Positions 1-64,000 of a stretch of DNA of 64,000 bases are shown here, one piece after another. Source of the DNA: Gemmatimonadota bacterium (lineage in GTDB: Bacteria > Latescibacterota > UBA2968 > UBA8231); NCBI GenBank assembly GCA_038153405.1, contig JAYOYH010000001.1, positions 128,156 to 192,155 on the forward strand, given 5' to 3'. The notes under the pieces were generated by a model that was not told the DNA's origin, made no database searches, and was given only the letters and a program-made list of their open reading frames with translations. Each line of letters opens with the position of its first letter. The first letter of the stretch is position 1. The position numbers and the translations under genes were made by a program.

Positions 1-4
1 GCTG

Positions 5-1594
5 GTGCTGCTCCTGTGGAAAGTCCTCAAGAAAATACCCGACAATTTGCGCGAGGCGATTATCGATGCGCCGATTAGTCTAACGCTCGTGCGCAGCGAT
101 AGCCTGCTCTTTTTTGAAAATTATCGCTGCCATCAGGCACTGCACATAGGCTGCAGGCGCCGTACGATCTACCTGCCGGAAATTCTTCTGCACTCGGCCG
201 AGGAGCGCGGCTATGACTACTGGGCGCTAGCCGAGGGGTTGATCTTTTCTGCTTGGCTCCTGCTCGACTATTTGCTCTTGGTCGAAGTAATTAAATCCTA
301 CGGCGATTTGCTCGGCCAATACCCGAACTATAGGCTGGGTGAAGCGCTGCAACTCAAACTCATCGAGCGCGGCAACGGCCATCGGCGCGACAGTATTGAC
401 GAACACCGTTCGGAATTGGGCGAATTTGCCGATGCCTATCGCCGCCGACTGTTGGCTCTGCGTCCGCAAGAAGTAGCCAGCGGAGATAGTTTCGCCATTG
501 CGCGCGAAGTGTTTGACGCCGAGGTAGAAATGCGCTGGGCTCAGGACAAGATGGAGCGCATAGCGCAAGTTTTCGATTATCCGCGTCTCTTCCTATTCGA
601 CCGAGATATCATCCACGGCACGGCCCGCGAATTGGCTGAGGCGCGGAACTTGCCGATTGAACCGCGCTCATTTGCCGACGTGTTACACGACTACCGGGAT
701 GCGATACGCTTTGAGCGTCGGCCCCTCAAGGCTACGTTGGGCAAGAGCGTTATGCCCAAGCCGCGCGCGGTGTTTTTACAATCGGTCGTAGCGTTGGGTT
801 TGCGCGGTTTGCGCGGTTTTCTCGTCGCCTACGGCGAAAGGTCCGAAGGCGATGTGCGCGACCTCATGCATCCGCTGTGGATGTATCTGTGTTCGCTGAG
901 CTCCGATCCGGCCGGCGTTTTTTCGCGCATGGGGCGCTGCCGCGCGATTGGACGCGAGGGTATAAGTGAAGATTGGGAACGCCATCTTGCCGGCGTATTA
1001 ATTCGCCTAGATCGGGCGGAAAACTTTCGCCAGATGGTAGCCGAAGTAGGGCAAATGGGAGAGGGCGCACGCGTCGAGTTAGAGGAGTTAGTGCGCGTTC
1101 AGCGCATGGGTGAAGAGGACGAATGGGAGGCATTTAAGGGGCGCAAACAGGGCATCGTGACGCACGCCTGTATGGCGCTTGACACCCTAGATGGCGTGGT
1201 CGATGGCAAGGGCGAGATTAACTGGCACGAAGACGAGCGCATTTGCCAAGTGCTGGCCGATAGACCGCATCGGTTCAGTTCGGACCCCAGCGGTGTGCTC
1301 ATGTACATGCGCACCTATCAAAATGTGCTCAAGCGCTTTGGCGGTAGCGACCCGGACAGCCTCTTTATGCTCGCCTCTATTTTGCTACGCCTGGACAAGG
1401 CAGAGAACTACCCCGAGTTGCTCGAGTGCGTTTACGCCATGGAGACGCCGGCGTTTTCCGCGTTGCACAACGCATTTGAGCAGATTCCCGAACGAGACGT
1501 GCAGCGCCGGGAAATCCTCAAACAGGCGCGCATTCTATGGAGTCGCATGATGGCGCGCACGCGCCGGAGGGCTGCCAGGAGGAAAGAAATATGA
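5..1594 (+). CDS. Hypothetical helical protein with an internal repeat, probably 5'-truncated by the window
   Basis: Long ORF open from the window edge. Two copies of SSDPxGV...LAx(V/I)L(I/L)RLD(R/K)AEN(F/Y). Stop overlaps the next start (ATGA). Confidence 0.7.
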   Translation: MLLLWKVLKKIPDNLREAIIDAPISLTLVRSDSLLFFENYRCHQALHIGCRRRTIYLPEILLHSAEERGYDYWALAEGLIFSAWLLLDYLLLVEVIKSYGDLLGQYPNYRLGEALQLKLIERGNGHRRDSIDEHRSELGEFADAYRRRLLALRPQEVASGDSFAIAREVFDAEVEMRWAQDKMERIAQVFDYPRLFLFDRDIIHGTARELAEARNLPIEPRSFADVLHDYRDAIRFERRPLKATLGKSVMPKPRAVFLQSVVALGLRGLRGFLVAYGERSEGDVRDLMHPLWMYLCSLSSDPAGVFSRMGRCRAIGREGISEDWERHLAGVLIRLDRAENFRQMVAEVGQMGEGARVELEELVRVQRMGEEDEWEAFKGRKQGIVTHACMALDTLDGVVDGKGEINWHEDERICQVLADRPHRFSSDPSGVLMYMRTYQNVLKRFGGSDPDSLFMLASILLRLDKAENYPELLECVYAMETPAFSALHNAFEQIPERDVQRREILKQARILWSRMMARTRRRAARRKEI

Positions 1595-2664
1595 AGTGCG
1601 GTTGGTGGGTGTCGCTGCTGCTCGTAGGCTGTGCGTCACTGGGAGGAAAACCGGGTGCGCAGGTAGAGTTGGCCGCAGCCGCAGCGGATATGGTCGACCA
1701 GTTGGGCGGCGTGGATTCGGAATTTACCTGGGTTGGTTTGCGCGATGACAGCGGCAAGCAAACTTCGGCTACGCAGGCGGTAGAAGAATATCTGGTCTCA
1801 GAGTTGGTTCGTTCGCGCAGGCCTTTTTCCGTGGCGGACAATGGGTCGAGCACCTGGCCGGCCGATGCGGTGATTGGCGAGAGCGAACCAGGCGCGCGCT
1901 GGGCGCTGGGGGGGCGTTTGTCCGAGGACGGGCCATCGATGTATCTGCGTCTGTTCTTGGTCGATCTTCAGCGAGGCGAAATTGCACAGACGGCCGTGCG
2001 CAGCGTGCGCACCGCACACGTAGAGCGCGAAGTCGCGCAGCGCGCGCGTGCCGAAGGGCTGGGCAATACGGGCATGCCCTTGGAAGTTGAACTGCACTGG
2101 GTGCTGCTGCGCAAAGAGGGCGAACTCCGCCAGCCCGTCCAGTTGAGCGAGGGGATGAGCGTGCGCGAGGGCGATGAATTGCAGGTGCGCTTTCGCCTGA
2201 GCCGCGATGCCCAAGTCTTGGCCTTTCTCTACAGTTCGGAAGGCGAGGTGTTATCGCTGGTTCCCGACGAGTTCCGCTATTCGGGACTGCCCTATTACGG
2301 CCCGAGTGAAAATGGCTGGGTTACACTTGGTGCGTTGGATCGGGTATACACCGTCTATTTTATGGCCGGTCCACGCCTGTTAGAAGAGAATGCGGATGAG
2401 TTTTACGAACGTCTTGACGAATTAGTCGAACAGAGACAGGTGGATCGCTTTGTCGGGCTAGCCAAGCAGGACGAAGTAGTCGTAGAGTTTTTGCAGCGCA
2501 GTTTTTCGGGTAATAGGACGATCGAGGTAGTGCGCGACGGTGCGGTCATCGCCGATGGCCGCGAGGAGACGTTGGTTTACAGCGATGGCACCCGCTTGCA
2601 AAGCGTTGCCGAAAAGCTGAGTGCGTCCGTAGTCGTGCGCGCTATCAGCTTTTCGGTTCAGTAA
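1591..2664 (+). CDS. Lipoprotein with an N-terminal FlgO/CsgG-like domain and a DUF4384-like domain
   Basis: ATG at 1591 after AGGAGG. Lipobox LLLVG-C. Motif LxxGxxVREGDELQVRFRLSRDAQV is typical of DUF4384. Domain names are inferred. Confidence 0.6.
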   Translation: MKCGWWVSLLLVGCASLGGKPGAQVELAAAAADMVDQLGGVDSEFTWVGLRDDSGKQTSATQAVEEYLVSELVRSRRPFSVADNGSSTWPADAVIGESEPGARWALGGRLSEDGPSMYLRLFLVDLQRGEIAQTAVRSVRTAHVEREVAQRARAEGLGNTGMPLEVELHWVLLRKEGELRQPVQLSEGMSVREGDELQVRFRLSRDAQVLAFLYSSEGEVLSLVPDEFRYSGLPYYGPSENGWVTLGALDRVYTVYFMAGPRLLEENADEFYERLDELVEQRQVDRFVGLAKQDEVVVEFLQRSFSGNRTIEVVRDGAVIADGREETLVYSDGTRLQSVAEKLSASVVVRAISFSVQ

Positions 2665-2687
2665 ATTTTCACGGCAAAGGAGATACG

Positions 2688-3461
2688 ATGGCACACGTCA
2701 AGATAACGTATATAGGTCACGCGTCGTTCCGCTTTGATTCGCAGAAGGGAACGAGCGTATTTTTCGATGCTTGGCTCGATGAGAACCCGCTGGCCAAGCT
2801 CAAACTGGCCCAGGTGAAAAAGGCCGACATCGTCGTCGCCAGCCACGGACACAACGATCACATCGGCGATAGCTTTGCGCTGTGCAAGAAAACGCGCGCC
2901 AAATTTGTCGGCAACTACGAACTGTGCCTGGCCGCTCAGGCCAACGGGCTGGCATTGGGGTCGCGCGCGCTTCCGCTCAATCCAGGGGGCTCGATAAAGG
3001 TAAAAGACGTGCAATTGACCATGGTCCAAGCCTTCCATTCGCTGTCGATGTCGCCGCGCGTTATGCCGGGACCACTGGGCGAGGGACAGGTTTTTCACGC
3101 CGATGGCACCGTGGGCGGATATGTAATGGCCTTTGACAACGGCATTAGTATATACGACACCTCGGATACGTGTTTATTTAGCGATATGCAACTGATCGGG
3201 CAGATGTATGGTCCACAGGTCGCTATTCTGCCGGTGGGCGGCAAATTCACTATGGGCGTGCGCGAGGCGGCTCGCGCCGCCAGTTACATTCGTCCCGACA
3301 TTGTCATTCCCTGCCACTACGGCGAGGTGATGGGGCAGCCGGCCGATATAGAGGAGCTAAAGGCACAAGTGAAGTTTCTCTCGCCCAATACGGAGGTCGT
3401 CGCGCTGAAACCGGGGCAGTCGGTTACCTATACAGCCAGCTCGTACCGGGTGGGTAAATGA
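2688..3461 (+). CDS. Metal-dependent hydrolase, metallo-beta-lactamase fold (UPF0173-like)
   Basis: ITYIGHASF, SHGHNDH, and IPCHY motifs. Confidence 0.9.
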   Translation: MAHVKITYIGHASFRFDSQKGTSVFFDAWLDENPLAKLKLAQVKKADIVVASHGHNDHIGDSFALCKKTRAKFVGNYELCLAAQANGLALGSRALPLNPGGSIKVKDVQLTMVQAFHSLSMSPRVMPGPLGEGQVFHADGTVGGYVMAFDNGISIYDTSDTCLFSDMQLIGQMYGPQVAILPVGGKFTMGVREAARAASYIRPDIVIPCHYGEVMGQPADIEELKAQVKFLSPNTEVVALKPGQSVTYTASSYRVGK

Positions 3462-3506
3462 GCGCAGGGCGGGCGCACGGAATGCTATGGTGCGTCCGCC
3501 CTGCGC
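3462..3506. terminator. GC-rich hairpin between convergent genes, possible bidirectional terminator
   Basis: GCGCAGGGCGGGCGCAC pairs with GTGCGTCCGCCCTGCGC (17 bp, one G-U). No U-tract. Confidence 0.55.
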
Positions 3507-3521
3507 GGTAGAATAGATCGC

Positions 3522-4712
3522 TTAGAGCACAGCCGCTATGGCGGTGCACAGTGCGTCCATATTGGCGGCGGTCATGCCGGCGACGTTGATGCGTCCGCCA
3601 CCGACGATGTAAATGGCGTATTCTTCGCGCAGGCGTTGAACTTGCGCATCGCTCAGCCCCGAGTAGGAAAACATGCCGCGCTGACGAGCGATAAAGGAGA
3701 AGTCGCCCGGGGCGCCCTTGGCCCGAAGAGAATCGACAAAGAGCTGGCGCATCCCGTTGATGCGCGCGCGCATTTCGGCCACTTCGCCTTCCCACTGCGC
3801 ATGCAGCACCTCATCCGACAAGATTTCTGCGACGATGGCCGAGCCGTGTGCCGGCGGGTTTGAATAACTAGTGCGCACGGCAATTTTAAGGTGGCTCAGG
3901 CCGCGCGCTGCCGCATCGCCGCTGGCGGCTACGAGCGTGAGGGCGCCAATGCGCTCCTGATATAGGCCAAAGTTTTTGGAAAAAGACGATGCGATGAACA
4001 GTTCCTGGCCGGGGCGGCATAGGGCGCGCAGGCCGGTCGCATCTTCGTCGATGCCGTCGCCAAATCCCTGATAGGCGAAATCGACCAGCGGTAGCCAGCC
4101 GCGTTCCTGTGCGGCGTCGGCAATTTGCTCCCACTGCGCTGGGGTCGGATCGACGCCGGTTGGGTTGTGGCAGCAGCCGTGCAGCAGGACGACATCGCCC
4201 GCGGGTATTTCGTTCAGCGCTGCTAGCATGGCGGAAAAATCTAGGCCGTTGTGGGTGGCGTCGAAATAGGGATAGGTCTGCACGTCGATGCCGGCGGCCT
4301 GAAATATTTTGGGATGGTTGGCCCAAGTCGGCTGGCTAAGCCACAGGCGCGCGGTGGGAAAATGGCGATGCAGAACGTCGCCTGCGATGCGCAGTGCGCC
4401 GGTGCCCCCGGGGCTCTGCACCGTCGCTGCGCGCCCGCTGCGCACGATTTCGTGCTCAGTGCCCAGCAGCAGGCTCTGCACGGCGCGATTGTACTCAGGC
4501 GTCCCATCAATGGCCAGATAGCTCTTGGAAGTGGCGCTGGCCAGAATGCGCTTTTCCGCTTCGGCCACCGACGGCAGGATCGGCGTTTTTCCCGCATCGT
4601 CTTGGTAGACGCCGACGCCGAGGTTGATCTTGTTGGGGTTGTCGTCGCTCTTGAAGGCGGCGCTGAGGCCCAGAATGGGATCGGCGGGCGCCATATCTAA
4701 TTTTTCGAACAT
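3522..4712 (-). CDS. aspC: Aspartate/aromatic amino acid aminotransferase (class I)
   Basis: APADPILGL, KINLGVGVY, HGCCHNPTG, SFSKNFGLY and GRIN motifs; 396 aa. Could be the tyrB paralog. Confidence 0.9.
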   Translation of the reverse strand: MFEKLDMAPADPILGLSAAFKSDDNPNKINLGVGVYQDDAGKTPILPSVAEAEKRILASATSKSYLAIDGTPEYNRAVQSLLLGTEHEIVRSGRAATVQSPGGTGALRIAGDVLHRHFPTARLWLSQPTWANHPKIFQAAGIDVQTYPYFDATHNGLDFSAMLAALNEIPAGDVVLLHGCCHNPTGVDPTPAQWEQIADAAQERGWLPLVDFAYQGFGDGIDEDATGLRALCRPGQELFIASSFSKNFGLYQERIGALTLVAASGDAAARGLSHLKIAVRTSYSNPPAHGSAIVAEILSDEVLHAQWEGEVAEMRARINGMRQLFVDSLRAKGAPGDFSFIARQRGMFSYSGLSDAQVQRLREEYAIYIVGGGRINVAGMTAANMDALCTAIAAVL

Positions 4713-4778
4713 TGCGTACCTTTGCGTGAATTGGGTGAAGACTCCATAAAATAATTAAGATGTAACCGGAGGAAAACC

Positions 4779-5453
4779 GTGTTCAAAAAGCTACTGCGCG
4801 CCTGCGGCTATGACCTGAGGCGGCGGCGGTGGACGCCGAATCATTTGGCTAAACTCATCGATGCGCGCACCGTAGTGGATGTGGGCGTGGCCTTTGGCAC
4901 TTGGGAACTTTATCGAGCATTTCCACAAGCCCATTTTCTGCTGGTCGAACCGCTGCGCGACTATGCGCACAATTTGCAGAAAATCGCTGCTCAATACCGC
5001 TGCGACATCGTGTACAAAGCGCTGGGAGATGTGGAAGAACGACGCGAAATCTACGTAGATCCGCACATTCTAACGCGCTCTTCGCTGCACGAGCGCACGG
5101 CGTTGACGCAGACCGGATCGCCGCTGGAAACGCGCCAGATAGAGGTGACGACCCTCGATACGCTGCTCGAGGTGTATCCCAGTTTGGAGCGACCGCTGCT
5201 GCTAAAGATCGACACCGAAGGGTTCGAGCTGAACGTCATACGCGGTGGGGAGCAATTTTTGCAGTGCACCGACGTGGTGATAGCGGAAGTGTCGATTGCC
5301 GAGCGCTTTGCCGGATCGTACGCCTTTGCCGAGTTTATCGCCGCCATGGACGAACGCAATTTTTCCGTCCACGATGTCCTGCGTCTGAGCTACCGTCGCG
5401 ATGGGGCCGGCACGCAAATGGCCGACATCGCCTTTGTGCGTCGCCCCGTCTGA
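4779..5453 (+). CDS. FkbM-family methyltransferase
   Basis: VVDVGVAFG, LVEP, VTTLD and LLKIDTEGFE motifs. Confidence 0.85.
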   Translation: MFKKLLRACGYDLRRRRWTPNHLAKLIDARTVVDVGVAFGTWELYRAFPQAHFLLVEPLRDYAHNLQKIAAQYRCDIVYKALGDVEERREIYVDPHILTRSSLHERTALTQTGSPLETRQIEVTTLDTLLEVYPSLERPLLLKIDTEGFELNVIRGGEQFLQCTDVVIAEVSIAERFAGSYAFAEFIAAMDERNFSVHDVLRLSYRRDGAGTQMADIAFVRRPV

Positions 5454-5454
5454 C

Positions 5455-5931
5455 CTAGCGCCGGCGGTAGGTGGCAAAAACTAGGTCGCCCTCTTGGTGG
5501 CGCGCTGTTTCCTCCCATGCTCTCGGGTCCCACTCGGGGAAGAACGCATCGCCCTCTACTTCGAGTGGGATAAAGGTCAATACCATTTCGTCCGTTTCCG
5601 CCAGCGCCTGTTGGTATATCTCTGCACCGCCGAGGACAAAAACCTTGTCCTTTCCCTCTTCGGCCGCGCGCGCAAAGGCCTCCTGCAAATTATTGAAGAC
5701 CGGGGCACCGCCTTCGGCGCAGTAGGATGCATCGCGACTGAGGACAATGTTTAGGCGACCGGGCAGCGGCCGCACCTGGAATGACTCATAGGTTTTGCGG
5801 CCGGCGATGACGGGATAGCCGCGCGTCGTGTCGCGGAAGTGCTTCATATCGGCTGGATAGTGCCAGGGAATGCCGTTGTTGAATCCAATGGCGCCGTTGG
5901 AACTGATGGCGGCAATGATGCATTTGATCAC
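5455..5931 (-). CDS. folA: Dihydrofolate reductase
   Basis: IGxNNGIPWHYPADMKHF, GRKTYES, RPLPGRLNIVLS, GGAEIY and GDAFFP motifs. Confidence 0.95.
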   Translation of the reverse strand: MIKCIIAAISSNGAIGFNNGIPWHYPADMKHFRDTTRGYPVIAGRKTYESFQVRPLPGRLNIVLSRDASYCAEGGAPVFNNLQEAFARAAEEGKDKVFVLGGAEIYQQALAETDEMVLTFIPLEVEGDAFFPEWDPRAWEETARHQEGDLVFATYRRR

Positions 5932-6671
5932 GTAGCTTTTTCTCCTGGGTGAAAAAAGGGGTAGACGACCTGGTGATCAGAGCGCTGAGCCTCATCGACC
6001 GAGCCGGTGAATACGACGCGGCCGGCATCGAGCATGATAAGGCGACCGTTCAGGCGTCCAATGCTCAGCAACTCGTGTGTAACAACGACGATGGTGATAC
6101 CCAACTCGTGGTTCAGGGTGAGCAGGAGTTCATCGATTTCGGCAGCGGTCACTGGATCGAGACCGGCCCCGGGTTCATCGCAAAAAAGGATCTCTGGATC
6201 GAGCACCATGGCTCGCGCTAGGGCAGCCCTTTTGCGCATGCCACCCGATAGCTCGTCGGGAAAGCGCTCGTAGGCGTGTTCGAGCGAGACGCTGGCCAGG
6301 CGCATGCGCACGATGTCTTCTACTAAGTCGCGCGGCAGGTCGGTGTGCATCTCTAGCGGCAGGGCGATATTCTCGCCCACGGTGAGCGAATTGAGTAGGG
6401 CGCCGTACTGAAACATGACGCCGAGTCGCACGGCCAGGCGCGGCCGGCTGCTCTCGTCGAGCATCGACGTATCGATACCCAGCACGTCAATGCGTCCCGA
6501 GCGCGGCTGCACTAAGCCGATAATGGTCTTGAGCAGGGTGCTTTTGCCACAGCCGCTACCGCCGAGGACGACGGCTATTTCACCCCGGTTGATGTGCGCG
6601 CTGACCCCGTCCAAAACGGTTGTTTCGCCGTAGGCCACGCGCAGGTCGGCAATGTCGATGGCCGCTTCCAT
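5928..6671 (-). CDS. mlaF: MlaF-type ABC transporter ATPase
   Basis: Walker A GGSGCGKS, FQYGAL, LSGGMRKRAALARA and DEPGAGLDP; MCE operon context. Confidence 0.9.
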   Translation of the reverse strand: MEAAIDIADLRVAYGETTVLDGVSAHINRGEIAVVLGGSGCGKSTLLKTIIGLVQPRSGRIDVLGIDTSMLDESSRPRLAVRLGVMFQYGALLNSLTVGENIALPLEMHTDLPRDLVEDIVRMRLASVSLEHAYERFPDELSGGMRKRAALARAMVLDPEILFCDEPGAGLDPVTAAEIDELLLTLNHELGITIVVVTHELLSIGRLNGRLIMLDAGRVVFTGSVDEAQRSDHQVVYPFFHPGEKAT

Positions 6672-6672
6672 A

Positions 6673-7761
6673 TCAGTAAAACAGCAGGTTGAAGATCAGG
6701 TCTAGCACGATGATGCCAACCAGCGAGCTAACGACTGAAGCAGTAATGGCGCGGCCGACGCCCACCGCCCCTCCGCTGAAATTGAGTCCGCGGTACACGG
6801 AGATAACGGTGATGATCCAGGCGAACGAGACGCTTTTAACTAAGCCGGTTGCGATGTCTTTGAGGAAGAGCGACGAGATGACTTGGTTGACGAAGGCGAC
6901 CGGCGCGATTCCCATCGACGTCACGCCGACAACGGTGCCGCCGAGAATGCCGATAAAGTCGGCCATAATCGTCAGCAGAGGCATGCTGATGACCATCGCC
7001 CACATCTTGGGCACGGCGACAAAACGCAGGGGTTCGAGGGCCATGGTGCGCAGCGCATCAAGTTCTTCGGAAAACTTCATTGTCGCCACTTCGGCGGCAA
7101 TGGCCGAACCGGAGCGGCCGGAGACCATAATGGCGGTCATGAGCGGGCCCAATTCGCGCGTGATGCCGATGGCTAGCAGATCGGCGACGAATATATCCGC
7201 GCCAAACTGACGCAGCTGCACGGCCGACTGCAGCGCCGAGACCGCGCCGATGAGGAAGATGATGAGGCCGACAATGGGCAGGGCCTGGGCGCCGATGGCA
7301 TAGGCCTGATCGACGAAGGAGTCGCGGCGGATGCTGTGGCGATGCCACAGCGCGTGTACGGCAAAGTAGCTCAGATCTGACATTAAGTAGAGAAAGTCGC
7401 CCGCCCGCTCGCAGAGTTGGATAATGCCTTCGCCCAGCTTTTCGAGTCGGCTTGGGCGCGCTGTTGTTGGGCGCGCCGGCGCGCGGGTGGGCGTGGCAAA
7501 CTCGAAGAGGGGGCGCAGGTGGATGGGAAGGGGGCCTAGCTCAAGCCGGCACCCGTGCTGGGCTGCCAAGTCGGGAAGGCGGTGTAGAAATATGGCGCCG
7601 GCCGTATCGAGATGGACGAGTGCGCTGAGGTCAGTGGTCCAATGCGCCGCCGGTTCCGAGGCGAAGAGCTGGCGAATATGCGCGTCGACTTGGGCCAGAT
7701 TGGCGATGGCTAACGCGTCGTCAAAGACCAGCGTGTGGCCGTCGCTGCGCACGGCGTTCAT
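6673..7761 (-). CDS. mlaE: MlaE-type permease with an N-terminal STAS-like domain
   Basis: DLSALVHLDTAG (STAS), RELGPLMTAIMVSGRSGSAIAAE and GAVGVGRAITASVV motifs. Confidence 0.9.
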   Translation of the reverse strand: MNAVRSDGHTLVFDDALAIANLAQVDAHIRQLFASEPAAHWTTDLSALVHLDTAGAIFLHRLPDLAAQHGCRLELGPLPIHLRPLFEFATPTRAPARPTTARPSRLEKLGEGIIQLCERAGDFLYLMSDLSYFAVHALWHRHSIRRDSFVDQAYAIGAQALPIVGLIIFLIGAVSALQSAVQLRQFGADIFVADLLAIGITRELGPLMTAIMVSGRSGSAIAAEVATMKFSEELDALRTMALEPLRFVAVPKMWAMVISMPLLTIMADFIGILGGTVVGVTSMGIAPVAFVNQVISSLFLKDIATGLVKSVSFAWIITVISVYRGLNFSGGAVGVGRAITASVVSSLVGIIVLDLIFNLLFY

Positions 7762-9272
7762 AGCAGGTAGACAAAGCGCAGCAGGGCCTGCTGTTCGGAC
7801 TGCAGGCGAAGAATCGGTTTCCTGCGCTGGATGTCGACAACCAGGTCGAGGTTTACAAAACGGCTAAGCTGCACGCGCCAGCGATTTTCCCAAGAGAACT
7901 CCCACGAATCCGTTTTAATACTCGGGATAAGCAGCTCAAATTCCGAGTCCAGACTAACGAAGCGCGAGAGGCGCGAGTCGAGAACCAGCAGCGTCTCCAA
8001 GCCGATGCTTTTGGCCGTCTTGATTTGGCGTGCACTGGTGCGGTCTTGGTTCAGGTCGTAGGTGTCAAAGACAAAGGTCTGGCGCGCTCCCAATCCAAGG
8101 CGCATGGCCAAGTTGAGGGGAAAACTGCGCACGAGCTGTGAGTTAATCCCCAATCCCTGGCTAAACTCGAGCGGGCTGAGTGCTGGTGAAATGGTGAACT
8201 CGCTGATGTCCACGAGCGTCGTCGTATCGCCGAGGGCATCGATTTGATAGAGGGTTTGCCGTTGGTCAAAGCGCGCCTCGGTGGCAAAGAGCTTGGCCGA
8301 GAGTTGCCCGCGTAGATAGGGACCAAAGCGCTCGGACAGTCCGCGATGGATATAGGTGCCGCGCAGGTCGAAGTCGTCAATCGACTTGCGGAAGGCATCG
8401 CCCTCTTCGCGAGTGAATCCCTCCTCGACAATAAAGCGCAAATTGGCAAAGGTGCGCTCTGAATTGTAGCTGGCCCGCCCGAAGACCTGCGCCGAAAGCG
8501 AGAAGATCGACTGGTCGTTTCCGGTAGTGTTTTGCGAAGTGGTGAACTGGGTCGAACCGCTCAGCTGCCACGAGGTCTTCCAATTTGACGAGCGGCCCTG
8601 ACCCAAAAGGCCCTGTAGGGTCGGCGGGTAAAATCCGATAAAGCTGAAGCTGTTGGTATCGACTACGAGATTGCGCTGCACCAGCTCGCCCGGCTCTAAG
8701 CGAACGCTGAACTTATTGGTCGTGGATAAATTGTCGCCGACGTTGAGCACGGTGTATACGCCGGCTGGCAGTAGCCAGGTCTTTACGGCTTCGCCGCGCT
8801 CTTCTTCAATGCCAAAACCGATGCCGTAGTTTTCCTGCTGGTCCTGCCAGTAGAGCTCATAGGCTTCGTTGACCGACGTGCGGTTGGCGTCGATGACGTT
8901 GATGACTAGAGCCGACCAGAAGGGTTTGACCAGCGTCGTCATCCCCTCGCGGACTTCGACGATGCGGCTCATCATTTGCGCTATGGAGCCAGAGCCGATA
9001 AAGACCTCATAGTAGCCGGGTGACAGCAAGGTGCCGGTGCCGGGGTTGGCTTCGGCTACCTCGTCTTTTCCCTGAAAAACGCGATAGCGCGGCTCGTTGA
9101 GCGAGTTGGACATGGTGGGGACAAAGAGAAAGCCCTTGCCCATGGGAATGAGCGTTGGATCGCGTTCGAGTTGGGCGCGCGACGGAGCGGCAATCCACGA
9201 ATAGCTCTTGTCCTGAGCGAGGGCTCCGCCCTGCTGGGCAATAAGGGCGATGAGAAAAATGAGTAGGCGCAT
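7758..9272 (-). CDS. Exported protein with a predicted C-terminal beta-barrel (DUF3078/DUF481-like)
   Basis: Sec signal ending ALA-Q. C-terminal half has alternating amphipathic strands and ends QALLRFVYLL. Coupled to mlaE. Confidence 0.6.
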   Translation of the reverse strand: MRLLIFLIALIAQQGGALAQDKSYSWIAAPSRAQLERDPTLIPMGKGFLFVPTMSNSLNEPRYRVFQGKDEVAEANPGTGTLLSPGYYEVFIGSGSIAQMMSRIVEVREGMTTLVKPFWSALVINVIDANRTSVNEAYELYWQDQQENYGIGFGIEEERGEAVKTWLLPAGVYTVLNVGDNLSTTNKFSVRLEPGELVQRNLVVDTNSFSFIGFYPPTLQGLLGQGRSSNWKTSWQLSGSTQFTTSQNTTGNDQSIFSLSAQVFGRASYNSERTFANLRFIVEEGFTREEGDAFRKSIDDFDLRGTYIHRGLSERFGPYLRGQLSAKLFATEARFDQRQTLYQIDALGDTTTLVDISEFTISPALSPLEFSQGLGINSQLVRSFPLNLAMRLGLGARQTFVFDTYDLNQDRTSARQIKTAKSIGLETLLVLDSRLSRFVSLDSEFELLIPSIKTDSWEFSWENRWRVQLSRFVNLDLVVDIQRRKPILRLQSEQQALLRFVYLL

Positions 9273-9277
9273 GGCGT

Positions 9278-10054
9278 TTACCGGGCGAGTTTGCCGGGCA
9301 GAATCTCGTAGTCCTGTTCGTCTGTCTCAACGCGTTCTACGCTGATCGTATCCACTGCAGTCCCTTCGACGTCGAGCGCGTCGAAGGCCAGCGGGGCGCT
9401 TTGCGTGCCGCGCTTCATATTGAGGAAGATAAAGTCGATTTCGCGCATAGACGTTTCCATCTGCTGGCTGAGAATCTGGCTAAAAGCTGCAACGGTGTGC
9501 TTCATTGCGGGAAAGAAGACCTGCCGCTCCTCATCGAAGTCCTTTTGCCAGATAACCAGCGCGTCCTCTTGGCGCACCAATTCCATGCTGAGGGCGAGGT
9601 GGGCCGCCCAAATGTCACCGCTGTCAAAGCGCTCGAGCGCTTTGACCGTGCCGCTGAGGACGTAGTCGGGACGCCGGTCGTAGAAGTCGCGGTCGTCGCC
9701 GATATAAGTAAACAGGTTGGCCTGCCGCAAATACTGCTGGATGGCGTCGGTGAACAGGTCGCCCGGCCGCGTTATCCAGTTGTGCAGCGGATCGCGGTGG
9801 AGTTCGTATTCGTCGCGGCGAAATATGATTTCCATGCGATTGTAGGCGCGCTGCACGTCAAACGGCTTGACCTGCACCTGCACGGCGTAGGGGCGCTCGG
9901 AGCGCTCGAGGCTGTTGCGCACGGGTTCGGCACTAAAATCGTAAAAGCGCCGCTGTGGTAGCTCGGCATTGCCGCCAAGAAATTGGCCGCAGGCCGAACT
10001 CAGTGCGCACAGTGCGAACAGCGCTAGGTATTTACCGAAGTTATTCGCTGCCAC
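9278..10054 (-). CDS. ABC-transport auxiliary lipoprotein (PqiC-like)
   Basis: Likely GTG start at 10054 after GGGGA. Lipobox LSSA-C. WxxRP and DYVLSGTVKALE motifs. Confidence 0.8.
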   Translation of the reverse strand: MAANNFGKYLALFALCALSSACGQFLGGNAELPQRRFYDFSAEPVRNSLERSERPYAVQVQVKPFDVQRAYNRMEIIFRRDEYELHRDPLHNWITRPGDLFTDAIQQYLRQANLFTYIGDDRDFYDRRPDYVLSGTVKALERFDSGDIWAAHLALSMELVRQEDALVIWQKDFDEERQVFFPAMKHTVAAFSQILSQQMETSMREIDFIFLNMKRGTQSAPLAFDALDVEGTAVDTISVERVETDEQDYEILPGKLAR

Positions 10055-11027
10055 CGCTGCGTCCCCCGCCGCGTATGAGCACGGCTGGATTTTCGCGAAT
10101 GAGCTCGGTTGTTTCGCGAATGTTTTGCAAGGTTTCCTCCAGATCCTGCATGGCGCGCAGCAGGTTTTGACGACTGGCGCCGACGGTCTGATCAATGCCG
10201 ACAAAAGTGCGGTCTATGTTTTTGACCATAGTGTCCATGCGCGCAATGAGCAAGGGCAGTGGGCCGTCCATCTGCTTGCGCATGCCCTCCATCGTCAGGC
10301 TTAAATCGTCGATAGAGCGCTGTAGCTTGACTCCGGTTAGCAGTCCGTGCAGCGAATCCATCGTTGTGCTCATCTGCTGCGTCGTGGCGGCTAAGTGTTG
10401 ACTAGTTAAATGCACTTGCAGCATGGTGCTATCGAGCGCCGTGCGGTTGTCCTGCACTAACTGGTTGGTCGTGTGCACGAAATCGCTGGCGTTGGAAAGA
10501 AGTTGGGTGAAAACGCGCCGGTTTTCCTCGTTGAGCAAGGTGTTGAAATTATCAATCGACTGTTCTACTTTGACGCTCAACGCCTCGGCGCGCTCCTGTA
10601 AGTTGCTGAAGAAGGTTTCACTGGCGCGGATGCGCGAGCCGGATGGCAGAACTTCGGCGCCGTTGCTCCCACCAAAGAGTTCGATGTACTTGAGGCCGGT
10701 GATGCCTAGCGAAGCCATGCGCGCTTCAGTGTCGACGCGGATGGCGTTTTCGGCGCTGCGGCGCTCGACGGATATTTCTACGATGACCGTGCTCACGTCG
10801 TCCGGCGAAATATAGATGTCTTCTATGCGTCCGACATTGAATCCGAGGTACTTGACGGCGGCCCCTTTGTTGAGTCCGCTCACGGGCATGCCGGTAAACT
10901 CGATGGTATACACATCGCGCTTGCCCAGCAGCTGCGTGCCAATTACGGTAGCTAAGAAAAGGCCTAGCACCGAGGTGGCGACGATAAAGAAGAGCGCTAG
11001 CCTTGTTTTTTGTGCCCTAGTGGCCAT
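10041..11027 (-). CDS. mlaD: MCE/MlaD protein with a long C-terminal helical region
   Basis: N-terminal TM, VSGLNKGAAVKYLGFNVGRI, GITGLKYIEL, then about 190 aa of heptad-rich helix ending ENPAVLIRG. Confidence 0.9.
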   Translation of the reverse strand: MATRAQKTRLALFFIVATSVLGLFLATVIGTQLLGKRDVYTIEFTGMPVSGLNKGAAVKYLGFNVGRIEDIYISPDDVSTVIVEISVERRSAENAIRVDTEARMASLGITGLKYIELFGGSNGAEVLPSGSRIRASETFFSNLQERAEALSVKVEQSIDNFNTLLNEENRRVFTQLLSNASDFVHTTNQLVQDNRTALDSTMLQVHLTSQHLAATTQQMSTTMDSLHGLLTGVKLQRSIDDLSLTMEGMRKQMDGPLPLLIARMDTMVKNIDRTFVGIDQTVGASRQNLLRAMQDLEETLQNIRETTELIRENPAVLIRGGGRSGGSE

Positions 11028-11084
11028 GCATGTACACTTTGGTAGTTGTCGAAAAGCGAAAAGGGCCCCGTAGTGCGTTGGGGG

Positions 11085-11113
11085 AATATGGGGATAGCAC
11101 CGGTCTTATGCAA
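11085..11113 (-). promoter_or_regulatory. sigma70-type promoter of the MCE operon
   Basis: TTGCAT-N17-CATATT on the minus strand, about 60 bp upstream of mlaD. Confidence 0.55.
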
Positions 11114-11139
11114 GCGATACCGGATGCGTGCGCAGGGCG

Positions 11140-12015
11140 CTATCTAGCGGGTAAAACGGCGCGGACGGCGGCCGGTGCCACTTCGAGCACGAGAGGCGTT
11201 TGACCGCAGTATTCGCCGTCGGCAAAGAGCAGGCGATTGGCTTCGCCGCCAATTTCCAAGAAGTCCGTGCGCTCAATGCGCACGGCGGGATGGCGAATGT
11301 GCCGACCGCTGAATACTTGGGGAAGCAGCGATAGGGCCTGCAAATAGGAGAGCGGCTCGACGATGCACACGTCAAAGAGACCATCGTGTGGCGTGGCCTG
11401 TGGCGCGATACACATACCGCCGCCGTAGGAGCGCGTATTGCCGGTGGCCGCTAAAAAAACGGGCTGTTCTACTAAGCCAAAGGTGCCGCGCAGTTCGGCC
11501 ATGGGCGGCCGGTAGTGGCGCAGGTGGCGAAGGGACTGCGCAATATAGCCCGGCGTGCCGCTGAAGGGAGCATGTCCGGCAGACATGGCGGCGCTTACTT
11601 CTGCATCAAAGCCAAAAGCGGCAACGGTAGAAAAGTAGCGATCGCCCGCGCGGCCCAAGTCGATGGGCTTCGCCTGACCTGCCAATAGGCAATTCACCGC
11701 GCGGCTGAGGTTGCGGGGGATGCCTAGGGCACGCGCCAGATCGTTGGCGGTGCCAAAGGGCAGCAGGCCCAGCGCGGTGTGTTGGCCGACGAGTGCGGGC
11801 AGCACTTCTCCAATGGTGCCATCGCCGCCGCAGACGGCCAGTATGGATACCTCTTCGGATACGGCCTGTTCGGCGATCTGGCGGCCGTGCCCCTTTTGGT
11901 GGGTATAGCGCAGTTCGACCGCTTGCCCGCTGTCCTGCAGCAGCAGCGCGGCTCGTTCGGCAAAGCGGCGCGCACGACCGCTGCCAGCGGTGGGGTTGGC
12001 TAGGATCCATATCAT
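11140..12015 (-). CDS. Diacylglycerol/lipid kinase family protein (YegS/BmrU-like)
   Basis: NPTAGSG, GGDGT, PFGTANDLA, YGGG and ADGE motifs. Confidence 0.92.
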   Translation of the reverse strand: MIWILANPTAGSGRARRFAERAALLLQDSGQAVELRYTHQKGHGRQIAEQAVSEEVSILAVCGGDGTIGEVLPALVGQHTALGLLPFGTANDLARALGIPRNLSRAVNCLLAGQAKPIDLGRAGDRYFSTVAAFGFDAEVSAAMSAGHAPFSGTPGYIAQSLRHLRHYRPPMAELRGTFGLVEQPVFLAATGNTRSYGGGMCIAPQATPHDGLFDVCIVEPLSYLQALSLLPQVFSGRHIRHPAVRIERTDFLEIGGEANRLLFADGEYCGQTPLVLEVAPAAVRAVLPAR

Positions 12016-12283
12016 GGATGCGCGGTGCTACCTCGTCCGTGTAGGAGGCAATTAGATCGGAGTGAACGTGGCAATGATACGCATAAATACGCGATTCGAC
12101 TACGGGAAGGACAGCGAGTCATATGAGTAAAGGAGCAACGGGCGATGGCTGCAATCGGCGCGACGCACTGCGCCAGCACGTCGGACATCCCTATATAACA
12201 GGGCAGCATTTGCAGCCGCCGCCTCAGGCAGAGCAGGAGCGCGAAACAGAGGGTACACCCAAGAACAAACAGGGCGGTAAAAC

Positions 12284-12312
12284 TTGTAAGGAAAAGGACT
12301 AACGCCTATATT
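12284..12312 (+). promoter_or_regulatory. sigma70-type promoter of the acyl-CoA reductase gene
   Basis: TTGTAA-N17-TATATT. Confidence 0.6.
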
Positions 12313-12393
12313 TACAAGTCTAAATTTAAAATGCATTTATGTGATTATTTCACCTCATCTTAGACGCGCGGTGGAATATATTTTTAACGCCTT

Positions 12394-14028
12394 ATGATAC
12401 GAGAATTCTACGCGGGACGAACGGTCCTGCTGACCGGTGGTACGGGGTTTTACGGCCAGGGGCTGTTGGCCAAAATGATGCGTTCTTTGCCCGACATTGA
12501 ACGCATCTACGTGCCGATTCGCAGCGGTAGGGACAAGAGCGGTCAACCGATTGGCGTCGGAGAGCGCCTGCGCTCGTTGCTCGACCAAGCCGTCGTCTTT
12601 GACCGCTTTCGCCGCGAAGACCCGCAGGGCTTTGCGGCCGCTGCGCAAAAGGTCGTGGCCATCGAATGCGATATGCTCAAGCCGGGTCTCGGCTTGGCCG
12701 CCGACGTTCGGGCGCGTCTGCTCGATGAGTTGGACGTGCTGGTCAGCTGTGCGGCAACGGTCTCTTTTGACGATCCCCTCGACCACTCGCTGCAACTCAA
12801 CACGCTGGGATCGCGCGAAATGCTGGAACTGGCGCGTGCCTGTCACAACGACCCCGTGTTGGTGCATGTGTCGACGGCTTATGTCAACGGGCGGCGCGGC
12901 GGCATTATCGCCGAGGAAACGCTGCCGCTTGATCGCGATATCAAGCAGCTTATGGACGGGGGTGAGCCACAGCATCCCTTTGACGTCGAGGCGGAAATCG
13001 CCGATGGACTGGCGCGCTGCCAGCACATACGCGCCCGCGCGGAAAGTGCCGAGCAGGAGGCGATTTTTCGCCGCGAAATAGTCGAACAAAGTCGTTCGGG
13101 CGAGCTATCGGAAGCGCGTCTGGTCAAGCTGATGGAGGGGCATCGCAAGCGCTGGATAGAGGCCGAATTAGTGCGCGAGGGCATGCAGCGAGCGCACGCG
13201 CGCGGCTGGAACGACGTCTACACCTATACCAAGGCTATGGGTGAGCATCTGCTGGTAAAAGATCGCGATCAGGTGCGCCTGGTGATCGTGCGTCCGGCGG
13301 TTACGGAGAGCAGTCTGAACGATCCCGAGCCGGGCTGGATTCACGGGCTCAAGGTCACCGACCCGCTGGTGGTGGCCTACGGACGCGGTATGGTGCCCGA
13401 TTTTCCAGCGCGTCGCGGGGCGCCGATGGATTTGGTCCCCATCGATATTGTCGTCAACTCAATTATTTTGGCGCCGACCCAGGCAGACGCTCAGCGCGTG
13501 CGCGTATTTCACGCCGCCACAAGCGGTGAAAATCCGCTCTACAACACCAAGATGTTCGAATACATAAAGGGCTATTTCACCGCCTATCCGCTGTTGGGCA
13601 AGGATGGCTCGCAGCCCGAGTTGGTCGAGTGGACCTTTCCCAGTGTCGCGGCATTTCGCCGCGTCTTACACTGGCGCTACATGTATCCGCTCGAAGTGCG
13701 CCAGTGGCTGTTGGACAAATTGCCGCAGGGCGCTAGCACCAATAAGAAAAAGCGCCGCTTGGGAGCTATCAGAGCGCGACTCAAGCGCGTGCTCTACTTC
13801 GTCGACCTATTCAGTCCCTATACGACTTTGGACTGTCGCTTTCAGATGAGAGAAATGCTTAAGTTATACGAGTCGTTGCCCCCCGAAGAACGCGAAATGT
13901 TCAACGTCGATGTGCGCCGCATCGATTGGGAACAGTATTACCAGCACATCCACCTACCCGGTCTACGCCGCCACGTGCTCAAAGGCGAGGCCAGCGGCGA
14001 TCCAGTATTTGCCGAAGTCGATGCGTGA
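12394..14028 (+). CDS. Alcohol-forming fatty acyl-CoA reductase (FAR; NAD_binding_4 plus Sterile domain)
   Basis: TGGTGFYG, HVSTAYV, YTYTKAMGE, IVRP and C-terminal FNVDVRRIDWEQY..HLPGLRRHVLK. Confidence 0.85.
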   Translation: MIREFYAGRTVLLTGGTGFYGQGLLAKMMRSLPDIERIYVPIRSGRDKSGQPIGVGERLRSLLDQAVVFDRFRREDPQGFAAAAQKVVAIECDMLKPGLGLAADVRARLLDELDVLVSCAATVSFDDPLDHSLQLNTLGSREMLELARACHNDPVLVHVSTAYVNGRRGGIIAEETLPLDRDIKQLMDGGEPQHPFDVEAEIADGLARCQHIRARAESAEQEAIFRREIVEQSRSGELSEARLVKLMEGHRKRWIEAELVREGMQRAHARGWNDVYTYTKAMGEHLLVKDRDQVRLVIVRPAVTESSLNDPEPGWIHGLKVTDPLVVAYGRGMVPDFPARRGAPMDLVPIDIVVNSIILAPTQADAQRVRVFHAATSGENPLYNTKMFEYIKGYFTAYPLLGKDGSQPELVEWTFPSVAAFRRVLHWRYMYPLEVRQWLLDKLPQGASTNKKKRRLGAIRARLKRVLYFVDLFSPYTTLDCRFQMREMLKLYESLPPEEREMFNVDVRRIDWEQYYQHIHLPGLRRHVLKGEASGDPVFAEVDA

Positions 14029-14082
14029 CTGTGTGTCGCACCGCGCGCTACCTGCCCATGCGCTAGTTCTCCTTTAGAAATC

Positions 14083-14868
14083 ATGTATCCCTACCTCATA
14101 AAAATCGGTCCGATTACCATCGCCAGCTTTGGCCTGATGGTAGCGCTGGGTTTTCTGGCTGCGCTGCAGGTGCTCAGCAGGGAACTGCAGCGCAGAAATG
14201 TGGCGGATGGAGCCGAGCTCGCCTCTTCGATTATTACCACGGCAATGATCGGTGGGCTGATCGGCGCAAAGCTCTATTTCGTTCTATTTGAGACCCCGTC
14301 CAACTTGGAGTGGGGCGAGCTCTTCGACTTGATATTCTCTGGCTACGGCTTGACCTGGTACGGTGGCTTTATCGTCGCCACAGCGGCCGTTATTTGGCAG
14401 ATGCGGCGCCGTGCGGCTCCCGTGCTACAGGTGGCTGATGCCGCCGGTATGGCCTTGGCCTTGGGCTATGCCATTGGCCGTATTGGCTGTCAGCTGGCTG
14501 GCGATGGCGACTACGGCGCGCCGACCGACCTACCGTGGGGTATGGCCTATCCCAACGGTGTCGTGCCCACGCTAGAGAAGGTGCACCCTGCGCCGGTGTA
14601 CGAGACGATGGCCCATTTGGCCATCTTTGCCATTCTGTGGAAAACGCGTGCCGCGATCGGCACGCCGGGTCTGAGTTTTTGCTGCTACCTAGTATTATCG
14701 GGCCTAGCGCGTTTTAGCGTCGAGACCATTCGCATAAATCCGCGCGTGCTGTGGGGACTCAGCGAAGCGCAGCTCATCAGCGTGGCGATGATCGCCGTGG
14801 GATGTGGCTGTGCCTGGTGGGTGCTGCGCGCCGATACAACGAGACGTCGGGAGGTCAACAGTGAGTGA
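14083..14868 (+). CDS. lgt: Prolipoprotein diacylglyceryl transferase
   Basis: [34 protein letters not shown] and RFSVE motifs. Confidence 0.9.
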
Positions 14869-16327
14869 AGCCGTGCGCTATCCGCGCGTATCCAGTTTTA
14901 AAAGCGCAGCATCATTTCGCGCCCACTTAGCTTCTATTGGCGTGGAAATAGGCTGTGATGACGATATCCTCAAGGCGCCCGATTCGCCGCTGGCCCAGCC
15001 CTATGTGCTGGGCTCAATGGGTGTGGGCAATCGCTTTTGCATTCAGCCAATGGAGGGCTGGGACGGCACCCCCGATGGTCAGCCCAGCGAGTTGACCAAG
15101 CGCCGCTGGCGCAATTTTGGACTGAGCGGAGCCAAGCTCATTTGGGGTGGCGAGGCCTTTGCCGTCGTACCCGAAGGACGCGCCAACCCCAACCAGTTGA
15201 TGGCTAGACCCGAAACACAAGGGGCCATGGCCGAACTGCGCGAAATACTGCTGACCGCACACGGCGAAGCGATGGAGGGGTGCGACGATCTGCTACTGGG
15301 GCTGCAGGTGACCCATTCCGGCCGCTTTTGTCGTCCTTTTCGCAAAGATCGCATGGAGCCGGCCATACTCTATCGCCATCCGTTGCTCGACGGGAAATTC
15401 GGTCTCGGCCCCGACTATCCGCTGATGGAGGACAGCTATATAGATGACCTCATCGGCCACTATGTGCAGGCGGCCAAGCTCGCGTGGGAGGTTGGCTACC
15501 ACTTCGTCGATGTCAAGCACTGCCACGGCTACCTAGGGCACGAGTTTCTCAGTGCCTACACGCGACCCGGTTCGTACGGAGGCTCGTTCGAAAACCGCAC
15601 GCGCTTTGCTCGACACATTATTGAAGGCATTCACCGCGAAGCGCCTGGCCTGCAGATCGGCGTGCGCCTGAGCGCTTTTGACTTCGTGCCCTTTAGGCCC
15701 GATCCCGACGGCGGCGACGAACGACGCATGGGGGCAGGTATTCCCGAAGCATATGCAGAGGCGCTGCCCTACGACTATGGATTTGGTCTCGATCCAAACG
15801 ACCCGCTGCGCATCGACCTGGCCGAAGCCCTGCGCTTTATTGAAATGCTCAGCGACTTGGGCGTGCAGTTGATTAACATTTCCTGTGGGAGCCCCTACTA
15901 CAATCCACACATTCAGCGACCGGCGCTCTTTCCCCCTTCAGATGGCTACCAGCCGCCGGAAGACCCTCTCGTTGGGGTCGCGCGCCAGCTCGACGTTGTG
16001 GCACAGATCAAGGCGCGCTTTCCACACCTGGCCGTGGTCGGATCGGGGTACTCCTACTTGCAGGAATTTCTGCCGCATGTCGCTCAGCACAGCGTGCGCA
16101 GCGGCAACGTCGATTTCCCCGGTCTGGGGCGCATGGTGCTATCCTATCCAGAGTTGCCGCGCGATGTGCTCCACGAGGGAAAGATGGCGCGCAAGCTGAT
16201 TTGCCGAACCTTCAGCGACTGCACGACGGCTCCGCGCAACGGCATGGTTTCGGGCTGCTTTCCGCTCGATGATTTTTACAAGGAGCGCGAAGAGGCCAAA
16301 ACCTTGAAAGCGCTCAAGGCGGGCTAA
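14861..16327 (+). CDS. NADH:flavin oxidoreductase (old yellow enzyme family)
   Basis: GTG start at 14861 after [31 protein letters not shown] and [11 protein letters not shown] motifs. Confidence 0.88.
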
Positions 16328-16328
16328 C

Positions 16329-17060
16329 GTGGTCGATCAGACGGAGCCGGTCGCCATTGTAACAGGGGCAGGAACCGGTATTGGTCGCGCCGTGGCGCGC
16401 GCCTTTGTCGATGCGGGAATGCGCGTAGCGCTGTGGGGGCGTCGGTTGGATACGCTAGAACAAGCGGCACTCGATCTGGATCCACAGCGCGTGTATTTGA
16501 CGGCCTGTGACGTGGCCGATCGCGCGCAGGTGCAAACGGCCGTAGACGCACTTCAGGCGCAGTGGGGTGCTGTTGATGTGCTCGTCAACAACGCGGGTAT
16601 CAACACAAACCCCCGTTCGATTGCCGACGTCGATCCAGCCGATTGGGACCGCACGGTCGCGATCAATTTGACGGGCGTTTTCAACGCCACGCGCGCCGTC
16701 TTGCCAATCATGCGCGCGCAGCGGTCTGGGATTGTAATCAACGTCGCCTCGATTGCCGGTCTGCGCGCCAGTCAAGTGGCCGGAGCGGCCTATTCGGCTA
16801 CCAAGCACGGCGTTGTTGCACTCAGCAATTCGCTCAACGACGAGCAGGTCGAATACGGCATACGCGCTTGCGCCCTTTGTCCGGGCGAAGTGGAGACGCC
16901 GATCCTCGAACAGCGCGTCGAGAACGTGAGTGCCGAGCGGCGGGCGGCTATGCTGCAGCCGCAGGACGTCGCTGCAGCCGCGCTCTTTGTCGTACGGCTG
17001 CCGCCGCGTGCCTGCGTGCCGCTCCTCGTTATAAAGCCCACGGTGCAGAGTTTTCACTAG
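16329..17060 (+). CDS. SDR-family oxidoreductase
   Basis: TGAGTGIG, NNAG, YSATK and PGEVETP motifs. Confidence 0.92.
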   Translation: MVDQTEPVAIVTGAGTGIGRAVARAFVDAGMRVALWGRRLDTLEQAALDLDPQRVYLTACDVADRAQVQTAVDALQAQWGAVDVLVNNAGINTNPRSIADVDPADWDRTVAINLTGVFNATRAVLPIMRAQRSGIVINVASIAGLRASQVAGAAYSATKHGVVALSNSLNDEQVEYGIRACALCPGEVETPILEQRVENVSAERRAAMLQPQDVAAAALFVVRLPPRACVPLLVIKPTVQSFH

Positions 17061-17092
17061 CGGCCCGCACTGATTGCCGAGCGCGTGCGCAG

Positions 17093-18202
17093 TTACGAGA
17101 GTCCTTTGAGCCCGTGACCCGATAGAATGGCGACTAGCGTGGCATCTCCTGCCATGCTGTGCTGTCGGCAATAGGCGTGCATGCCCTGCCACACCACCGC
17201 CGACGTCGCTTCGACGCAGATCCCGCCTCTGCCAAACTGCCGCAGCCCCTCTTCTATAGCGGCTTCTTCAACTGTTACGACGCTGCCGCCGGTGGTGCGC
17301 AGGGCGTCCAAGAGCGCCCGTCCGCGCACCGGTTTGGGCAAGGCGATGCCTTCGGCGCGCGTTGGCTGCGGCTGTGCACAGGGCGCGACTTCTTCTGCCC
17401 GAGCTTGCCACGCCGCGTAGAGCGGAGCTACCTGCGCAGCCTGCACGGCCACTAAGCGCGGTATGCGCTCTAGGCTGCCTGCTTCTACCAAGCGAGAAAA
17501 TCCCGCATATAGGCCCAATAAAATGCTGCCGGCGCCCACCGGGCAGAATACGACGTCGGGCGCGTTCCATCCCAACTGCTCGGCGATTTCGAACGCCAGC
17601 GTTTGCACGCCATAGATAAAGAGGGGGTTCCACAGGTGCGAAGCATAGACGGCCTCGCTTTGGCCTAGGTAGTCGAGCAGGGCGCGTGTGGCCTGAGGGC
17701 GCGGCCCATCGACGCGTAGCAATTTCGCTCCGTAGCGGCTGATTTGGGCGAGCTTGGCCGGCGAGGCAGAGGCCGGGCAAAAGACGGTAAGCTCAATGCC
17801 GGCGCGGGCGGCATAGGCTGCTAGTGCGGCCCCGGCATTGCCCGACGAATCCTCGACGGCCTTGCGCACGCCCTGGCGCTGCAGAAAGTTCATCAACAGC
17901 GCGGCGCCGCGGTCCTTGTAGGATCCCGTCGGCTGGGCGTAGTCGCACTTTAGTAAAACGCGTCGATCGGCCAAGTCGAATGGAACCAAAGGAGACATGG
18001 TCTCGCCCAGCGACAAGGTCCCCGCCCACTCGGGCAGGGCTTCGGCATAGCGCCAGGGGTTCGGTGGGCGCTCGGCCAAGCGCTCAGCCGGGAAGGCGGC
18101 GGGCACCTGTTTGCATTCGAGCGGGCCGCTGCACGACGGGCAGCGGTAGTTATCCAATGGGTCGATTTCGCACGGGCTGCAAACGGGGCAAAAAAAGTGC
18201 AT
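17093..18202 (-). CDS. Threonine synthase-like PLP enzyme (fold II) with N-terminal Cys motifs
   Basis: Start at MHFFCPVC. CxxC pairs, PTGSYKDRG, SSGNAG, PVGAGS and SGHGLK motifs. Confidence 0.85.
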   Translation of the reverse strand: MHFFCPVCSPCEIDPLDNYRCPSCSGPLECKQVPAAFPAERLAERPPNPWRYAEALPEWAGTLSLGETMSPLVPFDLADRRVLLKCDYAQPTGSYKDRGAALLMNFLQRQGVRKAVEDSSGNAGAALAAYAARAGIELTVFCPASASPAKLAQISRYGAKLLRVDGPRPQATRALLDYLGQSEAVYASHLWNPLFIYGVQTLAFEIAEQLGWNAPDVVFCPVGAGSILLGLYAGFSRLVEAGSLERIPRLVAVQAAQVAPLYAAWQARAEEVAPCAQPQPTRAEGIALPKPVRGRALLDALRTTGGSVVTVEEAAIEEGLRQFGRGGICVEATSAVVWQGMHAYCRQHSMAGDATLVAILSGHGLKGLS

Positions 18203-18203
18203 A

Positions 18204-19487
18204 TCAGGCCGATGCCAGCGCGGCGCGCGTGCCCTCGATGTCGAAACACGCCAACTGGTTGCCGCGCATGAGCCGTTCGGCCAGCCCAATGGCCTGTGCT
18301 TCGTCGAGTAGCCCATCGTCGATCTCGGCCTGTAGGCTGCGGCCCAGCCAGCGCCGAGCTTGAATCGCGTAGGCTGCTGCCGAGGTCGGCCAACCGGTGT
18401 CGCCGCCAAAGGCAAAGAGCTTGTTGGCCGGTGCCGCGTGAATAAAGCGGCGCACGAAGTCGGCCGAAGAAAACGGGTCAATGGACCAGGCCCAGCACAG
18501 GTCGGCCCAGACGTTGCGGTAGTGCTTGACGAGGGCGATGAGTTCGCCGCTGTAGGGATAGGCAATGTGCATGAGGACAAAGCGGCAGTCGAGATAGCGC
18601 GCTAGTAGGTTGCACAGATGGCCGCTCTTTATGCGGTCGACGGGCATGCGGTCGTTGCCGGCGTAATAGCCCGTGTGAATTTTAAACGGCAGTCTGTATT
18701 CGATAGCCAGTTCGACGCCGCGCGCCCAACACCAATCGCCCAATAGCAGGCGGTCTCCCTCAGCAATTTCATCGCCGTTGAGCGTGCGTTGCAAAACGCG
18801 TTCGGCATCGGCATCGCTGCGTTCCTCCCAGCGCAGGGTGCGGTTATAGGCGTGCTGCGCCTTGACGGCGATGGCATAGCGACCGTAGCGGGCAAAGAGC
18901 GCGCCCATGGCTTGGCGCAGAGAGGCGAGGTCGCTCACTTCGATGGCGGTGTCGGCGTGCAGCGCTGCCGCATCGATTTGCCCGTTGCAGAATCCGGCCC
19001 AAGACAGGTCGTAGAGAAAGAAGTCGCGGCCCGATTCGTCGGGCAGGCAGGGCCAGCAAAAATCGTCGGTTTGCACGTGGTCGAGGTTGGCTCGATCGCG
19101 TAGGAGGTGCAGGCGGCCACCGGGCTGGCGCCACTGGACCAGCTGTGCCTGCGCCCGTTCGAGTGCCGCACCGCTAAAGTCCTCCATGCCGTAAATTTCG
19201 CGGGCGAGAATGGTTACGGCCTCGCCGTAACCGGTGTGTTGAACGGCTTCCCACGCGGTGCGAATTCCCTCAAAGCGCACGGCAAAATCGCCGTTGCTCG
19301 CATCGGTAAGTTGCCGCATCGCTTCTGGGGTGGCTCCAGCCGAAAGCAAGTCTGCGGGGATATAGTTGCCGAAGAGGTCTTGCAGAATATCGGGGCCGTC
19401 ATCGCTCCAATCGCGCTCTTTACGCAGGTGTTCGTGCGTATCAATGAGCGGTGTTTCTCGTATGAAATGCTGCAGATTCGTTGCCAT
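18204..19487 (-). CDS. Amidohydrolase-family protein (uronate isomerase-like fold)
   Basis: IDTHEH, KIHTG, VLMH.AYP, DLCW and FGGD motifs. Confidence 0.8.
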   Translation of the reverse strand: MATNLQHFIRETPLIDTHEHLRKERDWSDDGPDILQDLFGNYIPADLLSAGATPEAMRQLTDASNGDFAVRFEGIRTAWEAVQHTGYGEAVTILAREIYGMEDFSGAALERAQAQLVQWRQPGGRLHLLRDRANLDHVQTDDFCWPCLPDESGRDFFLYDLSWAGFCNGQIDAAALHADTAIEVSDLASLRQAMGALFARYGRYAIAVKAQHAYNRTLRWEERSDADAERVLQRTLNGDEIAEGDRLLLGDWCWARGVELAIEYRLPFKIHTGYYAGNDRMPVDRIKSGHLCNLLARYLDCRFVLMHIAYPYSGELIALVKHYRNVWADLCWAWSIDPFSSADFVRRFIHAAPANKLFAFGGDTGWPTSAAAYAIQARRWLGRSLQAEIDDGLLDEAQAIGLAERLMRGNQLACFDIEGTRAALASA

Positions 19488-19540
19488 GGACGCCCTCGCG
19501 GAATGGGTCGGTTAAAACGGGTGGCGATCTTTGCTGGGGG

Positions 19541-19569
19541 ATGATATCGAGCGGTAGGAGGCATGTCAA
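19541..19569 (-). promoter_or_regulatory. sigma70-type promoter of the amidohydrolase operon
   Basis: TTGACA-N17-TATCAT on the minus strand. Confidence 0.65.
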
Positions 19570-19577
19570 TACTGCGC

Positions 19578-19606
19578 TTGTGTCCCTGCTCAACTTGGGA
19601 TATACT
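19578..19606 (+). promoter_or_regulatory. sigma70-type promoter giving a near-leaderless mRNA
   Basis: TTGTGT-N17-TATACT ending 9 nt before ATG 19616; no SD. Confidence 0.5.
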
Positions 19607-19615
19607 GGATCCACT

Positions 19616-20047
19616 ATGGACATACATCCGCAGGTTGTTCACTTTGCCGTCGCGCTGATCCCATTTGCCGCCCTGCTCGATCTATATGCCCTATGGCGCG
19701 GTGGGCGCGCTTGGCACCACTTTGCCTATGTCACTTTTGTCGTGGGCGTCGCCGCTGCGCTGGGGGCTGTAGTGAGTGGCAACGCCGCTGCTGCCGAGCA
19801 CTGGGATCGAGAGGACGTGCAGCTCGTTCTGTCTACGCACGAAGACTGGGCGACGGCCACGCTGCTGTGTGGACTGGCGCTGGCACTAGGGCGATTGCCG
19901 CTGCATCTGCGCAAAGAAGCAGATGGAAAGCGCATGCTGCCGTGGGTTCTTGGAGCCCTTGCAGGGGCCACGTTGATAGCCGTTACGGCCCATTACGGAG
20001 GGGTGCTGGTTTACGAGCACGCCGTTGGGCTGGGCGGGAACGAGTAA
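19616..20047 (+). CDS. DUF2231-like membrane protein
   Basis: HPQVVHFAVAL, HE, and TAHYGGVLVYEHAVG motifs; four hydrophobic segments. Confidence 0.8.
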   Translation: MDIHPQVVHFAVALIPFAALLDLYALWRGGRAWHHFAYVTFVVGVAAALGAVVSGNAAAAEHWDREDVQLVLSTHEDWATATLLCGLALALGRLPLHLRKEADGKRMLPWVLGALAGATLIAVTAHYGGVLVYEHAVGLGGNE

Positions 20048-20056
20048 GAATGGGCG

Positions 20057-21442
20057 CTACGCGTAGAACAAGCGAGGCAAGTAGGTAGCCAACTCGGGGT
20101 AAAACCACAGGGACAGCAGCAGAATGCACTGTATGGCGATAAAGGGAATCGCGCCCCTGTATATCTGCGGCGTGCTAATAGAGGGTGGGGCTACGCCGCG
20201 CAGGTAGAATAGTGAAAAGCCAAAGGGCGGCGTCAAGAAAGAGGTCTGCAGGTTGAGGGCGATCATTACGCCAAACCATATGGGATCGAGTCCCATGGCC
20301 AGCAAGACGGGGCCGACGATGGGGACGACGACAAAGATGATTTCGAAAAAGTCGAGAAAAAATCCCAGCAGAAACATGGCGATCATTACCACGAGAAAAG
20401 AAACGGCTACGCCGCCTTGCATGGAGTGCAGGTAATGTGCGACGATATCGTCTCCACCGTAGCCGCGGAAGACCAGCGAGAAAAACGAAGCGCCAATGAG
20501 AATGGTGAAGACCATGGCGTTGATCTCGGTCGTCGAGCGCATAACGTCGCGCAGCGTCTTGCGGTCGAAGTGGCCCTTGATGGCCGATAGCGCGATGGCG
20601 CCGACTGCGCCGACGGAGGCCGCTTCCGTCGGGGTGGCTACGCCGAGAAGAATGGAGCCGAGCACGCCGGCGATGAGCAGCAAGGGAGGGGCCAGGGCGC
20701 TGGCCAGGTGGCGCAAAAACGCAGGGTTGCTCAGGTACTGGCGCTCTTGTTCTGGAATGGGTGGGACCGAATCCGGTCGCACGATGCCGAGGGCAATGAT
20801 GTACAGCACGTAGAGCACCATCAGCAGCACGCCGGGCAGCAGGGCCCCCATAAACAGATCGCCGACGGATATCGAGGTCGGCGAGAAGTTGCCGAGTTTG
20901 AGCTGGGCCTGCTGATGAGCCGACGAGACTACGTCGCCGAGAATGACCAGTACAATGCTGGGCGGAATGATTTGCCCCAGCGTGCCCGACGCGCAAATAA
21001 TGCCCGTCGATAGCTCCGGCGAGTAGGCGCGCCGCTGCATGGCCGGCAGCGAAATGAGGCCCATGGTGACAACGGTGGCGCCGACAATGCCCGTGGACGC
21101 GGCCAGCAGGCCACCTACCAGACAAACGGAAATGCCGAGGCCGCCGCGCAGACCGCCGAAGAGCTGCGACATCGTCTCGAGCAGGTCTTCGGCGATTTTT
21201 GAGCGCTCCAGCACGACGCCCATAAAAACGAATAGCGGAACGGCAACGAGCGTTTCGTTGCTCATAATACCGTAAATGCGCGAAGGGAGGGCGGAGAGAA
21301 ACGCCGCGTCGAAATGGCCGGTCAGCAAACCGAGTCCAGCAAAGAGCAGCGCTGTGCCCGCCAAGCAGAAAGCGACGGGAAAGCCGGACAGCAATATGAT
21401 GAGGGTGGCGGCAAACATCGCCAGCGGATAGAGCTCGCTCAT
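20057..21442 (-). CDS. dctM: TRAP transporter large permease
   Basis: AVPLFVFMG, GTLGQIIPPS, TPTEAA and LTPPFG motifs; start MSELYPL. Confidence 0.92.
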   Translation of the reverse strand: MSELYPLAMFAATLIILLSGFPVAFCLAGTALLFAGLGLLTGHFDAAFLSALPSRIYGIMSNETLVAVPLFVFMGVVLERSKIAEDLLETMSQLFGGLRGGLGISVCLVGGLLAASTGIVGATVVTMGLISLPAMQRRAYSPELSTGIICASGTLGQIIPPSIVLVILGDVVSSAHQQAQLKLGNFSPTSISVGDLFMGALLPGVLLMVLYVLYIIALGIVRPDSVPPIPEQERQYLSNPAFLRHLASALAPPLLLIAGVLGSILLGVATPTEAASVGAVGAIALSAIKGHFDRKTLRDVMRSTTEINAMVFTILIGASFFSLVFRGYGGDDIVAHYLHSMQGGVAVSFLVVMIAMFLLGFFLDFFEIIFVVVPIVGPVLLAMGLDPIWFGVMIALNLQTSFLTPPFGFSLFYLRGVAPPSISTPQIYRGAIPFIAIQCILLLSLWFYPELATYLPRLFYA

Positions 21443-21918
21443 GGCGCGGTGCGCAGCGTGGCTATGCTCTGGCGTATCGTGGCGATACCCTGCCCAAAGA
21501 GCAGCAGGCAAAAGAGGGGAATCGACGTTTTGAGCAGATAAACGGCTTCAAGGCCGCCGCCGTCTTTCGATCCTTCGAATACGGACCAAGAGGCTATGAC
21601 GTAGGGCAGCGATTGGTAGAAGAGAACGGCGCAGGTGGGGATCAGCAAGAACGCGCTGCCCAAGAGGTTGACCCATGCCTTGCGGCGCGCGGATGCCGGC
21701 CGATAAAAGATGTCGACGCGCACGTGCTCGTCGCGCGCCAGCGCATAGCCAGCAGCCAGCAAAAACGTGAAGGCGTGCAGGTAGAGCACGATCTCCTGCA
21801 TCCAGACCCAACCCCGCTCAAAGGCGTAGCGCAGGATGACGATGGCAAAAGTGATCAGCACCATGCCCAGCGTGCACCAAGGAATAGTGCGGCCGATCAG
21901 TTTGTTGAGGCGCTGCAT
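21439..21918 (-). CDS. dctQ: TRAP transporter small permease
   Basis: Four TM segments, EHVRVDIFY motif, TRAP context. Confidence 0.9.
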   Translation of the reverse strand: MQRLNKLIGRTIPWCTLGMVLITFAIVILRYAFERGWVWMQEIVLYLHAFTFLLAAGYALARDEHVRVDIFYRPASARRKAWVNLLGSAFLLIPTCAVLFYQSLPYVIASWSVFEGSKDGGGLEAVYLLKTSIPLFCLLLFGQGIATIRQSIATLRTAP

Positions 21919-23042
21919 CAGGCCTGCGTCAGTGCCCGCGCCAGCGTGTAGGCCTCTTCGGAAATCCGCGTGTAGGAGACGGACTGTGCGCGGAAAGCAT
22001 TAAATGAGCCGTAGACCTTGTTGGAGAGTGGATCTTTTGCCGCGATTTCGCTGACTACGTCGCGCGCCACGCGGCCGATGGCTTCGAGTACTTCATCGGA
22101 GAACCGCTTGAGCTGCACGCCGTGCTCGTCGACGAGCGTTTTGAGCGCGATGCCGTTGCGCGTAGTAAACTCGGCTAGCATGTCTTCGTTGGTCGACTGG
22201 CAGGCGTAGCGCACGATGTGCTGCAATTCGCTGGGCAGGGCATCCCACGCCTCTTTGTTAATCATCGCCTCCATGGTGGTGCCGGGTTCGTGCCAGCCGG
22301 GCCAGTAGTAAAACTTGGCCGCTTGGTGGAAGCCAAAGGCCAGGTCATTGTAGGGGCCAACCCATTCTGTCGCATCAATTGCCCCGGTTTTGAGCGCTTG
22401 GAAAATCTCGCCGCCCGGCAGGTTTTGCACTGTGGCGTTCAGGCGGCGCAGCACCTCGCCGCCCAGGCCGGGCATGCGCATCACAAGGCCGGAGAAATCG
22501 TCGAGTGCATTGATCTCGCGGTTGAACCAGCCGCCCATTTGCACACCGGTGTTGCCGGCCGGAAAGGCCTTCAGGCCAAAGCCGGCATACAGTTCGTCCC
22601 ACAGTTCCTGCCCGCCCCCGTAGTATAGCCACCCGTTGATCTCCTGAGCGGTCAAGCCAAAAGGCACGGCGGAGAAAAACTGCGTCGCCTCGTGCTTGCC
22701 CTTCCAATAATAGGCGCTGGCGTGTCCCATTTCTGCCGTGCCGCCGGCTACGCTGTCAAAAACGCCCATGGCTGGAACCAACTCGCCGGCACCGTACACC
22801 TTAACTTCGAGTTGTCCACCGGACATTTCGCCAATAATGCGCGCAAGGCGGTTGGCCCCCGTGCCCAGACCGGGGAAATCCTTGGGCCAGGTGGTGACCA
22901 TTTTCCATTTGCGGCGTTTGCGCGTTTGTACGGCAGGGCCGCTCTGTTCCTGGGCCTGTCCGCAGGCGACCAAAGCCGCTGAGGCGGCCAGCGGCGCCTG
23001 GTGCAGAAAGCGGCGACGCGAAGTGTTGCGATGCTCTTGCAT
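21918..23042 (-). CDS. dctP: TRAP solute-binding protein (TakP-like), Tat-exported lipoprotein
   Basis: SRRRFL Tat motif and LVA-C. WKMVTTWP, GNTGVQMGGWF, MRMPGLG and EWVGPYND motifs. Confidence 0.9.
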   Translation of the reverse strand: MQEHRNTSRRRFLHQAPLAASAALVACGQAQEQSGPAVQTRKRRKWKMVTTWPKDFPGLGTGANRLARIIGEMSGGQLEVKVYGAGELVPAMGVFDSVAGGTAEMGHASAYYWKGKHEATQFFSAVPFGLTAQEINGWLYYGGGQELWDELYAGFGLKAFPAGNTGVQMGGWFNREINALDDFSGLVMRMPGLGGEVLRRLNATVQNLPGGEIFQALKTGAIDATEWVGPYNDLAFGFHQAAKFYYWPGWHEPGTTMEAMINKEAWDALPSELQHIVRYACQSTNEDMLAEFTTRNGIALKTLVDEHGVQLKRFSDEVLEAIGRVARDVVSEIAAKDPLSNKVYGSFNAFRAQSVSYTRISEEAYTLARALTQA

Positions 23043-23092
23043 AATATCTTGGCTCTTGGTGCGAGGTGACATGCGGTCGGTGGAGATAGGAA

Positions 23093-23779
23093 TTAACTGC
23101 GTTCGATCAGGCGGCATGTGCCATCGTCGGCGCCAACGATGACCAGGTCGGTCAGGCCGATGAATAGGCCATTTTCGACGACTCCGGGCAGCGCGTTGAT
23201 CCAGCGTTCGCTCTCGGCGCCGTCGGCAATGCCGGCGGGGAAGGCGCAGTCGATGATAAAGTTGCCGTTGTCGGTTTTAAACGTTTCGCCGTCTGCGCTC
23301 TGGCGCAGAGAGGGTCGCAGGTTGCGTTCGATAAAGGCGCGGTGGATCAACGGCCAGGCAAAGGGAATCACTTCGACGGGCAGCGGGGCCTTGGTGCCGA
23401 GTTGGTCGACCAGTTTGGATTCGTCGACGATGATTATTTGGCGAGTAGTGGCCGAGGCGACGATTTTTTCGCGCAGCAGCGCACCGCCCAAACCTTTGAT
23501 CAGATCGAGTTGGGGGTCGACTTCGTCGGCTCCATCGATGGTCACGTCGACCACGGACTCTTCTTCTAAGCTGACGACGTCGATGCCGAGTGACTGCGCC
23601 AGCTTTGTCGAGGCGATCGAAGTAGACACGGCGGTTATGCGCAAGCCTTCGTCGACGCGCCCGCCCAGTGCGCGGATGGCGTATTCTGCCGTCGAGCCCG
23701 TTCCAAGTCCGACGACCATGCCGCTCTTAACGTATTCGGCGGCTTTATTACCCGCCGCTTCTTTGGCGTTCATAGACAA
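23093..23779 (-). CDS. rpiA: Ribose-5-phosphate isomerase A
   Basis: GLGTGST, DGADEVD, KGLGGALLREK, TDNGN and GVVENGLF motifs. Confidence 0.96.
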   Translation of the reverse strand: MSMNAKEAAGNKAAEYVKSGMVVGLGTGSTAEYAIRALGGRVDEGLRITAVSTSIASTKLAQSLGIDVVSLEEESVVDVTIDGADEVDPQLDLIKGLGGALLREKIVASATTRQIIIVDESKLVDQLGTKAPLPVEVIPFAWPLIHRAFIERNLRPSLRQSADGETFKTDNGNFIIDCAFPAGIADGAESERWINALPGVVENGLFIGLTDLVIVGADDGTCRLIERS

Positions 23780-23784
23780 TCCTT

Positions 23785-24252
23785 TTACAGGCGCATCACG
23801 TAGTGGATTTGCTGCGCAACTTCTTCAAAGCCGACGTCGGGATACAGATGTGAGCCGATGGAATTTTGTGCGAGCGTTTCGATTTTTGCGCACTCCATGC
23901 CCTCGCTGCGCATGAAGTGGAGCGCGCACTCCAGCAATTGGCGTCCGATGCCCTTGCCCTGCAGGGCCGGATCAACCGCGATGTTGGGAATGCCACCGAT
24001 TTTGCTCTCGCGGTCGATGCGCGTCGTCACATAGCCGCCCACTTGGCCATCTTGCTCCCAGACAAAAACGCCGCGCGCGCGATCTCCCTGCACGTCGTCG
24101 TCGATATGGCGCAGTTTGCGCCAGCGCCAATCGCGGTCGCCAATGAGGCCAAAGCGCTCCTCGATATTGCGGTCGATCGACACGCCGTCAAAGCAGATGG
24201 CCGTTATTTCTTTTAACCGTTCTAGGTCTTTTGTCTGATAGAGCCTGATCAT
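23785..24252 (-). CDS. GNAT-family acetyltransferase
   Basis: Start MIRLYQ; IAVDPALQGKGIGRQLL motif A; LYPDVGF. Confidence 0.85.
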   Translation of the reverse strand: MIRLYQTKDLERLKEITAICFDGVSIDRNIEERFGLIGDRDWRWRKLRHIDDDVQGDRARGVFVWEQDGQVGGYVTTRIDRESKIGGIPNIAVDPALQGKGIGRQLLECALHFMRSEGMECAKIETLAQNSIGSHLYPDVGFEEVAQQIHYVMRL

Positions 24253-24253
24253 A

Positions 24254-24292
24254 ATGGGCCTATAATATGGCCCATGGAACTTTTGCCAGCAA
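24254..24292 (-). promoter_or_regulatory. sigma70-type promoter with an inverted repeat around the -10
   Basis: TTGCTG-N17-CATATT on the minus strand; ATGGGCC-N8-GGCCCAT at 24254-24275. Confidence 0.45.
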
Positions 24293-24307
24293 GCACCTGC
24301 CAGCCCA

Positions 24308-25483
24308 TTAGCTCGTCGTCGGTGCTGCGCTGGCAACCCGCAGCGCATCGGCAAAGAATTTCGTCGACCAGTTGAGGATGGCATGTGGCACGTAGGCACC
24401 GCCAATGGGAAAGGACGAGGGCAGCCCGCCGCGAATGCCGGGGTGGCGCGCGCGAAGAGATTGGTGCGTTTTGAGGCGATCGACGAGGGCGTGGGCAATT
24501 CGGTGCAGCGGGCTGCTAGGCGCATCGCCCAGGGCAAAGAGCACGATGGCCAGTTGGGCATTGCCCGTCAGGCACATGTGGTTGGCGCGTCCGCTCCACG
24601 CTGCATCGAGTGCCGCCGGCACAAAGCCGGTCGTGCCCATCTGCGGTTGGGCCTGCAGAAGGCCGTCGACGGCCCGCTGCACGGCGCTGCGGACGGTGTG
24701 GCCGTCGCCGCTGAGCAGGCGCGCGCATTCGAGCAGTCCGCGCAGCGTGTAGGCGATGGTGTGGGTGATGGGATATTGGCCCGGTTGCAGGGCCATGTGG
24801 GGAAAAAAACCGCTGCCCTGTTGCAGCGGAAGTAGCCAGTTGACAAAGGCCTGTGCCGCGCGGCGGTAGCGCTCATCGCCGCACAGGTCAAAAACCTCTA
24901 AGAGCGGCCAGGCCACCCGTGCGTGGTAGGCGCGGGGTGCGTCCAGATACGTATGGCGCGTCCATTTACCGTCGTCATCCTGCACGTCGAGCAGCCAATC
25001 GGCCGCGCGCCGCGCCGCATCGAGGTAGCGCTCATCGCCTGCGTGGCGATACAGCGCAGTCCACCCCAAAATGACCTGGCCCGTATTGAAGACGATGGGA
25101 TAGTCGTTGAGGCCGATGCCGCCGCGCACAGCGCCCGAGGGCAATTGAATGGCGATTTCCCAATTGCCCATGCGCTGGGCGCGTTCGATGAAATGGGGGT
25201 GGTTTGGGGAGCATGCCAGTAGGGTCGGTATAATGTAGCCCGTTGTTTCCGGATAGGGAGGCATCCAACCGCGGCGCATAAAATAGCCCGCCGAAACGCC
25301 CTGACCGCCGCCGGCATCGTGGGCGCGACACAGCCAGTCGAGCGCGCCCTGCAGGTGCTCGCTGGCGTCGTGCACCTGGTGCTGTCGGTCGGGCCGCAAG
25401 AGCAGAGGCCAGTGGCCTGGCCTTCCCACCAGATGGCCACACTCGTAGAGTGCTATGGCGAGTTGCTTGGCGGTTAGCAGCAT
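24308..25483 (-). CDS. Uncharacterised alpha/alpha-barrel protein of the kind seen in polysaccharide loci
   Basis: WLCRAHD..GGVSAGY, PYPETTGY, and repeated WLxxxQxxxG motifs (QLPSGA, QDDDGKW, QQGSGFF). Confidence 0.65.
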   Translation of the reverse strand: MLLTAKQLAIALYECGHLVGRPGHWPLLLRPDRQHQVHDASEHLQGALDWLCRAHDAGGGQGVSAGYFMRRGWMPPYPETTGYIIPTLLACSPNHPHFIERAQRMGNWEIAIQLPSGAVRGGIGLNDYPIVFNTGQVILGWTALYRHAGDERYLDAARRAADWLLDVQDDDGKWTRHTYLDAPRAYHARVAWPLLEVFDLCGDERYRRAAQAFVNWLLPLQQGSGFFPHMALQPGQYPITHTIAYTLRGLLECARLLSGDGHTVRSAVQRAVDGLLQAQPQMGTTGFVPAALDAAWSGRANHMCLTGNAQLAIVLFALGDAPSSPLHRIAHALVDRLKTHQSLRARHPGIRGGLPSSFPIGGAYVPHAILNWSTKFFADALRVASAAPTTS

Positions 25484-25586
25484 GGGAGATCGCGTATAAG
25501 AAGGGTCAATGCACTTTGCTATGATTGGAATAACATAATATTTTTCAGTGTATTATGACAGAGCACTTAGCCCCCCAGGGCGCTGT

Positions 25587-26516
25587 ATGATGAGGGAATT
25601 AGCGCGGCGCGCACTGCCGGAGTCGGCCTACTTGCTCGGGCGGCGCTGGGCGCGCCGCCTGCGTCGTCGGGCGGTCCTGCAGCCGCTGGGAGAAGACGAA
25701 TTACTGGAGGTGTTGCGCGGCGGGCTGGGCGTGCGCGAGGGCGAATTGGCCATGGTTCACAGTTCGGTCGACCACCTGCAGCTCGGCTTTTCTTTTACCC
25801 GCTTGTTGCCCCTGCTGCGCGGTGTCGTCGGTGCTGAGGGCACGCTGCTCTTTCCCGCCACCCACTTGCTCGAACGGCCCGAGTGCTGGCTCGAACGCGG
25901 CGAGGTATTTGACGTGCAGCGCGCACCGACTTCGATGGGCCTGTTGCCCGAATTGGCGCGCCGTCAGGCCGATGCCGCGCGCAGCATGCATCCCACCCAT
26001 TCGGTCGTAGCAGTGGGGCCATTGGCCACTAGCCTAGTGGAAACGCATCACTGCGATATCTATCCGTGCGGCGAGCAGAGTCCCTATTATCAGGTGGCTG
26101 CGCGCGGCGGAACGATTTTAGGTTTAGGTGTCGATACAGATGTCCTCACGCTGGTTCACTGCATTGAGGATATTTGGCGCGCGCGCTTTCCCGTGGCTAC
26201 CCACCGCGAGCGCATTTACGAGGCCAGCGTGCGCACGTCAGCAGGCGAAGAGCATACGGTGCGCACGCTGGTGGCTCATCCGCGCATTCGCTGGCGTCGC
26301 ATGCGCGAATTTATGCGCCAGCACGTGGGCAGCGAAATTTGCCGACGCATAGAAGTGGCGGGCCGACCCTTTTATCGGGCCGATGCGGCCGGGCTAGTGC
26401 AGCGCATGGAAGTGCTGGCCGAGCGCGGCATTACGATGTACCGGCGCGGCATCTACCGGGGGCATGCGCTGGAGCCGCTCCTGAGTCGCTGGGCAGAAAA
26501 ACTGGAGGAGAGATGA
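25587..26516 (+). CDS. AAC(3)-family acyltransferase
   Basis: MVHSS, GTLLFP, MGLLPE, RSMHPTHS, LGV and TLVHCIE motifs; alternative start at 25548. Confidence 0.85.
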   Translation: MMRELARRALPESAYLLGRRWARRLRRRAVLQPLGEDELLEVLRGGLGVREGELAMVHSSVDHLQLGFSFTRLLPLLRGVVGAEGTLLFPATHLLERPECWLERGEVFDVQRAPTSMGLLPELARRQADAARSMHPTHSVVAVGPLATSLVETHHCDIYPCGEQSPYYQVAARGGTILGLGVDTDVLTLVHCIEDIWRARFPVATHRERIYEASVRTSAGEEHTVRTLVAHPRIRWRRMREFMRQHVGSEICRRIEVAGRPFYRADAAGLVQRMEVLAERGITMYRRGIYRGHALEPLLSRWAEKLEER

Positions 26517-26806
26517 GTGCAGATGCGGGTGTGGTAGAGCAGGTCGTCGCGGCGGCCATCGCGGAACTCAACTTGCAGCGCGGCGCCGATGAAAAGCTCG
26601 GCGATGGTCCCAGTGCCCTGCTTTTTGGCGATGGCGGTCCCCTCGACTCACTGGGATTAGTCCTGCTCATTGCCGAATTGGAAAATGGGCTTGAACAGGC
26701 CTGCGGCGTGCGCATCAATTTGGCCGACGAAGCGCTATTGGAGGCCGAAGATATGCCTTTCCGCAGCGTTGGAACGCTGCAAAAGTACTTGATTAACTTG
26801 CCGTGA
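26513..26806 (+). CDS. Acyl carrier protein
   Basis: 97 aa, acidic, LFG.GGPLDSLGLV Ppant site, PFRSVGTL; ATGA-coupled to the AAC(3) gene. Confidence 0.88.
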   Translation: MSADAGVVEQVVAAAIAELNLQRGADEKLGDGPSALLFGDGGPLDSLGLVLLIAELENGLEQACGVRINLADEALLEAEDMPFRSVGTLQKYLINLP

Positions 26807-26816
26807 GGGCACCGCA

Positions 26817-28484
26817 TTGACGCAGATCTGTTTACTCGTTTCCGACTTTAATATCGCTCCGTTGGCCGGCTATTTACGCAACGATGAGGAGCTGCCCATC
26901 GTCGATGTGGTCGAGGCACCGCACGGCGTCGTCGAACCCGTTTTTCTGTCCGAGCACTCCGTGTGGCAGCGCGTGCCGGTCGACGCAGTCGCCCTGGTAT
27001 GGACGCGCCCCGAAGCCATCGCACCGTCCTTTGTCCAGCTACTGCGCGGTGTCCCGCCCCCGGCCGATGTGCTCGAGGGGGAAGTCGACCGCTTTGTCGA
27101 TTTATTGCTCGGCGCTGGGCCGCGCCTGCGCGGCCTATTGGTACCGCTGTGGACCCTGCCTCCATCGGCGCGGGCCGCCGGCATCGGCGATTTTAAGGTG
27201 GGGGGGTGCCAGTGGGCGGTGCAGTGCATGAACGCGCGTCTGGTGCAACGGGCGAGTGAGAGCGCGCTGCTGCACGTACTCGATGCGCAGACGGTGCTGG
27301 CCGCCACCAAGGGGCGCAGCTACGACGCCAAGCTATGGCATAGGGGAAAAATCGCCTTTGCCAATCCCGCACTGCGCCAGCTCGTCGGCGAAGTGAAGGC
27401 CGCGCTGCGCGCCGTGGACGGTCGAGGGAAAAAGCTCGTCGTAGTGGATCTGGACGATACGCTGTGGGGTGGTAGCGTGGGCGAGGTTGGTTGGCAGCAT
27501 CTCAAATTGGGTGGCCACGACTACGTCGGTGAAGCGCACGTCGAATTCCAGCACGCGCTCAAGGGGTTGGCCCAGCGCGGCGTGCTGTTGGCCATTGCCA
27601 GCCGCAACGAAGAGGACGTGGCGCTGCAGGCCATCGATAGCCATCCCGAGATGGTGCTCAGGCGCGGCGATTTTGCCGCCTGGCGCATTGGCTGGGGCGA
27701 TAAGGCGGCCAGCGTTGCCGCGCTGGTCGAAGAGCTCAACATCGGTCTGCAGGACGCGGTCTTTATCGACGACCACCCGGCCGAGCGCGCCCGCGTGCGC
27801 GAGGCGCTGCCCGAGGTGCTGGTGCCCGAGTGGCCGGCCGATCCGGCCTTCTACGCCGAGGCGCTGGCGGGACTGCGCGCCTTTGACAGCGTGGGGTTGA
27901 GCCGAGAAGATCTCGAGCGCACGCGGCTCTATGCCGACGAGCGCAGGCGCCGACAAGCGCGCCATGCCATTGTCTCGCTAGATGATTGGTTGGCCGGCCT
28001 GCAGATGGCGGTGCGCGCCGAAGCGCTGGATGGGGCAAGCCTTGAACGGGCTGCGCAACTGTTGAATAAGACCAATCAGATGAACCTGCGCACGCGCAGG
28101 CTCAGTGCCGAGCAGCTGGCGGCGTGGCCGCAGGAAGGGCGGCGCGAGATATGGACCTTTCGCGTGGCCGACCGCTTTGGCGATGCTGGGCTGTGCGGAC
28201 TGGTGGGGCTGGCCGCCGAGAAGAGCGGCGGATCGATTTGCGATTTCGTGCTCAGCTGCCGCGTCATGGGCCGTGGGGTAGAAGAAACGCTGCTGCACTT
28301 TGCCTCGCTGCGCGCGCGCGAAATGGGCTGGCAAGAACTGCTGGTCGAGGGGTTGCCCACGCCCAAGAACAAACCCTGCCTCGACTTTTTTGCCCGCGCG
28401 CTTGGCTCGGATACCGATGCGGCGTTGACTTGGTCTATCTGCGGCGAATTTGCCCTGCCCAACCACGTTCAACTGCACGCGTGA
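26817..28484 (+). CDS. FkbH-like HAD-IIIC protein (glyceryl-ACP forming)
   Basis: KLVVVDLDDTLWGG, ASRN, FIDD, KTNQMN, DRFGDAG and LSCRVMGRGVE motifs. Confidence 0.92.
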   Translation: MTQICLLVSDFNIAPLAGYLRNDEELPIVDVVEAPHGVVEPVFLSEHSVWQRVPVDAVALVWTRPEAIAPSFVQLLRGVPPPADVLEGEVDRFVDLLLGAGPRLRGLLVPLWTLPPSARAAGIGDFKVGGCQWAVQCMNARLVQRASESALLHVLDAQTVLAATKGRSYDAKLWHRGKIAFANPALRQLVGEVKAALRAVDGRGKKLVVVDLDDTLWGGSVGEVGWQHLKLGGHDYVGEAHVEFQHALKGLAQRGVLLAIASRNEEDVALQAIDSHPEMVLRRGDFAAWRIGWGDKAASVAALVEELNIGLQDAVFIDDHPAERARVREALPEVLVPEWPADPAFYAEALAGLRAFDSVGLSREDLERTRLYADERRRRQARHAIVSLDDWLAGLQMAVRAEALDGASLERAAQLLNKTNQMNLRTRRLSAEQLAAWPQEGRREIWTFRVADRFGDAGLCGLVGLAAEKSGGSICDFVLSCRVMGRGVEETLLHFASLRAREMGWQELLVEGLPTPKNKPCLDFFARALGSDTDAALTWSICGEFALPNHVQLHA

Positions 28485-29596
28485 AAACAGTCGCTCACTG
28501 CATATCGCCGTACCTACAAACGGCGGGCCCGTGGATCTACGAGCAGATCAATCGTGCGGCGCGCTACCGACCGATTGTGCTGACTCAGGGGGCGATTAAC
28601 CTGGATGCCTACCCGGTAAAGACGCTATACTCCGCCGAGCGTTTTTCCCCTGTGCAGCGGTTGTGCAATCGCCTGTGGCGCAGAACGCGCAACGAATACC
28701 TGTTTTACGCACCGATCATAGAGCGCGAGGGCGCCGCGCTGCTGCACGCCCACTTCGGCTACGAAGGCTGCCGCGTGCTGCGCGCCCAGCAGCGCAGCCG
28801 ACGACCGCTGCTGACGACGTTTTACGGGGCGGACGCGACGGAGTATCCGCGCTATGCGCGCTGGATGCGGCACTACCATCTCCTCTTTCAGCGCGGCGCG
28901 CTATTCCTGGCCGAGGGAGGTGCTATGGCTGAGCGCTTAGTTGCGCTGGGTTGTCCAGGCGACAAGGTGCGGGTGTGGCACCTGGGAGTCGACGTAGAGC
29001 GCATAGGCTTTGTCGAGCGGGAGCGAGGAGAGCGCGTGCGCCTGTTGATCTGCGCTGGCTTCAAGGAGAAAAAGGGCATTCCCCATGCTCTGCGCGGCCT
29101 AGCAAAGGCCCTGCATATCGCCCCTTTTGACTACGTCTTAACGCTGATTGGCGACGGCGAAGACCGCCGTGAGATCGAGCGGCTAGTCGATGCGCTGGGG
29201 CTGCGCGACCACACCGTGTTCCGCGGCATGCTACCCTATGCGCAGGTGGTCGACGAACTGCCGCAGCACGATATTTTGCTGCAGACCAGCATCACGGCAG
29301 CCAACGGCGATGGCGAAGGAGGGGCACCGGTTGTACTGCTGGATGCGCAGGCCTCGGGCATGCCGATCGTCGGCTCGACGCATGCCGATATTCCCGAATA
29401 CGTGCGCGATGGCGAGAGTGGTTTGCTCGCCGCAGAGGGCGATATCGAGGGCATAGCCGAGCGCATCGTCGACTTGGTAGCGCGCGCGCGGGAATGGCCG
29501 GCTATGGGGCGTGCCGGACGCCAGCACGTCGAGCGCCAATACAGCGCCCGGCGCCAGGTAGAGGCGCTGGAGGCCATTTACGACGAACTGCTCTAG
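28481..29596 (+). CDS. Glycosyltransferase family 4 (WcaL-like)
   Basis: GTG start at 28481; LHAHFG, FKEKKG, GDGEGGAPVVLLDAQASG and HADIPE motifs. Confidence 0.9.
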   Translation: MKTVAHCISPYLQTAGPWIYEQINRAARYRPIVLTQGAINLDAYPVKTLYSAERFSPVQRLCNRLWRRTRNEYLFYAPIIEREGAALLHAHFGYEGCRVLRAQQRSRRPLLTTFYGADATEYPRYARWMRHYHLLFQRGALFLAEGGAMAERLVALGCPGDKVRVWHLGVDVERIGFVERERGERVRLLICAGFKEKKGIPHALRGLAKALHIAPFDYVLTLIGDGEDRREIERLVDALGLRDHTVFRGMLPYAQVVDELPQHDILLQTSITAANGDGEGGAPVVLLDAQASGMPIVGSTHADIPEYVRDGESGLLAAEGDIEGIAERIVDLVARAREWPAMGRAGRQHVERQYSARRQVEALEAIYDELL

Positions 29597-29615
29597 CGGC
29601 GCTGGAGCGCGTCAC

Positions 29616-30152
29616 TTAGTCTTCGTCGTCGCTCAGCCAGTAGCGCCGATACTCCTCTAAATAGGTCAGGGTATTGAGATCGTCCATGCGATCGGGGAAC
29701 AGCACGCCGTCGAGGTGGTCGACTTCGTGCTGAAGCACGCGGGCAAAAAAGTCGCGCGCGATAAACTCGATCTGCTGCCCGCCGCGGTCTAACCCTCGCA
29801 CTGTCACTTCAATGAAACGCGGCACGACACCGCGCACATCGGGTATACTCAGGCAGCCTTCCCAGCCGGGGCTGCGCTTCTCCGACAGGGCGGTGAGCTC
29901 TGGATTAAAGAGAACGATGAGGGGAATGCCCTCCTCTTCGTCTTCTACTTCGGGATCGCCCAGCACGATGAGGCGCAGGCTTTGAAAGACCTGGGGTGCA
30001 GCTAAGCCGATGCCCTCGTGGTCGATCATTGTTTCGATCATATCATCGACCAAGCGCTGCAGGTCTGGGTCGGCGATGCGCGCCCGATCGATGGGCGCTG
30101 CCTGGCGGCGCAAAATGGGGTGGCCCATGCGCGATACGCGTAGGATCGACAT
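29616..30152 (-). CDS. def: Peptide deformylase
   Basis: GIGLAAPQ, EGCLSIP and QHEVDHL motifs. Confidence 0.96.
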   Translation of the reverse strand: MSILRVSRMGHPILRRQAAPIDRARIADPDLQRLVDDMIETMIDHEGIGLAAPQVFQSLRLIVLGDPEVEDEEEGIPLIVLFNPELTALSEKRSPGWEGCLSIPDVRGVVPRFIEVTVRGLDRGGQQIEFIARDFFARVLQHEVDHLDGVLFPDRMDDLNTLTYLEEYRRYWLSDDED

Positions 30153-30230
30153 CCGAAAAAACTCCTATACATGCAGTGTGTGATGGGTCTGGTTTAATAA
30201 CAGGGCGTGTAAGAGCGCTGTCAAACGCGG

Positions 30231-30839
30231 TTAGCGCACGCCGAGTTGGCCCAGTCGACGGCGCACTTTTTCTGCCTGCTTTGGCTCCATCGCGTCGAGG
30301 GCAGCGGCGCGCTTCTCGGTCGTAAAATGGCGCAGGGTTTGAGCGATGGATTCGTCGTCGAGGGGTGTCAACTCGGCGGCGACGGCTTGGGGTGGCAGTG
30401 CTGCCAACGCCTTGGCCAGCGATTGCAGCATGGAATCGCGATCCTTGGTCAACGCGCCAATTTCGCGGCGCAGTTCGTTTTTGAGCGTTGAAAACTCGCG
30501 CAGCGTCGTCGGATCGGGCTGCAGTGGGCTTGCCGTTGGCGTCGGGGCTTGGGCCTGTTGAGGCACGGGGGGGAGAAGGGGCGGAGCGCTAGAGGTGACC
30601 ACTTCGCTCTGCGTCGTAGGCCGTGTTGTGGCGCGGGCGGGTGTGGTGGAGGGCCGAGTCGGGCTCTGCAACTTCTGCGCTGAGTGGACGGTCTCGGCGC
30701 GCTGTGTTGTCCCGCGGTGTACGCGCTGGGGAGGGGCGCTTGGCCGATCGCTTCCAACGGCGCTCATCATAATAGCTAAGACGATGAAAAAAGAGAGGCT
30801 CATACCTCCAAAGAGAAGTAGCAGTCCTTTGATATTCAT
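30231..30839 (-). CDS. MotE/FlbB-like membrane-anchored protein (MgtE_N/FliG-like C-terminus)
   Basis: N-terminal TM, Pro/Thr-rich linker, coiled coil, then LAALPPQAVAAEL..LDDE...AAALDAMEPKQA. Confidence 0.6.
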   Translation of the reverse strand: MNIKGLLLLFGGMSLSFFIVLAIMMSAVGSDRPSAPPQRVHRGTTQRAETVHSAQKLQSPTRPSTTPARATTRPTTQSEVVTSSAPPLLPPVPQQAQAPTPTASPLQPDPTTLREFSTLKNELRREIGALTKDRDSMLQSLAKALAALPPQAVAAELTPLDDESIAQTLRHFTTEKRAAALDAMEPKQAEKVRRRLGQLGVR

Positions 30840-30977
30840 GTTCGCAGGAAAGAGGATGTCCGTTCGTTGCGGTCTTGACGAGTCCGTAAGCGATGTGCGC
30901 TCAGCTGCAATAGCACGGTGGGCGACGCCTTGGCCCGCCGTAATCTACGACTCATAGCAAAGCGCGGACCAGAGAAA

Positions 30978-31610
30978 TCAGTCTGGGTTGACGGGCGCCG
31001 TCGCCGCGGTGCGGCAGCAGCGAAACCCGATTAAATCGAGGCGGTATTCGCCGTCTAGAAAGCGTCCGTAGCGCGCATCCGTGCGCGCCATATTGGCGTT
31101 GTGAAAGTAGGATCCCCCGCGCACGGCCCGCCACTGCTGCTGCTGGGAATACCAAGAAGAGGTCCACTCCCACGCGTTGCCGATCATATCGTGCAGGCCG
31201 TAGCTATTGGTGCACTGAGCAAACGCCCCGCTGGGCGCCAGACCGGCACCGCCCACCCATTGGCCATTGCGCTGCAGCGGCGTATTGCAGCGACCAGACT
31301 CGAAGGTTTCTCCATAGCTGTAGGGATAATTTTCCGGTCCGGTCGCCGCGCGCTGCCATTCCTGTTCGGTGCACAGGCGCTTTTCTTCTGCCTGACAGAG
31401 CTGCTCGGCTTGGCCAAAGGTTACGTCAACCATGGGCATGGCGCCGCGTTGGTTGGGGTATTCGTAGACGTCGATAAAGAAGTTGTCGATGAGGACCATG
31501 CCGCCGTCTTGAGTCGATTCGGGCGGCGGTGGGGTGGCAGGCGGGGTCTGCGCCCAATCGGCCGTGGCGAGAGCCAGTAAGATCGCGGTGGCAGCTACGC
31601 ATTGTTTCAT
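30978..31610 (-). CDS. Formylglycine-generating-enzyme (FGE-sulfatase) domain protein, exported
   Basis: FFIDVYEYPN, KRLCTEQEW, GLHDMIGNAWEW, RGGS and GFRCC motifs; signal peptide. Confidence 0.88.
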   Translation of the reverse strand: MKQCVAATAILLALATADWAQTPPATPPPPESTQDGGMVLIDNFFIDVYEYPNQRGAMPMVDVTFGQAEQLCQAEEKRLCTEQEWQRAATGPENYPYSYGETFESGRCNTPLQRNGQWVGGAGLAPSGAFAQCTNSYGLHDMIGNAWEWTSSWYSQQQQWRAVRGGSYFHNANMARTDARYGRFLDGEYRLDLIGFRCCRTAATAPVNPD

Positions 31611-31699
31611 CGCTGTGCCTCAGCTGGGTATATATAGGCGTTTGGAGTCGGTGTGATGCCGCTCGATGATCGGCTTTGAGACCGGGTCCAGCGCGCCTG

Positions 31700-32647
31700 C
31701 TACGGGGCGAAGTGAATGACGCCAAAGCGCGCCGGATGGTGAAAGCCGCGCTGGTAGGTCTCGCTCCACGTGTTGTATTCGGTCTGTTCGCCGTAGCGCT
31801 CGTTGGCGTCGCGCAGCGGCTGCAGCTGGCGCTCCAAGTCGGCCAAGGTGCGCTGCGCATCGGGGCTGAGGCCATCGCGCTGTCCAACGGCCACGCCGCT
31901 TTCCTCCCACAGCGCGGCTATCGCCTGATTGATGGCCTGCGATGCGTCGGCCATTTCATTTAGGGCTAGCTTGGCTTGACGTCCGGCCTTGCGCTCGATG
32001 CGGTAGAGATTGAGTCGCCAGTCGGTACCGGGAGTTGGGCGCTGACCGCCGGGTATATCGCTGGCCATGGCCGACCACGGAATCGCGATCTCCACGCTCC
32101 AGCCCTGATCGACATCGCTGTTGTCGTTGACCGTACCGTAGGTTTGCACCGCCGTTTTTAGCCCTGCTATATCCCATTCGACGGACGAGCGGAACTCGGG
32201 TTCCACCGAGTAAATCAGCAGGTCGACGACGGTGTTGGTCGGACTCACTTCCAACTCTAGATAATCGCGGCCATCGCCGTCGGGATCGATAAAGACTTCG
32301 ACGACCTCTTCCTCCCATAGGCGATCGTCTTCCCGATCGTATATCGCCCACATATCGCCGTCTACACAGGTAAAGGCGAAGTAAAAGTACTCATCGTCCC
32401 ACAGCATTTTGGCGTGCGTCGGCCAATCGACAGCGTCGTAGTCGTTGAGGATGCGCTCGAATTGGTTGATTTGTCCGGCCCGTTCCCAGGCATACTCATC
32501 GAGGCGACCGTCGATGGCGATGGGGGATATGGCGCGCTGGACTTGATAATGGGCCACGTGTCCGGATTCCGTCACATAGGTCTGCTCTGCCCATAGACTC
32601 GCGGCGGACAGGAGCACTGCGCAGGTGATGTTTGCTAGCATGAGCAT
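31700..32647 (-). CDS. CBM9-like (DOMON-like) sugar-binding protein, exported
   Basis: IDGRLDE, LWDDEYFY, VEVFIDPDGDG, WSVEIAIPW, WRLNLYR and FHHPARFG motifs. Confidence 0.8.
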   Translation of the reverse strand: MLMLANITCAVLLSAASLWAEQTYVTESGHVAHYQVQRAISPIAIDGRLDEYAWERAGQINQFERILNDYDAVDWPTHAKMLWDDEYFYFAFTCVDGDMWAIYDREDDRLWEEEVVEVFIDPDGDGRDYLELEVSPTNTVVDLLIYSVEPEFRSSVEWDIAGLKTAVQTYGTVNDNSDVDQGWSVEIAIPWSAMASDIPGGQRPTPGTDWRLNLYRIERKAGRQAKLALNEMADASQAINQAIAALWEESGVAVGQRDGLSPDAQRTLADLERQLQPLRDANERYGEQTEYNTWSETYQRGFHHPARFGVIHFAP

Positions 32648-32713
32648 CCTTTCGCTAGGGCCGGAAATATAGCGATGGATCGGATGGGTGGGCAAATGGC
32701 CGGTGGAATGAGA

Positions 32714-32726
32714 GGAAAGGATTTCC
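32714..32726 (+). promoter_or_regulatory. Candidate sigma54 activator binding site
   Basis: GGAAAGGATTTCC dyad ending 94 bp before the -24 GG, the same spacing as at fliC1. Confidence 0.5.
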
Positions 32727-32818
32727 CTGGCGAAGCGCGCTGCTAACGTGTGATAAAATAATTATAAAACAATAAATAACATGGTTTTAAGGGTTTTATA
32801 GGCGGTGTCTCATAGAGG

Positions 32819-32834
32819 TGGCATAGGCCTTGCT
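32819..32834 (+). promoter_or_regulatory. sigma54 promoter of the flgF operon
   Basis: TGGCATAGGCCTTGCT (GG-N10-GC), preceded by an AT-rich tract. Confidence 0.85.
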
Positions 32835-32882
32835 CAAAAGGGAGCGGAACTGCATGGAACATTTCACCTACGAGTGCATGAG

Positions 32883-33674
32883 ATGATAGAGGGACTCTTT
32901 ATATCGGCATCGGGTATGTTGCCCAAATCGACGCGCCAGGAGGCGATTGCCAACAATCTGGCAAACTCGGAAGTGCCTGGTTTTAAAAAGGATAACATGT
33001 TTTTGCGCGAGATGCGCGAACAGATGAAGCGCCAATCGGGCGACTATCCGGACTGGCGTATTAACCGCTTTGAAGGCGTGTGGACCGACCACGAACAGGG
33101 CGCTCTGCGCCATACGGGCGATGTCTTTGATATGGCTATAAACGGAAAAGGTTTCTTTGCTGTGCAAACGCCGGAAGGCGTGCAGTATACGCGCAACGGC
33201 AATTTCTCCAAGGACGAACTGGGGCAGCTCGTAACGCCTCTCGGTCATGTGGTGCTGGGCGAGGGCGGGGGACCGATAACGATCCCAGAAAACTACCAGC
33301 GCCCGGAAATCGACGCCTCTGGAACGGTGCGCGTCCGCGATGAGTTACTGGGTGAACAGACGGTTGTTGGCCAGATTCAAATAGTTGATTTTCCTGAGCT
33401 TTACGATAGAAATGCAGCCGCGCAAACGCCCTATCAGACCCCGCTCAAAAAGGGTCGCGACGGGTTGTTTATACCTCATCCGGCCACGCCGCAGGTGACG
33501 GCGGATAACTTCGTAATTTCACAGGGCTTTCTCGAGGAATCCAACGTTGAACCGGTGCTGGAAATGGTCAAGATGATCGATGTCTTCCGCGCCTATGAAT
33601 CGGAACAGCGGGCCATACAGGTGCAGGATTCGACGCTTGAACGCGCGGTAAACGACTTGGGCCGCGTAAGCTAG
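32883..33674 (+). CDS. flgF: Flagellar basal-body rod protein FlgF
   Basis: IANNLAN..PGFKKD, YTRNGNF and QGFLEESNVEPVLEM motifs; precedes flgG. Confidence 0.88.
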   Translation: MIEGLFISASGMLPKSTRQEAIANNLANSEVPGFKKDNMFLREMREQMKRQSGDYPDWRINRFEGVWTDHEQGALRHTGDVFDMAINGKGFFAVQTPEGVQYTRNGNFSKDELGQLVTPLGHVVLGEGGGPITIPENYQRPEIDASGTVRVRDELLGEQTVVGQIQIVDFPELYDRNAAAQTPYQTPLKKGRDGLFIPHPATPQVTADNFVISQGFLEESNVEPVLEMVKMIDVFRAYESEQRAIQVQDSTLERAVNDLGRVS

Positions 33675-33694
33675 GATAACGGGGAGAACGGACT

Positions 33695-34483
33695 ATGAGC
33701 AGGGCACTTTACACGGCAGCAACGGGCATGATCGCCCAGCAGATGAACGTCGACAATATCGCCAACAACTTGGCCAACGTGAATACCACGGGCTATAAGA
33801 AGAGCAAGATGGAGTTTCAGGATCTGCTCTACCAGCAGCTGCGCTTGGCCGGTGCGACGCAGGCCGAGGGCGCGCAGGTGCCGGTCGAACTGCAGATCGG
33901 CTACGGCACGCGCCCGGTCGCCACGCAGCGCATTTTCTCGCAGGGCACGATCGTGCCGACGGGTAACCCGCTCGACGTATCGATCGACGGCGACGGATTC
34001 TTGCAGGTTACGCTGCCCGACGGCACGACGGCCTACACGCGCGATGGCGCCCTAAAGGTCTCTTCCGATGGCACGATTGTCACTTCGGACGGCTACTCGC
34101 TCGAACCGCAGATCACGCTGCCTCCCGATGCAACTGACGTCAATATATCGTCTAACGGCGAGGTCGCCGTCAAACTGCCGGGCGATGCCGCCTTTCAAAC
34201 CGTGGGCCAGTTCGAACTGGGGCGCTTTATCAACCCGGCCGGTCTCAAGAGCGTCGGCCGCAATCTAATGTTGGAGACGCAGGCCTCGGGCAATCCGATT
34301 ATCGGAGCGCCAGACGAAGGGGGATTTGGAAAGTTATCGCAGCGCTTTCTCGAATTGTCCAACGTGGAAGTGGTCGATGAGATGGTGAGTATGATCGTGG
34401 CGCAGCGCGCTTACGAGATCAACTCGCGTGCCATCCAGACTTCGGAAGAAATGCTGTCCAACGCCAATAACCTGAAGCGCTAG
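33695..34483 (+). CDS. flgG: Flagellar distal rod protein FlgG
   Basis: RALYTAATGMIAQQ, FQDLLYQ, YTRDG and LELSNVEVVDEM motifs; 262 aa. Confidence 0.96.
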   Translation: MSRALYTAATGMIAQQMNVDNIANNLANVNTTGYKKSKMEFQDLLYQQLRLAGATQAEGAQVPVELQIGYGTRPVATQRIFSQGTIVPTGNPLDVSIDGDGFLQVTLPDGTTAYTRDGALKVSSDGTIVTSDGYSLEPQITLPPDATDVNISSNGEVAVKLPGDAAFQTVGQFELGRFINPAGLKSVGRNLMLETQASGNPIIGAPDEGGFGKLSQRFLELSNVEVVDEMVSMIVAQRAYEINSRAIQTSEEMLSNANNLKR

Positions 34484-34510
34484 TAGCGGGCGAAGAAAGG
34501 TAGGGAAACC

Positions 34511-35221
34511 ATGAAATCGCTTATCGCATTTATCGCAATCGCCCTCGCATGGGCAACGGCCGTTCGCGCCGAGACCACGATTGGTCCCGAGGAAATACAG
34601 CGCGCTGTGGAAAGTTTTGTGATGGCGCAGGTCAAAGCCGAAGTGCCGGAAGATACGCGCGTCGTGATCGACGTGCGCTGGCAAAGGGAACTACAGTTGT
34701 CCGGCCAAGGAACGGCGCAGATTCGCGTGCGCCGCACGTCGTCGCGGCCGCTGCGCGGTCCGAGCGTCATGCGCGTCGGCATCGACGTCGACGGCCAAAC
34801 GCAGCACACCATGAGCGTGACGGCCGACGTGCGCATCTGGCGACCGGTCGTCGTGGCCAGCCACATGCTGCAGCGCGGCGAGGTCATTGGCGCTGCGAGC
34901 TGCGAAGTGGCCGAGCGCGACGTTACGCAGGTGCGTGGACAGTACTACGCTGATGCGCTCGCGCTGCAGGGGATGCGCGCCCGCAGGACGGTAGGTATTG
35001 GCGATATCGTAACGGACAACCACGTGGAAAAGATGCCGGTCGTGCGGCGCGGCGACGCCATCGTGCTGGTGGCGCGTGTCGGAAGCATGAGCATGTCGGC
35101 CTCGGGCGAAGCGCTGCAGGACGGCGGTATTGGCGACCGCATTCGCGTCAAAAACAGCGATTCGGGAAAAACTGTCTATGGGCACGTCCTTGAGGGCGGC
35201 GCCATACGGGTGGGGCTATGA
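34511..35221 (+). CDS. flgA: P-ring formation chaperone FlgA
   Basis: Signal peptide, SAF-like domain, VVRRGD and GEALQDGGIGDRIRVKNSDSGK motifs. Confidence 0.92.
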   Translation: MKSLIAFIAIALAWATAVRAETTIGPEEIQRAVESFVMAQVKAEVPEDTRVVIDVRWQRELQLSGQGTAQIRVRRTSSRPLRGPSVMRVGIDVDGQTQHTMSVTADVRIWRPVVVASHMLQRGEVIGAASCEVAERDVTQVRGQYYADALALQGMRARRTVGIGDIVTDNHVEKMPVVRRGDAIVLVARVGSMSMSASGEALQDGGIGDRIRVKNSDSGKTVYGHVLEGGAIRVGL

Positions 35222-35805
35222 TCTTCTGCGCAACGCGCTGGAAGTGGGCCCTGCTGACGGCTTGTATTGCACTCGTGCCGCAGCTGGCTTCGGCTCAATT
35301 TCGCTCGCTCTACTCCGACCCCAAGGCCAATCGCATTGGCGATGCGCTAACGGTCATAATCCAGGAAAATGCCACGGCTAGCAACCAGGCGTCGACGGCT
35401 ACGGGTAAGAGCAATAGCGCATCGGTCGGCAGCGCGGTGCCGGGGGCTGGCAACTTACTCGACTTTATTCCCCTGCACTCGTTTGACAGCAACTACAGCA
35501 ACGACTATCAGGGACAGGCCTCGACCTCGCGCAGCGCGCGTTTAACTGCGCGTATGACGGTAACCGTTATGGCGATAAAGCCCAATGGTGACCTAATCGT
35601 CGAGGGCGTGCGCACGCTGAAGATCAACGGGGAGACGGAGGCCATTTATCTGAACGGTTCGGTCAGTCCGCCGATGGTGCGCCGCGACAATACCGTGCTG
35701 TCGTCGAGCATCGCAGATTTGCAGATCGAATACACGGGTAAGGGCACCATCACGCAGGGAACGCGCCCGGGCCTATTGGCGCGCTTTATCAACTGGATTT
35801 TCTGA
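35218..35805 (+). CDS. flgH: Flagellar L-ring protein FlgH
   Basis: SLYSDPKA.RIGDALTVII.E, PNGDLIVEG and DNTVLSSSIAD motifs. Confidence 0.92.
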   Translation: MIFCATRWKWALLTACIALVPQLASAQFRSLYSDPKANRIGDALTVIIQENATASNQASTATGKSNSASVGSAVPGAGNLLDFIPLHSFDSNYSNDYQGQASTSRSARLTARMTVTVMAIKPNGDLIVEGVRTLKINGETEAIYLNGSVSPPMVRRDNTVLSSSIADLQIEYTGKGTITQGTRPGLLARFINWIF

Positions 35806-35806
35806 T

Positions 35807-36925
35807 ATGCAGGGGCGTAGGGTAATGGATATGTGGAAGGGGGTATGGGTAGTCGCGGCCTTGTTGGGTTTCTGTGCACCCAGCAGCGCTGCGCCGGCCG
35901 TGCGCATTAAGGACTTGGCTACGGTGCAAATGGGCCAAGAAGTGCCGCTGACCGGGATTGGCTTGGTCATCGGTCTCGAGGGCACGGGCGATGGGCGGCG
36001 TTCGGAGTTTACCTTTCAGATGCTGGCCAATATGATGCACCACATGAAAATAGCCGTCACCCCTGAACAGGTGCGCGTGCGCAACGTCGCCAGCGTAAGC
36101 GTGTCGGCGACGCTGTCGCCGTTCGATCGAAAAGGCAGCCGCATCGATGTGCAGATAGCTTCGATGGGCGATGCCTCGTCGCTGCAGGGGGGCCGATTAT
36201 TGCAGTCGCTGTTGGTCGGGCCCGATGGCACGGCCTACGTGACGGCTCAAGGATCTATTTCAATTGGTGGGTTTAATCTGGGCGGCGGCGGCGCTGGGTC
36301 GGTGCGCAAAAACCACACCGTGGTTGGCAGTGTGCCCAGCGGCGGCATCGTCATTGAGGAAACGGAAAAGCTGGAAGAGCTGCAGAAAGAACTCACGCTG
36401 ATGCTCTACCAGTCTGACTGGACTACGGCGGCACGCATGTCTTACGCGATAAACGAGCACTTCGGCGAAATGGATCTGGCGCGGGCTGTCGATCCGGCAA
36501 CCATTGTGATGGCGCTGGATCCGCTGCGCAGCAGTCCGCAGGATATGGTCGATTTCGTCGCCGAATTGGAGCGGATTTCCGTCGTGCCCGACCTGCCGGC
36601 GAGGGTGGTCGTAAACGAGCGCACGGGCACGGTAATCATCGGTGAAAACGTGTCGGTCTCTGCCGTGGCGCTCTCACACGGAAGCTTAAAGCTGAAGATC
36701 CCCGGCGATGGCGGCGGCGATGCCTTCGGCGGAGAAGCCGAAGTCATTGAGGAGCCGGATCGGCTGCATCCCATCATCAGTTCATTTGACGTGGGGGCCA
36801 TGCCGACGGTGCGCGAATTGGTGCGCAATCTAAATGCGCTCGGGGTAACGCCGCGCGATTTAATTTCGATCTTGCAGTCGCTAAAGGCGGCTGGCGCGCT
36901 GCGCGCTGAACTGGTCATTCAATAG
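35807..36925 (+). CDS. flgI: Flagellar P-ring protein FlgI
   Basis: RIKDLA, GLVIGLEGTGD, GDASSLQGG, VVNERTGT and LQSLKAAGALRAEL motifs; true start may be a few codons downstream. Confidence 0.95.
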   Translation: MQGRRVMDMWKGVWVVAALLGFCAPSSAAPAVRIKDLATVQMGQEVPLTGIGLVIGLEGTGDGRRSEFTFQMLANMMHHMKIAVTPEQVRVRNVASVSVSATLSPFDRKGSRIDVQIASMGDASSLQGGRLLQSLLVGPDGTAYVTAQGSISIGGFNLGGGGAGSVRKNHTVVGSVPSGGIVIEETEKLEELQKELTLMLYQSDWTTAARMSYAINEHFGEMDLARAVDPATIVMALDPLRSSPQDMVDFVAELERISVVPDLPARVVVNERTGTVIIGENVSVSAVALSHGSLKLKIPGDGGGDAFGGEAEVIEEPDRLHPIISSFDVGAMPTVRELVRNLNALGVTPRDLISILQSLKAAGALRAELVIQ

Positions 36926-36943
36926 CCAAGGCTGGGAGTTGCA

Positions 36944-37402
36944 ATGGATATCAACAACACGCTTAAGATGCCACTGTCGCTGCAGGGGGCCGATGTTAAA
37001 GGCGCCAGCGATAAGCTGGATATTCGCGCGCTGACGGGAAAGGTGCACGGCAGTGTCGAAGAGCGTCGCACTGCCCTGCGCCAGGCGTCGCGCCAGTTCG
37101 AGGCCGTTTTTATCAATCAGATGATATCGGCCATGCGCAAGACGGTGGGCGATGGAGGATTGATCGAGAAGAGCAATGGCCAGGACATCTTCGAGGGCAT
37201 GCTCGACGAGGAGTGGAGCAAGAAATTGGCGAATAAAGCCGGTCCCAATAGCCTGAGTGAAATTCTCTACCGACAGCTGAGTGCCCGCCTGGGTTTGGAT
37301 GAAGAAGCCGGCCTAGGCCAAGCGCCCGAGAAGGTGCAGCTCAACGAGTTTAGGGGAGCGCTGCCCACGCAATTACAGCGCCAGCAGGTGCGCGATGAAT
37401 GA
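36944..37402 (+). CDS. flgJ: FlgJ, rod-binding domain only
   Basis: LRQASRQFEAVFINQMISAMRKT...MLDEE...LYRQL; no muramidase domain. Confidence 0.88.
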   Translation: MDINNTLKMPLSLQGADVKGASDKLDIRALTGKVHGSVEERRTALRQASRQFEAVFINQMISAMRKTVGDGGLIEKSNGQDIFEGMLDEEWSKKLANKAGPNSLSEILYRQLSARLGLDEEAGLGQAPEKVQLNEFRGALPTQLQRQQVRDE

Positions 37403-37901
37403 GCAGCTGATAGCGGAACTGACCGCTGTAATAAACGATGAAGTGCGTGCATTCCACCGCCTACTAGAAGCTCTGCGCGAAGAGCAGCGCGCTATCGTAG
37501 AGGACGATATCGAGGCGATTGAGCAGTGTATTGCCATACAGAGCGAGGTGGCCGTAGCCGCACACCAGCTCGAAGGACGCCGGGTGCGCGTGGTGCAGCA
37601 ACTGGCCGAGCAACTCGATATGGATGCCGAAAACATCAGCCTGAGTCGCTTGGTAGAGGCGCTGGAAGATCCGCGCGCCGAAGAGCTGACGCAGATGCGC
37701 GAAAAACTGCTCGAGCTCAACGGAAAGATTCGCACTACGAGTGCCAACAACGCCTTTTTAATTCGCCAGTCGCTGCGCTATACAGAGCGCTGTCTCGACA
37801 TACTAACGGGACAGAGCGCCTTGCAGCGCGGCGTCTACGGCCAGTTTGGCAAGGTGCGCCGTGACTCGGGTGCGCGCTCCTTTCTGAACCAAACGGCGTA
37901 G
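37395..37901 (+). CDS. flgN: Flagellar chaperone FlgN
   Basis: Helical 168 aa between flgJ and flgK; N..LIRQSL and terminal Y...G motif. Confidence 0.85.
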   Translation: MNEQLIAELTAVINDEVRAFHRLLEALREEQRAIVEDDIEAIEQCIAIQSEVAVAAHQLEGRRVRVVQQLAEQLDMDAENISLSRLVEALEDPRAEELTQMREKLLELNGKIRTTSANNAFLIRQSLRYTERCLDILTGQSALQRGVYGQFGKVRRDSGARSFLNQTA

Positions 37902-37913
37902 GAGAGGTTAGAG

Positions 37914-39338
37914 ATGCCCGTCAACTCCCCAGCTCAGCACGGACTCGAGATCGGTCGCCGCGCCCTGCAGGCGCAGCAGGCCGCCCTCAACGTGACGGGC
38001 CACAATATCGCCAACGCCAACACGCCGGGTTTTTCGCGTCGTCAGATCAGCCTTGAGAACGCCATCTCCAGGGTTAATAATGGTATTGGCAGCGGGGCCG
38101 ACGTCGCGCAAATACAGCGCCAGCGCAACAGCTTTGACGATGCGCAGATGCGCGTGCAGCAGCAGTTATTGGGTCGCTGGGAGTCGCTAGAGCGGGCGCT
38201 GGGCAGCATAGAAGCCATTTTCAACGAGCCGGCCGGCGCCGGTTCTAGCGAGGCGGGAACGATCTTTAACGAGCCTTCGGGCATGGGATTGAGCGGTTCG
38301 CTAAGTCGTTTTTGGAACGCCTGGCAGGATCTGGCCAACGTACCCGAAAGCGGGGCGGCGCGCGCCGCCGTGCGCCAGGAAGCCGATTTTCTGGTTACGA
38401 CACTGCATCAATACAACGCCAAACTCAGCGAAACGCGCACCGAGTTGGACGAGCAAGTGGTGTGGGAAGTAGAGGATATAAACGAAATCTTGGACCAGCT
38501 GGGCGATATCAATGCCGCGCTGCCGGCTGCCGGATTTAGTGGGGGCGACGACGGCGACCTGAAAGACCGGCGCGACCTTCTATTAGACGAATTGTCGAAT
38601 AAGATTGACATCTCTATAACGGAGCGGGCAAACGGTCAAATCTCCGTCATGCTGTCCGGTCACAATCTGGTCGACGGCGACAGCGTTTCGCACCTGCGGG
38701 TGCGCCAGGTGTCCCAGGACGGTCGGCCGATCAGTCAGATCGTATACGAGGACGATGGGGGGGTAGCGCCCATCAGCGAGGGGCGCTTGCTTGGCTTGGT
38801 CGCCGTGCGCGATGAGATCGTTCCCGATCTGCTGGATCGCCTCGACCAAATGGCGGTGGGACTGGTCGAGCGCATCAATAGCTTGCATCGCACGGGATTT
38901 GGGTTGGACGGCAGCACGGGGAATAACTTCTTCGATCCAGAGAGCACGACAGCCAGCAATATTGCCATCGATCGGGCCGTTCTAGAAGACCTCGATAATA
39001 TCGCCGCCTCTGCCGACGGCAATTCGGGGGACAACGGCTTGGCGCTGGCCGTCAGCGCCGTGCGCAACGAGGGCATTCTCGAAGACGGCACGCAGACGAT
39101 GGACGGCTTTTACAACGAGATGCTCGGCGAGATCGGCGCGCGCAGCCGCGAGGCGCAGACCATGGCCGGAAACAACCGCCTGTTTGCCCAGCAGATAGAA
39201 AATCGCCGCCAGAGCGTGCAGGGCGTATCGCTCAACGATGAAGCCTCACAGCTAGTGCTTTTTCAGCGCGCCTACCAGGCCGCGGCCCGGGCCGTTTCTA
39301 TCATAGACGATCTGATGGAAGTAACCATAAACATTTAG
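37914..39338 (+). CDS. flgK: Hook-associated protein FlgK
   Basis: LNVTGHNIANANTPGFSRRQ, LKDRRDLLLDELS and GVSLNDEA...FQRAYQAAA motifs. Confidence 0.95.
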   Translation: MPVNSPAQHGLEIGRRALQAQQAALNVTGHNIANANTPGFSRRQISLENAISRVNNGIGSGADVAQIQRQRNSFDDAQMRVQQQLLGRWESLERALGSIEAIFNEPAGAGSSEAGTIFNEPSGMGLSGSLSRFWNAWQDLANVPESGAARAAVRQEADFLVTTLHQYNAKLSETRTELDEQVVWEVEDINEILDQLGDINAALPAAGFSGGDDGDLKDRRDLLLDELSNKIDISITERANGQISVMLSGHNLVDGDSVSHLRVRQVSQDGRPISQIVYEDDGGVAPISEGRLLGLVAVRDEIVPDLLDRLDQMAVGLVERINSLHRTGFGLDGSTGNNFFDPESTTASNIAIDRAVLEDLDNIAASADGNSGDNGLALAVSAVRNEGILEDGTQTMDGFYNEMLGEIGARSREAQTMAGNNRLFAQQIENRRQSVQGVSLNDEASQLVLFQRAYQAAARAVSIIDDLMEVTINI

Positions 39339-39362
39339 GTAAGCGGCCGTGCATAAAGCAAA

Positions 39363-39391
39363 TGGACATATTTTAACGACCCCCCTATATT
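39363..39391 (+). promoter_or_regulatory. Internal sigma70-type promoter upstream of flgL-fliW-csrA
   Basis: TGGACA-N17-TATATT in the flgK-flgL spacer. Confidence 0.55.
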
Positions 39392-39417
39392 TGGGGCGTC
39401 TCCCGTAGGAGATCGAT

Positions 39418-40527
39418 ATGCGCGTCACGACTAAAATGGCCGTAGGCACGCTGGTGAGCAATTTAGATCGCTCGTATGAGCGGATTACGCGCTTCCAGTC
39501 GCAGCTGTCATCGGGCACGCGGATCAACCGTCTTTCCGATGATCCGGCAGCGGTCGAACGCTCGCTTGCGCTGCGCTCGGAGCTGCGCAATCTCGAGCAA
39601 TTTCAAAAGAATCTCGGCGACGGCACGGGGTGGTTGGAACTGAGCGAAGCGACGCTCAACGAGATGGAGACGCTCTTCGTCGAAGTGCGCGGGCTGGCGG
39701 TGCAGGGGGCGACGAGCACCTACAACGCGTCGCAGCGCAACGCCATTGCCGATCAGGTTGATCAGTTTCTCGAGCATACTCTGAGCTTGAGCGAGGCGCG
39801 CTACAGGGGACGCTATGTTTTCTCCGGCACCCAGACGGGAGCCGAGCCCTACCGGGCTCAACGCGATGGCAACGGCAATATTGTCGCCGTCGCGCCGCGT
39901 TCCGATACCGGCGGATCGATCGAACGCGAAGTGAGTGACGGCATCGTGATGCAGGTCAACGTTCCGGGAAAGGACGTGTTTGAGGATCCGAGCGATGTGC
40001 GCGTCTCCATAAACTCGCTGGTCGAAGGACTAGACCGCGGGGAGACGCAGCGCCTCGAAGAACTCTTTGGAGGTAGCGCGCACCTGGATCCCGGCGCGGT
40101 GCGCGCAGTGCTGGACGACGCGGAACTCGACCCGCCGCTGAGCCCTGATCTGCGCGCAGTACTCGAGGGCGGTTTGAGCGACCTCGAAGCGCGGAAAACC
40201 AACCCTTTTTCCGTGCTGATTGAGCTGCGTGATGCGCTGCGCAGCAACGATTCTGAGGGCGTGCGCGGCACGCTGGACAAGCTCGCTAATGTGCGCGAGC
40301 ACATCTCCTCCGTGCGCGGCCTGATCGGCGCGCGCGTAAATCGCATGCAGACCACGCAGAACGTGCTCGATCGCATTGCGGTGGAAATGACATCTGTGCT
40401 GTCGGCTGATGAGGACGTAGACTTGTCGGCCACGATTGTAAACCTGACGCAGGAGCAGGATGTATTCCAAGCCGCTCTAGCCTCGGGCAATACCGTCATT
40501 CCTCAGTCGCTGATGGATTTTATCTAA
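39418..40527 (+). CDS. flgL: Hook-associated protein FlgL
   Basis: MRVTT, LSSGTRINRLSDDP, GRYVFSG and SLMDFI motifs. Confidence 0.95.
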   Translation: MRVTTKMAVGTLVSNLDRSYERITRFQSQLSSGTRINRLSDDPAAVERSLALRSELRNLEQFQKNLGDGTGWLELSEATLNEMETLFVEVRGLAVQGATSTYNASQRNAIADQVDQFLEHTLSLSEARYRGRYVFSGTQTGAEPYRAQRDGNGNIVAVAPRSDTGGSIEREVSDGIVMQVNVPGKDVFEDPSDVRVSINSLVEGLDRGETQRLEELFGGSAHLDPGAVRAVLDDAELDPPLSPDLRAVLEGGLSDLEARKTNPFSVLIELRDALRSNDSEGVRGTLDKLANVREHISSVRGLIGARVNRMQTTQNVLDRIAVEMTSVLSADEDVDLSATIVNLTQEQDVFQAALASGNTVIPQSLMDFI

Positions 40528-40614
40528 TGATCTCCCCCCGGGCGTCCTCCTCGCGTCCGCTTCACACCGGTTTATGAGCGGCATGGGCCGTTTGAAATCC
40601 GTGTTTCGCGGGAT

Positions 40615-41082
40615 ATGGCAAAAATGAGCGAAGCTGAAGTACAAACCGTCACATTTCACAACGCCAAATTTGGTGAAGTGACCGTCGACAGCCGGGACCT
40701 GCTGGAGTTTCCATACGGGTTACCTGGATTTGAGCGATTCAAGCAATACGGCCTTATCGAAGTCGAAGAGGAAGCGCCCTTTTTACGCCTCCTATCGCTG
40801 GATGAGCCCCGTCTTGGTTTTGTCATCTTGAATCCGGTGCTCATCTGGCCCGACTACAATCCGGATATAGGCCGGGAAGATCTAGAGGGATTGGGCATTG
40901 AAAAAGTGGAGCAACTGGCCATTTACTGCATCATCACGCTGAGCGATATTCCGCAGAACGTGACGGCCAATCTGCGGGGCCCCATCTGCATCAATACGGA
41001 TACGATGAAGGCCAAGCAGATGATTCTGGTAGACGAGCGCTACCAGACCAAACATTCGATTATGGGATCGCAAGCGGGATAA
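40615..41082 (+). CDS. fliW: Flagellar assembly factor / CsrA antagonist FliW
   Basis: FPYGLPGFE, LLS.DEPRLGFVILNP and TANLRGPICIN motifs; adjacent to csrA. Confidence 0.93.
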   Translation: MAKMSEAEVQTVTFHNAKFGEVTVDSRDLLEFPYGLPGFERFKQYGLIEVEEEAPFLRLLSLDEPRLGFVILNPVLIWPDYNPDIGREDLEGLGIEKVEQLAIYCIITLSDIPQNVTANLRGPICINTDTMKAKQMILVDERYQTKHSIMGSQAG

Positions 41083-41093
41083 TTAAGAATTGA

Positions 41094-41140
41094 GATGTAG
41101 GGACGTCCCGTAGGGACGCCCGTTGCCATCAGGGAAGATT
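41094..41140 (+). promoter_or_regulatory. Three AGGGA CsrA-type sites in the csrA leader
   Basis: AGGGA at 41099, 41112 and 41131; the last lies in the stem-loop ATC-AGGGAA-GAT over the SD. Confidence 0.6.
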
Positions 41141-41143
41141 GTC

Positions 41144-41374
41144 ATGCTCGTATTAACGAGAAAAGCCGGGGAAAGCATCGTCATCGGCAGCGATATACGC
41201 GTCACCGTGTTAGAGATGCAGGGGCGGCAGATCCGCATCGGTATCGAGGCGCCGTCTGACGTGTCGGTGCACCGCGGGGAAGTGTACGAACGCATACGCG
41301 AAGAGAACGAACTGGCGGCTAATGCCGATCAACAGCAGCTCAAGTCGCTGAGTCAGGCGTTTAAGTCCCGCTGA
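41144..41374 (+). CDS. csrA: Carbon storage regulator CsrA
   Basis: [23 protein letters not shown] and VHRGEVY motifs, plus the C-terminal helical extension typical of FliW-controlled CsrA. Confidence 0.97.
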
Positions 41375-41447
41375 GGATACCGGGTGCGCGGAATGGGAGA
41401 CACGGAAGGGCCTCGCGCGCCGCATCCCGATACGGCAGAAAACGGCC

Positions 41448-44400
41448 GTGGAGGCAGAAATTACGCAGATGCAAACCTTCCGTAGCTTCAGGCGGGTAGC
41501 GGCCTTTGACCGCTGCCCTTCCGCTCTGTATTCGATTGCTTCCGCCGGATATGCAATCGACTTAATACCCGTACCCAATCCACCTATTAGCGCAGCCGAG
41601 CGCGTCGTTCCACCGCTGCAAGAAGCCCGTCTCGTTGGACTGGCCGAGGCGCTAGCTGAAGTGGGGCGAGGGACCTATAGCGCCCTGCTGTGTTGGACGC
41701 TAGAAGATCTGCAGGCTTCGTCGGGCTGGGATCTGCCCAAAGTATTTGCCCCACAGTGCATGCTCTCGGAACTGGCCGGCGTCAGCGGTATGGCGCGGCT
41801 TCGAGCCCTCCAGCAAATCGCTCCTCTAATCGAGGGGGTTTCCCTCGTTTTTACATCCGATGCACAGCGCGAAAATTGGCTGAGCTCAGGGTCTGTCGTG
41901 CCCCTCGGCGTGGACGTCGACCGCGGCGTGAACTGGGCGAGTGATTGCGCCGAAATCGTTTGGACCGGCACGGATGCGCGCGAATGGGCCCTGCGCGAAG
42001 GACATGGGGTGCGCGACGAATTACTCGGTGGCCAAGTCGCAGGGCGCAAACTCGTGCTCGGTGCGGGCGAGGCGGAGACATGGGATGGTTGGTTGGCGAG
42101 TGTAGTGCAGGCGCGCGCGCTGCTGTGCACACCGTCCCCTGGCCACGCGTTGGGCTGCGATGTCTATGTCCTGACGGCGATGGCCGCCGGCATGCCGATC
42201 GCATCGGTCGAACACGACGCCTCGCCGATCGTCGACGGCGAGAGCGGGTATCTGTCCAACGACTGCGACTATCTGCGCGATCGGCTGTGCGCACTGCAGG
42301 GCGACGCCGACTTGGCGCGTCGCCTGGGCGCGCGCGGACGAGATCGAGTCGCTGCGCACTATAGCTTGGCCGCGAGTGCCGGTCGTTGGGAAACGCTGAT
42401 CGAAGCCATCGGCCAGCGGCCGAGCAGTGCCGCTATGGGCGCCCCTGCGCCGCGGGTGAGCATTGTCATTCCGCTGTACAACAAGGCGGAGTTCACGGAA
42501 AAATGCCTCTACGCACTGGCGGCCAACACCGGCGAAGATCCCGATTACGAGGTCGTGCTAATCGATAATGCCTGCAGCGACTGGACGCAGTACCTGCTGC
42601 TCGCTTTTGAAGGCGATGTAGAGATCGTGCGCAACGAGGAAAACATCGGCTTTGCTCGCGCCAATAATCAGGGGGCCGCATTGGCGCGCGGCGAATACGT
42701 GCTCTTTCTCAACAACGATACCGAGCCGTGTGCGGGATGGTTGGAGGCCATGGTGCAGTTGGCCGACGGCGACCCGCGCATAGGAGTCGTAGGCGCCAAG
42801 CTACTCTATCCGCAGACGGACACCGTCCAGCACGCCGGCTTGGAGATGGTCAACGGCGAGCCCCAGCACGTCTTTCGCGGTGCGGCGGCAAGCGACCCGC
42901 GCGTCTGTGCCACGCGCGATCTCGACATGGTGACCGGAGCGTGCATGCTGGTGCGGCGCTCGCTTTTTGAAGAATTGGGTGGCTTTGATGTGGCCTATCG
43001 CAACGGCGTCGAAGACGTGGATCTATGCCTGCAGGCGCGGGCGCGCGGCTATCGCGTCGTCTACTGCGCCGATGCTGTGGTGCGCCACCACGAGGGAACC
43101 AGCGAGGGGCGCTTTGATCACGTGCGCGATAATTTGCAGCGCTTCTTCGCCAAGTGGCAGGGCCAGTTCAACGCCGAAGGGGTCTTTATGGGAAGGCGCG
43201 CCGAACAGACCTCCCATCGCCAATCGCGCGCGCTGCGCGGCTATTGGGAAGGCCCTTTCTTTGTCTATTCGAGCCTGGCCCACGTCAACCGAGAAATGGC
43301 GTTGGCGCTGCTGGGGGGTGGGCAGTGCGAATTAGGACTGAAGGCCAGCGAAGACGATCAATTCAATCCCGGCGGCGATCTGCGCTATGCGCCCTTAGTT
43401 GCGCGCATGGGCCAGCCGTTAGCGGGGGAGGTTGATTTTCATCTGCGCCATCGCTGGCCGCCCGATGTCGGCAAGCCCGATGGGGGCAAGCTGGTGCTCA
43501 TCCAGCCGTGGGAGTACGGCCGTATTCTCAAGAGCTGGGTCGAGCCCATGCGCGCAAATGTGGATCAAATCTGGGCCTACACATCCTATGTGCGCCAGGT
43601 CTACATCGACAGCGGCTTTGATCCGCAGATGGTCAAGGTCGTTCCGCTCGGGGTCGATACTGCTCGCTTTCGGCCCGATATCAAACCCATGGTGCTGCCC
43701 ACGCAGAAGAGCTACGCCTTTCTCTTTGTCGGCGGCACCCTGCAGCGCAAGGGAATCGACTTGCTGCTGCGCGCCTACCGCAGTGCATTTTCGCCGCAGG
43801 ACGACGTCTGTCTGGTCATTAAAGACATGGGCACGAAAACGTTTTACCGCGGGCAGACGGCCGAGAGCGAAATTGCAGCGCTGCAGCGCGATCCCGACTG
43901 CGCAGAAATTATCTATCTCGACGAGGACCTACCCGAAGAGCAGATACCGAGCCTCTATGCGGCCTGCGACTGTTTAGTGCACCCCTACCGCGGAGAGGGC
44001 TTCGGGTTGCCGGTGGCCGAGGCGATGGCGTGCGGCCTTCCCGTAGCGGTGACGAAGGGTGGAGCCTGCGACGATTTTTGCAGCGAAGAAAGCGCTTTTA
44101 TGATTCCTTCGACTCGTCGACCGGTGCGCTTTCCCGAGGAAACGGTGGGACAGGCGTGGATGCTGGAAGCCGACGTCGAAAAACTGGGCGAAAGCATGCG
44201 CCTGGCCTTTGGCGACCCGGAACGTGGGCGCGCGATGGGCGCGCGTGGGGCGGAGCGCATTGCGCGCGACTTCACGTGGGAACGCGCTGCCCAGATCGCC
44301 CATCAGACCCTGTGTGAGCTGTGCGAGCATGCGCCAGAGGCCCCGCATACATCCGGTGCGCCGCGCATTGGCGTTGCTATGCCCAACGTCTCAACTGCGA

Positions 44401-45605
44401 GCGGTAGTGAGGCGAAAGTAGAGGGCGAAAACGAGGGGCCGCCCGTTGCGATCATCGCGCTGGGGGGGGGCGGTACTTCCGTATTCGAGGAGATAAGCAC
44501 GGCCTATGGCGGCGCTTCGTCGGGCTACGACGTCACTCTATCGCCCGAGGTTGGGTTGGGCGATCAGCTCGAGGTTATTCGCCAAAATGGCGACAGTGCC
44601 TTCTTCGTGCTTGTTGGCCGCGGTGCGCATATCGGTGGCCAAGCGCTGTGCCTGCTCATTGAGCATATGCAGGGCCAAGAAGACATACTCGTGGCCGAGC
44701 CCTCTCTGCCCGATTCGCCGCGCGGCGTTGGTCTGGAAGAAATCGAATGCGTGCGGGGTGACTTGGTCGTGTTGCGCTCGACCGGACTCGATGCGATCGG
44801 CGGCTTTGACCGATCCTTTGCCACCCTTGCAGCCATCGACGAGGCCGTGCGGCAGCTGCGCCGCCAGGGTGGGCGCGCGGTGCGCGTGCTGGAATGTCTT
44901 CTCGAACGGGCGGCCGAACCGACAGAGCTCGATGCGGCGGTTGAACGGGAGCGCGCCTCGATTGAAGCGCTCGACGAGGGGGACCGCCTGCGCGGTGACG
45001 GCGATCGCGCCGAAGCGCTTTCGGCCTACCGCCGCGCGGTCGAGCACAAGGGCAATTTTGTCGAGGCGATTATCGTGCTCGCATCTATGCTCATCGAAGA
45101 AGACTTGGCCGGCGAGGCCGTTGGCGTGCTGAAACATTTGGTGCACCTGGATACCGACTCGCATCAGGCGCACAACTACCTCGGTATGGCATATCACCGC
45201 GCCGGCGATCGCGCTGGAGCACGCGCCAGCTTTGAACGCGCCTATGAACTCAGCCCGAACCAGGTAGAGACGCTGGTTAATTTGAGCGTTTTTGAATGGG
45301 AAGAGGGGCACGCAGAAGCGGCGGTTAACTACCTTGAACAGGCGGCCGAGCTTGAACCAGACAATCGCGATGTGCTGGTCAATACGGCAGTTATGCAGGT
45401 GCAATTAGGTCACGGCGAAAGTGGCATGCGCTTGCTGCAGGAATATATCGACAAGAATGGATGGGATGCAGAAGCGGTGTGTATACTGGCCGGATGGGCC
45501 CTTCAGTTGGGCGACACCGCGCGCGCGCGCGCCCTTGCTGTGGACGTTTTGACACGGGATCCCGACTGCGCCGATGCGCGCGATATTCTGGAGAAGACCA
45601 GGTGA
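41448..45605 (+). CDS. Multi-domain glycosyltransferase: degenerate GT4, GT2, GT4, degenerate GT2, TPRs
   Basis: VSIVIPLYN/FLNNDT/GVEDVD (GT2), EGFGLPVAEAMACG (GT4), C-terminal TPRs; start may be ATG 41469. Confidence 0.85.
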   Translation: MEAEITQMQTFRSFRRVAAFDRCPSALYSIASAGYAIDLIPVPNPPISAAERVVPPLQEARLVGLAEALAEVGRGTYSALLCWTLEDLQASSGWDLPKVFAPQCMLSELAGVSGMARLRALQQIAPLIEGVSLVFTSDAQRENWLSSGSVVPLGVDVDRGVNWASDCAEIVWTGTDAREWALREGHGVRDELLGGQVAGRKLVLGAGEAETWDGWLASVVQARALLCTPSPGHALGCDVYVLTAMAAGMPIASVEHDASPIVDGESGYLSNDCDYLRDRLCALQGDADLARRLGARGRDRVAAHYSLAASAGRWETLIEAIGQRPSSAAMGAPAPRVSIVIPLYNKAEFTEKCLYALAANTGEDPDYEVVLIDNACSDWTQYLLLAFEGDVEIVRNEENIGFARANNQGAALARGEYVLFLNNDTEPCAGWLEAMVQLADGDPRIGVVGAKLLYPQTDTVQHAGLEMVNGEPQHVFRGAAASDPRVCATRDLDMVTGACMLVRRSLFEELGGFDVAYRNGVEDVDLCLQARARGYRVVYCADAVVRHHEGTSEGRFDHVRDNLQRFFAKWQGQFNAEGVFMGRRAEQTSHRQSRALRGYWEGPFFVYSSLAHVNREMALALLGGGQCELGLKASEDDQFNPGGDLRYAPLVARMGQPLAGEVDFHLRHRWPPDVGKPDGGKLVLIQPWEYGRILKSWVEPMRANVDQIWAYTSYVRQVYIDSGFDPQMVKVVPLGVDTARFRPDIKPMVLPTQKSYAFLFVGGTLQRKGIDLLLRAYRSAFSPQDDVCLVIKDMGTKTFYRGQTAESEIAALQRDPDCAEIIYLDEDLPEEQIPSLYAACDCLVHPYRGEGFGLPVAEAMACGLPVAVTKGGACDDFCSEESAFMIPSTRRPVRFPEETVGQAWMLEADVEKLGESMRLAFGDPERGRAMGARGAERIARDFTWERAAQIAHQTLCELCEHAPEAPHTSGAPRIGVAMPNVSTASGSEAKVEGENEGPPVAIIALGGGGTSVFEEISTAYGGASSGYDVTLSPEVGLGDQLEVIRQNGDSAFFVLVGRGAHIGGQALCLLIEHMQGQEDILVAEPSLPDSPRGVGLEEIECVRGDLVVLRSTGLDAIGGFDRSFATLAAIDEAVRQLRRQGGRAVRVLECLLERAAEPTELDAAVERERASIEALDEGDRLRGDGDRAEALSAYRRAVEHKGNFVEAIIVLASMLIEEDLAGEAVGVLKHLVHLDTDSHQAHNYLGMAYHRAGDRAGARASFERAYELSPNQVETLVNLSVFEWEEGHAEAAVNYLEQAAELEPDNRDVLVNTAVMQVQLGHGESGMRLLQEYIDKNGWDAEAVCILAGWALQLGDTARARALAVDVLTRDPDCADARDILEKTR

Positions 45606-48600
45606 GTAAAAAGAGGAAAAGCGCCCATCGCAAAAAGAGCAAGAAGGGCCAGCATGCCCCTGCGCCCCGCCTGTCGATTTGCGTGATTGCCCGCGATGAG
45701 GCCCGTTTCTTAGACGCCTGTCTGGCCAGCGTCGAGGGCCTGGCCGACGAGGTTATCGTCGTCGATACGGGTTCCGTCGACGACAGCAGAGAGACGGCGC
45801 TGCGTCGCGGTGCGCGCGTCTTTGACGAAGTCTGGCAGGACGACTTTTCGCACGCGCGTAACCGTGCGCTGCGCGAGGCCAGCGGCGCGTGGATTCTGGT
45901 AATCGACTGCGATGAGGTGGTGGCGCGCAGCGACCACGCCCGCCTGCGCGCGCTGCTGCGCGACGATGCGCACGGCGCGTATCGAATGACGACGCGCAAC
46001 TACAGCGCTGGCATTCAGCACGAAGGGTGGACGGCCTGCACGGGCGCCTATGCAGAAGAGAAGGTATACGGCGGATGGTTCCCTTCTACCAAAGTTCGCC
46101 TGTGGCGGCATCGCCCCGATGTGCAGTTTGAGGGCGTCGTTCACGAACTCGTCGAACCGTCGCTGCTGCGCGCACAGGTGTCTATCGGTGATTGCCACGT
46201 GCCGGTGCATCACTACGGCTACGCCGAGAAAGAACGCGATAGGGACCACTATGTACAGGCGGGAGAGCGCAAGGTAAGAGAAAATCCAAGCGATATGCGC
46301 GCCCGCTACGAACTGGCCATCGCCTATCGCAATGCCGGTCGTCAAGAAGATGCCCTCGCCAGTATTGACGCAGCTATAGCGGGTATGACGGCGGTCGATA
46401 GCCGGTCCCGCATATATGTGCAAGAAGATCTGGTGCTGCTGGTGCGCGCCGAAATCCTAACGCGCATGGCTCGCTTTGACGATGCGCTAGTGGCCTACGA
46501 CAGACTGTTGGAGCACTTTCCCCAATCCCACCAAGCCTATAATAATAAGGGCACGCTATTGGAGAGGGCGGGGCGGATGGGCGATGCGCGCTTGTGCTAC
46601 GAGCGCGCCGTGGCCATTGCACCCGACAACCGAATCGCGCGCGAAAATGTTGAACGCCTCACTCGGCGATATACGCTGAGCGCCTGCATCATCGCGCGCG
46701 ACGAAGCCGAACACATCGCGCGCTGTATAGAAAGCGCCTGTGCGGTGGCCGACCAAGTCGTCGTCGTCGATACCGGATCGCGCGATGCCACTGTCGAAAT
46801 CGCCCGGAGCTACGGCGTGACGCTGGGGCATTTTGCCTGGTGCGACGACTTTGCCGCCGCGCGCAATGCCTCGCTCGAGTTGGCCACCGGCGATTGGATT
46901 CTCTGGTTAGATGCCGACGATTATTTGCTGCCTGCCGATCGCGAGCGCATTATCCGCGCCAAGTCTCTGACCCCGGACGCAGGGCTCTACGCCACGCTGA
47001 TCAACGAGGGGGGCGAAGAAAATCGTTTTCGCCAGTTAAAGATGTTCCCCAATCGACCGGATATACGCTTTGCGCAACCCGTGCATGAAAATGTCCTCGC
47101 TGCGCTGCGCGGCGCCGACTTGGAACTGCGGCCAACGGATATTCAGGTGCGCCACACTCCTGAGAGCGACGCCGGAGAAATTGCGCGCAAGCAGGCCTAC
47201 TACGCCGATATTATGCGGCGCTGGCTGCGCGACCACCCCGACGATTGGGAAACGCACTTTCGCTTTGGCCACGTGCTCTACACGCGGGGCCAGCGAGAGA
47301 GTGCACTGGCGTTTTTTGCGCGCGTGCGCGAGGCTGGCGAGGCCGTAGGAGTTGCTGCGCTGCGCCTACTATCCTGCTCTTTTGCCGGTCGCTGCTTGCT
47401 CGAGGAGGGGCGCTACGACGAGGCGCGCGAAGTGCTTGCCGATGCGCTGTCCCTGCGTTCGGACGATGCGCTATCCCTGCTGTCAATGGGCGATGTATCG
47501 GTAAAAAAGGGAGATTATGCAGAAGCCGAGCGCTATGTGCGCGCCGCGCTAGCTGGCTGGCGCGATCCGCACTTTTCTCTCGACGCGAAGGCCTTCGACT
47601 ATGCGGCGCACTTTTTTCTCGGACAGGCGCTCAGCGGTCAGGGGCGCAACGAAGAGGCAATACGCGTCTTTGAGGAAGCCGATCGCATTGCGCCGGCCCG
47701 GTCGGAAGCGCGCCAGGCCATTGCCCTGCTGCATCAGGGCATAGGGCAGGGCGATAGGGGGCTGTATATTCGCCAAGCGCCCGAAGCCAACGCCGAACCA
47801 GAGCCTCTCTATCCCGACAGCAAGCTGAGTCTGTGCATGATCGTGCGCGACGAAGAGAAGCGGCTCGGGCGCTGCTTGGAAAGCGTGCGCGGCTTGGTAG
47901 ATCAAATTATCGTCGTCGATACGGGTTCGCAGGACGGCACGGTTGAGTTGGCCCAGCGCTTTGGCGCCCAGGTGAGCCACTTCTCTTGGTGCGACGACTT
48001 TGCCGCTGCGCGCAACGCCTCGCTGCAGCAGGCGAGCGGGGACTGGGTCATGTGGTTAGATGCCGATGATATTCTGCCGGCCGAATGCCACGATGCGATT
48101 CGGCGCCGCGTTGCAGGACCACGCAATAAGGCCTACTTCTTCGTATTGGACGATCAGGGCTACGAGAATGTATCCTGTTTGCAGATGCGCCTCTTTCCCA
48201 ATCGACCGGGCGTCCAGTTTGAGATGCCGGTGCACGAACAGGTCGCGCCTTCGCTGACCCGCCTGGGCGTCGATATGGTGCAAAGCGGTATTCGCGTCAT
48301 GCACACAGGGTATACGACCCCCGAGGTGGTAGCCGCAAAGAAGGATCGCTATCTAAAGATTATGGAGCGTTGGCTCGAGTCGCATCCCGAAGATTATATG
48401 GAGCGCTCGCACGTTGCGCTGACCTACTATTCTACCGGCCGACTCGAAGAGGCCGAGCAGGCCTATCGCCAAATCATAGAAGAAAGTTCGTGTTACGCCG
48501 ACTGCAATTGGGTGGTCTATACGACGGCGCTGCTCTTCCTGGGGCGAACCTACATGAAGATGGATCGCCTCGATGCGGCGCTCGAATATGTGCACAAAGC

Positions 48601-49723
48601 CGAAGAAATGGACCGCTCTTATATCCTTACGCAGCTCACGCTGGCCGAGATAGGGGCCAAGCGCGGCGATCATGCGGCCGTTATTGAGCGCGCCCGCACC
48701 GTAGCGGCCAGCCAACGGCAAATGACGTTCTTTCCCATCGATTACGAAGAGATCAACTACTCGGCAACCTTACTGCGCGCTCAGGCGCATCAGGCATTGG
48801 AGCAGTGGGATGACGCCATAGAGGCCTACCGCGTTGCGGCTTCGACGAACGCGTCCCAGCGCAGCGATGCGCTAGGTAGTCTGTACAATCTATATCGGCA
48901 ATTGGGGCAAATCGACGACGCGCGGGCGGCGCTCGAAGAGGCGTTGGCGATCCATCCCGAACACATCCAACATCTTTTCAATCTCGGCGTATTGGACCTA
49001 GAGGCGCGGCAGTTCGACGCGGCGCGCGCGCGCTTTGAAGAAGCCCTTGCACGACAGCCCGATTTTGCTCGCGCGTTGCTCAATTTGGGTTATATCGCCA
49101 AAGTGCAGGGTCGCTTGGATGATGCCGAATCGATCTACCGGCGCGCGATCTGCTGCGGCGGTGAGGGCATCGAAGCGCGTGCCAACCTCGCCCATCTCTA
49201 CGTAGAGATGGAACGCTTTGCCGATGCCGAACCGCTCTTTGCCCAAGTGCGTGCGCAGGAATCGGATCTGTTGGACATCGAGTTGGGGTATTTACTGGTG
49301 CTGGTGCACGCCCCAGAGCGAGACTGGCCGGTCTGCGTGCAGTTGCTGGATGGAATGGGCTCGCTGCTGGGCGATTGGTCCGTTGTCGAAGGCGATTTTT
49401 CCTCGCCAGAGCGCGCGGCCCCACGCGTGGGCGAACTCGGAGCGCTGCTGCTGCGCAATCAGATGAACAAGTGCGCCGAACTGGCGCTGTGTGCTGCCGT
49501 GCAGTTAAATGGCGGCCTATTGGATGTGCGCCGCCTGCTGGCCGAAGTGCTCTTTGTCGAAGGCCTGTACTGGAAGGCTGTGGCGCAGTTGGAGGTCGTA
49601 TTGACGGGCGAGCCAAACGACGAACAGAGCTTTCGCCGCCTGGGGGATTGCTACGCAAAACTAGGGGTTCACGAGGCGGCGCAGATGTGCTACGCGCGCG
49701 GCGGGGTAACTCATGAAGTATAG
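45602..49723 (+). CDS. Glycosyltransferase with three GT2 domains interspersed with TPRs
   Basis: Three LSxCxIxRDE...VVDTGSxD...WxDDFxxARN...DxD units starting near 45671, 46676 and 47825; GTG start at 45602. Confidence 0.9.
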   Translation: MSKKRKSAHRKKSKKGQHAPAPRLSICVIARDEARFLDACLASVEGLADEVIVVDTGSVDDSRETALRRGARVFDEVWQDDFSHARNRALREASGAWILVIDCDEVVARSDHARLRALLRDDAHGAYRMTTRNYSAGIQHEGWTACTGAYAEEKVYGGWFPSTKVRLWRHRPDVQFEGVVHELVEPSLLRAQVSIGDCHVPVHHYGYAEKERDRDHYVQAGERKVRENPSDMRARYELAIAYRNAGRQEDALASIDAAIAGMTAVDSRSRIYVQEDLVLLVRAEILTRMARFDDALVAYDRLLEHFPQSHQAYNNKGTLLERAGRMGDARLCYERAVAIAPDNRIARENVERLTRRYTLSACIIARDEAEHIARCIESACAVADQVVVVDTGSRDATVEIARSYGVTLGHFAWCDDFAAARNASLELATGDWILWLDADDYLLPADRERIIRAKSLTPDAGLYATLINEGGEENRFRQLKMFPNRPDIRFAQPVHENVLAALRGADLELRPTDIQVRHTPESDAGEIARKQAYYADIMRRWLRDHPDDWETHFRFGHVLYTRGQRESALAFFARVREAGEAVGVAALRLLSCSFAGRCLLEEGRYDEAREVLADALSLRSDDALSLLSMGDVSVKKGDYAEAERYVRAALAGWRDPHFSLDAKAFDYAAHFFLGQALSGQGRNEEAIRVFEEADRIAPARSEARQAIALLHQGIGQGDRGLYIRQAPEANAEPEPLYPDSKLSLCMIVRDEEKRLGRCLESVRGLVDQIIVVDTGSQDGTVELAQRFGAQVSHFSWCDDFAAARNASLQQASGDWVMWLDADDILPAECHDAIRRRVAGPRNKAYFFVLDDQGYENVSCLQMRLFPNRPGVQFEMPVHEQVAPSLTRLGVDMVQSGIRVMHTGYTTPEVVAAKKDRYLKIMERWLESHPEDYMERSHVALTYYSTGRLEEAEQAYRQIIEESSCYADCNWVVYTTALLFLGRTYMKMDRLDAALEYVHKAEEMDRSYILTQLTLAEIGAKRGDHAAVIERARTVAASQRQMTFFPIDYEEINYSATLLRAQAHQALEQWDDAIEAYRVAASTNASQRSDALGSLYNLYRQLGQIDDARAALEEALAIHPEHIQHLFNLGVLDLEARQFDAARARFEEALARQPDFARALLNLGYIAKVQGRLDDAESIYRRAICCGGEGIEARANLAHLYVEMERFADAEPLFAQVRAQESDLLDIELGYLLVLVHAPERDWPVCVQLLDGMGSLLGDWSVVEGDFSSPERAAPRVGELGALLLRNQMNKCAELALCAAVQLNGGLLDVRRLLAEVLFVEGLYWKAVAQLEVVLTGEPNDEQSFRRLGDCYAKLGVHEAAQMCYARGGVTHEV

Positions 49724-50489
49724 AGTGGTCTTTCGCGCGTGCGAGACCGTGGATGCCGTAAACCAATTGCCGCGCCCCTGGGGACTGGACAAGCGGCAAA
49801 CTATTTTACTGTCCTTTCGCTCGCTGTTGGCCAGTTTACAGGCGGCCGGCGTCGACTATGCGATGTATGTCGTCGAAGACGGTATCTCCGATGCAGTGCG
49901 CGGTGAACTCGAACGGAGCGCCGAGGCGATCTTTGCGACGGCCCAGTCCGGCGTGTGCGGTTCGCTGGCCAAGAGCTACGAGGTGGCCCTGGGCTTTGCC
50001 GATGACGACTGGGTCTACTTCTGTGAAGACGACTACTTACACCGCGCATGCTGCATGGAGTCGATAGATGAACTGCTGCGCGGTGCGCACACCTATTTAC
50101 AGCCCTATCAGCAGGGCCATCTCTACGTCCATCCGTGCGACTATCCCGACCGCTATATGCGCCCGGACCGCTATACGGGGCGCATAGACGATCGCTATAT
50201 GGTATTCTGCAGCGCTTTGTGCCACTGGCGCCAAGTGCCTAGCGCTACCTACACGTGGCTGACAAAGATTGGCACCCTGCGCGCGCAGTGGGCACTCTTC
50301 CGCGACAACCTCGATCACCACGCGCGCTTTGGCACCGGCGACCAGTATCTGGGAGAAGCGGTGTTCAAGCGCAGCAATGCCCTGTGCATTAGTCCCGTGC
50401 CGGGGCTGTCTACCCATTTGCATGAAGGGGTGATGAGTCCGCTGGTGGACTGGCGCGCCGAGGCGGCCCACTATCACGTCGTCGCTTAA
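49713..50489 (+). CDS. GT-A fold glycosyltransferase
   Basis: VVEDG, VYFCEDDYLH, DYPDRY and SPVPGLSTH motifs; coupled to the upstream GT. Confidence 0.7.
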   Translation: MKYRVVFRACETVDAVNQLPRPWGLDKRQTILLSFRSLLASLQAAGVDYAMYVVEDGISDAVRGELERSAEAIFATAQSGVCGSLAKSYEVALGFADDDWVYFCEDDYLHRACCMESIDELLRGAHTYLQPYQQGHLYVHPCDYPDRYMRPDRYTGRIDDRYMVFCSALCHWRQVPSATYTWLTKIGTLRAQWALFRDNLDHHARFGTGDQYLGEAVFKRSNALCISPVPGLSTHLHEGVMSPLVDWRAEAAHYHVVA

Positions 50490-50570
50490 GCCAACCCTCT
50501 CTTCGACATTGAGTTAGCTCGCATTTGTGCGATGGGATGCGGGGTAAATTCTTCCATAGCGTTTTCCACA

Positions 50571-50583
50571 GGACGTTATTTCC
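50571..50583 (+). promoter_or_regulatory. Candidate sigma54 activator binding site
   Basis: GGACGTTATTTCC ending 94 bp before the -24 GG; a related copy GGTAAATTCTTCC at 50543-50555. Confidence 0.5.
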
Positions 50584-50634
50584 GCGCTTATCGGGAGTGC
50601 TCGGCATGCCCGTTCGAGATCCCAAATTAAATAT

Positions 50635-50647
50635 AATCAATAGTTTA
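50635..50647 (+). promoter_or_regulatory. IHF-type binding site
   Basis: AATCAATAGTTTA matches WATCAANNNNTTR, with an AT-rich 5' flank, between the candidate enhancer and the sigma54 promoter. Confidence 0.65.
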
Positions 50648-50675
50648 TGTTTCAATAAAAAACTTGTAGGTTAGT

Positions 50676-50691
50676 TGGCATAGGCTTTGCT
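50676..50691 (+). promoter_or_regulatory. sigma54 promoter of flagellin 1
   Basis: TGGCATAGGCTTTGCT, 15/16 identical to the flgF promoter. Confidence 0.85.
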
Positions 50692-50747
50692 TAGATGAGT
50701 GCAGCAGCTCGGAAAACCCTTGCAAAGAGGGCGTGGGCTGTGAGAGG

Positions 50748-50791
50748 GTCTAGCTAAGGAAGGCCCAGACTGTCCGGCGACCAAGGAGGTT
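50748..50791 (+). promoter_or_regulatory. CsrA-type GGA hairpins in the flagellin 1 leader
   Basis: GTCT-A-GCT-AAGGAA-GGC-CC-AGAC, then the SD AAGGAGG. Confidence 0.6.
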
Positions 50792-50795
50792 TATT

Positions 50796-52232
50796 ATGCC
50801 GATTCGCCTCGGAACAAATATCGCATCACTCAATGCCCAACGGCAGCTGAATACCAACAGCTCCGAATTTACCAAGCGCGTCGAACGCCTGTCTTCCGGT
50901 TTGCGGATTAATAGAGGGGCCGACGATGCTGCGGGACTCTCTGTCTCGGAAGGTATGCGTTCGGAGATTCTGGGTATGCGCCAGGGCGTCCGCAATGCAG
51001 AGCAGGGCATTAGCCTAATCCAGCTGGCCGAAGGTTCGCTTAACGAAGTCAGCAATATGCTGCGGCGCATGCGCGAGCTGTCCGTGCAGTCGGCGAACTC
51101 TACTATTAACGACTCGAACCGCGAAAATCTTTCGGCTGAGTTTAACCAGCTCAGCGCCGAAATCGACCGCATCGCCCTTTCTACTACGTATAATGATCAA
51201 ATCCTGCTGACGGGATTTGGCAATACGGTGACTCAGAATAGCGAAGTATCGACCGCGCTGGACGGTTTTTCCGGCGTGCGCGAAGTGGGTATTTCCGGCG
51301 CGGTGCCAGGCACTTATACATTTGCCGATACGAGCGACGAAGACAATCAGATATCGCTATCGGTAACGTTGCCCGATGGCACCGAACTAAAGCAGTCGAT
51401 AGACGTCGGTGCGACGCTGGACCGCGACGCCGGCCAGAACTTGGTCGCTACCGGAACGACGTTTGTCGCCAACTTCGATCGCCTCGGCATGCAGATTACG
51501 CTGGTCGGCCCCAATGTAGACTTTATCGACACCTATAAGAGCTCAGTAGCAGACGGCGGCGACGGAGGAACGGTGGTCATCGGCAACGAAACGGTGACGA
51601 TTGACCCCGGTGAATCGCTAGAAGGCATTGCCACCAAGCTCAACGAAGCCCTCGGCGGCCTGACGCCTGCTGGCTGGGCTCGCTACAACGAGGAATTTGG
51701 CGAAATGCGCGTTTATAGCGCCGGCAATCAGATCCTCGACAACCCGGTGGGTCTGCTCGGCCTGAAAAACGCCAATTCATATATAGATGGTCGTCTCAAC
51801 GACAAGCAGATCGTCGTTTCTGAGGCTACCGGTGGCGTCCTGCAGGTCGGTCCAAACAACGAGGCGTCAAACCGGATCGCCCTGAATATCGGCGATATGC
51901 GCGCCAGCGGGGCCGAATTGAACCTAACGGGTATTTCCGTCTCCAACCTGGAGAGTTCTCGCTCGGCCATTTCGCGCATTGACAACGCTATTCTGGTAGT
52001 GACGCGCCAGCGAGGTGATCTCGGTGCCATTCAGAATCGCCTGCAGTTTACTACGGGTAACCTGGGCAACGCCATCGAGAACTTGACGGCGGCCGAATCG
52101 GCCATCCGCGATGCCGACGTGGCAGAGGAAATCTCACAATTTACGCGTAACCAGATTCTAACACAGGCTGCAACATCGATGATTACTCAGGCTAACTCAT
52201 TGCCACAGAATGCATTGCAGCTACTTCAGTAG
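50796..52232 (+). CDS. fliC: Flagellin 1 (478 aa, with an extra central insertion)
   Basis: RLSSGLRINRGADDAAGL, RMRELSVQ, RGDLGAIQNRL and IRDADVAEE motifs. Confidence 0.96.
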   Translation: MPIRLGTNIASLNAQRQLNTNSSEFTKRVERLSSGLRINRGADDAAGLSVSEGMRSEILGMRQGVRNAEQGISLIQLAEGSLNEVSNMLRRMRELSVQSANSTINDSNRENLSAEFNQLSAEIDRIALSTTYNDQILLTGFGNTVTQNSEVSTALDGFSGVREVGISGAVPGTYTFADTSDEDNQISLSVTLPDGTELKQSIDVGATLDRDAGQNLVATGTTFVANFDRLGMQITLVGPNVDFIDTYKSSVADGGDGGTVVIGNETVTIDPGESLEGIATKLNEALGGLTPAGWARYNEEFGEMRVYSAGNQILDNPVGLLGLKNANSYIDGRLNDKQIVVSEATGGVLQVGPNNEASNRIALNIGDMRASGAELNLTGISVSNLESSRSAISRIDNAILVVTRQRGDLGAIQNRLQFTTGNLGNAIENLTAAESAIRDADVAEEISQFTRNQILTQAATSMITQANSLPQNALQLLQ

Positions 52233-52246
52233 GGTGTAAAAAAAAT

Positions 52247-52273
52247 TAAAGCGCGCCTAATCGCAGTCGATAA
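52247..52273 (+). promoter_or_regulatory. sigma28 promoter of flagellin 2
   Basis: TAAA-N15-GTCGATAA with an upstream A-tract. Confidence 0.8.
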
Positions 52274-52318
52274 ATAGAGTAGTGTTAGGTTGTGTCAAAT
52301 GATATTAAGTAATATCAA

Positions 52319-52368
52319 CCGTAGAAAGGAATCTACGGAGTAGAGCCACCAGACAAGGAGGTTTTGGT
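52319..52368 (+). promoter_or_regulatory. CsrA-type GGA hairpins in the flagellin 2 leader
   Basis: Perfect CCGTAGA-AAGGAA-TCTACGG, then GAC-AAGGAG-GTT over the SD. Confidence 0.75.
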
Positions 52369-52369
52369 T

Positions 52370-53539
52370 ATGGCCCTTACGATGAATGTAAACAATAACA
52401 TAGCTGCTCTAAATACCCATCGACACATGGGTGCAAACAGCAAAGATCTAGGAACCCGTTTGGAGCGCCTATCGTCGGGTATGCGCATCAACAACGCCGA
52501 TGACGATGCGGCTGGTCTGTCGATCTCGGAAGGTTTCCGCGCGCAGATTACGGGTTTGAGCATGGGGGTTCGCAACGCCGAAATGGGTTCGAATTTAGTT
52601 CAGGTTGCCGAAGGTTCACTTGGCGAAGTGAGCTCGATGCTCATCCGCATGCGCGAGTTGGCGGTGCAATCGTCGACCAGCACGATGAATGACCGCAATC
52701 GCGAATCGATCGAAGCGGAAGTCAATCAGCTCAAACAGGAGATCGATCGGATCGCTCAGTCCACAGTATACAATGATCAGGCCCTGCTGACGGGGACGGG
52801 TTACCAGCCCGATCTGACTACGTCTACGGCAATCACGGATGCAGCAGACACCGGGGTCAAGAACATTACTACGTCCGGCACGCCCTCCGGCAACTATACG
52901 ATCGATGACCACGGCGATGGTACGATGACCATTGGCAACGGCACGGTGAGCCAGACTATTCGCTTTGCCACCCAGCTCGACGGCGATCAGGTTGCCACGG
53001 GCACGACGGCCGTTCTCAACTTCGATCGACTGGGTATACAGATTACGCTGGCCGGTCCGGAAGTAGAGGATGTGGATGGCAACTACGAGGTCGGCGACTT
53101 GGACGGCAAGACGGTTGATATATCGGGTGATAACAGTGGTTGGTCATTCCAGGTCGGTGCCGACGACACGAGCGAAGATCGCATCGATGTGGCCATAGAG
53201 GATATGCGCGCCAGCGGCTCGTACCTGAACCTGAATACCGTCTCGCTGGGCACGCAGGACAGTGCGCGCGAGTCGATTGCCAAACTCGATACCGCTATTC
53301 AACGCGTGGCACAGACGCGAGGCGATCTCGGTTCGGTGCTCAACCGCCTTGAACACACGATAAACTTTACGGACAACTCTATAGAAAACAACACCAACTC
53401 TGAGGCAACGCTGCGCGACGCAGACATGGCGATGGAGGTTACGCGCCTCACCCGTGTTCAGGTACTGAGCCAGGCGGCCAACGCCATGCTGGCCCAGGCT
53501 AATGCGACGCCGCAGGCGGCACTGGGTCTATTGCAGTAG
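52370..53539 (+). CDS. fliC: Flagellin 2
   Basis: ATG 52370 after AAGGAGG; RLSSGMRINNADDDAAGL and LRDADMAME motifs. Confidence 0.96.
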   Translation: MALTMNVNNNIAALNTHRHMGANSKDLGTRLERLSSGMRINNADDDAAGLSISEGFRAQITGLSMGVRNAEMGSNLVQVAEGSLGEVSSMLIRMRELAVQSSTSTMNDRNRESIEAEVNQLKQEIDRIAQSTVYNDQALLTGTGYQPDLTTSTAITDAADTGVKNITTSGTPSGNYTIDDHGDGTMTIGNGTVSQTIRFATQLDGDQVATGTTAVLNFDRLGIQITLAGPEVEDVDGNYEVGDLDGKTVDISGDNSGWSFQVGADDTSEDRIDVAIEDMRASGSYLNLNTVSLGTQDSARESIAKLDTAIQRVAQTRGDLGSVLNRLEHTINFTDNSIENNTNSEATLRDADMAMEVTRLTRVQVLSQAANAMLAQANATPQAALGLLQ

Positions 53540-53558
53540 GTTGGTCGAGTACTGCCTG

Positions 53559-53585
53559 TAAAGCTGAAGGCTTTGAGGCCGATAT
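53559..53585 (+). promoter_or_regulatory. sigma28 promoter directly after the flagellin 2 stop
   Basis: TAAA-N15-GCCGATAT. Confidence 0.7.
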
Positions 53586-53602
53586 ATATTTGAGAGCGAT
53601 TT

Positions 53603-53632
53603 AACTGGGGGACGAGGGCGTCCCTCAGTTTT
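53603..53632 (+). terminator. Hairpin with a short U-run: terminator of fliC2 and/or of a short sigma28 transcript
   Basis: AACTGGGGGACG-AGGG-CGTCCCTCAGTT followed by TT. Confidence 0.5.
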
Positions 53633-53659
53633 CGCCGTATAGGTATTGAGAGAAAAAAT

Positions 53660-53687
53660 TAAAGATTGCCATTTCGGATGCCGATAA
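53660..53687 (+). promoter_or_regulatory. sigma28 promoter of flagellin 3
   Basis: TAAAGATT...GCCGATAA (TAAA-N16) with an upstream A-tract. Confidence 0.75.
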
Positions 53688-53810
53688 ATCGCATAGATGT
53701 ATGTAACTCGGCATCTTAAAGAAGGAGGTGCGTAGCGCGTTTGGGTTCACGAGTTGTATTATTTGACGGATCGGGTACTAAAGCCCTGTTGGGGAACAGG
53801 GCTATAACAC

Positions 53811-53852
53811 ATGGCATGGATGCCGTTTAAGAGCTTGTTAAACAAGGAGGTT
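53811..53852 (+). promoter_or_regulatory. CsrA-type GGA hairpins in the flagellin 3 leader
   Basis: ATGGC-ATGGAT-GCCGT and AAC-AAGGAG-GTT (SD). Confidence 0.75.
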
Positions 53853-53859
53853 CGACTAA

Positions 53860-55014
53860 ATGCCACTTCGAGTAAATAACAATATTGCCGCCATCAATTC
53901 CAAGCGGCAATTAAACGCCAACAACCGCATGCTCGGACAGAAGCTGGAGCGATTAGCCTCTGGTTTGCGGGTTAACCGAGCTGCTGACGATGCCGCCGGT
54001 CTTTCCGTCCGCGAAGGTATGCGTGCGGAAATTTCGGGTTTGAAGGTGAACGTCAGCAACGCCGAACAGGCGACGAACCTCATCCAGGTGGCCGAAGGGT
54101 CACTTAATGAGGTCAACGCTATATTGGTGCGCATGCGCGAATTGGCGGTGCAGTCGTCTTCGAGCACGGTCACCGATCAGAACCGCGAGGCGATCCAGGC
54201 TGAGTTTTCGCAGCTGACGCAGGAAATCGATCGCATCGCCCAGGCGACCAGTTACAATAACCAGACGCTGTTGACTGGTTTTGGTAATAGGGTCGACGAA
54301 GGCGCTTCTACTGCGTTGGATGAAGCCAAGGGCGTCACGGATATTCGCGTGTCCGGCGCTGGCGCAGGCACTTATACGTTTGAAGATGCGGAGGACGGCG
54401 AATTGACGCTGGGCAACGGCAACGTTACCCAGACCATTCGCTTGGCTTCACAATTGGATGGCGATACGGTTGCCGATGGTTCAAAGATCATAGCTAACTT
54501 TGATCGCCTCGGCATTCAGGTAACCCTAGCTGGCGATGGGATAGCTGATAGTATCACGGCCTATACTGACGACGCGCTGAATGATGCTGAAATAGTGATA
54601 GAAGAAGCCACGGGCGGCTCGTTTCAGGTAGGGCCCACCGACAGTGCTTTCAATCGCATTGAAGTCAGCGTCGGCGATATGACTGCGACGGGGGATAAGC
54701 TCAATCTGGATGCGGCCTCGGTCGCCACCATTTCTTCGGCTCGCGAGTCGATAACGACGATTGATTTAGCGATCACTGAGGTTGCGGCCGAGCGTGGAAA
54801 CTTGGGTGCCTTTCAGAACCGTCTCTCATTCACCATTGCGTATACGGAGAACGAGATTGAGAATATTCAGGCTTCCGAAGCATCTATTAGCGATGCCGAC
54901 GTAGCATCGGAAGTAACGGAGTTCACGCGTGCGCAGATTCTCAGCCAGGCTTCTACGGCTATGTTGGCTCAGGCCAACGTAATCCCGCAGAATGCGCTGG
55001 CCCTACTGCAGTAA
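53860..55014 (+). CDS. fliC: Flagellin 3
   Basis: RLASGLRVNRAADDAAGL, RMRELAVQ and RGNLGAFQNRL motifs. Confidence 0.96.
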   Translation: MPLRVNNNIAAINSKRQLNANNRMLGQKLERLASGLRVNRAADDAAGLSVREGMRAEISGLKVNVSNAEQATNLIQVAEGSLNEVNAILVRMRELAVQSSSSTVTDQNREAIQAEFSQLTQEIDRIAQATSYNNQTLLTGFGNRVDEGASTALDEAKGVTDIRVSGAGAGTYTFEDAEDGELTLGNGNVTQTIRLASQLDGDTVADGSKIIANFDRLGIQVTLAGDGIADSITAYTDDALNDAEIVIEEATGGSFQVGPTDSAFNRIEVSVGDMTATGDKLNLDAASVATISSARESITTIDLAITEVAAERGNLGAFQNRLSFTIAYTENEIENIQASEASISDADVASEVTEFTRAQILSQASTAMLAQANVIPQNALALLQ

Positions 55015-55024
55015 CATTCTTGGG

Positions 55025-55067
55025 TATAGGGCGCGGTCGAGCACGCCGTTGCACGCCGCGCCCTGTA
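55025..55067 (+). terminator. Hairpin after flagellin 3
   Basis: TATAGGGCGCGG pairs with CCGCGCCCTGTA; weak U-tail. Confidence 0.45.
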
Positions 55068-55116
55068 TCTCAGGGCTTTATCAAGCATGGCATCCTCTCA
55101 GTGAGAGGTAAACATT

Positions 55117-55482
55117 ATGATTGACATCAATTCGGCGATTGACCATATAAGACAGACGGAAGTGCAACAAGCTTCTTCTGGTGCTTTGCCGGAAGCGAAT
55201 GCGAACGAAGAGGTTAAGGCCGATGGCGCCGCCCCCAAGGCGACGGGGCCCGAGCCCAATATCGAACGCACTCGCGCCCGAGTTGCAGAGTTGAGCAAGG
55301 CGATGGAAGAACTTGAAGGCAATTATTCGGTCTCTGTCGACGATGATACGGGTATGGTAGTCGTACGCATCACAGACACGGAAACCGGCGATATCATCAA
55401 GCAGGTTCCGCCGCAGCAGGTCTTGGATGCAGACGTCAGTTTAGATAGGATAATTGGTTTGTTGGTAAACGATCAAGCCTGA
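55117..55482 (+). CDS. flaG: Flagellar protein FlaG
   Basis: VDDDTGMVVVRITDTETGDIIKQVPP...GLLVN motif; lies between fliC and fliD. Confidence 0.9.
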   Translation: MIDINSAIDHIRQTEVQQASSGALPEANANEEVKADGAAPKATGPEPNIERTRARVAELSKAMEELEGNYSVSVDDDTGMVVVRITDTETGDIIKQVPPQQVLDADVSLDRIIGLLVNDQA

Positions 55483-55505
55483 AGTGCCGAGTGGCACTTC
55501 AGGCT
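55476..55505 (+). repeat. Perfect 13-bp inverted repeat between flaG and fliD
   Basis: AGCCTGAAGTGCC-GAGT-GGCACTTCAGGCT. Confidence 0.85.
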
Positions 55506-55551
55506 GCTGTACTAGCGGTGTCCCATATTTAGACCTGGATAGTGATTAGAG

Positions 55552-58500
55552 ATGTCCCAAGGAATATCATTCTCGGGTCTGGGCTCCGGCCTCGATACGG
55601 ACAGTATTATATCGCAGCTCTTAAGTATTGAGCGCCGTCCCATATCCCTGATACAGCAGCGCCAGGCGACCCTGGAGCAGCAGAAGAGCGTTCTCAACTC
55701 GATCAATTCGAGCCTGATCTCGCTGCAGGGAGCGACCGAAAACCTGGCTACCGACGAGGTCTTCTCCATCGTCAGCGCCAAGTCAGACGACAGTGCGCGC
55801 GTATCGGTTGATGCCAGCAACGAGGCTGCCGCCGGCAATTTCAGCGTGGAAGTGCTGGAGTTGGCCAAGGCGCGCCGCCTGTCCTCTCGCTCTTTTTCCA
55901 GCCTGTCGGAATCCCTTAATGCAAGCGGTGAATTCGTCGTTAACGGCAAGGGTATAGAAATCGAAGCCGACGACGATCTGCTGGATATTCGCGACAAAAT
56001 CAATGCGGCTGACGCCGGAGTTACCGCCCAGTTACTCACGGTTTCCACTGGCGATAGCCGCCTTATTCTGACGGCCGACGAGGTGGGGAGCAACGGATTT
56101 TCCATTCAGGATGCCAGCACGACCGATGTGCTGCAGAGCCTGGGCTTCACTTCGAGCGGCACCAGCATAAAGAACGCTTTCAACAACGGCGCCCGCAGTA
56201 GCCAGTTTCTGGCCGCCGACGAGGCGATCGGCCAACTGCTATCACTGGGGTCGCCGCCGGCCGGCACCGTTAAAGTGGACGATGCCGAAATCGAAATCGA
56301 CCTATCGGCCGACTCCCTCAATTCTATTCGCGACAAAATCAACGACGCCGGTATCGAAGGCGTTACGGCATCAATTGCCACTAGCGACGTCGACGGGATT
56401 ACGCGCTACGAGCTCGAGATTGAGGGAACGACCTCTCTGGCCGACGACGGCGGCATATTGGAGACCCTCGGCGCTCTGTCCAACGGCGGCGCTTTGGACA
56501 ATCCCATCGCATCGGGTGCTGAAAGCGATGCATTTGTCAGCAGCAGCACGGCGTTGGGCTCGCTGTTGGGCCTGGCCAATGGCCCGTCGGGTGCGGTGCA
56601 AATTGCCGGGCGAACGATCGATATCAATCTGGCAGAGGATTCGCTTAGCGATATTCAGACACGAATTAACGACGCGGGGGCCGAAGGCGTATCGGCGACG
56701 ATTGTCAGCTCGAGCGACGACGATGGCAATGCGTCGCTGCAGCTGCGCATCATCGGCACGACCGAGCTGACCGACGACGGCAACGTCCTCGAGTCCATCG
56801 GCATTCTCGTCGGCTCAAATAATGCCTTCGAAAGCGTGGCGCAGGTGCTGACGTCGAACGCTTCGCTAGAGGAGAAGGGGGCGCTCGTGCACGCCACCGG
56901 CAACGGCGCAAAGACCGATGCCCTCGCCAGCGACGCCGACGTCATTGGTGGTCTCATCGACTCGACGGCCGCCGGCACAGTGTCCATCGGCGATGCGGTC
57001 GTGGAAATCGACTTGGCTACTGATTCGCTCAACGATATTCGCGATAAGATTAATCTGGCCGCGCCTACCGGCGTTACCGCTGCGGTGAATGTGACCGATT
57101 CCGGCGAATTTGAACTGGAAGTTAGCGGCACGAGCGATTTTGTCGACGACGGCGGCGTGCTCAATGCACTGGGCGTGACCGAAGAATCCACGGCGATTAG
57201 CGCGGATACGCGGTTTGCCAATATCCTAGGGGCTGGAGTGCAGGCCGGCGATACGATCTCGATCAGCGGCACCAATAAGGACGGCGATCAGATCTCCAGC
57301 ACGTTCACCATCAGCAACGGCAATGTGAAGGTGCAGAACTTGCTCAATAGCATAGAGCAGGCTTTCGGCAATTCCGTCGATGCTTCGCTCGATGGATCGG
57401 GACGCATCGTCCTGCGCGATGGCGAGGCGGGAACCAGTAAATTGACCCTGAGCCTGCAGGCCAATAACGAGAGCGGCGGCAGCCTGGCGCTGGGCGGTAT
57501 GGCGCGGACGACTTCGGGCAGCGATGCCCGTTCGTCGGAACTACAGGCCGGTCAGGACGCTATGTTCCGCATCAACGGCATTGAGCTGAATCGCGCGACC
57601 AACACCATTACCGATGCCGTGCAGGGCGTTACGCTCAACCTACTGGAAGCCGAAGAGGGCGAGCTAATTAATATCACCGTCGACAAGGACGATACCTCGG
57701 CGCTGCGCGACAATATTGGCTCCTTCGTCGATCAGTTTAATACGGCGATGGATCTCATCAACGAGCAGTTTGCCTATGATGAAACGTCCCAGAGGGCGGG
57801 GCCAATGGCCGGCGACTCCACGCTGCTCTCTTTGCAGTCGCGCCTGCGCTCGGTCGTCACGTCGCAGGTCGACGGTCTGGACGAAGGCTTTAACGCGCTG
57901 GTATTGGTCGGGATCAATTTCGACCGCAACGGGCGTCTACAGATCGACGAAGAGCGCCTGACTGAGGTGCTCAACGAAAACCTCGAGGATGTGCGCAAGC
58001 TGTTTGTTGCCCAGGGCAGTACCGATAATGGTGACGTCGATTTTGTATCTTCTAATTCGCGGACTAAGGCGGGCAATTACAGCGTTTCCGTCACTCAGGC
58101 CGCTGGGCGGGCTTCGCTGGTTGGCAGCGTGGAGTTCAACGGTGTCCTAAGCGAAGACCAGGAACTTGAGGTCCTCGATAAGGTTACGGGCAAGCTGACG
58201 CGGATACAGCTCAGCGCGGGAGACAACCTCAATTCGATTGTCAGCCAGATTAACACGGATATGGCCAGCGATATCGCCGAGGTGCGGCGTGCCTCGATCG
58301 CCAATACGACCGATGGCAATACGGCGATTCTCGCTTCGACTGCATTTGCCGACATCTTTGGTGCCGGCGTGCAAAATGGTGATACGATCCGCATCAACGG
58401 CACTACGCACGATGGTTCTAGTCTTTCGCGCACCTTCACCATTGAAGACGCATCGACGACGACGGTGGGCGATATGCTGGCTGAAGTGCGCAGGATGTTT

Positions 58501-59208
58501 GGCGGTCGGGTCAGTGCCAATATCGATTCCGAAGGTCGCATTGTCGTATCGGATAACCAAGTCGGCAATAGCAGTTTGACGCTGACGCTGGTCGAGGAGA
58601 ACGAGGGGGGGGGCAGTCTGAACTTCGGCAGCATCGAAGTCGAGAGCGAGGGACGCCTTGGACTGGATATTACGGCCAGCAATCGGGATAACCGACTCGT
58701 TATTGAACACAACGGCTTTGGCGCGCGCAACGGCTTTACGATCGGCGCTGATCTGGCTGAACTGGGTCTCAGCGCTGGCGGCGTCGAAGGCAAGGACGTG
58801 CAGGGGGAAATCGACGGGCAAGAAGCCGACGGATTCGGCCGCATTCTCACCGGGAAAATTGGCGCAGAGAACGTCGATAGCCTGTCGCTGCGCATCAATT
58901 TGGACGAGGGCGAACTGGCCGAGTCGGGTGCAGACCGAGGCAGCGTCAACCTAATTTTTGGCGTCGGGCGCCTGTTGGCCGATGAGCTAAAGGCGATCAC
59001 CGATTCGTTTGATGGGACGATTAAAAATCGCGAAAAAGCCATTGTCGACACCATTGATGATCTGGATTCGCGCATCGCGGATATGGAGCGGCGCGTTGAA
59101 CAGAAGCGACTCAGTCTTGTGGGGCGTTTCGCTTCTTTGGAGGGCAGTATTGCTACGCTGCAATCGCAGGGCAACTTTCTCAGCAACCAGCTCGCTGGGC
59201 TGAGATAG
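55552..59208 (+). CDS. fliD: Filament cap protein FliD, greatly enlarged by internal repeats
   Basis: SFSGLGSGLDTDSIISQL N-terminus, GQDAMFRINGI..TNTITDAVQGVTL, and RFASLE...LQSQ C-terminus; 1218 aa. Confidence 0.93.
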   Translation: MSQGISFSGLGSGLDTDSIISQLLSIERRPISLIQQRQATLEQQKSVLNSINSSLISLQGATENLATDEVFSIVSAKSDDSARVSVDASNEAAAGNFSVEVLELAKARRLSSRSFSSLSESLNASGEFVVNGKGIEIEADDDLLDIRDKINAADAGVTAQLLTVSTGDSRLILTADEVGSNGFSIQDASTTDVLQSLGFTSSGTSIKNAFNNGARSSQFLAADEAIGQLLSLGSPPAGTVKVDDAEIEIDLSADSLNSIRDKINDAGIEGVTASIATSDVDGITRYELEIEGTTSLADDGGILETLGALSNGGALDNPIASGAESDAFVSSSTALGSLLGLANGPSGAVQIAGRTIDINLAEDSLSDIQTRINDAGAEGVSATIVSSSDDDGNASLQLRIIGTTELTDDGNVLESIGILVGSNNAFESVAQVLTSNASLEEKGALVHATGNGAKTDALASDADVIGGLIDSTAAGTVSIGDAVVEIDLATDSLNDIRDKINLAAPTGVTAAVNVTDSGEFELEVSGTSDFVDDGGVLNALGVTEESTAISADTRFANILGAGVQAGDTISISGTNKDGDQISSTFTISNGNVKVQNLLNSIEQAFGNSVDASLDGSGRIVLRDGEAGTSKLTLSLQANNESGGSLALGGMARTTSGSDARSSELQAGQDAMFRINGIELNRATNTITDAVQGVTLNLLEAEEGELINITVDKDDTSALRDNIGSFVDQFNTAMDLINEQFAYDETSQRAGPMAGDSTLLSLQSRLRSVVTSQVDGLDEGFNALVLVGINFDRNGRLQIDEERLTEVLNENLEDVRKLFVAQGSTDNGDVDFVSSNSRTKAGNYSVSVTQAAGRASLVGSVEFNGVLSEDQELEVLDKVTGKLTRIQLSAGDNLNSIVSQINTDMASDIAEVRRASIANTTDGNTAILASTAFADIFGAGVQNGDTIRINGTTHDGSSLSRTFTIEDASTTTVGDMLAEVRRMFGGRVSANIDSEGRIVVSDNQVGNSSLTLTLVEENEGGGSLNFGSIEVESEGRLGLDITASNRDNRLVIEHNGFGARNGFTIGADLAELGLSAGGVEGKDVQGEIDGQEADGFGRILTGKIGAENVDSLSLRINLDEGELAESGADRGSVNLIFGVGRLLADELKAITDSFDGTIKNREKAIVDTIDDLDSRIADMERRVEQKRLSLVGRFASLEGSIATLQSQGNFLSNQLAGLR

Positions 59209-59221
59209 CCGCAGGGGGAGA

Positions 59222-59671
59222 ATGAATCAAACGATGAATAAAGGCGCGTACAAGCAGTATAACCAGGTACAAATCAAAACGGCCAATCGCGGTAAGTTGA
59301 TCGTCATGCTCTACCAGGGAGCCATTCGCTTTATGAAAAAAGCGATATTGCACCTAGAGCAAAAAGACATGGAAGGCAAGGGCAATGCGCTGATCCGCGC
59401 GCAAGATATCATACTCGAATTGACCTATGCGCTCGATCAGCAGCTGCTGGAAAAGGGCGATGAACTGGCCGTCAATCTGCAGCGCCTCTACTTGTATTCG
59501 TACCGCAGGCTCGTACATGCCAATATGCGCATGGAAACGGAGCCGATCGAAGAGGTGATCAAGCTGATGGAAAATCTGCTGCAGGCCTGGGAGCAGGTCG
59601 TGCAGGGGGAGGGAGGTGGACCGAGTGGAGAGGCTCCAACGGCATCCACCGGATTGGTATTGACGGGCTAA
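59222..59671 (+). CDS. fliS: Flagellin export chaperone FliS
   Basis: AYKQY, LIVMLYQGAI, AQDIILEL, NLQRLYLY and LLQAW motifs. Confidence 0.95.
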   Translation: MNQTMNKGAYKQYNQVQIKTANRGKLIVMLYQGAIRFMKKAILHLEQKDMEGKGNALIRAQDIILELTYALDQQLLEKGDELAVNLQRLYLYSYRRLVHANMRMETEPIEEVIKLMENLLQAWEQVVQGEGGGPSGEAPTASTGLVLTG

Positions 59672-60088
59672 ATGGCGACGAAGACCCATAGCGCAGAGAC
59701 GATGCGGCTGCTCGACGAACAGTGCCGTGCCTACGGCGATATGTTCGAGGTGGGCAAGAAGCAGCGCGCCTGCATAGAGCAGCAGGATTACGAGGCGCTC
59801 GAACAGGCCTTTTCCGAGATGCATAGGCTGATGGACGAAGTGCGCCTGCGCCAGCAGAGACTGCCCGATCTGGACGCGAGCGAGCAGGCCGTAGAACTGC
59901 GCATAGAACGCATGCGCGACTGGCTGCTGCGACTGCAGGACCAGCGCACTGCAACGCAGTCGCTCGCCGAGGAGATGCTGCGTCTCAATCGCGAAGAATT
60001 TCGGCAGATTGGTCGCGGTCGGCGCGCTGCCCGAGGCTATAAAACGGCCCCCGCTACCGGTGCGCGACTCTATGATGGAACGCGATAG
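59672..60088 (+). CDS. FliT/FlgN-like helical flagellar chaperone
   Basis: 138 aa, helical, after fliS; C-terminal ARGY...LYDGTR. Confidence 0.6.
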   Translation: MATKTHSAETMRLLDEQCRAYGDMFEVGKKQRACIEQQDYEALEQAFSEMHRLMDEVRLRQQRLPDLDASEQAVELRIERMRDWLLRLQDQRTATQSLAEEMLRLNREEFRQIGRGRRAARGYKTAPATGARLYDGTR

Positions 60089-60089
60089 G

Positions 60090-60118
60090 TTGTATTTTCC
60101 GAAGCGCCTCCCTATATT
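60090..60118 (+). promoter_or_regulatory. sigma70-type promoter of flgM
   Basis: TTGTAT-N17-TATATT. Confidence 0.6.
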
Positions 60119-60158
60119 GGCCCCAGACGGCCCGCGCGATGTTTTTTTGCATTTTGGC

Positions 60159-60185
60159 TAAAGTTTTAGACAACGTTGCCGATAG
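60159..60185 (+). promoter_or_regulatory. sigma28 promoter of flgM
   Basis: TAAAGTTT-N11-GCCGATAG, near-perfect consensus. Confidence 0.88.
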
Positions 60186-60229
60186 ATACTAGTAGAAGCG
60201 GGTTTTACACTTAGAGAAGAGGCCCAAAG

Positions 60230-60685
60230 ATGCGGATAGACGGATTATCGCATCAGCCGAAGATTTCACAGTCTCAGCAGCGCGGCGCTCCAGTTCGTAG
60301 TAAGAGCGAAGGCGAGCGTGCTGACGACGTGGTCGAGATCTCGCAAGGAGCAAAAGAAGTTTCCGAACTCAGTGCTCTGGCGCGCGCTGAATCGACGGAG
60401 ACCAATCCTCGAATTGACGAGATTAAGCAGCGCGTCGAGTCTGGGTATTACAACGCGCGCCAAGTCCGTGAGCAAATCGCCGACTCGCTCCTCGAATCCA
60501 GCAGCGTGCAGTCCGAAGTAGCGGACATCGCCGTTTTTAAGGGGGCGCAACAGCAGCTGGAAAACGTGCCTGACGTGCGCGAAAATAGAGTGAATGAGGC
60601 TCGTCAGCGCGTGGAGAGTGGATTCTACGATCAGACAGAAGTCCGGCTGGAAACGGCAGATCGCATACTGGATGAGATGGCCTAG
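60230..60685 (+). CDS. flgM: Anti-sigma28 factor FlgM with a tandem duplicated C-terminal domain
   Basis: DVVEIS motif, then two R(I/V)xExxQRVESG(Y/F)Y...ADx(L/I)L units; sigma28 promoter upstream. Confidence 0.8.
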   Translation: MRIDGLSHQPKISQSQQRGAPVRSKSEGERADDVVEISQGAKEVSELSALARAESTETNPRIDEIKQRVESGYYNARQVREQIADSLLESSSVQSEVADIAVFKGAQQQLENVPDVRENRVNEARQRVESGFYDQTEVRLETADRILDEMA

Positions 60686-60708
60686 CGATCTGGCGATACG
60701 AAGATCAC

Positions 60709-60747
60709 AAAATGGCGATGCCTGCGGGCGTCGCCATTTTTGTGTTT
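60709..60747 (+). terminator. Intrinsic terminator after flgM
   Basis: AAAATGGCGATGCC-TGCG-GGCGTCGCCATTTT followed by TGTGTTT. Confidence 0.8.
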
Positions 60748-60843
60748 ATAGCAGCGCGTCGCCATATTGCACTGGGCGTACCGGCATGGCAATGCAATGA
60801 GTATCGGCCGGCAGTTGAAAGAGCATAGGCGGGGAGTAGAGCG

Positions 60844-61830
60844 ATGGCGAATGGCGATTGCGCAATTGGCGTTGATGGGGGTGGATCACATACGCGGGCT
60901 GCCTTGGTGCGGCGCGATGGCCGTATCGTCAATGTGGTGCGCGGCAGCGGTGGCAACTTCCAGCAAGTCGGCTTAGGTGGCTTGGAGCAGCTGCTGCGCG
61001 GTATGCTGGGTTCCTGGGTGGAGCCGCCAGACGGTGAGCGTCCGCGGGCCATGTGTCTGGGGCTGGCCGGTGCTGGACGTCGAGCTGAACAGGAGGCCAT
61101 TGCCGCGCATATTACAGCGCTCGGTTGGGTAGGTGCAGTGCGCGTCGAGAGCGATGCGCGCACGGCGTTGGCGGCAGCCCATGCCGGCCAAGCGGGTGTC
61201 ATTGCCATTGCCGGAACGGGGTCGATGGTACTGGGAGTCAACGCGAGCGGCGAGTGGGTGCGCGCCGGGGGCTGGGGGCCGATTCTTGGCGATGAGGGCA
61301 GCGGTTATGATATTGCGCTAAGGGCTATACGCGCGGCGCTGGCCGCATGCGATGGCAGCGGTCCAGACACGGCGCTGGACGGCGCACTGCGCCATGAGTT
61401 GGGACTGGCAGAGTGGAGCGAGCTGGTGCCCAGAGTGTATGGCGGCGACCTAGACCGGGCGCGTCTGGCCGCGCTGGCGCCGATTGTGCTGAAGGTGGCT
61501 GAAGGCGGCGATCGGGTGGCCATGTCCGCCGTTGATGCCGCTGTGCGGGGGTTAGCCGGACAAATTGCCGCCGTCGCACGGCGTTTAGGGTACGGCGATT
61601 GCGTGCGCTTGGCCTACAGCGGCGGCGCGGTCGTCGGATCTGCTCTACTGCGCGAACAGATTGGACGGCAGCTCGCGGTAGAGGGATTCGTCGCAGAGAA
61701 CGCGCCGCTGCGCTTGGCGCCGGTGCTGGGGGCTGCACTGCTGGCTTGGGAGCAAGTGGGGGTTAAACTGGACGCAGCCGCCATGGTTGCGCTCGAACGG
61801 GATGGTGCGGCGCTCCTGGCAGAAACTTGA
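60844..61830 (+). CDS. BadF/BadG/BcrA/BcrD-family ATPase, N-acetylglucosamine-kinase-like
   Basis: IGVDGGGSHT, GLAG, SDA, IAGTGS and GGWGPILGDEGSG motifs. Confidence 0.88.
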   Translation: MANGDCAIGVDGGGSHTRAALVRRDGRIVNVVRGSGGNFQQVGLGGLEQLLRGMLGSWVEPPDGERPRAMCLGLAGAGRRAEQEAIAAHITALGWVGAVRVESDARTALAAAHAGQAGVIAIAGTGSMVLGVNASGEWVRAGGWGPILGDEGSGYDIALRAIRAALAACDGSGPDTALDGALRHELGLAEWSELVPRVYGGDLDRARLAALAPIVLKVAEGGDRVAMSAVDAAVRGLAGQIAAVARRLGYGDCVRLAYSGGAVVGSALLREQIGRQLAVEGFVAENAPLRLAPVLGAALLAWEQVGVKLDAAAMVALERDGAALLAET

Positions 61831-61854
61831 CAAGGTATTTCTGGCCCTTATCAT
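61827..61854 (+). promoter_or_regulatory. sigma70-type promoter of the hrcA operon
   Basis: TTGACA-N16-TATCAT. Confidence 0.55.
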
Positions 61855-61902
61855 TATTCAACTATCCCCTCGATACAGACTGCAAGGCGAGTCGCAAGTG
61901 AT

Positions 61903-62934
61903 ATGGAAACTAAATCGGCTGATATTAATCGGCGAGAGATTCAGGTCCTGCAGGCACTAGTCCGGGCGCATATCGCCTTAGGGACTCCGGTGGGCTCGCG
62001 CACGCTGAGCGAACAGTACGGCGTCGGTGCGAGTTCGGCCACCGTTCGCAACGCCTTGGCCAATCTGGAGGAGAAGGGGTATGTGCACCAGCCGCATACT
62101 TCGGCGGGGCGCGTGCCTACGGAGCGGGGGTATCGCTTTTACGTCATGCAGTGCATGTCCGACGATGCACTGGGGTTGGAAGCCGGTGGTGCGGAACTGC
62201 GTCACCAGTTGGAGATGCAGCTGCGCGAAGGGGATATGCAGGAGATCATGGCGCAGCTAGCCCATATTATCGGCAAGATATCTAAACAGCTGGGGTTGGT
62301 GCTGGCGCCGCGCTTTGAGCGGGGCGTGCTCGGTCGCCTCGAGCTGGTGCACCTGGCCGACAACCGCTTGCTGTTGGTCGTATCCATCAACCAAGGTCTG
62401 GTCAAAAGCTTGGTGATCGAAGTGGGCTCGCGCATTTCGCGCGAGGACGTGCAGCTGACCGGTCGCTGGTTGAACGAGCGCCTGTCGGGTTTGAAGCTGG
62501 CAGAGATTCGCCATACGATGCGCGAACGCCTGCAGCCGCTGGCCGATAGCAACCCGCAGCTGGTGCGCGCCGTCGTCGACGAAATAGAGGCGCTGGTGCA
62601 GGGCACGGCGAGCGACCTGCACGTTTCGGGCACCAGTAACTTGTGCCTGCATCCGGAGTTTGGCGATTCGCTGCAGGTGGCCGGGCTGGTCGATTTGGCG
62701 GAAAAGAAAGACCTATTGGCCGGGCTTATGAGCGAGCGGCGCGGCGTGGTGGTAACCATCGGCGAGGACCATCCCCTCGCGGCGCTGCAGCGCTGCGGGA
62801 TGGTTACGGCCAGCTACGAGGTCGGTGGGGGATCGGGGGTCATCGGGATCATTGGCCCCACCCGTATGCCCTATGACTCTCTCATGGCCTTGGTCAACTA
62901 TGCGGCCTCGCGTGCTGCACAGCTGGTTTGTTAG
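61903..62934 (+). CDS. hrcA: Heat-inducible transcription repressor HrcA
   Basis: PVGSRTL, SSATVRN, QPHTSAGRVPT..GYRFYV and IGPTRMPY motifs. Confidence 0.95.
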   Translation: METKSADINRREIQVLQALVRAHIALGTPVGSRTLSEQYGVGASSATVRNALANLEEKGYVHQPHTSAGRVPTERGYRFYVMQCMSDDALGLEAGGAELRHQLEMQLREGDMQEIMAQLAHIIGKISKQLGLVLAPRFERGVLGRLELVHLADNRLLLVVSINQGLVKSLVIEVGSRISREDVQLTGRWLNERLSGLKLAEIRHTMRERLQPLADSNPQLVRAVVDEIEALVQGTASDLHVSGTSNLCLHPEFGDSLQVAGLVDLAEKKDLLAGLMSERRGVVVTIGEDHPLAALQRCGMVTASYEVGGGSGVIGIIGPTRMPYDSLMALVNYAASRAAQLVC

Positions 62935-62976
62935 GCCCCGCACTGCGAGGTTCAATTTTTATACTAAAGGAGAACG

Positions 62977-63570
62977 ATGAGCGAGAGAGAATCGACGGAG
63001 GGACAGACGCTAGACGGGCGCGATGCCGCTGGGGAAGAGCAGGTTGAGGTGGGTGCTACACAAGGGGAAGAAGCCGATGCGGCCGAGGTGTCAGAAGAGT
63101 TGAGTCCAGACCAACAGTTGGTCGCTGCGCGCGAGGAAGCCGCTGCTCATTACGACCGCTACCTGCGCTCCGTGGCCGAGTTGGACAACTTTCGCAAGCG
63201 CACGGCGCGCATGCGGGCCGACGTGCGCGAAGAAACCCTGCGCGACGTCCTATTGCAGGTGGCTCCGGTCCTCGACAATATGCGTCGTGCTCTTGATCAA
63301 GAGACCCAGGACGTCGACGCGCTCAAGCAGGGTATCGAACTGACGTACGCCCAGCTCAACGGCGCCCTCGACGGGTATGGGCTCAAGCCGATCGAGGCGG
63401 TAGACCAGCGCTTTGACCCCAATGTGCACGAGGCAATGCTCGAGGTCGAAGATGCCGAACGCGAGCCGGGTACCGTCATACAGGAAATGGAAAAGGGATA
63501 CACGCTAAACGGCAAGGTCGTGCGGCCGGCGCGCGTAATCGTTAGCAAGGCGCCAAGCGAGGGAGAATAG
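62977..63570 (+). CDS. grpE: Nucleotide exchange factor GrpE
   Basis: AELDNFRKR, PVLDNMRRAL, FDPNVHEA and KGYTLNGKVVRPARV motifs. Confidence 0.96.
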   Translation: MSERESTEGQTLDGRDAAGEEQVEVGATQGEEADAAEVSEELSPDQQLVAAREEAAAHYDRYLRSVAELDNFRKRTARMRADVREETLRDVLLQVAPVLDNMRRALDQETQDVDALKQGIELTYAQLNGALDGYGLKPIEAVDQRFDPNVHEAMLEVEDAEREPGTVIQEMEKGYTLNGKVVRPARVIVSKAPSEGE

Positions 63571-63588
63571 CCCGGATCGGGCATAGCA

Positions 63589-64000
63589 ATGGCAAAGAGA
63601 GATTACTATGAAGTGTTGGGCGTGGGACGCGAGGCCGGCGAGGGCGAGGTAAAGAGCGCCTACCGCAAACTCGCCCTCAAATACCATCCGGATCGCAACC
63701 AGGGAAACGCCGAAGCAGAAGAGATGTTTAAAGAAGCGTCCGAAGCCTACGAAGTGCTATCCGACGCCGACAAGCGCGCGCAGTACGATCGCTACGGGCA
63801 CGCTGGCGTCGAGGGCAATTTTGCCGGCGGAGGGTTCCAGTGGTCGGATTTCAGCCACGCATCGGATTTCCAAGACATCTTCGGCGATATCTTCGACTCG
63901 TTTTTTGGCGGCGGTGGTCGACGGCGAGGTCCGGCCGGGCCGCCGCGCGGCCGCGATCTGAAGATCAAGGTTGCGCTCTCTCTGGGCGAGATTATGACCG
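63589..64000 (+). CDS. dnaJ: Chaperone DnaJ (3'-truncated; absent from the ORF track)
   Basis: Read by hand: [12 protein letters not shown]...[16 protein letters not shown]-rich region with DIFGDIF, then RGRDL. Confidence 0.95.

Follow-up and report, generated by a model that had tools for sequence, protein, structure and literature searches.

A five-gene cassette pairing an AAC(3)-fold protein with an acyl carrier protein and an FkbH-like protein, and its probable role in N-acyl exchange on a surface amino sugar

What would an acyltransferase of the aminoglycoside N-acetyltransferase, AAC(3), fold do when its gene is coupled to those for an acyl carrier protein (ACP), an FkbH-like protein and a glycosyltransferase, as it is within a 64,000-nucleotide stretch of a Gemmatimonadota genome (contig JAYOYH010000001.1; hereafter the window)? 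The probable answer is that a five-gene cassette (Table 1) exchanges the N-acyl group on an amino sugar of the cell surface, the FkbH-like protein loading glycerate on the ACP, the AAC(3)-fold protein transferring the glyceroyl group and the GT4 glycosyltransferase installing the sugar in an envelope glycan.

Table 1. Features of the cassette, in positions of the window.
Feature	Position	Strand	Remarks
(alpha/alpha)6-barrel protein, 391 aa, uncharacterised 'YPETTGY' family	24308..25483	-	fifth cassette gene, divergent
Intergenic region, 103 bp, divergent, separating the barrel gene from the AAC(3)-fold gene	25484..25586		seen in the sequence; spacing alike within genus
Antibiotic_NAT (AAC(3))-fold predicted N-acyltransferase, 309 aa, ACP-linked clade	25587..26516	+	PF02522 E 1e-37
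ACP-like protein, stand-alone, 97 aa, Ser46 in LDSL, acidic (16 D/E, 5 K/R)	26513..26806	+	
FkbH-like predicted glyceryl-ACP loader, 555 aa	26817..28484	+	TIGR01686 266.6 bits, cut-off 146.65
GT4 glycosyltransferase, 371 aa	28481..29596	+	resident family gene, also found without the cassette

The four plus-strand genes are intact open reading frames with one terminal stop each, joined by an ATGA overlap (AAC(3)/ACP), a 10-bp gap (ACP/FkbH) and a GTGA overlap (FkbH/GT4). Their order is kept in relatives from five genera, and the arrangement is therefore more than chance. The tight coupling described in the sequence-only reading is thus borne out, but its four-gene module is incomplete without the divergent barrel gene, which is found in all 15 cassette-bearing relatives. 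That reading was also right that there is no polyketide synthase (PKS) or non-ribosomal peptide synthetase (NRPS), the genome (93% complete) containing no condensation domain and one ketoacyl-synthase match, which adjoins its own acpP-like gene. No linked PKS, FabH-like synthase or dehydrogenases, as expected of a PKS glycerate-utilisation or methoxymalonyl operon, are present in the window, and no exporter or regulator was found linked to the cassette. There is no amino-sugar biosynthesis gene in the cassette, which counts against the reading given here; the genome encodes DegT aminotransferases, NDP-sugar dehydrogenases and AsnB elsewhere, unlinked to it. Promoter and terminator scanning of the locus gave matches at chance level, with no sigma-70 consensus in the divergent intergenic region, and plasmid searches gave no close match to the cassette.

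The AAC(3)-fold protein is a member of the Antibiotic_NAT family (130 bits against the PF02522 gathering score of 25; Foldseek E 3e-20 to AAC(3)-IIIa). The HSS loop of Antibiotic_NAT enzymes binds CoA, and here HSSVD replaces the canonical HSSL[S/K]xxG, while the N-terminal helices are Arg-rich. The catalytic motif, T-x-phi-H-phi-x-E in the family (PMC8956665), is intact as T188-x-x-H191-x-x-E194. The protein thus shares fold and motif with AAC(3)-II/III/IV/VI/X, FrbF, YokD and BA2930 (TM 0.62-0.68 by query, 19-26% identity), but differs in its loop, its N-terminal helices and its place in a separate ACP-linked branch (57 rows, SH-aLRT 98 in a quick tree), and it falls below all resistance cut-offs, at 81 bits against 270 for NCBIfam AAC_3 (NF033082) and 47-61 against 420-675 for the subfamilies. 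The best PDB matches to the clade profile are FrbF, BA2930 and YokD, which are described as lacking aminoglycoside activity (PMC8956665), and two further AAC(3)s in the genome, of canonical type, lie on the opposite side of the tree. An aminoglycoside-resistance role was rejected on the cut-offs, gene context and tree, and the earlier claim that this is not a resistance enzyme is probably correct. Met117 was considered as an ACP signature but discarded, as 'MG' stands at that place in FrbF, BA2930 and YokD too. The clade itself holds 1,133 clusters at E<=1e-30, not all of them ACP-linked.

The ACP-like protein has no Pfam match itself, and a PP-binding match at E<=0.1 is seen in 12 of 25 homologues; Ser46 is invariant in all 25 when aligned, and among PDB entries the profile matches D-alanyl carrier proteins and ACPs best (E 4e-4 to 1e-3). 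Being small and acidic, with an invariant DSL serine, like solved carriers, it is a predicted acyl carrier. The FkbH-like protein is the only copy in the genome; it scores above the family cut-off, and its HAD-IIIC motifs (D211-x-D213, S262, K296, D318-D319) and C481 of an SCR motif are invariant in 24/24 aligned sequences, which places it in the FkbH-like family. In the closest relative, G001, FkbH is frameshifted, which counts against the cassette reading. Formation of glyceryl-ACP by FkbH/ACP pairs is characterised in polyketide and natural-product pathways (PMC7489565). As with FK520 FkbH and the tetronate pair Mad7/Mad8, the loader has intact HAD and cysteine motifs and adjoins a stand-alone ACP, but the cassette is without the FabH-like tetronate synthase, dehydrogenases and PKS of those systems, and the likely acceptor enzyme is the AAC(3)-fold protein.

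Modelling of the ACP with the AAC(3)-fold protein, a check that had been proposed with the sequence-only reading, gave a score of 0.70 against 0.01 for the best of three controls, a set that left out the genome's fatty-acid ACP and its two other AAC(3)s, close cousins being able to pass. Of solved complexes, 116 of 157 attain the score mark, as do 2 of 215 mismatched pairs. Runs share at least 81% of contacts with partner pLDDT of at least 85, and the modelled Ser46 sits on the HSSVD loop, contacting AAC(3) residues 60-62, 70 and 118-119.

An ACP is encoded within 3.5 kb of 45 of the 46 AAC(3)s with a non-canonical HSS loop and of 1 of 7 canonical ones, a comparison of the 53 informative ORFs out of 109 (8 duplicates and the loci with short flanks were set aside) in loci that were gathered with a cassette-derived profile, that include non-independent kin and whose loop classes were set after viewing the data. 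Of these 46 ACP-linked enzymes, 34 have FkbH within 6 kb, and in most of the remaining 12 the loaders are AMP-ligase/SDR, FabH/SDR or LuxC/E. In two metagenome loci the swap has taken place in the same syntenic slot, with barrel, AAC(3), ACP and GT4 kept and AMP-ligase loaders instead of FkbH; L094 reads barrel, then AAC(3), ACP, SDR, AMP-ligase and GT4, and L108 barrel, then AAC(3), ACP, adenylation enzyme, GNAT and GT4. In G017, a TylF O-methyltransferase has been added after FkbH. The loader likely determines the acyl group, and the swapping, the ACP linkage and the complex model together argue for the ACP as acyl donor, as had been suggested.

The barrel protein is the candidate for freeing the amine of the sugar. 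Its AF2 model (pLDDT 95) has Z 29-31 to many (alpha/alpha)6 carbohydrate enzymes, none standing out, and comparison with GH88/105, AGE/cellobiose epimerase, terpene cyclase and GH127 gives Z 25-31 across unrelated families at 9-18% identity, with partial Pfam matches, so that fold and atlas searches point to no specific family. Three residues are nearly invariant, E79 (237/239), H241 (239/239) and C304 (238/239). Among the 120 long homologues listed, 49 are fused to a formyltransferase domain, 33 to methyltransferases, 17 to glycosyltransferases and 1 to a CE4 deacetylase, the last three classes counting against a deacetylase reading, and none to an AAC(3). A transferase lies directly behind the barrel in 4/4 family genomes that have the barrel without the cassette, three of them formyltransferases (two by Pfam, one read from sequence) and one a SAM methyltransferase. 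In other loci, a NodB/CE4-like deacetylase, whose profile has no significant PDB match, directly adjoins the AAC(3). The formyltransferase fusions and the Glu/His/Cys set make the barrel a candidate amine-unmasking (de-N-acetylating) enzyme. Against this, epimerases and glycoside hydrolases, and no amidases, are its neighbours in structure, distant barrels co-occur with a CE4-like gene in L132 and L137, and outside the family the barrel is within 6 kb in 6 of 22 ACP-linked rows.

The proposed sequence of events would begin with the PPTase, for which a gene is present in the genome, making holo-ACP, on which FkbH would form glyceryl-S-ACP from 1,3-bisphosphoglycerate by the chemistry of its PKS homologues (PMC7489565). 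The barrel would expose the amine, perhaps through de-N-acetylation of an NDP-N-acetyl sugar, a step that is the weakest of the series, conceivable but somewhat doubtful. The His191/Glu194 dyad of the AAC(3)-fold protein would then activate the amine for attack on the ACP thioester, consistent with the modelled docking, and GT4 would transfer the N-glyceroyl sugar.

Could the AAC(3) instead be an ordinary acetyl-CoA enzyme, for resistance or sugar N-acetylation, with the ACP and FkbH serving another acceptor enzyme? It has the fold and T-x-x-H-x-x-E of AAC(3) (PMC8956665), and the solved members among the listed structure matches are all CoA-type or apo, but this is highly improbable given its scores far under the resistance cut-offs, the translational coupling and linkage to ACP, the modelled docking at the HSS loop, the two canonical AAC(3)s that the genome has across the tree, and a cassette in which no other acyltransferase is constant. 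That the product is a small molecule or lipid, such as a glyceroyl-amino-sugar glycoside or glycolipid, and not a polymer decoration, is improbable too. The characterised FkbH/ACP pairs belong to natural-product pathways (PMC7489565), the top PDB match, FrbF, is a biosynthetic acetyltransferase, terpene cyclases and AprG are weak matches to the barrel, and loci L091 and L095 lack any of the scanned glycan genes in their vicinity; but the cyclase similarity is limited to the barrel repeats, the cassette is not linked to any PKS, NRPS, exporter or regulator, and most of the long distant loci are Wzx/Wzy polysaccharide clusters.

Whether the same chemistry is dedicated to a flagellin glycan, as in Campylobacter jejuni, is a closer question, on which the evidence is mixed and leans against; we regard it as rather doubtful. 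The flagellar cluster had been placed about 3 kb away, and flgF does lie at 32805, 3.2 kb off, but four opposite-strand genes intervene (def, MotE-like, FGE-sulfatase domain and CBM9). FlgG is found in 14 of 16 cassette-bearing genomes, adjacency of GT4 and flg is widespread in the family, and in one genus (g14) the cassette (5/31) and FlgG (4/31) co-occur; in 5/5 aflagellate genomes examined of the 26 there, the cassette with GT4, motE and the flg genes are each cleanly absent, with def, FGE and CBM9 still in place, a pattern that may, however, be a single event. Against a dedicated role, G017 (2 contigs, 93% complete) carries the full cassette beside Wzx with no flagellin and no FlgG, and 17 FlgG-negative genomes retain GT4, two of which have remnants of flg genes or flgF at a contig end. 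GT2/GT4-TPR enzymes are encoded within the flagellar cluster itself, and one of these was not found, in a search without a positive control, in 5/5 aflagellate genomes, 4 of them retaining GT4. Outside the family, ACP-linked loci (74 searched, many short) gave no match to any of 13 flagellar queries. In C. jejuni, the flagellar locus combines glyceroyl-Pse with cj1302, and strain 12664, where cj1302 is a pseudogene, is without DMGA, but so is strain 12661, for which only cj1301 is reported missing (PMC7099621).

A surface glycan, the broader part of the earlier proposal, is better supported than its flagellar part, which is not established, through the Wzx, Wzy and glycosyltransferase contexts. 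In G017, Wzx and the barrel share one orientation, and distant homologues are surrounded by Wzx, Wzy, AsnB, WecB and glycosyltransferases. For the N-acyl exchange proposed here, a Wzx- or lipid-linked envelope glycan has roughly an even chance of being the target; a flagellin glycan is possible but doubtful, and some other acceptor unlikely. The co-occurrence profile of Wzx is uninformative because an orthologue is present in 71 of 75 family genomes. Among these 75, the cassette is present in 15 and GT4 in 45 (E<=1e-40), and the cassette is thus an accessory insert beside a resident GT4. The acylated sugar is not necessarily the substrate of GT4, which functions in about 30 genomes that have no cassette. 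Absence of the cassette from G007, of the same genus, is uninformative because the locus falls at contig ends.

N-Glyceroyl sugars are found on C. jejuni flagellin and the Tannerella forsythia S-layer, and their genetic basis 'remains elusive' (PMC6120980) and is 'a major challenge' (PMC5378307). The cassette provides testable candidates for such glycan decoration, as a minimal, soluble, four-protein set for reconstitution, and the barrel family (3,745 matches) gains a concrete functional hypothesis. An ACP-using Antibiotic_NAT enzyme, if true, would extend the chemistry of the family and caution against calling metagenome PF02522 matches resistance genes. ACP-fed N-acylation in glycan loci is not itself new, since published flagellin glycosylation islands include ACP and fatty-acid genes (PMC4875605). 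A literature search whose coverage left out most subscription journals found no paper that assigns a function to the barrel, or that tests FkbH, ACP and AAC(3) in glycan synthesis. It is a speculative extension that the cassette represents a widespread 'N-acyl swap' toolkit for surface glycans, with a Cys-His-Glu barrel de-N-acylase unrelated to CE4, an ACP-using Antibiotic_NAT transferase and plug-in loaders (FkbH, AMP-ligase, FabH, LuxE); such a toolkit would be the missing source of N-glyceroyl sugars, and many genes now labelled 'AAC(3) resistance' or 'prenyltransferase/squalene oxidase repeat' would need re-annotation.

The parallel drawn earlier with a C. jejuni locus holds in part, in that Cj1295-Cj1302 includes an 'N-acetyltransferase' (Cj1296/7) and an fkbH-domain gene (cj1302) in a glycan locus making an N-glyceroyl sugar, di-O-methylglyceroyl-Pse, carried by flagellin (PMC3068675, PMC7099621), but Cj1295 is the only gene reported as tested there, Cj1296/7 being out of frame in both mobility variants (PMC3068675 Table 1). 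The O-methyls are paralleled by the O-methyltransferase of G017. The cassette differs in having no pse genes, in its GT4 transferase, in occurring also without flagella, and in its upstream partner, an (alpha/alpha)6 barrel where that of C. jejuni is the aminopeptidase-like Cj1295, for which prior removal of the acetamido group has been proposed (PMC3068675). The pairing of barrel or CE4-like deacetylase with a transferase echoes this hypothesis and also VimE-VimA of the Wbp/Vim system of Porphyromonas gingivalis and T. forsythia (VimE, VimA, VimF), in which the amine is exposed by a putative deacetylase and given a small acyl group by a transferase, with a glycosyltransferase also linked (PMC7468200); distant homologues of the cassette AAC(3) likewise adjoin CE4-like deacetylases and AsnB. 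However, VimA is a FemAB/GNAT-type Ser/Gly transferase, whereas that of the cassette has the Antibiotic_NAT fold and a predicted ACP-thioester donor, and glyceroyl lacks the amine that sortase coupling would need. A CE4 gene is absent from the window, the cassette has neither a VimE-type CE4 nor a VimA-type FemAB gene, and the CE4-like seed had no match in the genome, where families resembling wbpA/B/D/E (family similarity only) are scattered. A T9SS-anchor reading was rejected, as SprA is present in G000, G017 and G134 but G134 has neither GT4 nor the cassette, and neither is therefore needed for T9SS. The host genome has both SprA and a C25 peptidase.

The cassette is real and conserved, and its function is a predicted one. 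Its four coupled genes, of which GT4 is the fourth, are intact and as tightly packed as the sequence-only reading had them, being joined in turn by an ATGA overlap, a 10-bp gap, and a GTGA overlap. The AAC(3) gene product is an Antibiotic_NAT protein (PF02522, E 1e-37), and the FkbH scores above the TIGR01686 cut-off. The carrier protein of the window falls below Pfam detection; its LDSL Ser46 is invariant in 25/25 homologues, 12 of which match PP-binding weakly, and its profile retrieves DltC and ACP structures. The host genome (93% complete) has one FkbH, one PPTase, and one ketoacyl synthase, and no condensation domain was found in it, which means that the description of the module as PKS-independent holds and that the cassette is not a PKS glycerate operon. 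Close homologues are assigned by source records to Ca. Latescibacterota, two close GTDB records carrying other phylum labels. In the closest relative, G001, a frameshift close to residue 466 splits the region with the conserved Cys481 from the rest of FkbH, and this reflects either a true pseudogene or an assembly error; other broken copies are a split FkbH (L104) and a split barrel (L114).

Locations of the cassette genes and of other features discussed in the text
Feature	Location	Strand	Size
Barrel	window 24308-25483	-	391 aa
AAC(3)	window 25587-26516	+	
ACP	window 26513-26806	+	97 aa
FkbH	window 26817-28484	+	
GT4	window 28481-29596	+	
Two giant GT2(/GT4)-TPR proteins	window 41448-49723		1385, 1420 aa
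Unannotated ORF	window 49713-50489		258 aa
GT4-convergent protein	L193:13168-14109		~300 aa
Second host AAC(3), L003	G000:C4:37154-39811	-	886 aa
Orphan Wzx, host	L161:7273-8703 = G000:C40:11272-12702		
Fatty-acid ACP, host	C19:63528-63770		
FkbH of G001, L005/L031	G001:C2:94262-95935		
FkbH-ACP cassette of G030	L021:7456-12847		

The divergent barrel gene is a fifth part of the module. The AAC(3) clade (E<1e-120) is present in 15/75 family genomes and in none of 92 other genomes searched in the phylum; the barrel is found in all 15, adjacent to the cassette in 14, with a contig end intervening in G005. GT4 is present in 45/75 family genomes, usually without the cassette between rpiA/GNAT and def, so that the cassette is an accessory insertion ahead of a resident GT4. 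A gene labelled sulfotransferase-like, from its motif and with no Pfam match, is often beside GT4. Many cassette-less relatives have a protein convergent with GT4 (L193 and 9 similar ORFs at 8 other loci) whose GMHRSGTS motif we take to be sulfotransferase-like, and an alternative decoration, sulfation in place of acylation, is possible. A second variable slot, flanked by a 1,850-aa PorU-like C25 peptidase and a polytopic membrane protein that lacks annotation, holds the full cassette in the near-closed genome G017 (L024), GT4 alone in G023 (L176), and the barrel with a methyltransferase in G008 (L204). SprA is present in the host, G017, and G134.

The catalytic T/H/E motif of the AAC(3) family (PMC8956665, PMC5884680) is intact in the window enzyme (T188/H191/E194). 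The enzyme scores far below the resistance-family cut-offs and on that measure falls outside the resistance AAC(3)s, its closest solved relatives by profile being FrbF, BA2930, and YokD, which supports the earlier view that this is not a resistance enzyme. In a second host AAC(3) (L003) the domain follows a fused peptidase M28/DUF4910 domain, and the gene adjoins a cheV-like gene; as Cj1295 is presumably a DUF4910 protein, this is possibly a Rosetta-stone for a Cj1295-like and AAC(3) pair. P0074 and P0075 are ~535-aa proteins with an AAC(3) domain fused to a PF03629 domain. In G030 the FkbH-ACP pair is accompanied by MaoC-SDR, a hexapeptide acyltransferase, and Wzy, with no AAC(3): the same loader has a different acceptor enzyme there.

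That AAC(3) is fed by the ACP, as had been proposed, is predicted from three lines of evidence: loader swap, linkage, and a complex model. FkbH is replaced by an SDR and an AMP-ligase in L094 and by an adenylation enzyme and a GNAT in L108, metagenome loci sharing the neighbourhood of the window cassette, with barrel, AAC(3), ACP, and GT4 kept. Among the 53 of 109 AAC(3) ORFs that are informative (8 duplicate loci and short-flank loci being left out), an ACP lies within 3.5 kb in 45/46 with a non-canonical HSS loop and in only 1/7 with the canonical HSSL[S/K/R]xxG; as the two classes were drawn up once the data had been inspected, and related loci do not count separately, the linkage is a clade property and not 45 independent tests. 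For the lone exception, a longer copy of the locus shows an ACP 5.8 kb away. In a quick tree the ACP-linked rows are mostly on one branch (57 rows: 44 ACP, 12 short, 1 none; SH-aLRT 98), with the two other AAC(3)s of the host on the opposite side. The modelled ACP-AAC(3) complex scores 0.70 against 0.01 for the best of 3 controls, the mark used being reached by 116/157 solved complexes and 2/215 mismatched pairs; contacts agree at least 81% between runs, with partner pLDDT of at least 85. In this prediction Ser46 contacts AAC(3) residues 60-62, 70, 118, and 119, touching the HSS loop, which we take to be the CoA-binding site, and the model supports ACP binding by AAC(3). ACP-dependent N-acylation by the cassette is therefore probable, a reading well supported by inference. 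In G017 a TylF O-methyltransferase is inserted behind FkbH.

Distant ACP-linked homologues are mostly found amid Wzx, Wzy, AsnB, WecB, sugar-transferase, and GT genes (L069, L090, L092, L096, L097, L100, L106, L137, L141, L142); among the 117 selected neighbours scanned, L091 and L095 have no glycan-type neighbour. A Wzx follows the barrel on the same strand in G017, a second copy in that genome, within the cassette operon; the orphan Wzx is near-universal (71/75 family genomes). The host amino-sugar genes (3 DegT, 2 NDP-sugar dehydrogenases scanned, an AsnB-like) are unlinked to the cassette and so do not point to a particular acceptor sugar.

The surface or flagellar glycan suggested earlier thus finds support in the Wzx/Wzy/GT contexts, and the evidence for its flagellar part is mixed. 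A Wzx/lipid-linked envelope glycan has about an even chance of being what the cassette serves. Decoration of a flagellar glycan would agree with the presence of FlgG in 14/16 cassette genomes, and with the genus g14, where 5/5 aflagellate genomes examined (of 26) lack cassette and GT4, motE, and flg genes. These losses (L210-L214) are separate clean gaps, with def, FGE, and CBM9 left in place, and probably belong to one lineage. However, the complete cassette occurs without flagellin or FlgG in G017 (2 contigs, 93% complete), and GT4 is kept in 17 FlgG-negative genomes, among them G159 with flg remnants (flgF/flgG fragments) and G162 with a contig-end flgF. The flagellar cluster encodes GT2/GT4-TPR enzymes of its own, the tested one not being found in 5/5 aflagellate genomes, and 13 flagellar queries against 74 loci matched only L094 (a family-type locus), L143 (no ACP), and L125 (GT similarity). 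The flagellar target is consequently rather unlikely, and a target other than these two less likely still. The two giant GT2(/GT4)-TPR proteins, followed by the 258-aa ORF and three flagellins, are likely flagellin glycosyltransferases; the host genome has 9 Flagellin_N matches.

By analogy, the cassette may work like Cj1295-Cj1302 of C. jejuni. The supposed parallel stands as to an 'N-acetyltransferase' gene (Cj1296/7), an fkbH-domain gene (cj1302), and dimethylglyceroyl-Pse (PMC3068675, PMC7099621); less well as to two strains without DMGA, just one of which has a cj1302 pseudogene (PMC7099621). Only Cj1295 of this set was tested in PMC3068675, Cj1296/7 being out of frame in both Table 1 variants. 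The FkbH/ACP chemistry would be borrowed from that described for polyketide pathways in PMC7489565. The cassette is not a Wbp/Vim member; its logic would be alike. For T. forsythia, the N-glyceroyl genes are stated to be unknown in PMC6120980 and PMC5378307. No test of the FkbH/ACP/AAC(3) route in glycan synthesis was found in the literature searched, most subscription journals lying outside it.

The most unexpected lead of the analysis is the barrel. Its model is a confident (alpha/alpha)6 barrel (pLDDT 95), about equally near to epimerases, GH88/105, and cyclases (Z 25-31). Nearly invariant in 239 homologues are E79 (237), H241 (239), and C304 (238), as well as Y83, Y245, Q310, W372, K375, and D379, several of them at the starts of inner helices, the active-site position in such barrels. 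In 4 family genomes the barrel occurs with no cassette, and directly behind it lies a formyltransferase in 3 of them and a methyltransferase in the other. Long homologues of 686-2000 aa number 157; in the best 120 of these, counted by hand, the fusion partners are formyltransferase (49), SAM methyltransferase (33), GT4 (13), ATP-grasp (5, identified from source names), GT2 (4), and CE4, sulfotransferase, or Wzx (1 each). P0379 is an example of a barrel-formyltransferase fusion. Formyltransferases, ATP-grasp ligases, and AAC(3) require a free amine, and at other loci a NodB/CE4-like protein is beside AAC(3) in the barrel's stead. This parallels VimE-VimA (PMC7468200) and the hypothesis for Cj1295 (PMC3068675, Discussion). 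The barrel is a candidate amine-unmasking enzyme, a role given somewhat less than an even chance: no amidase-type protein is among its fold neighbours, one barrel is fused to CE4, and distant barrels have CE4 neighbours in L132 and L137. Haloarchaeal glycosylation loci carry members of the family too, as on the Halobellus plasmid NZ_CP031312 (L215), with aglF, sulfatase, methyltransferase, and wecB, where they are annotated as 'prenyltransferase/squalene oxidase repeat'.
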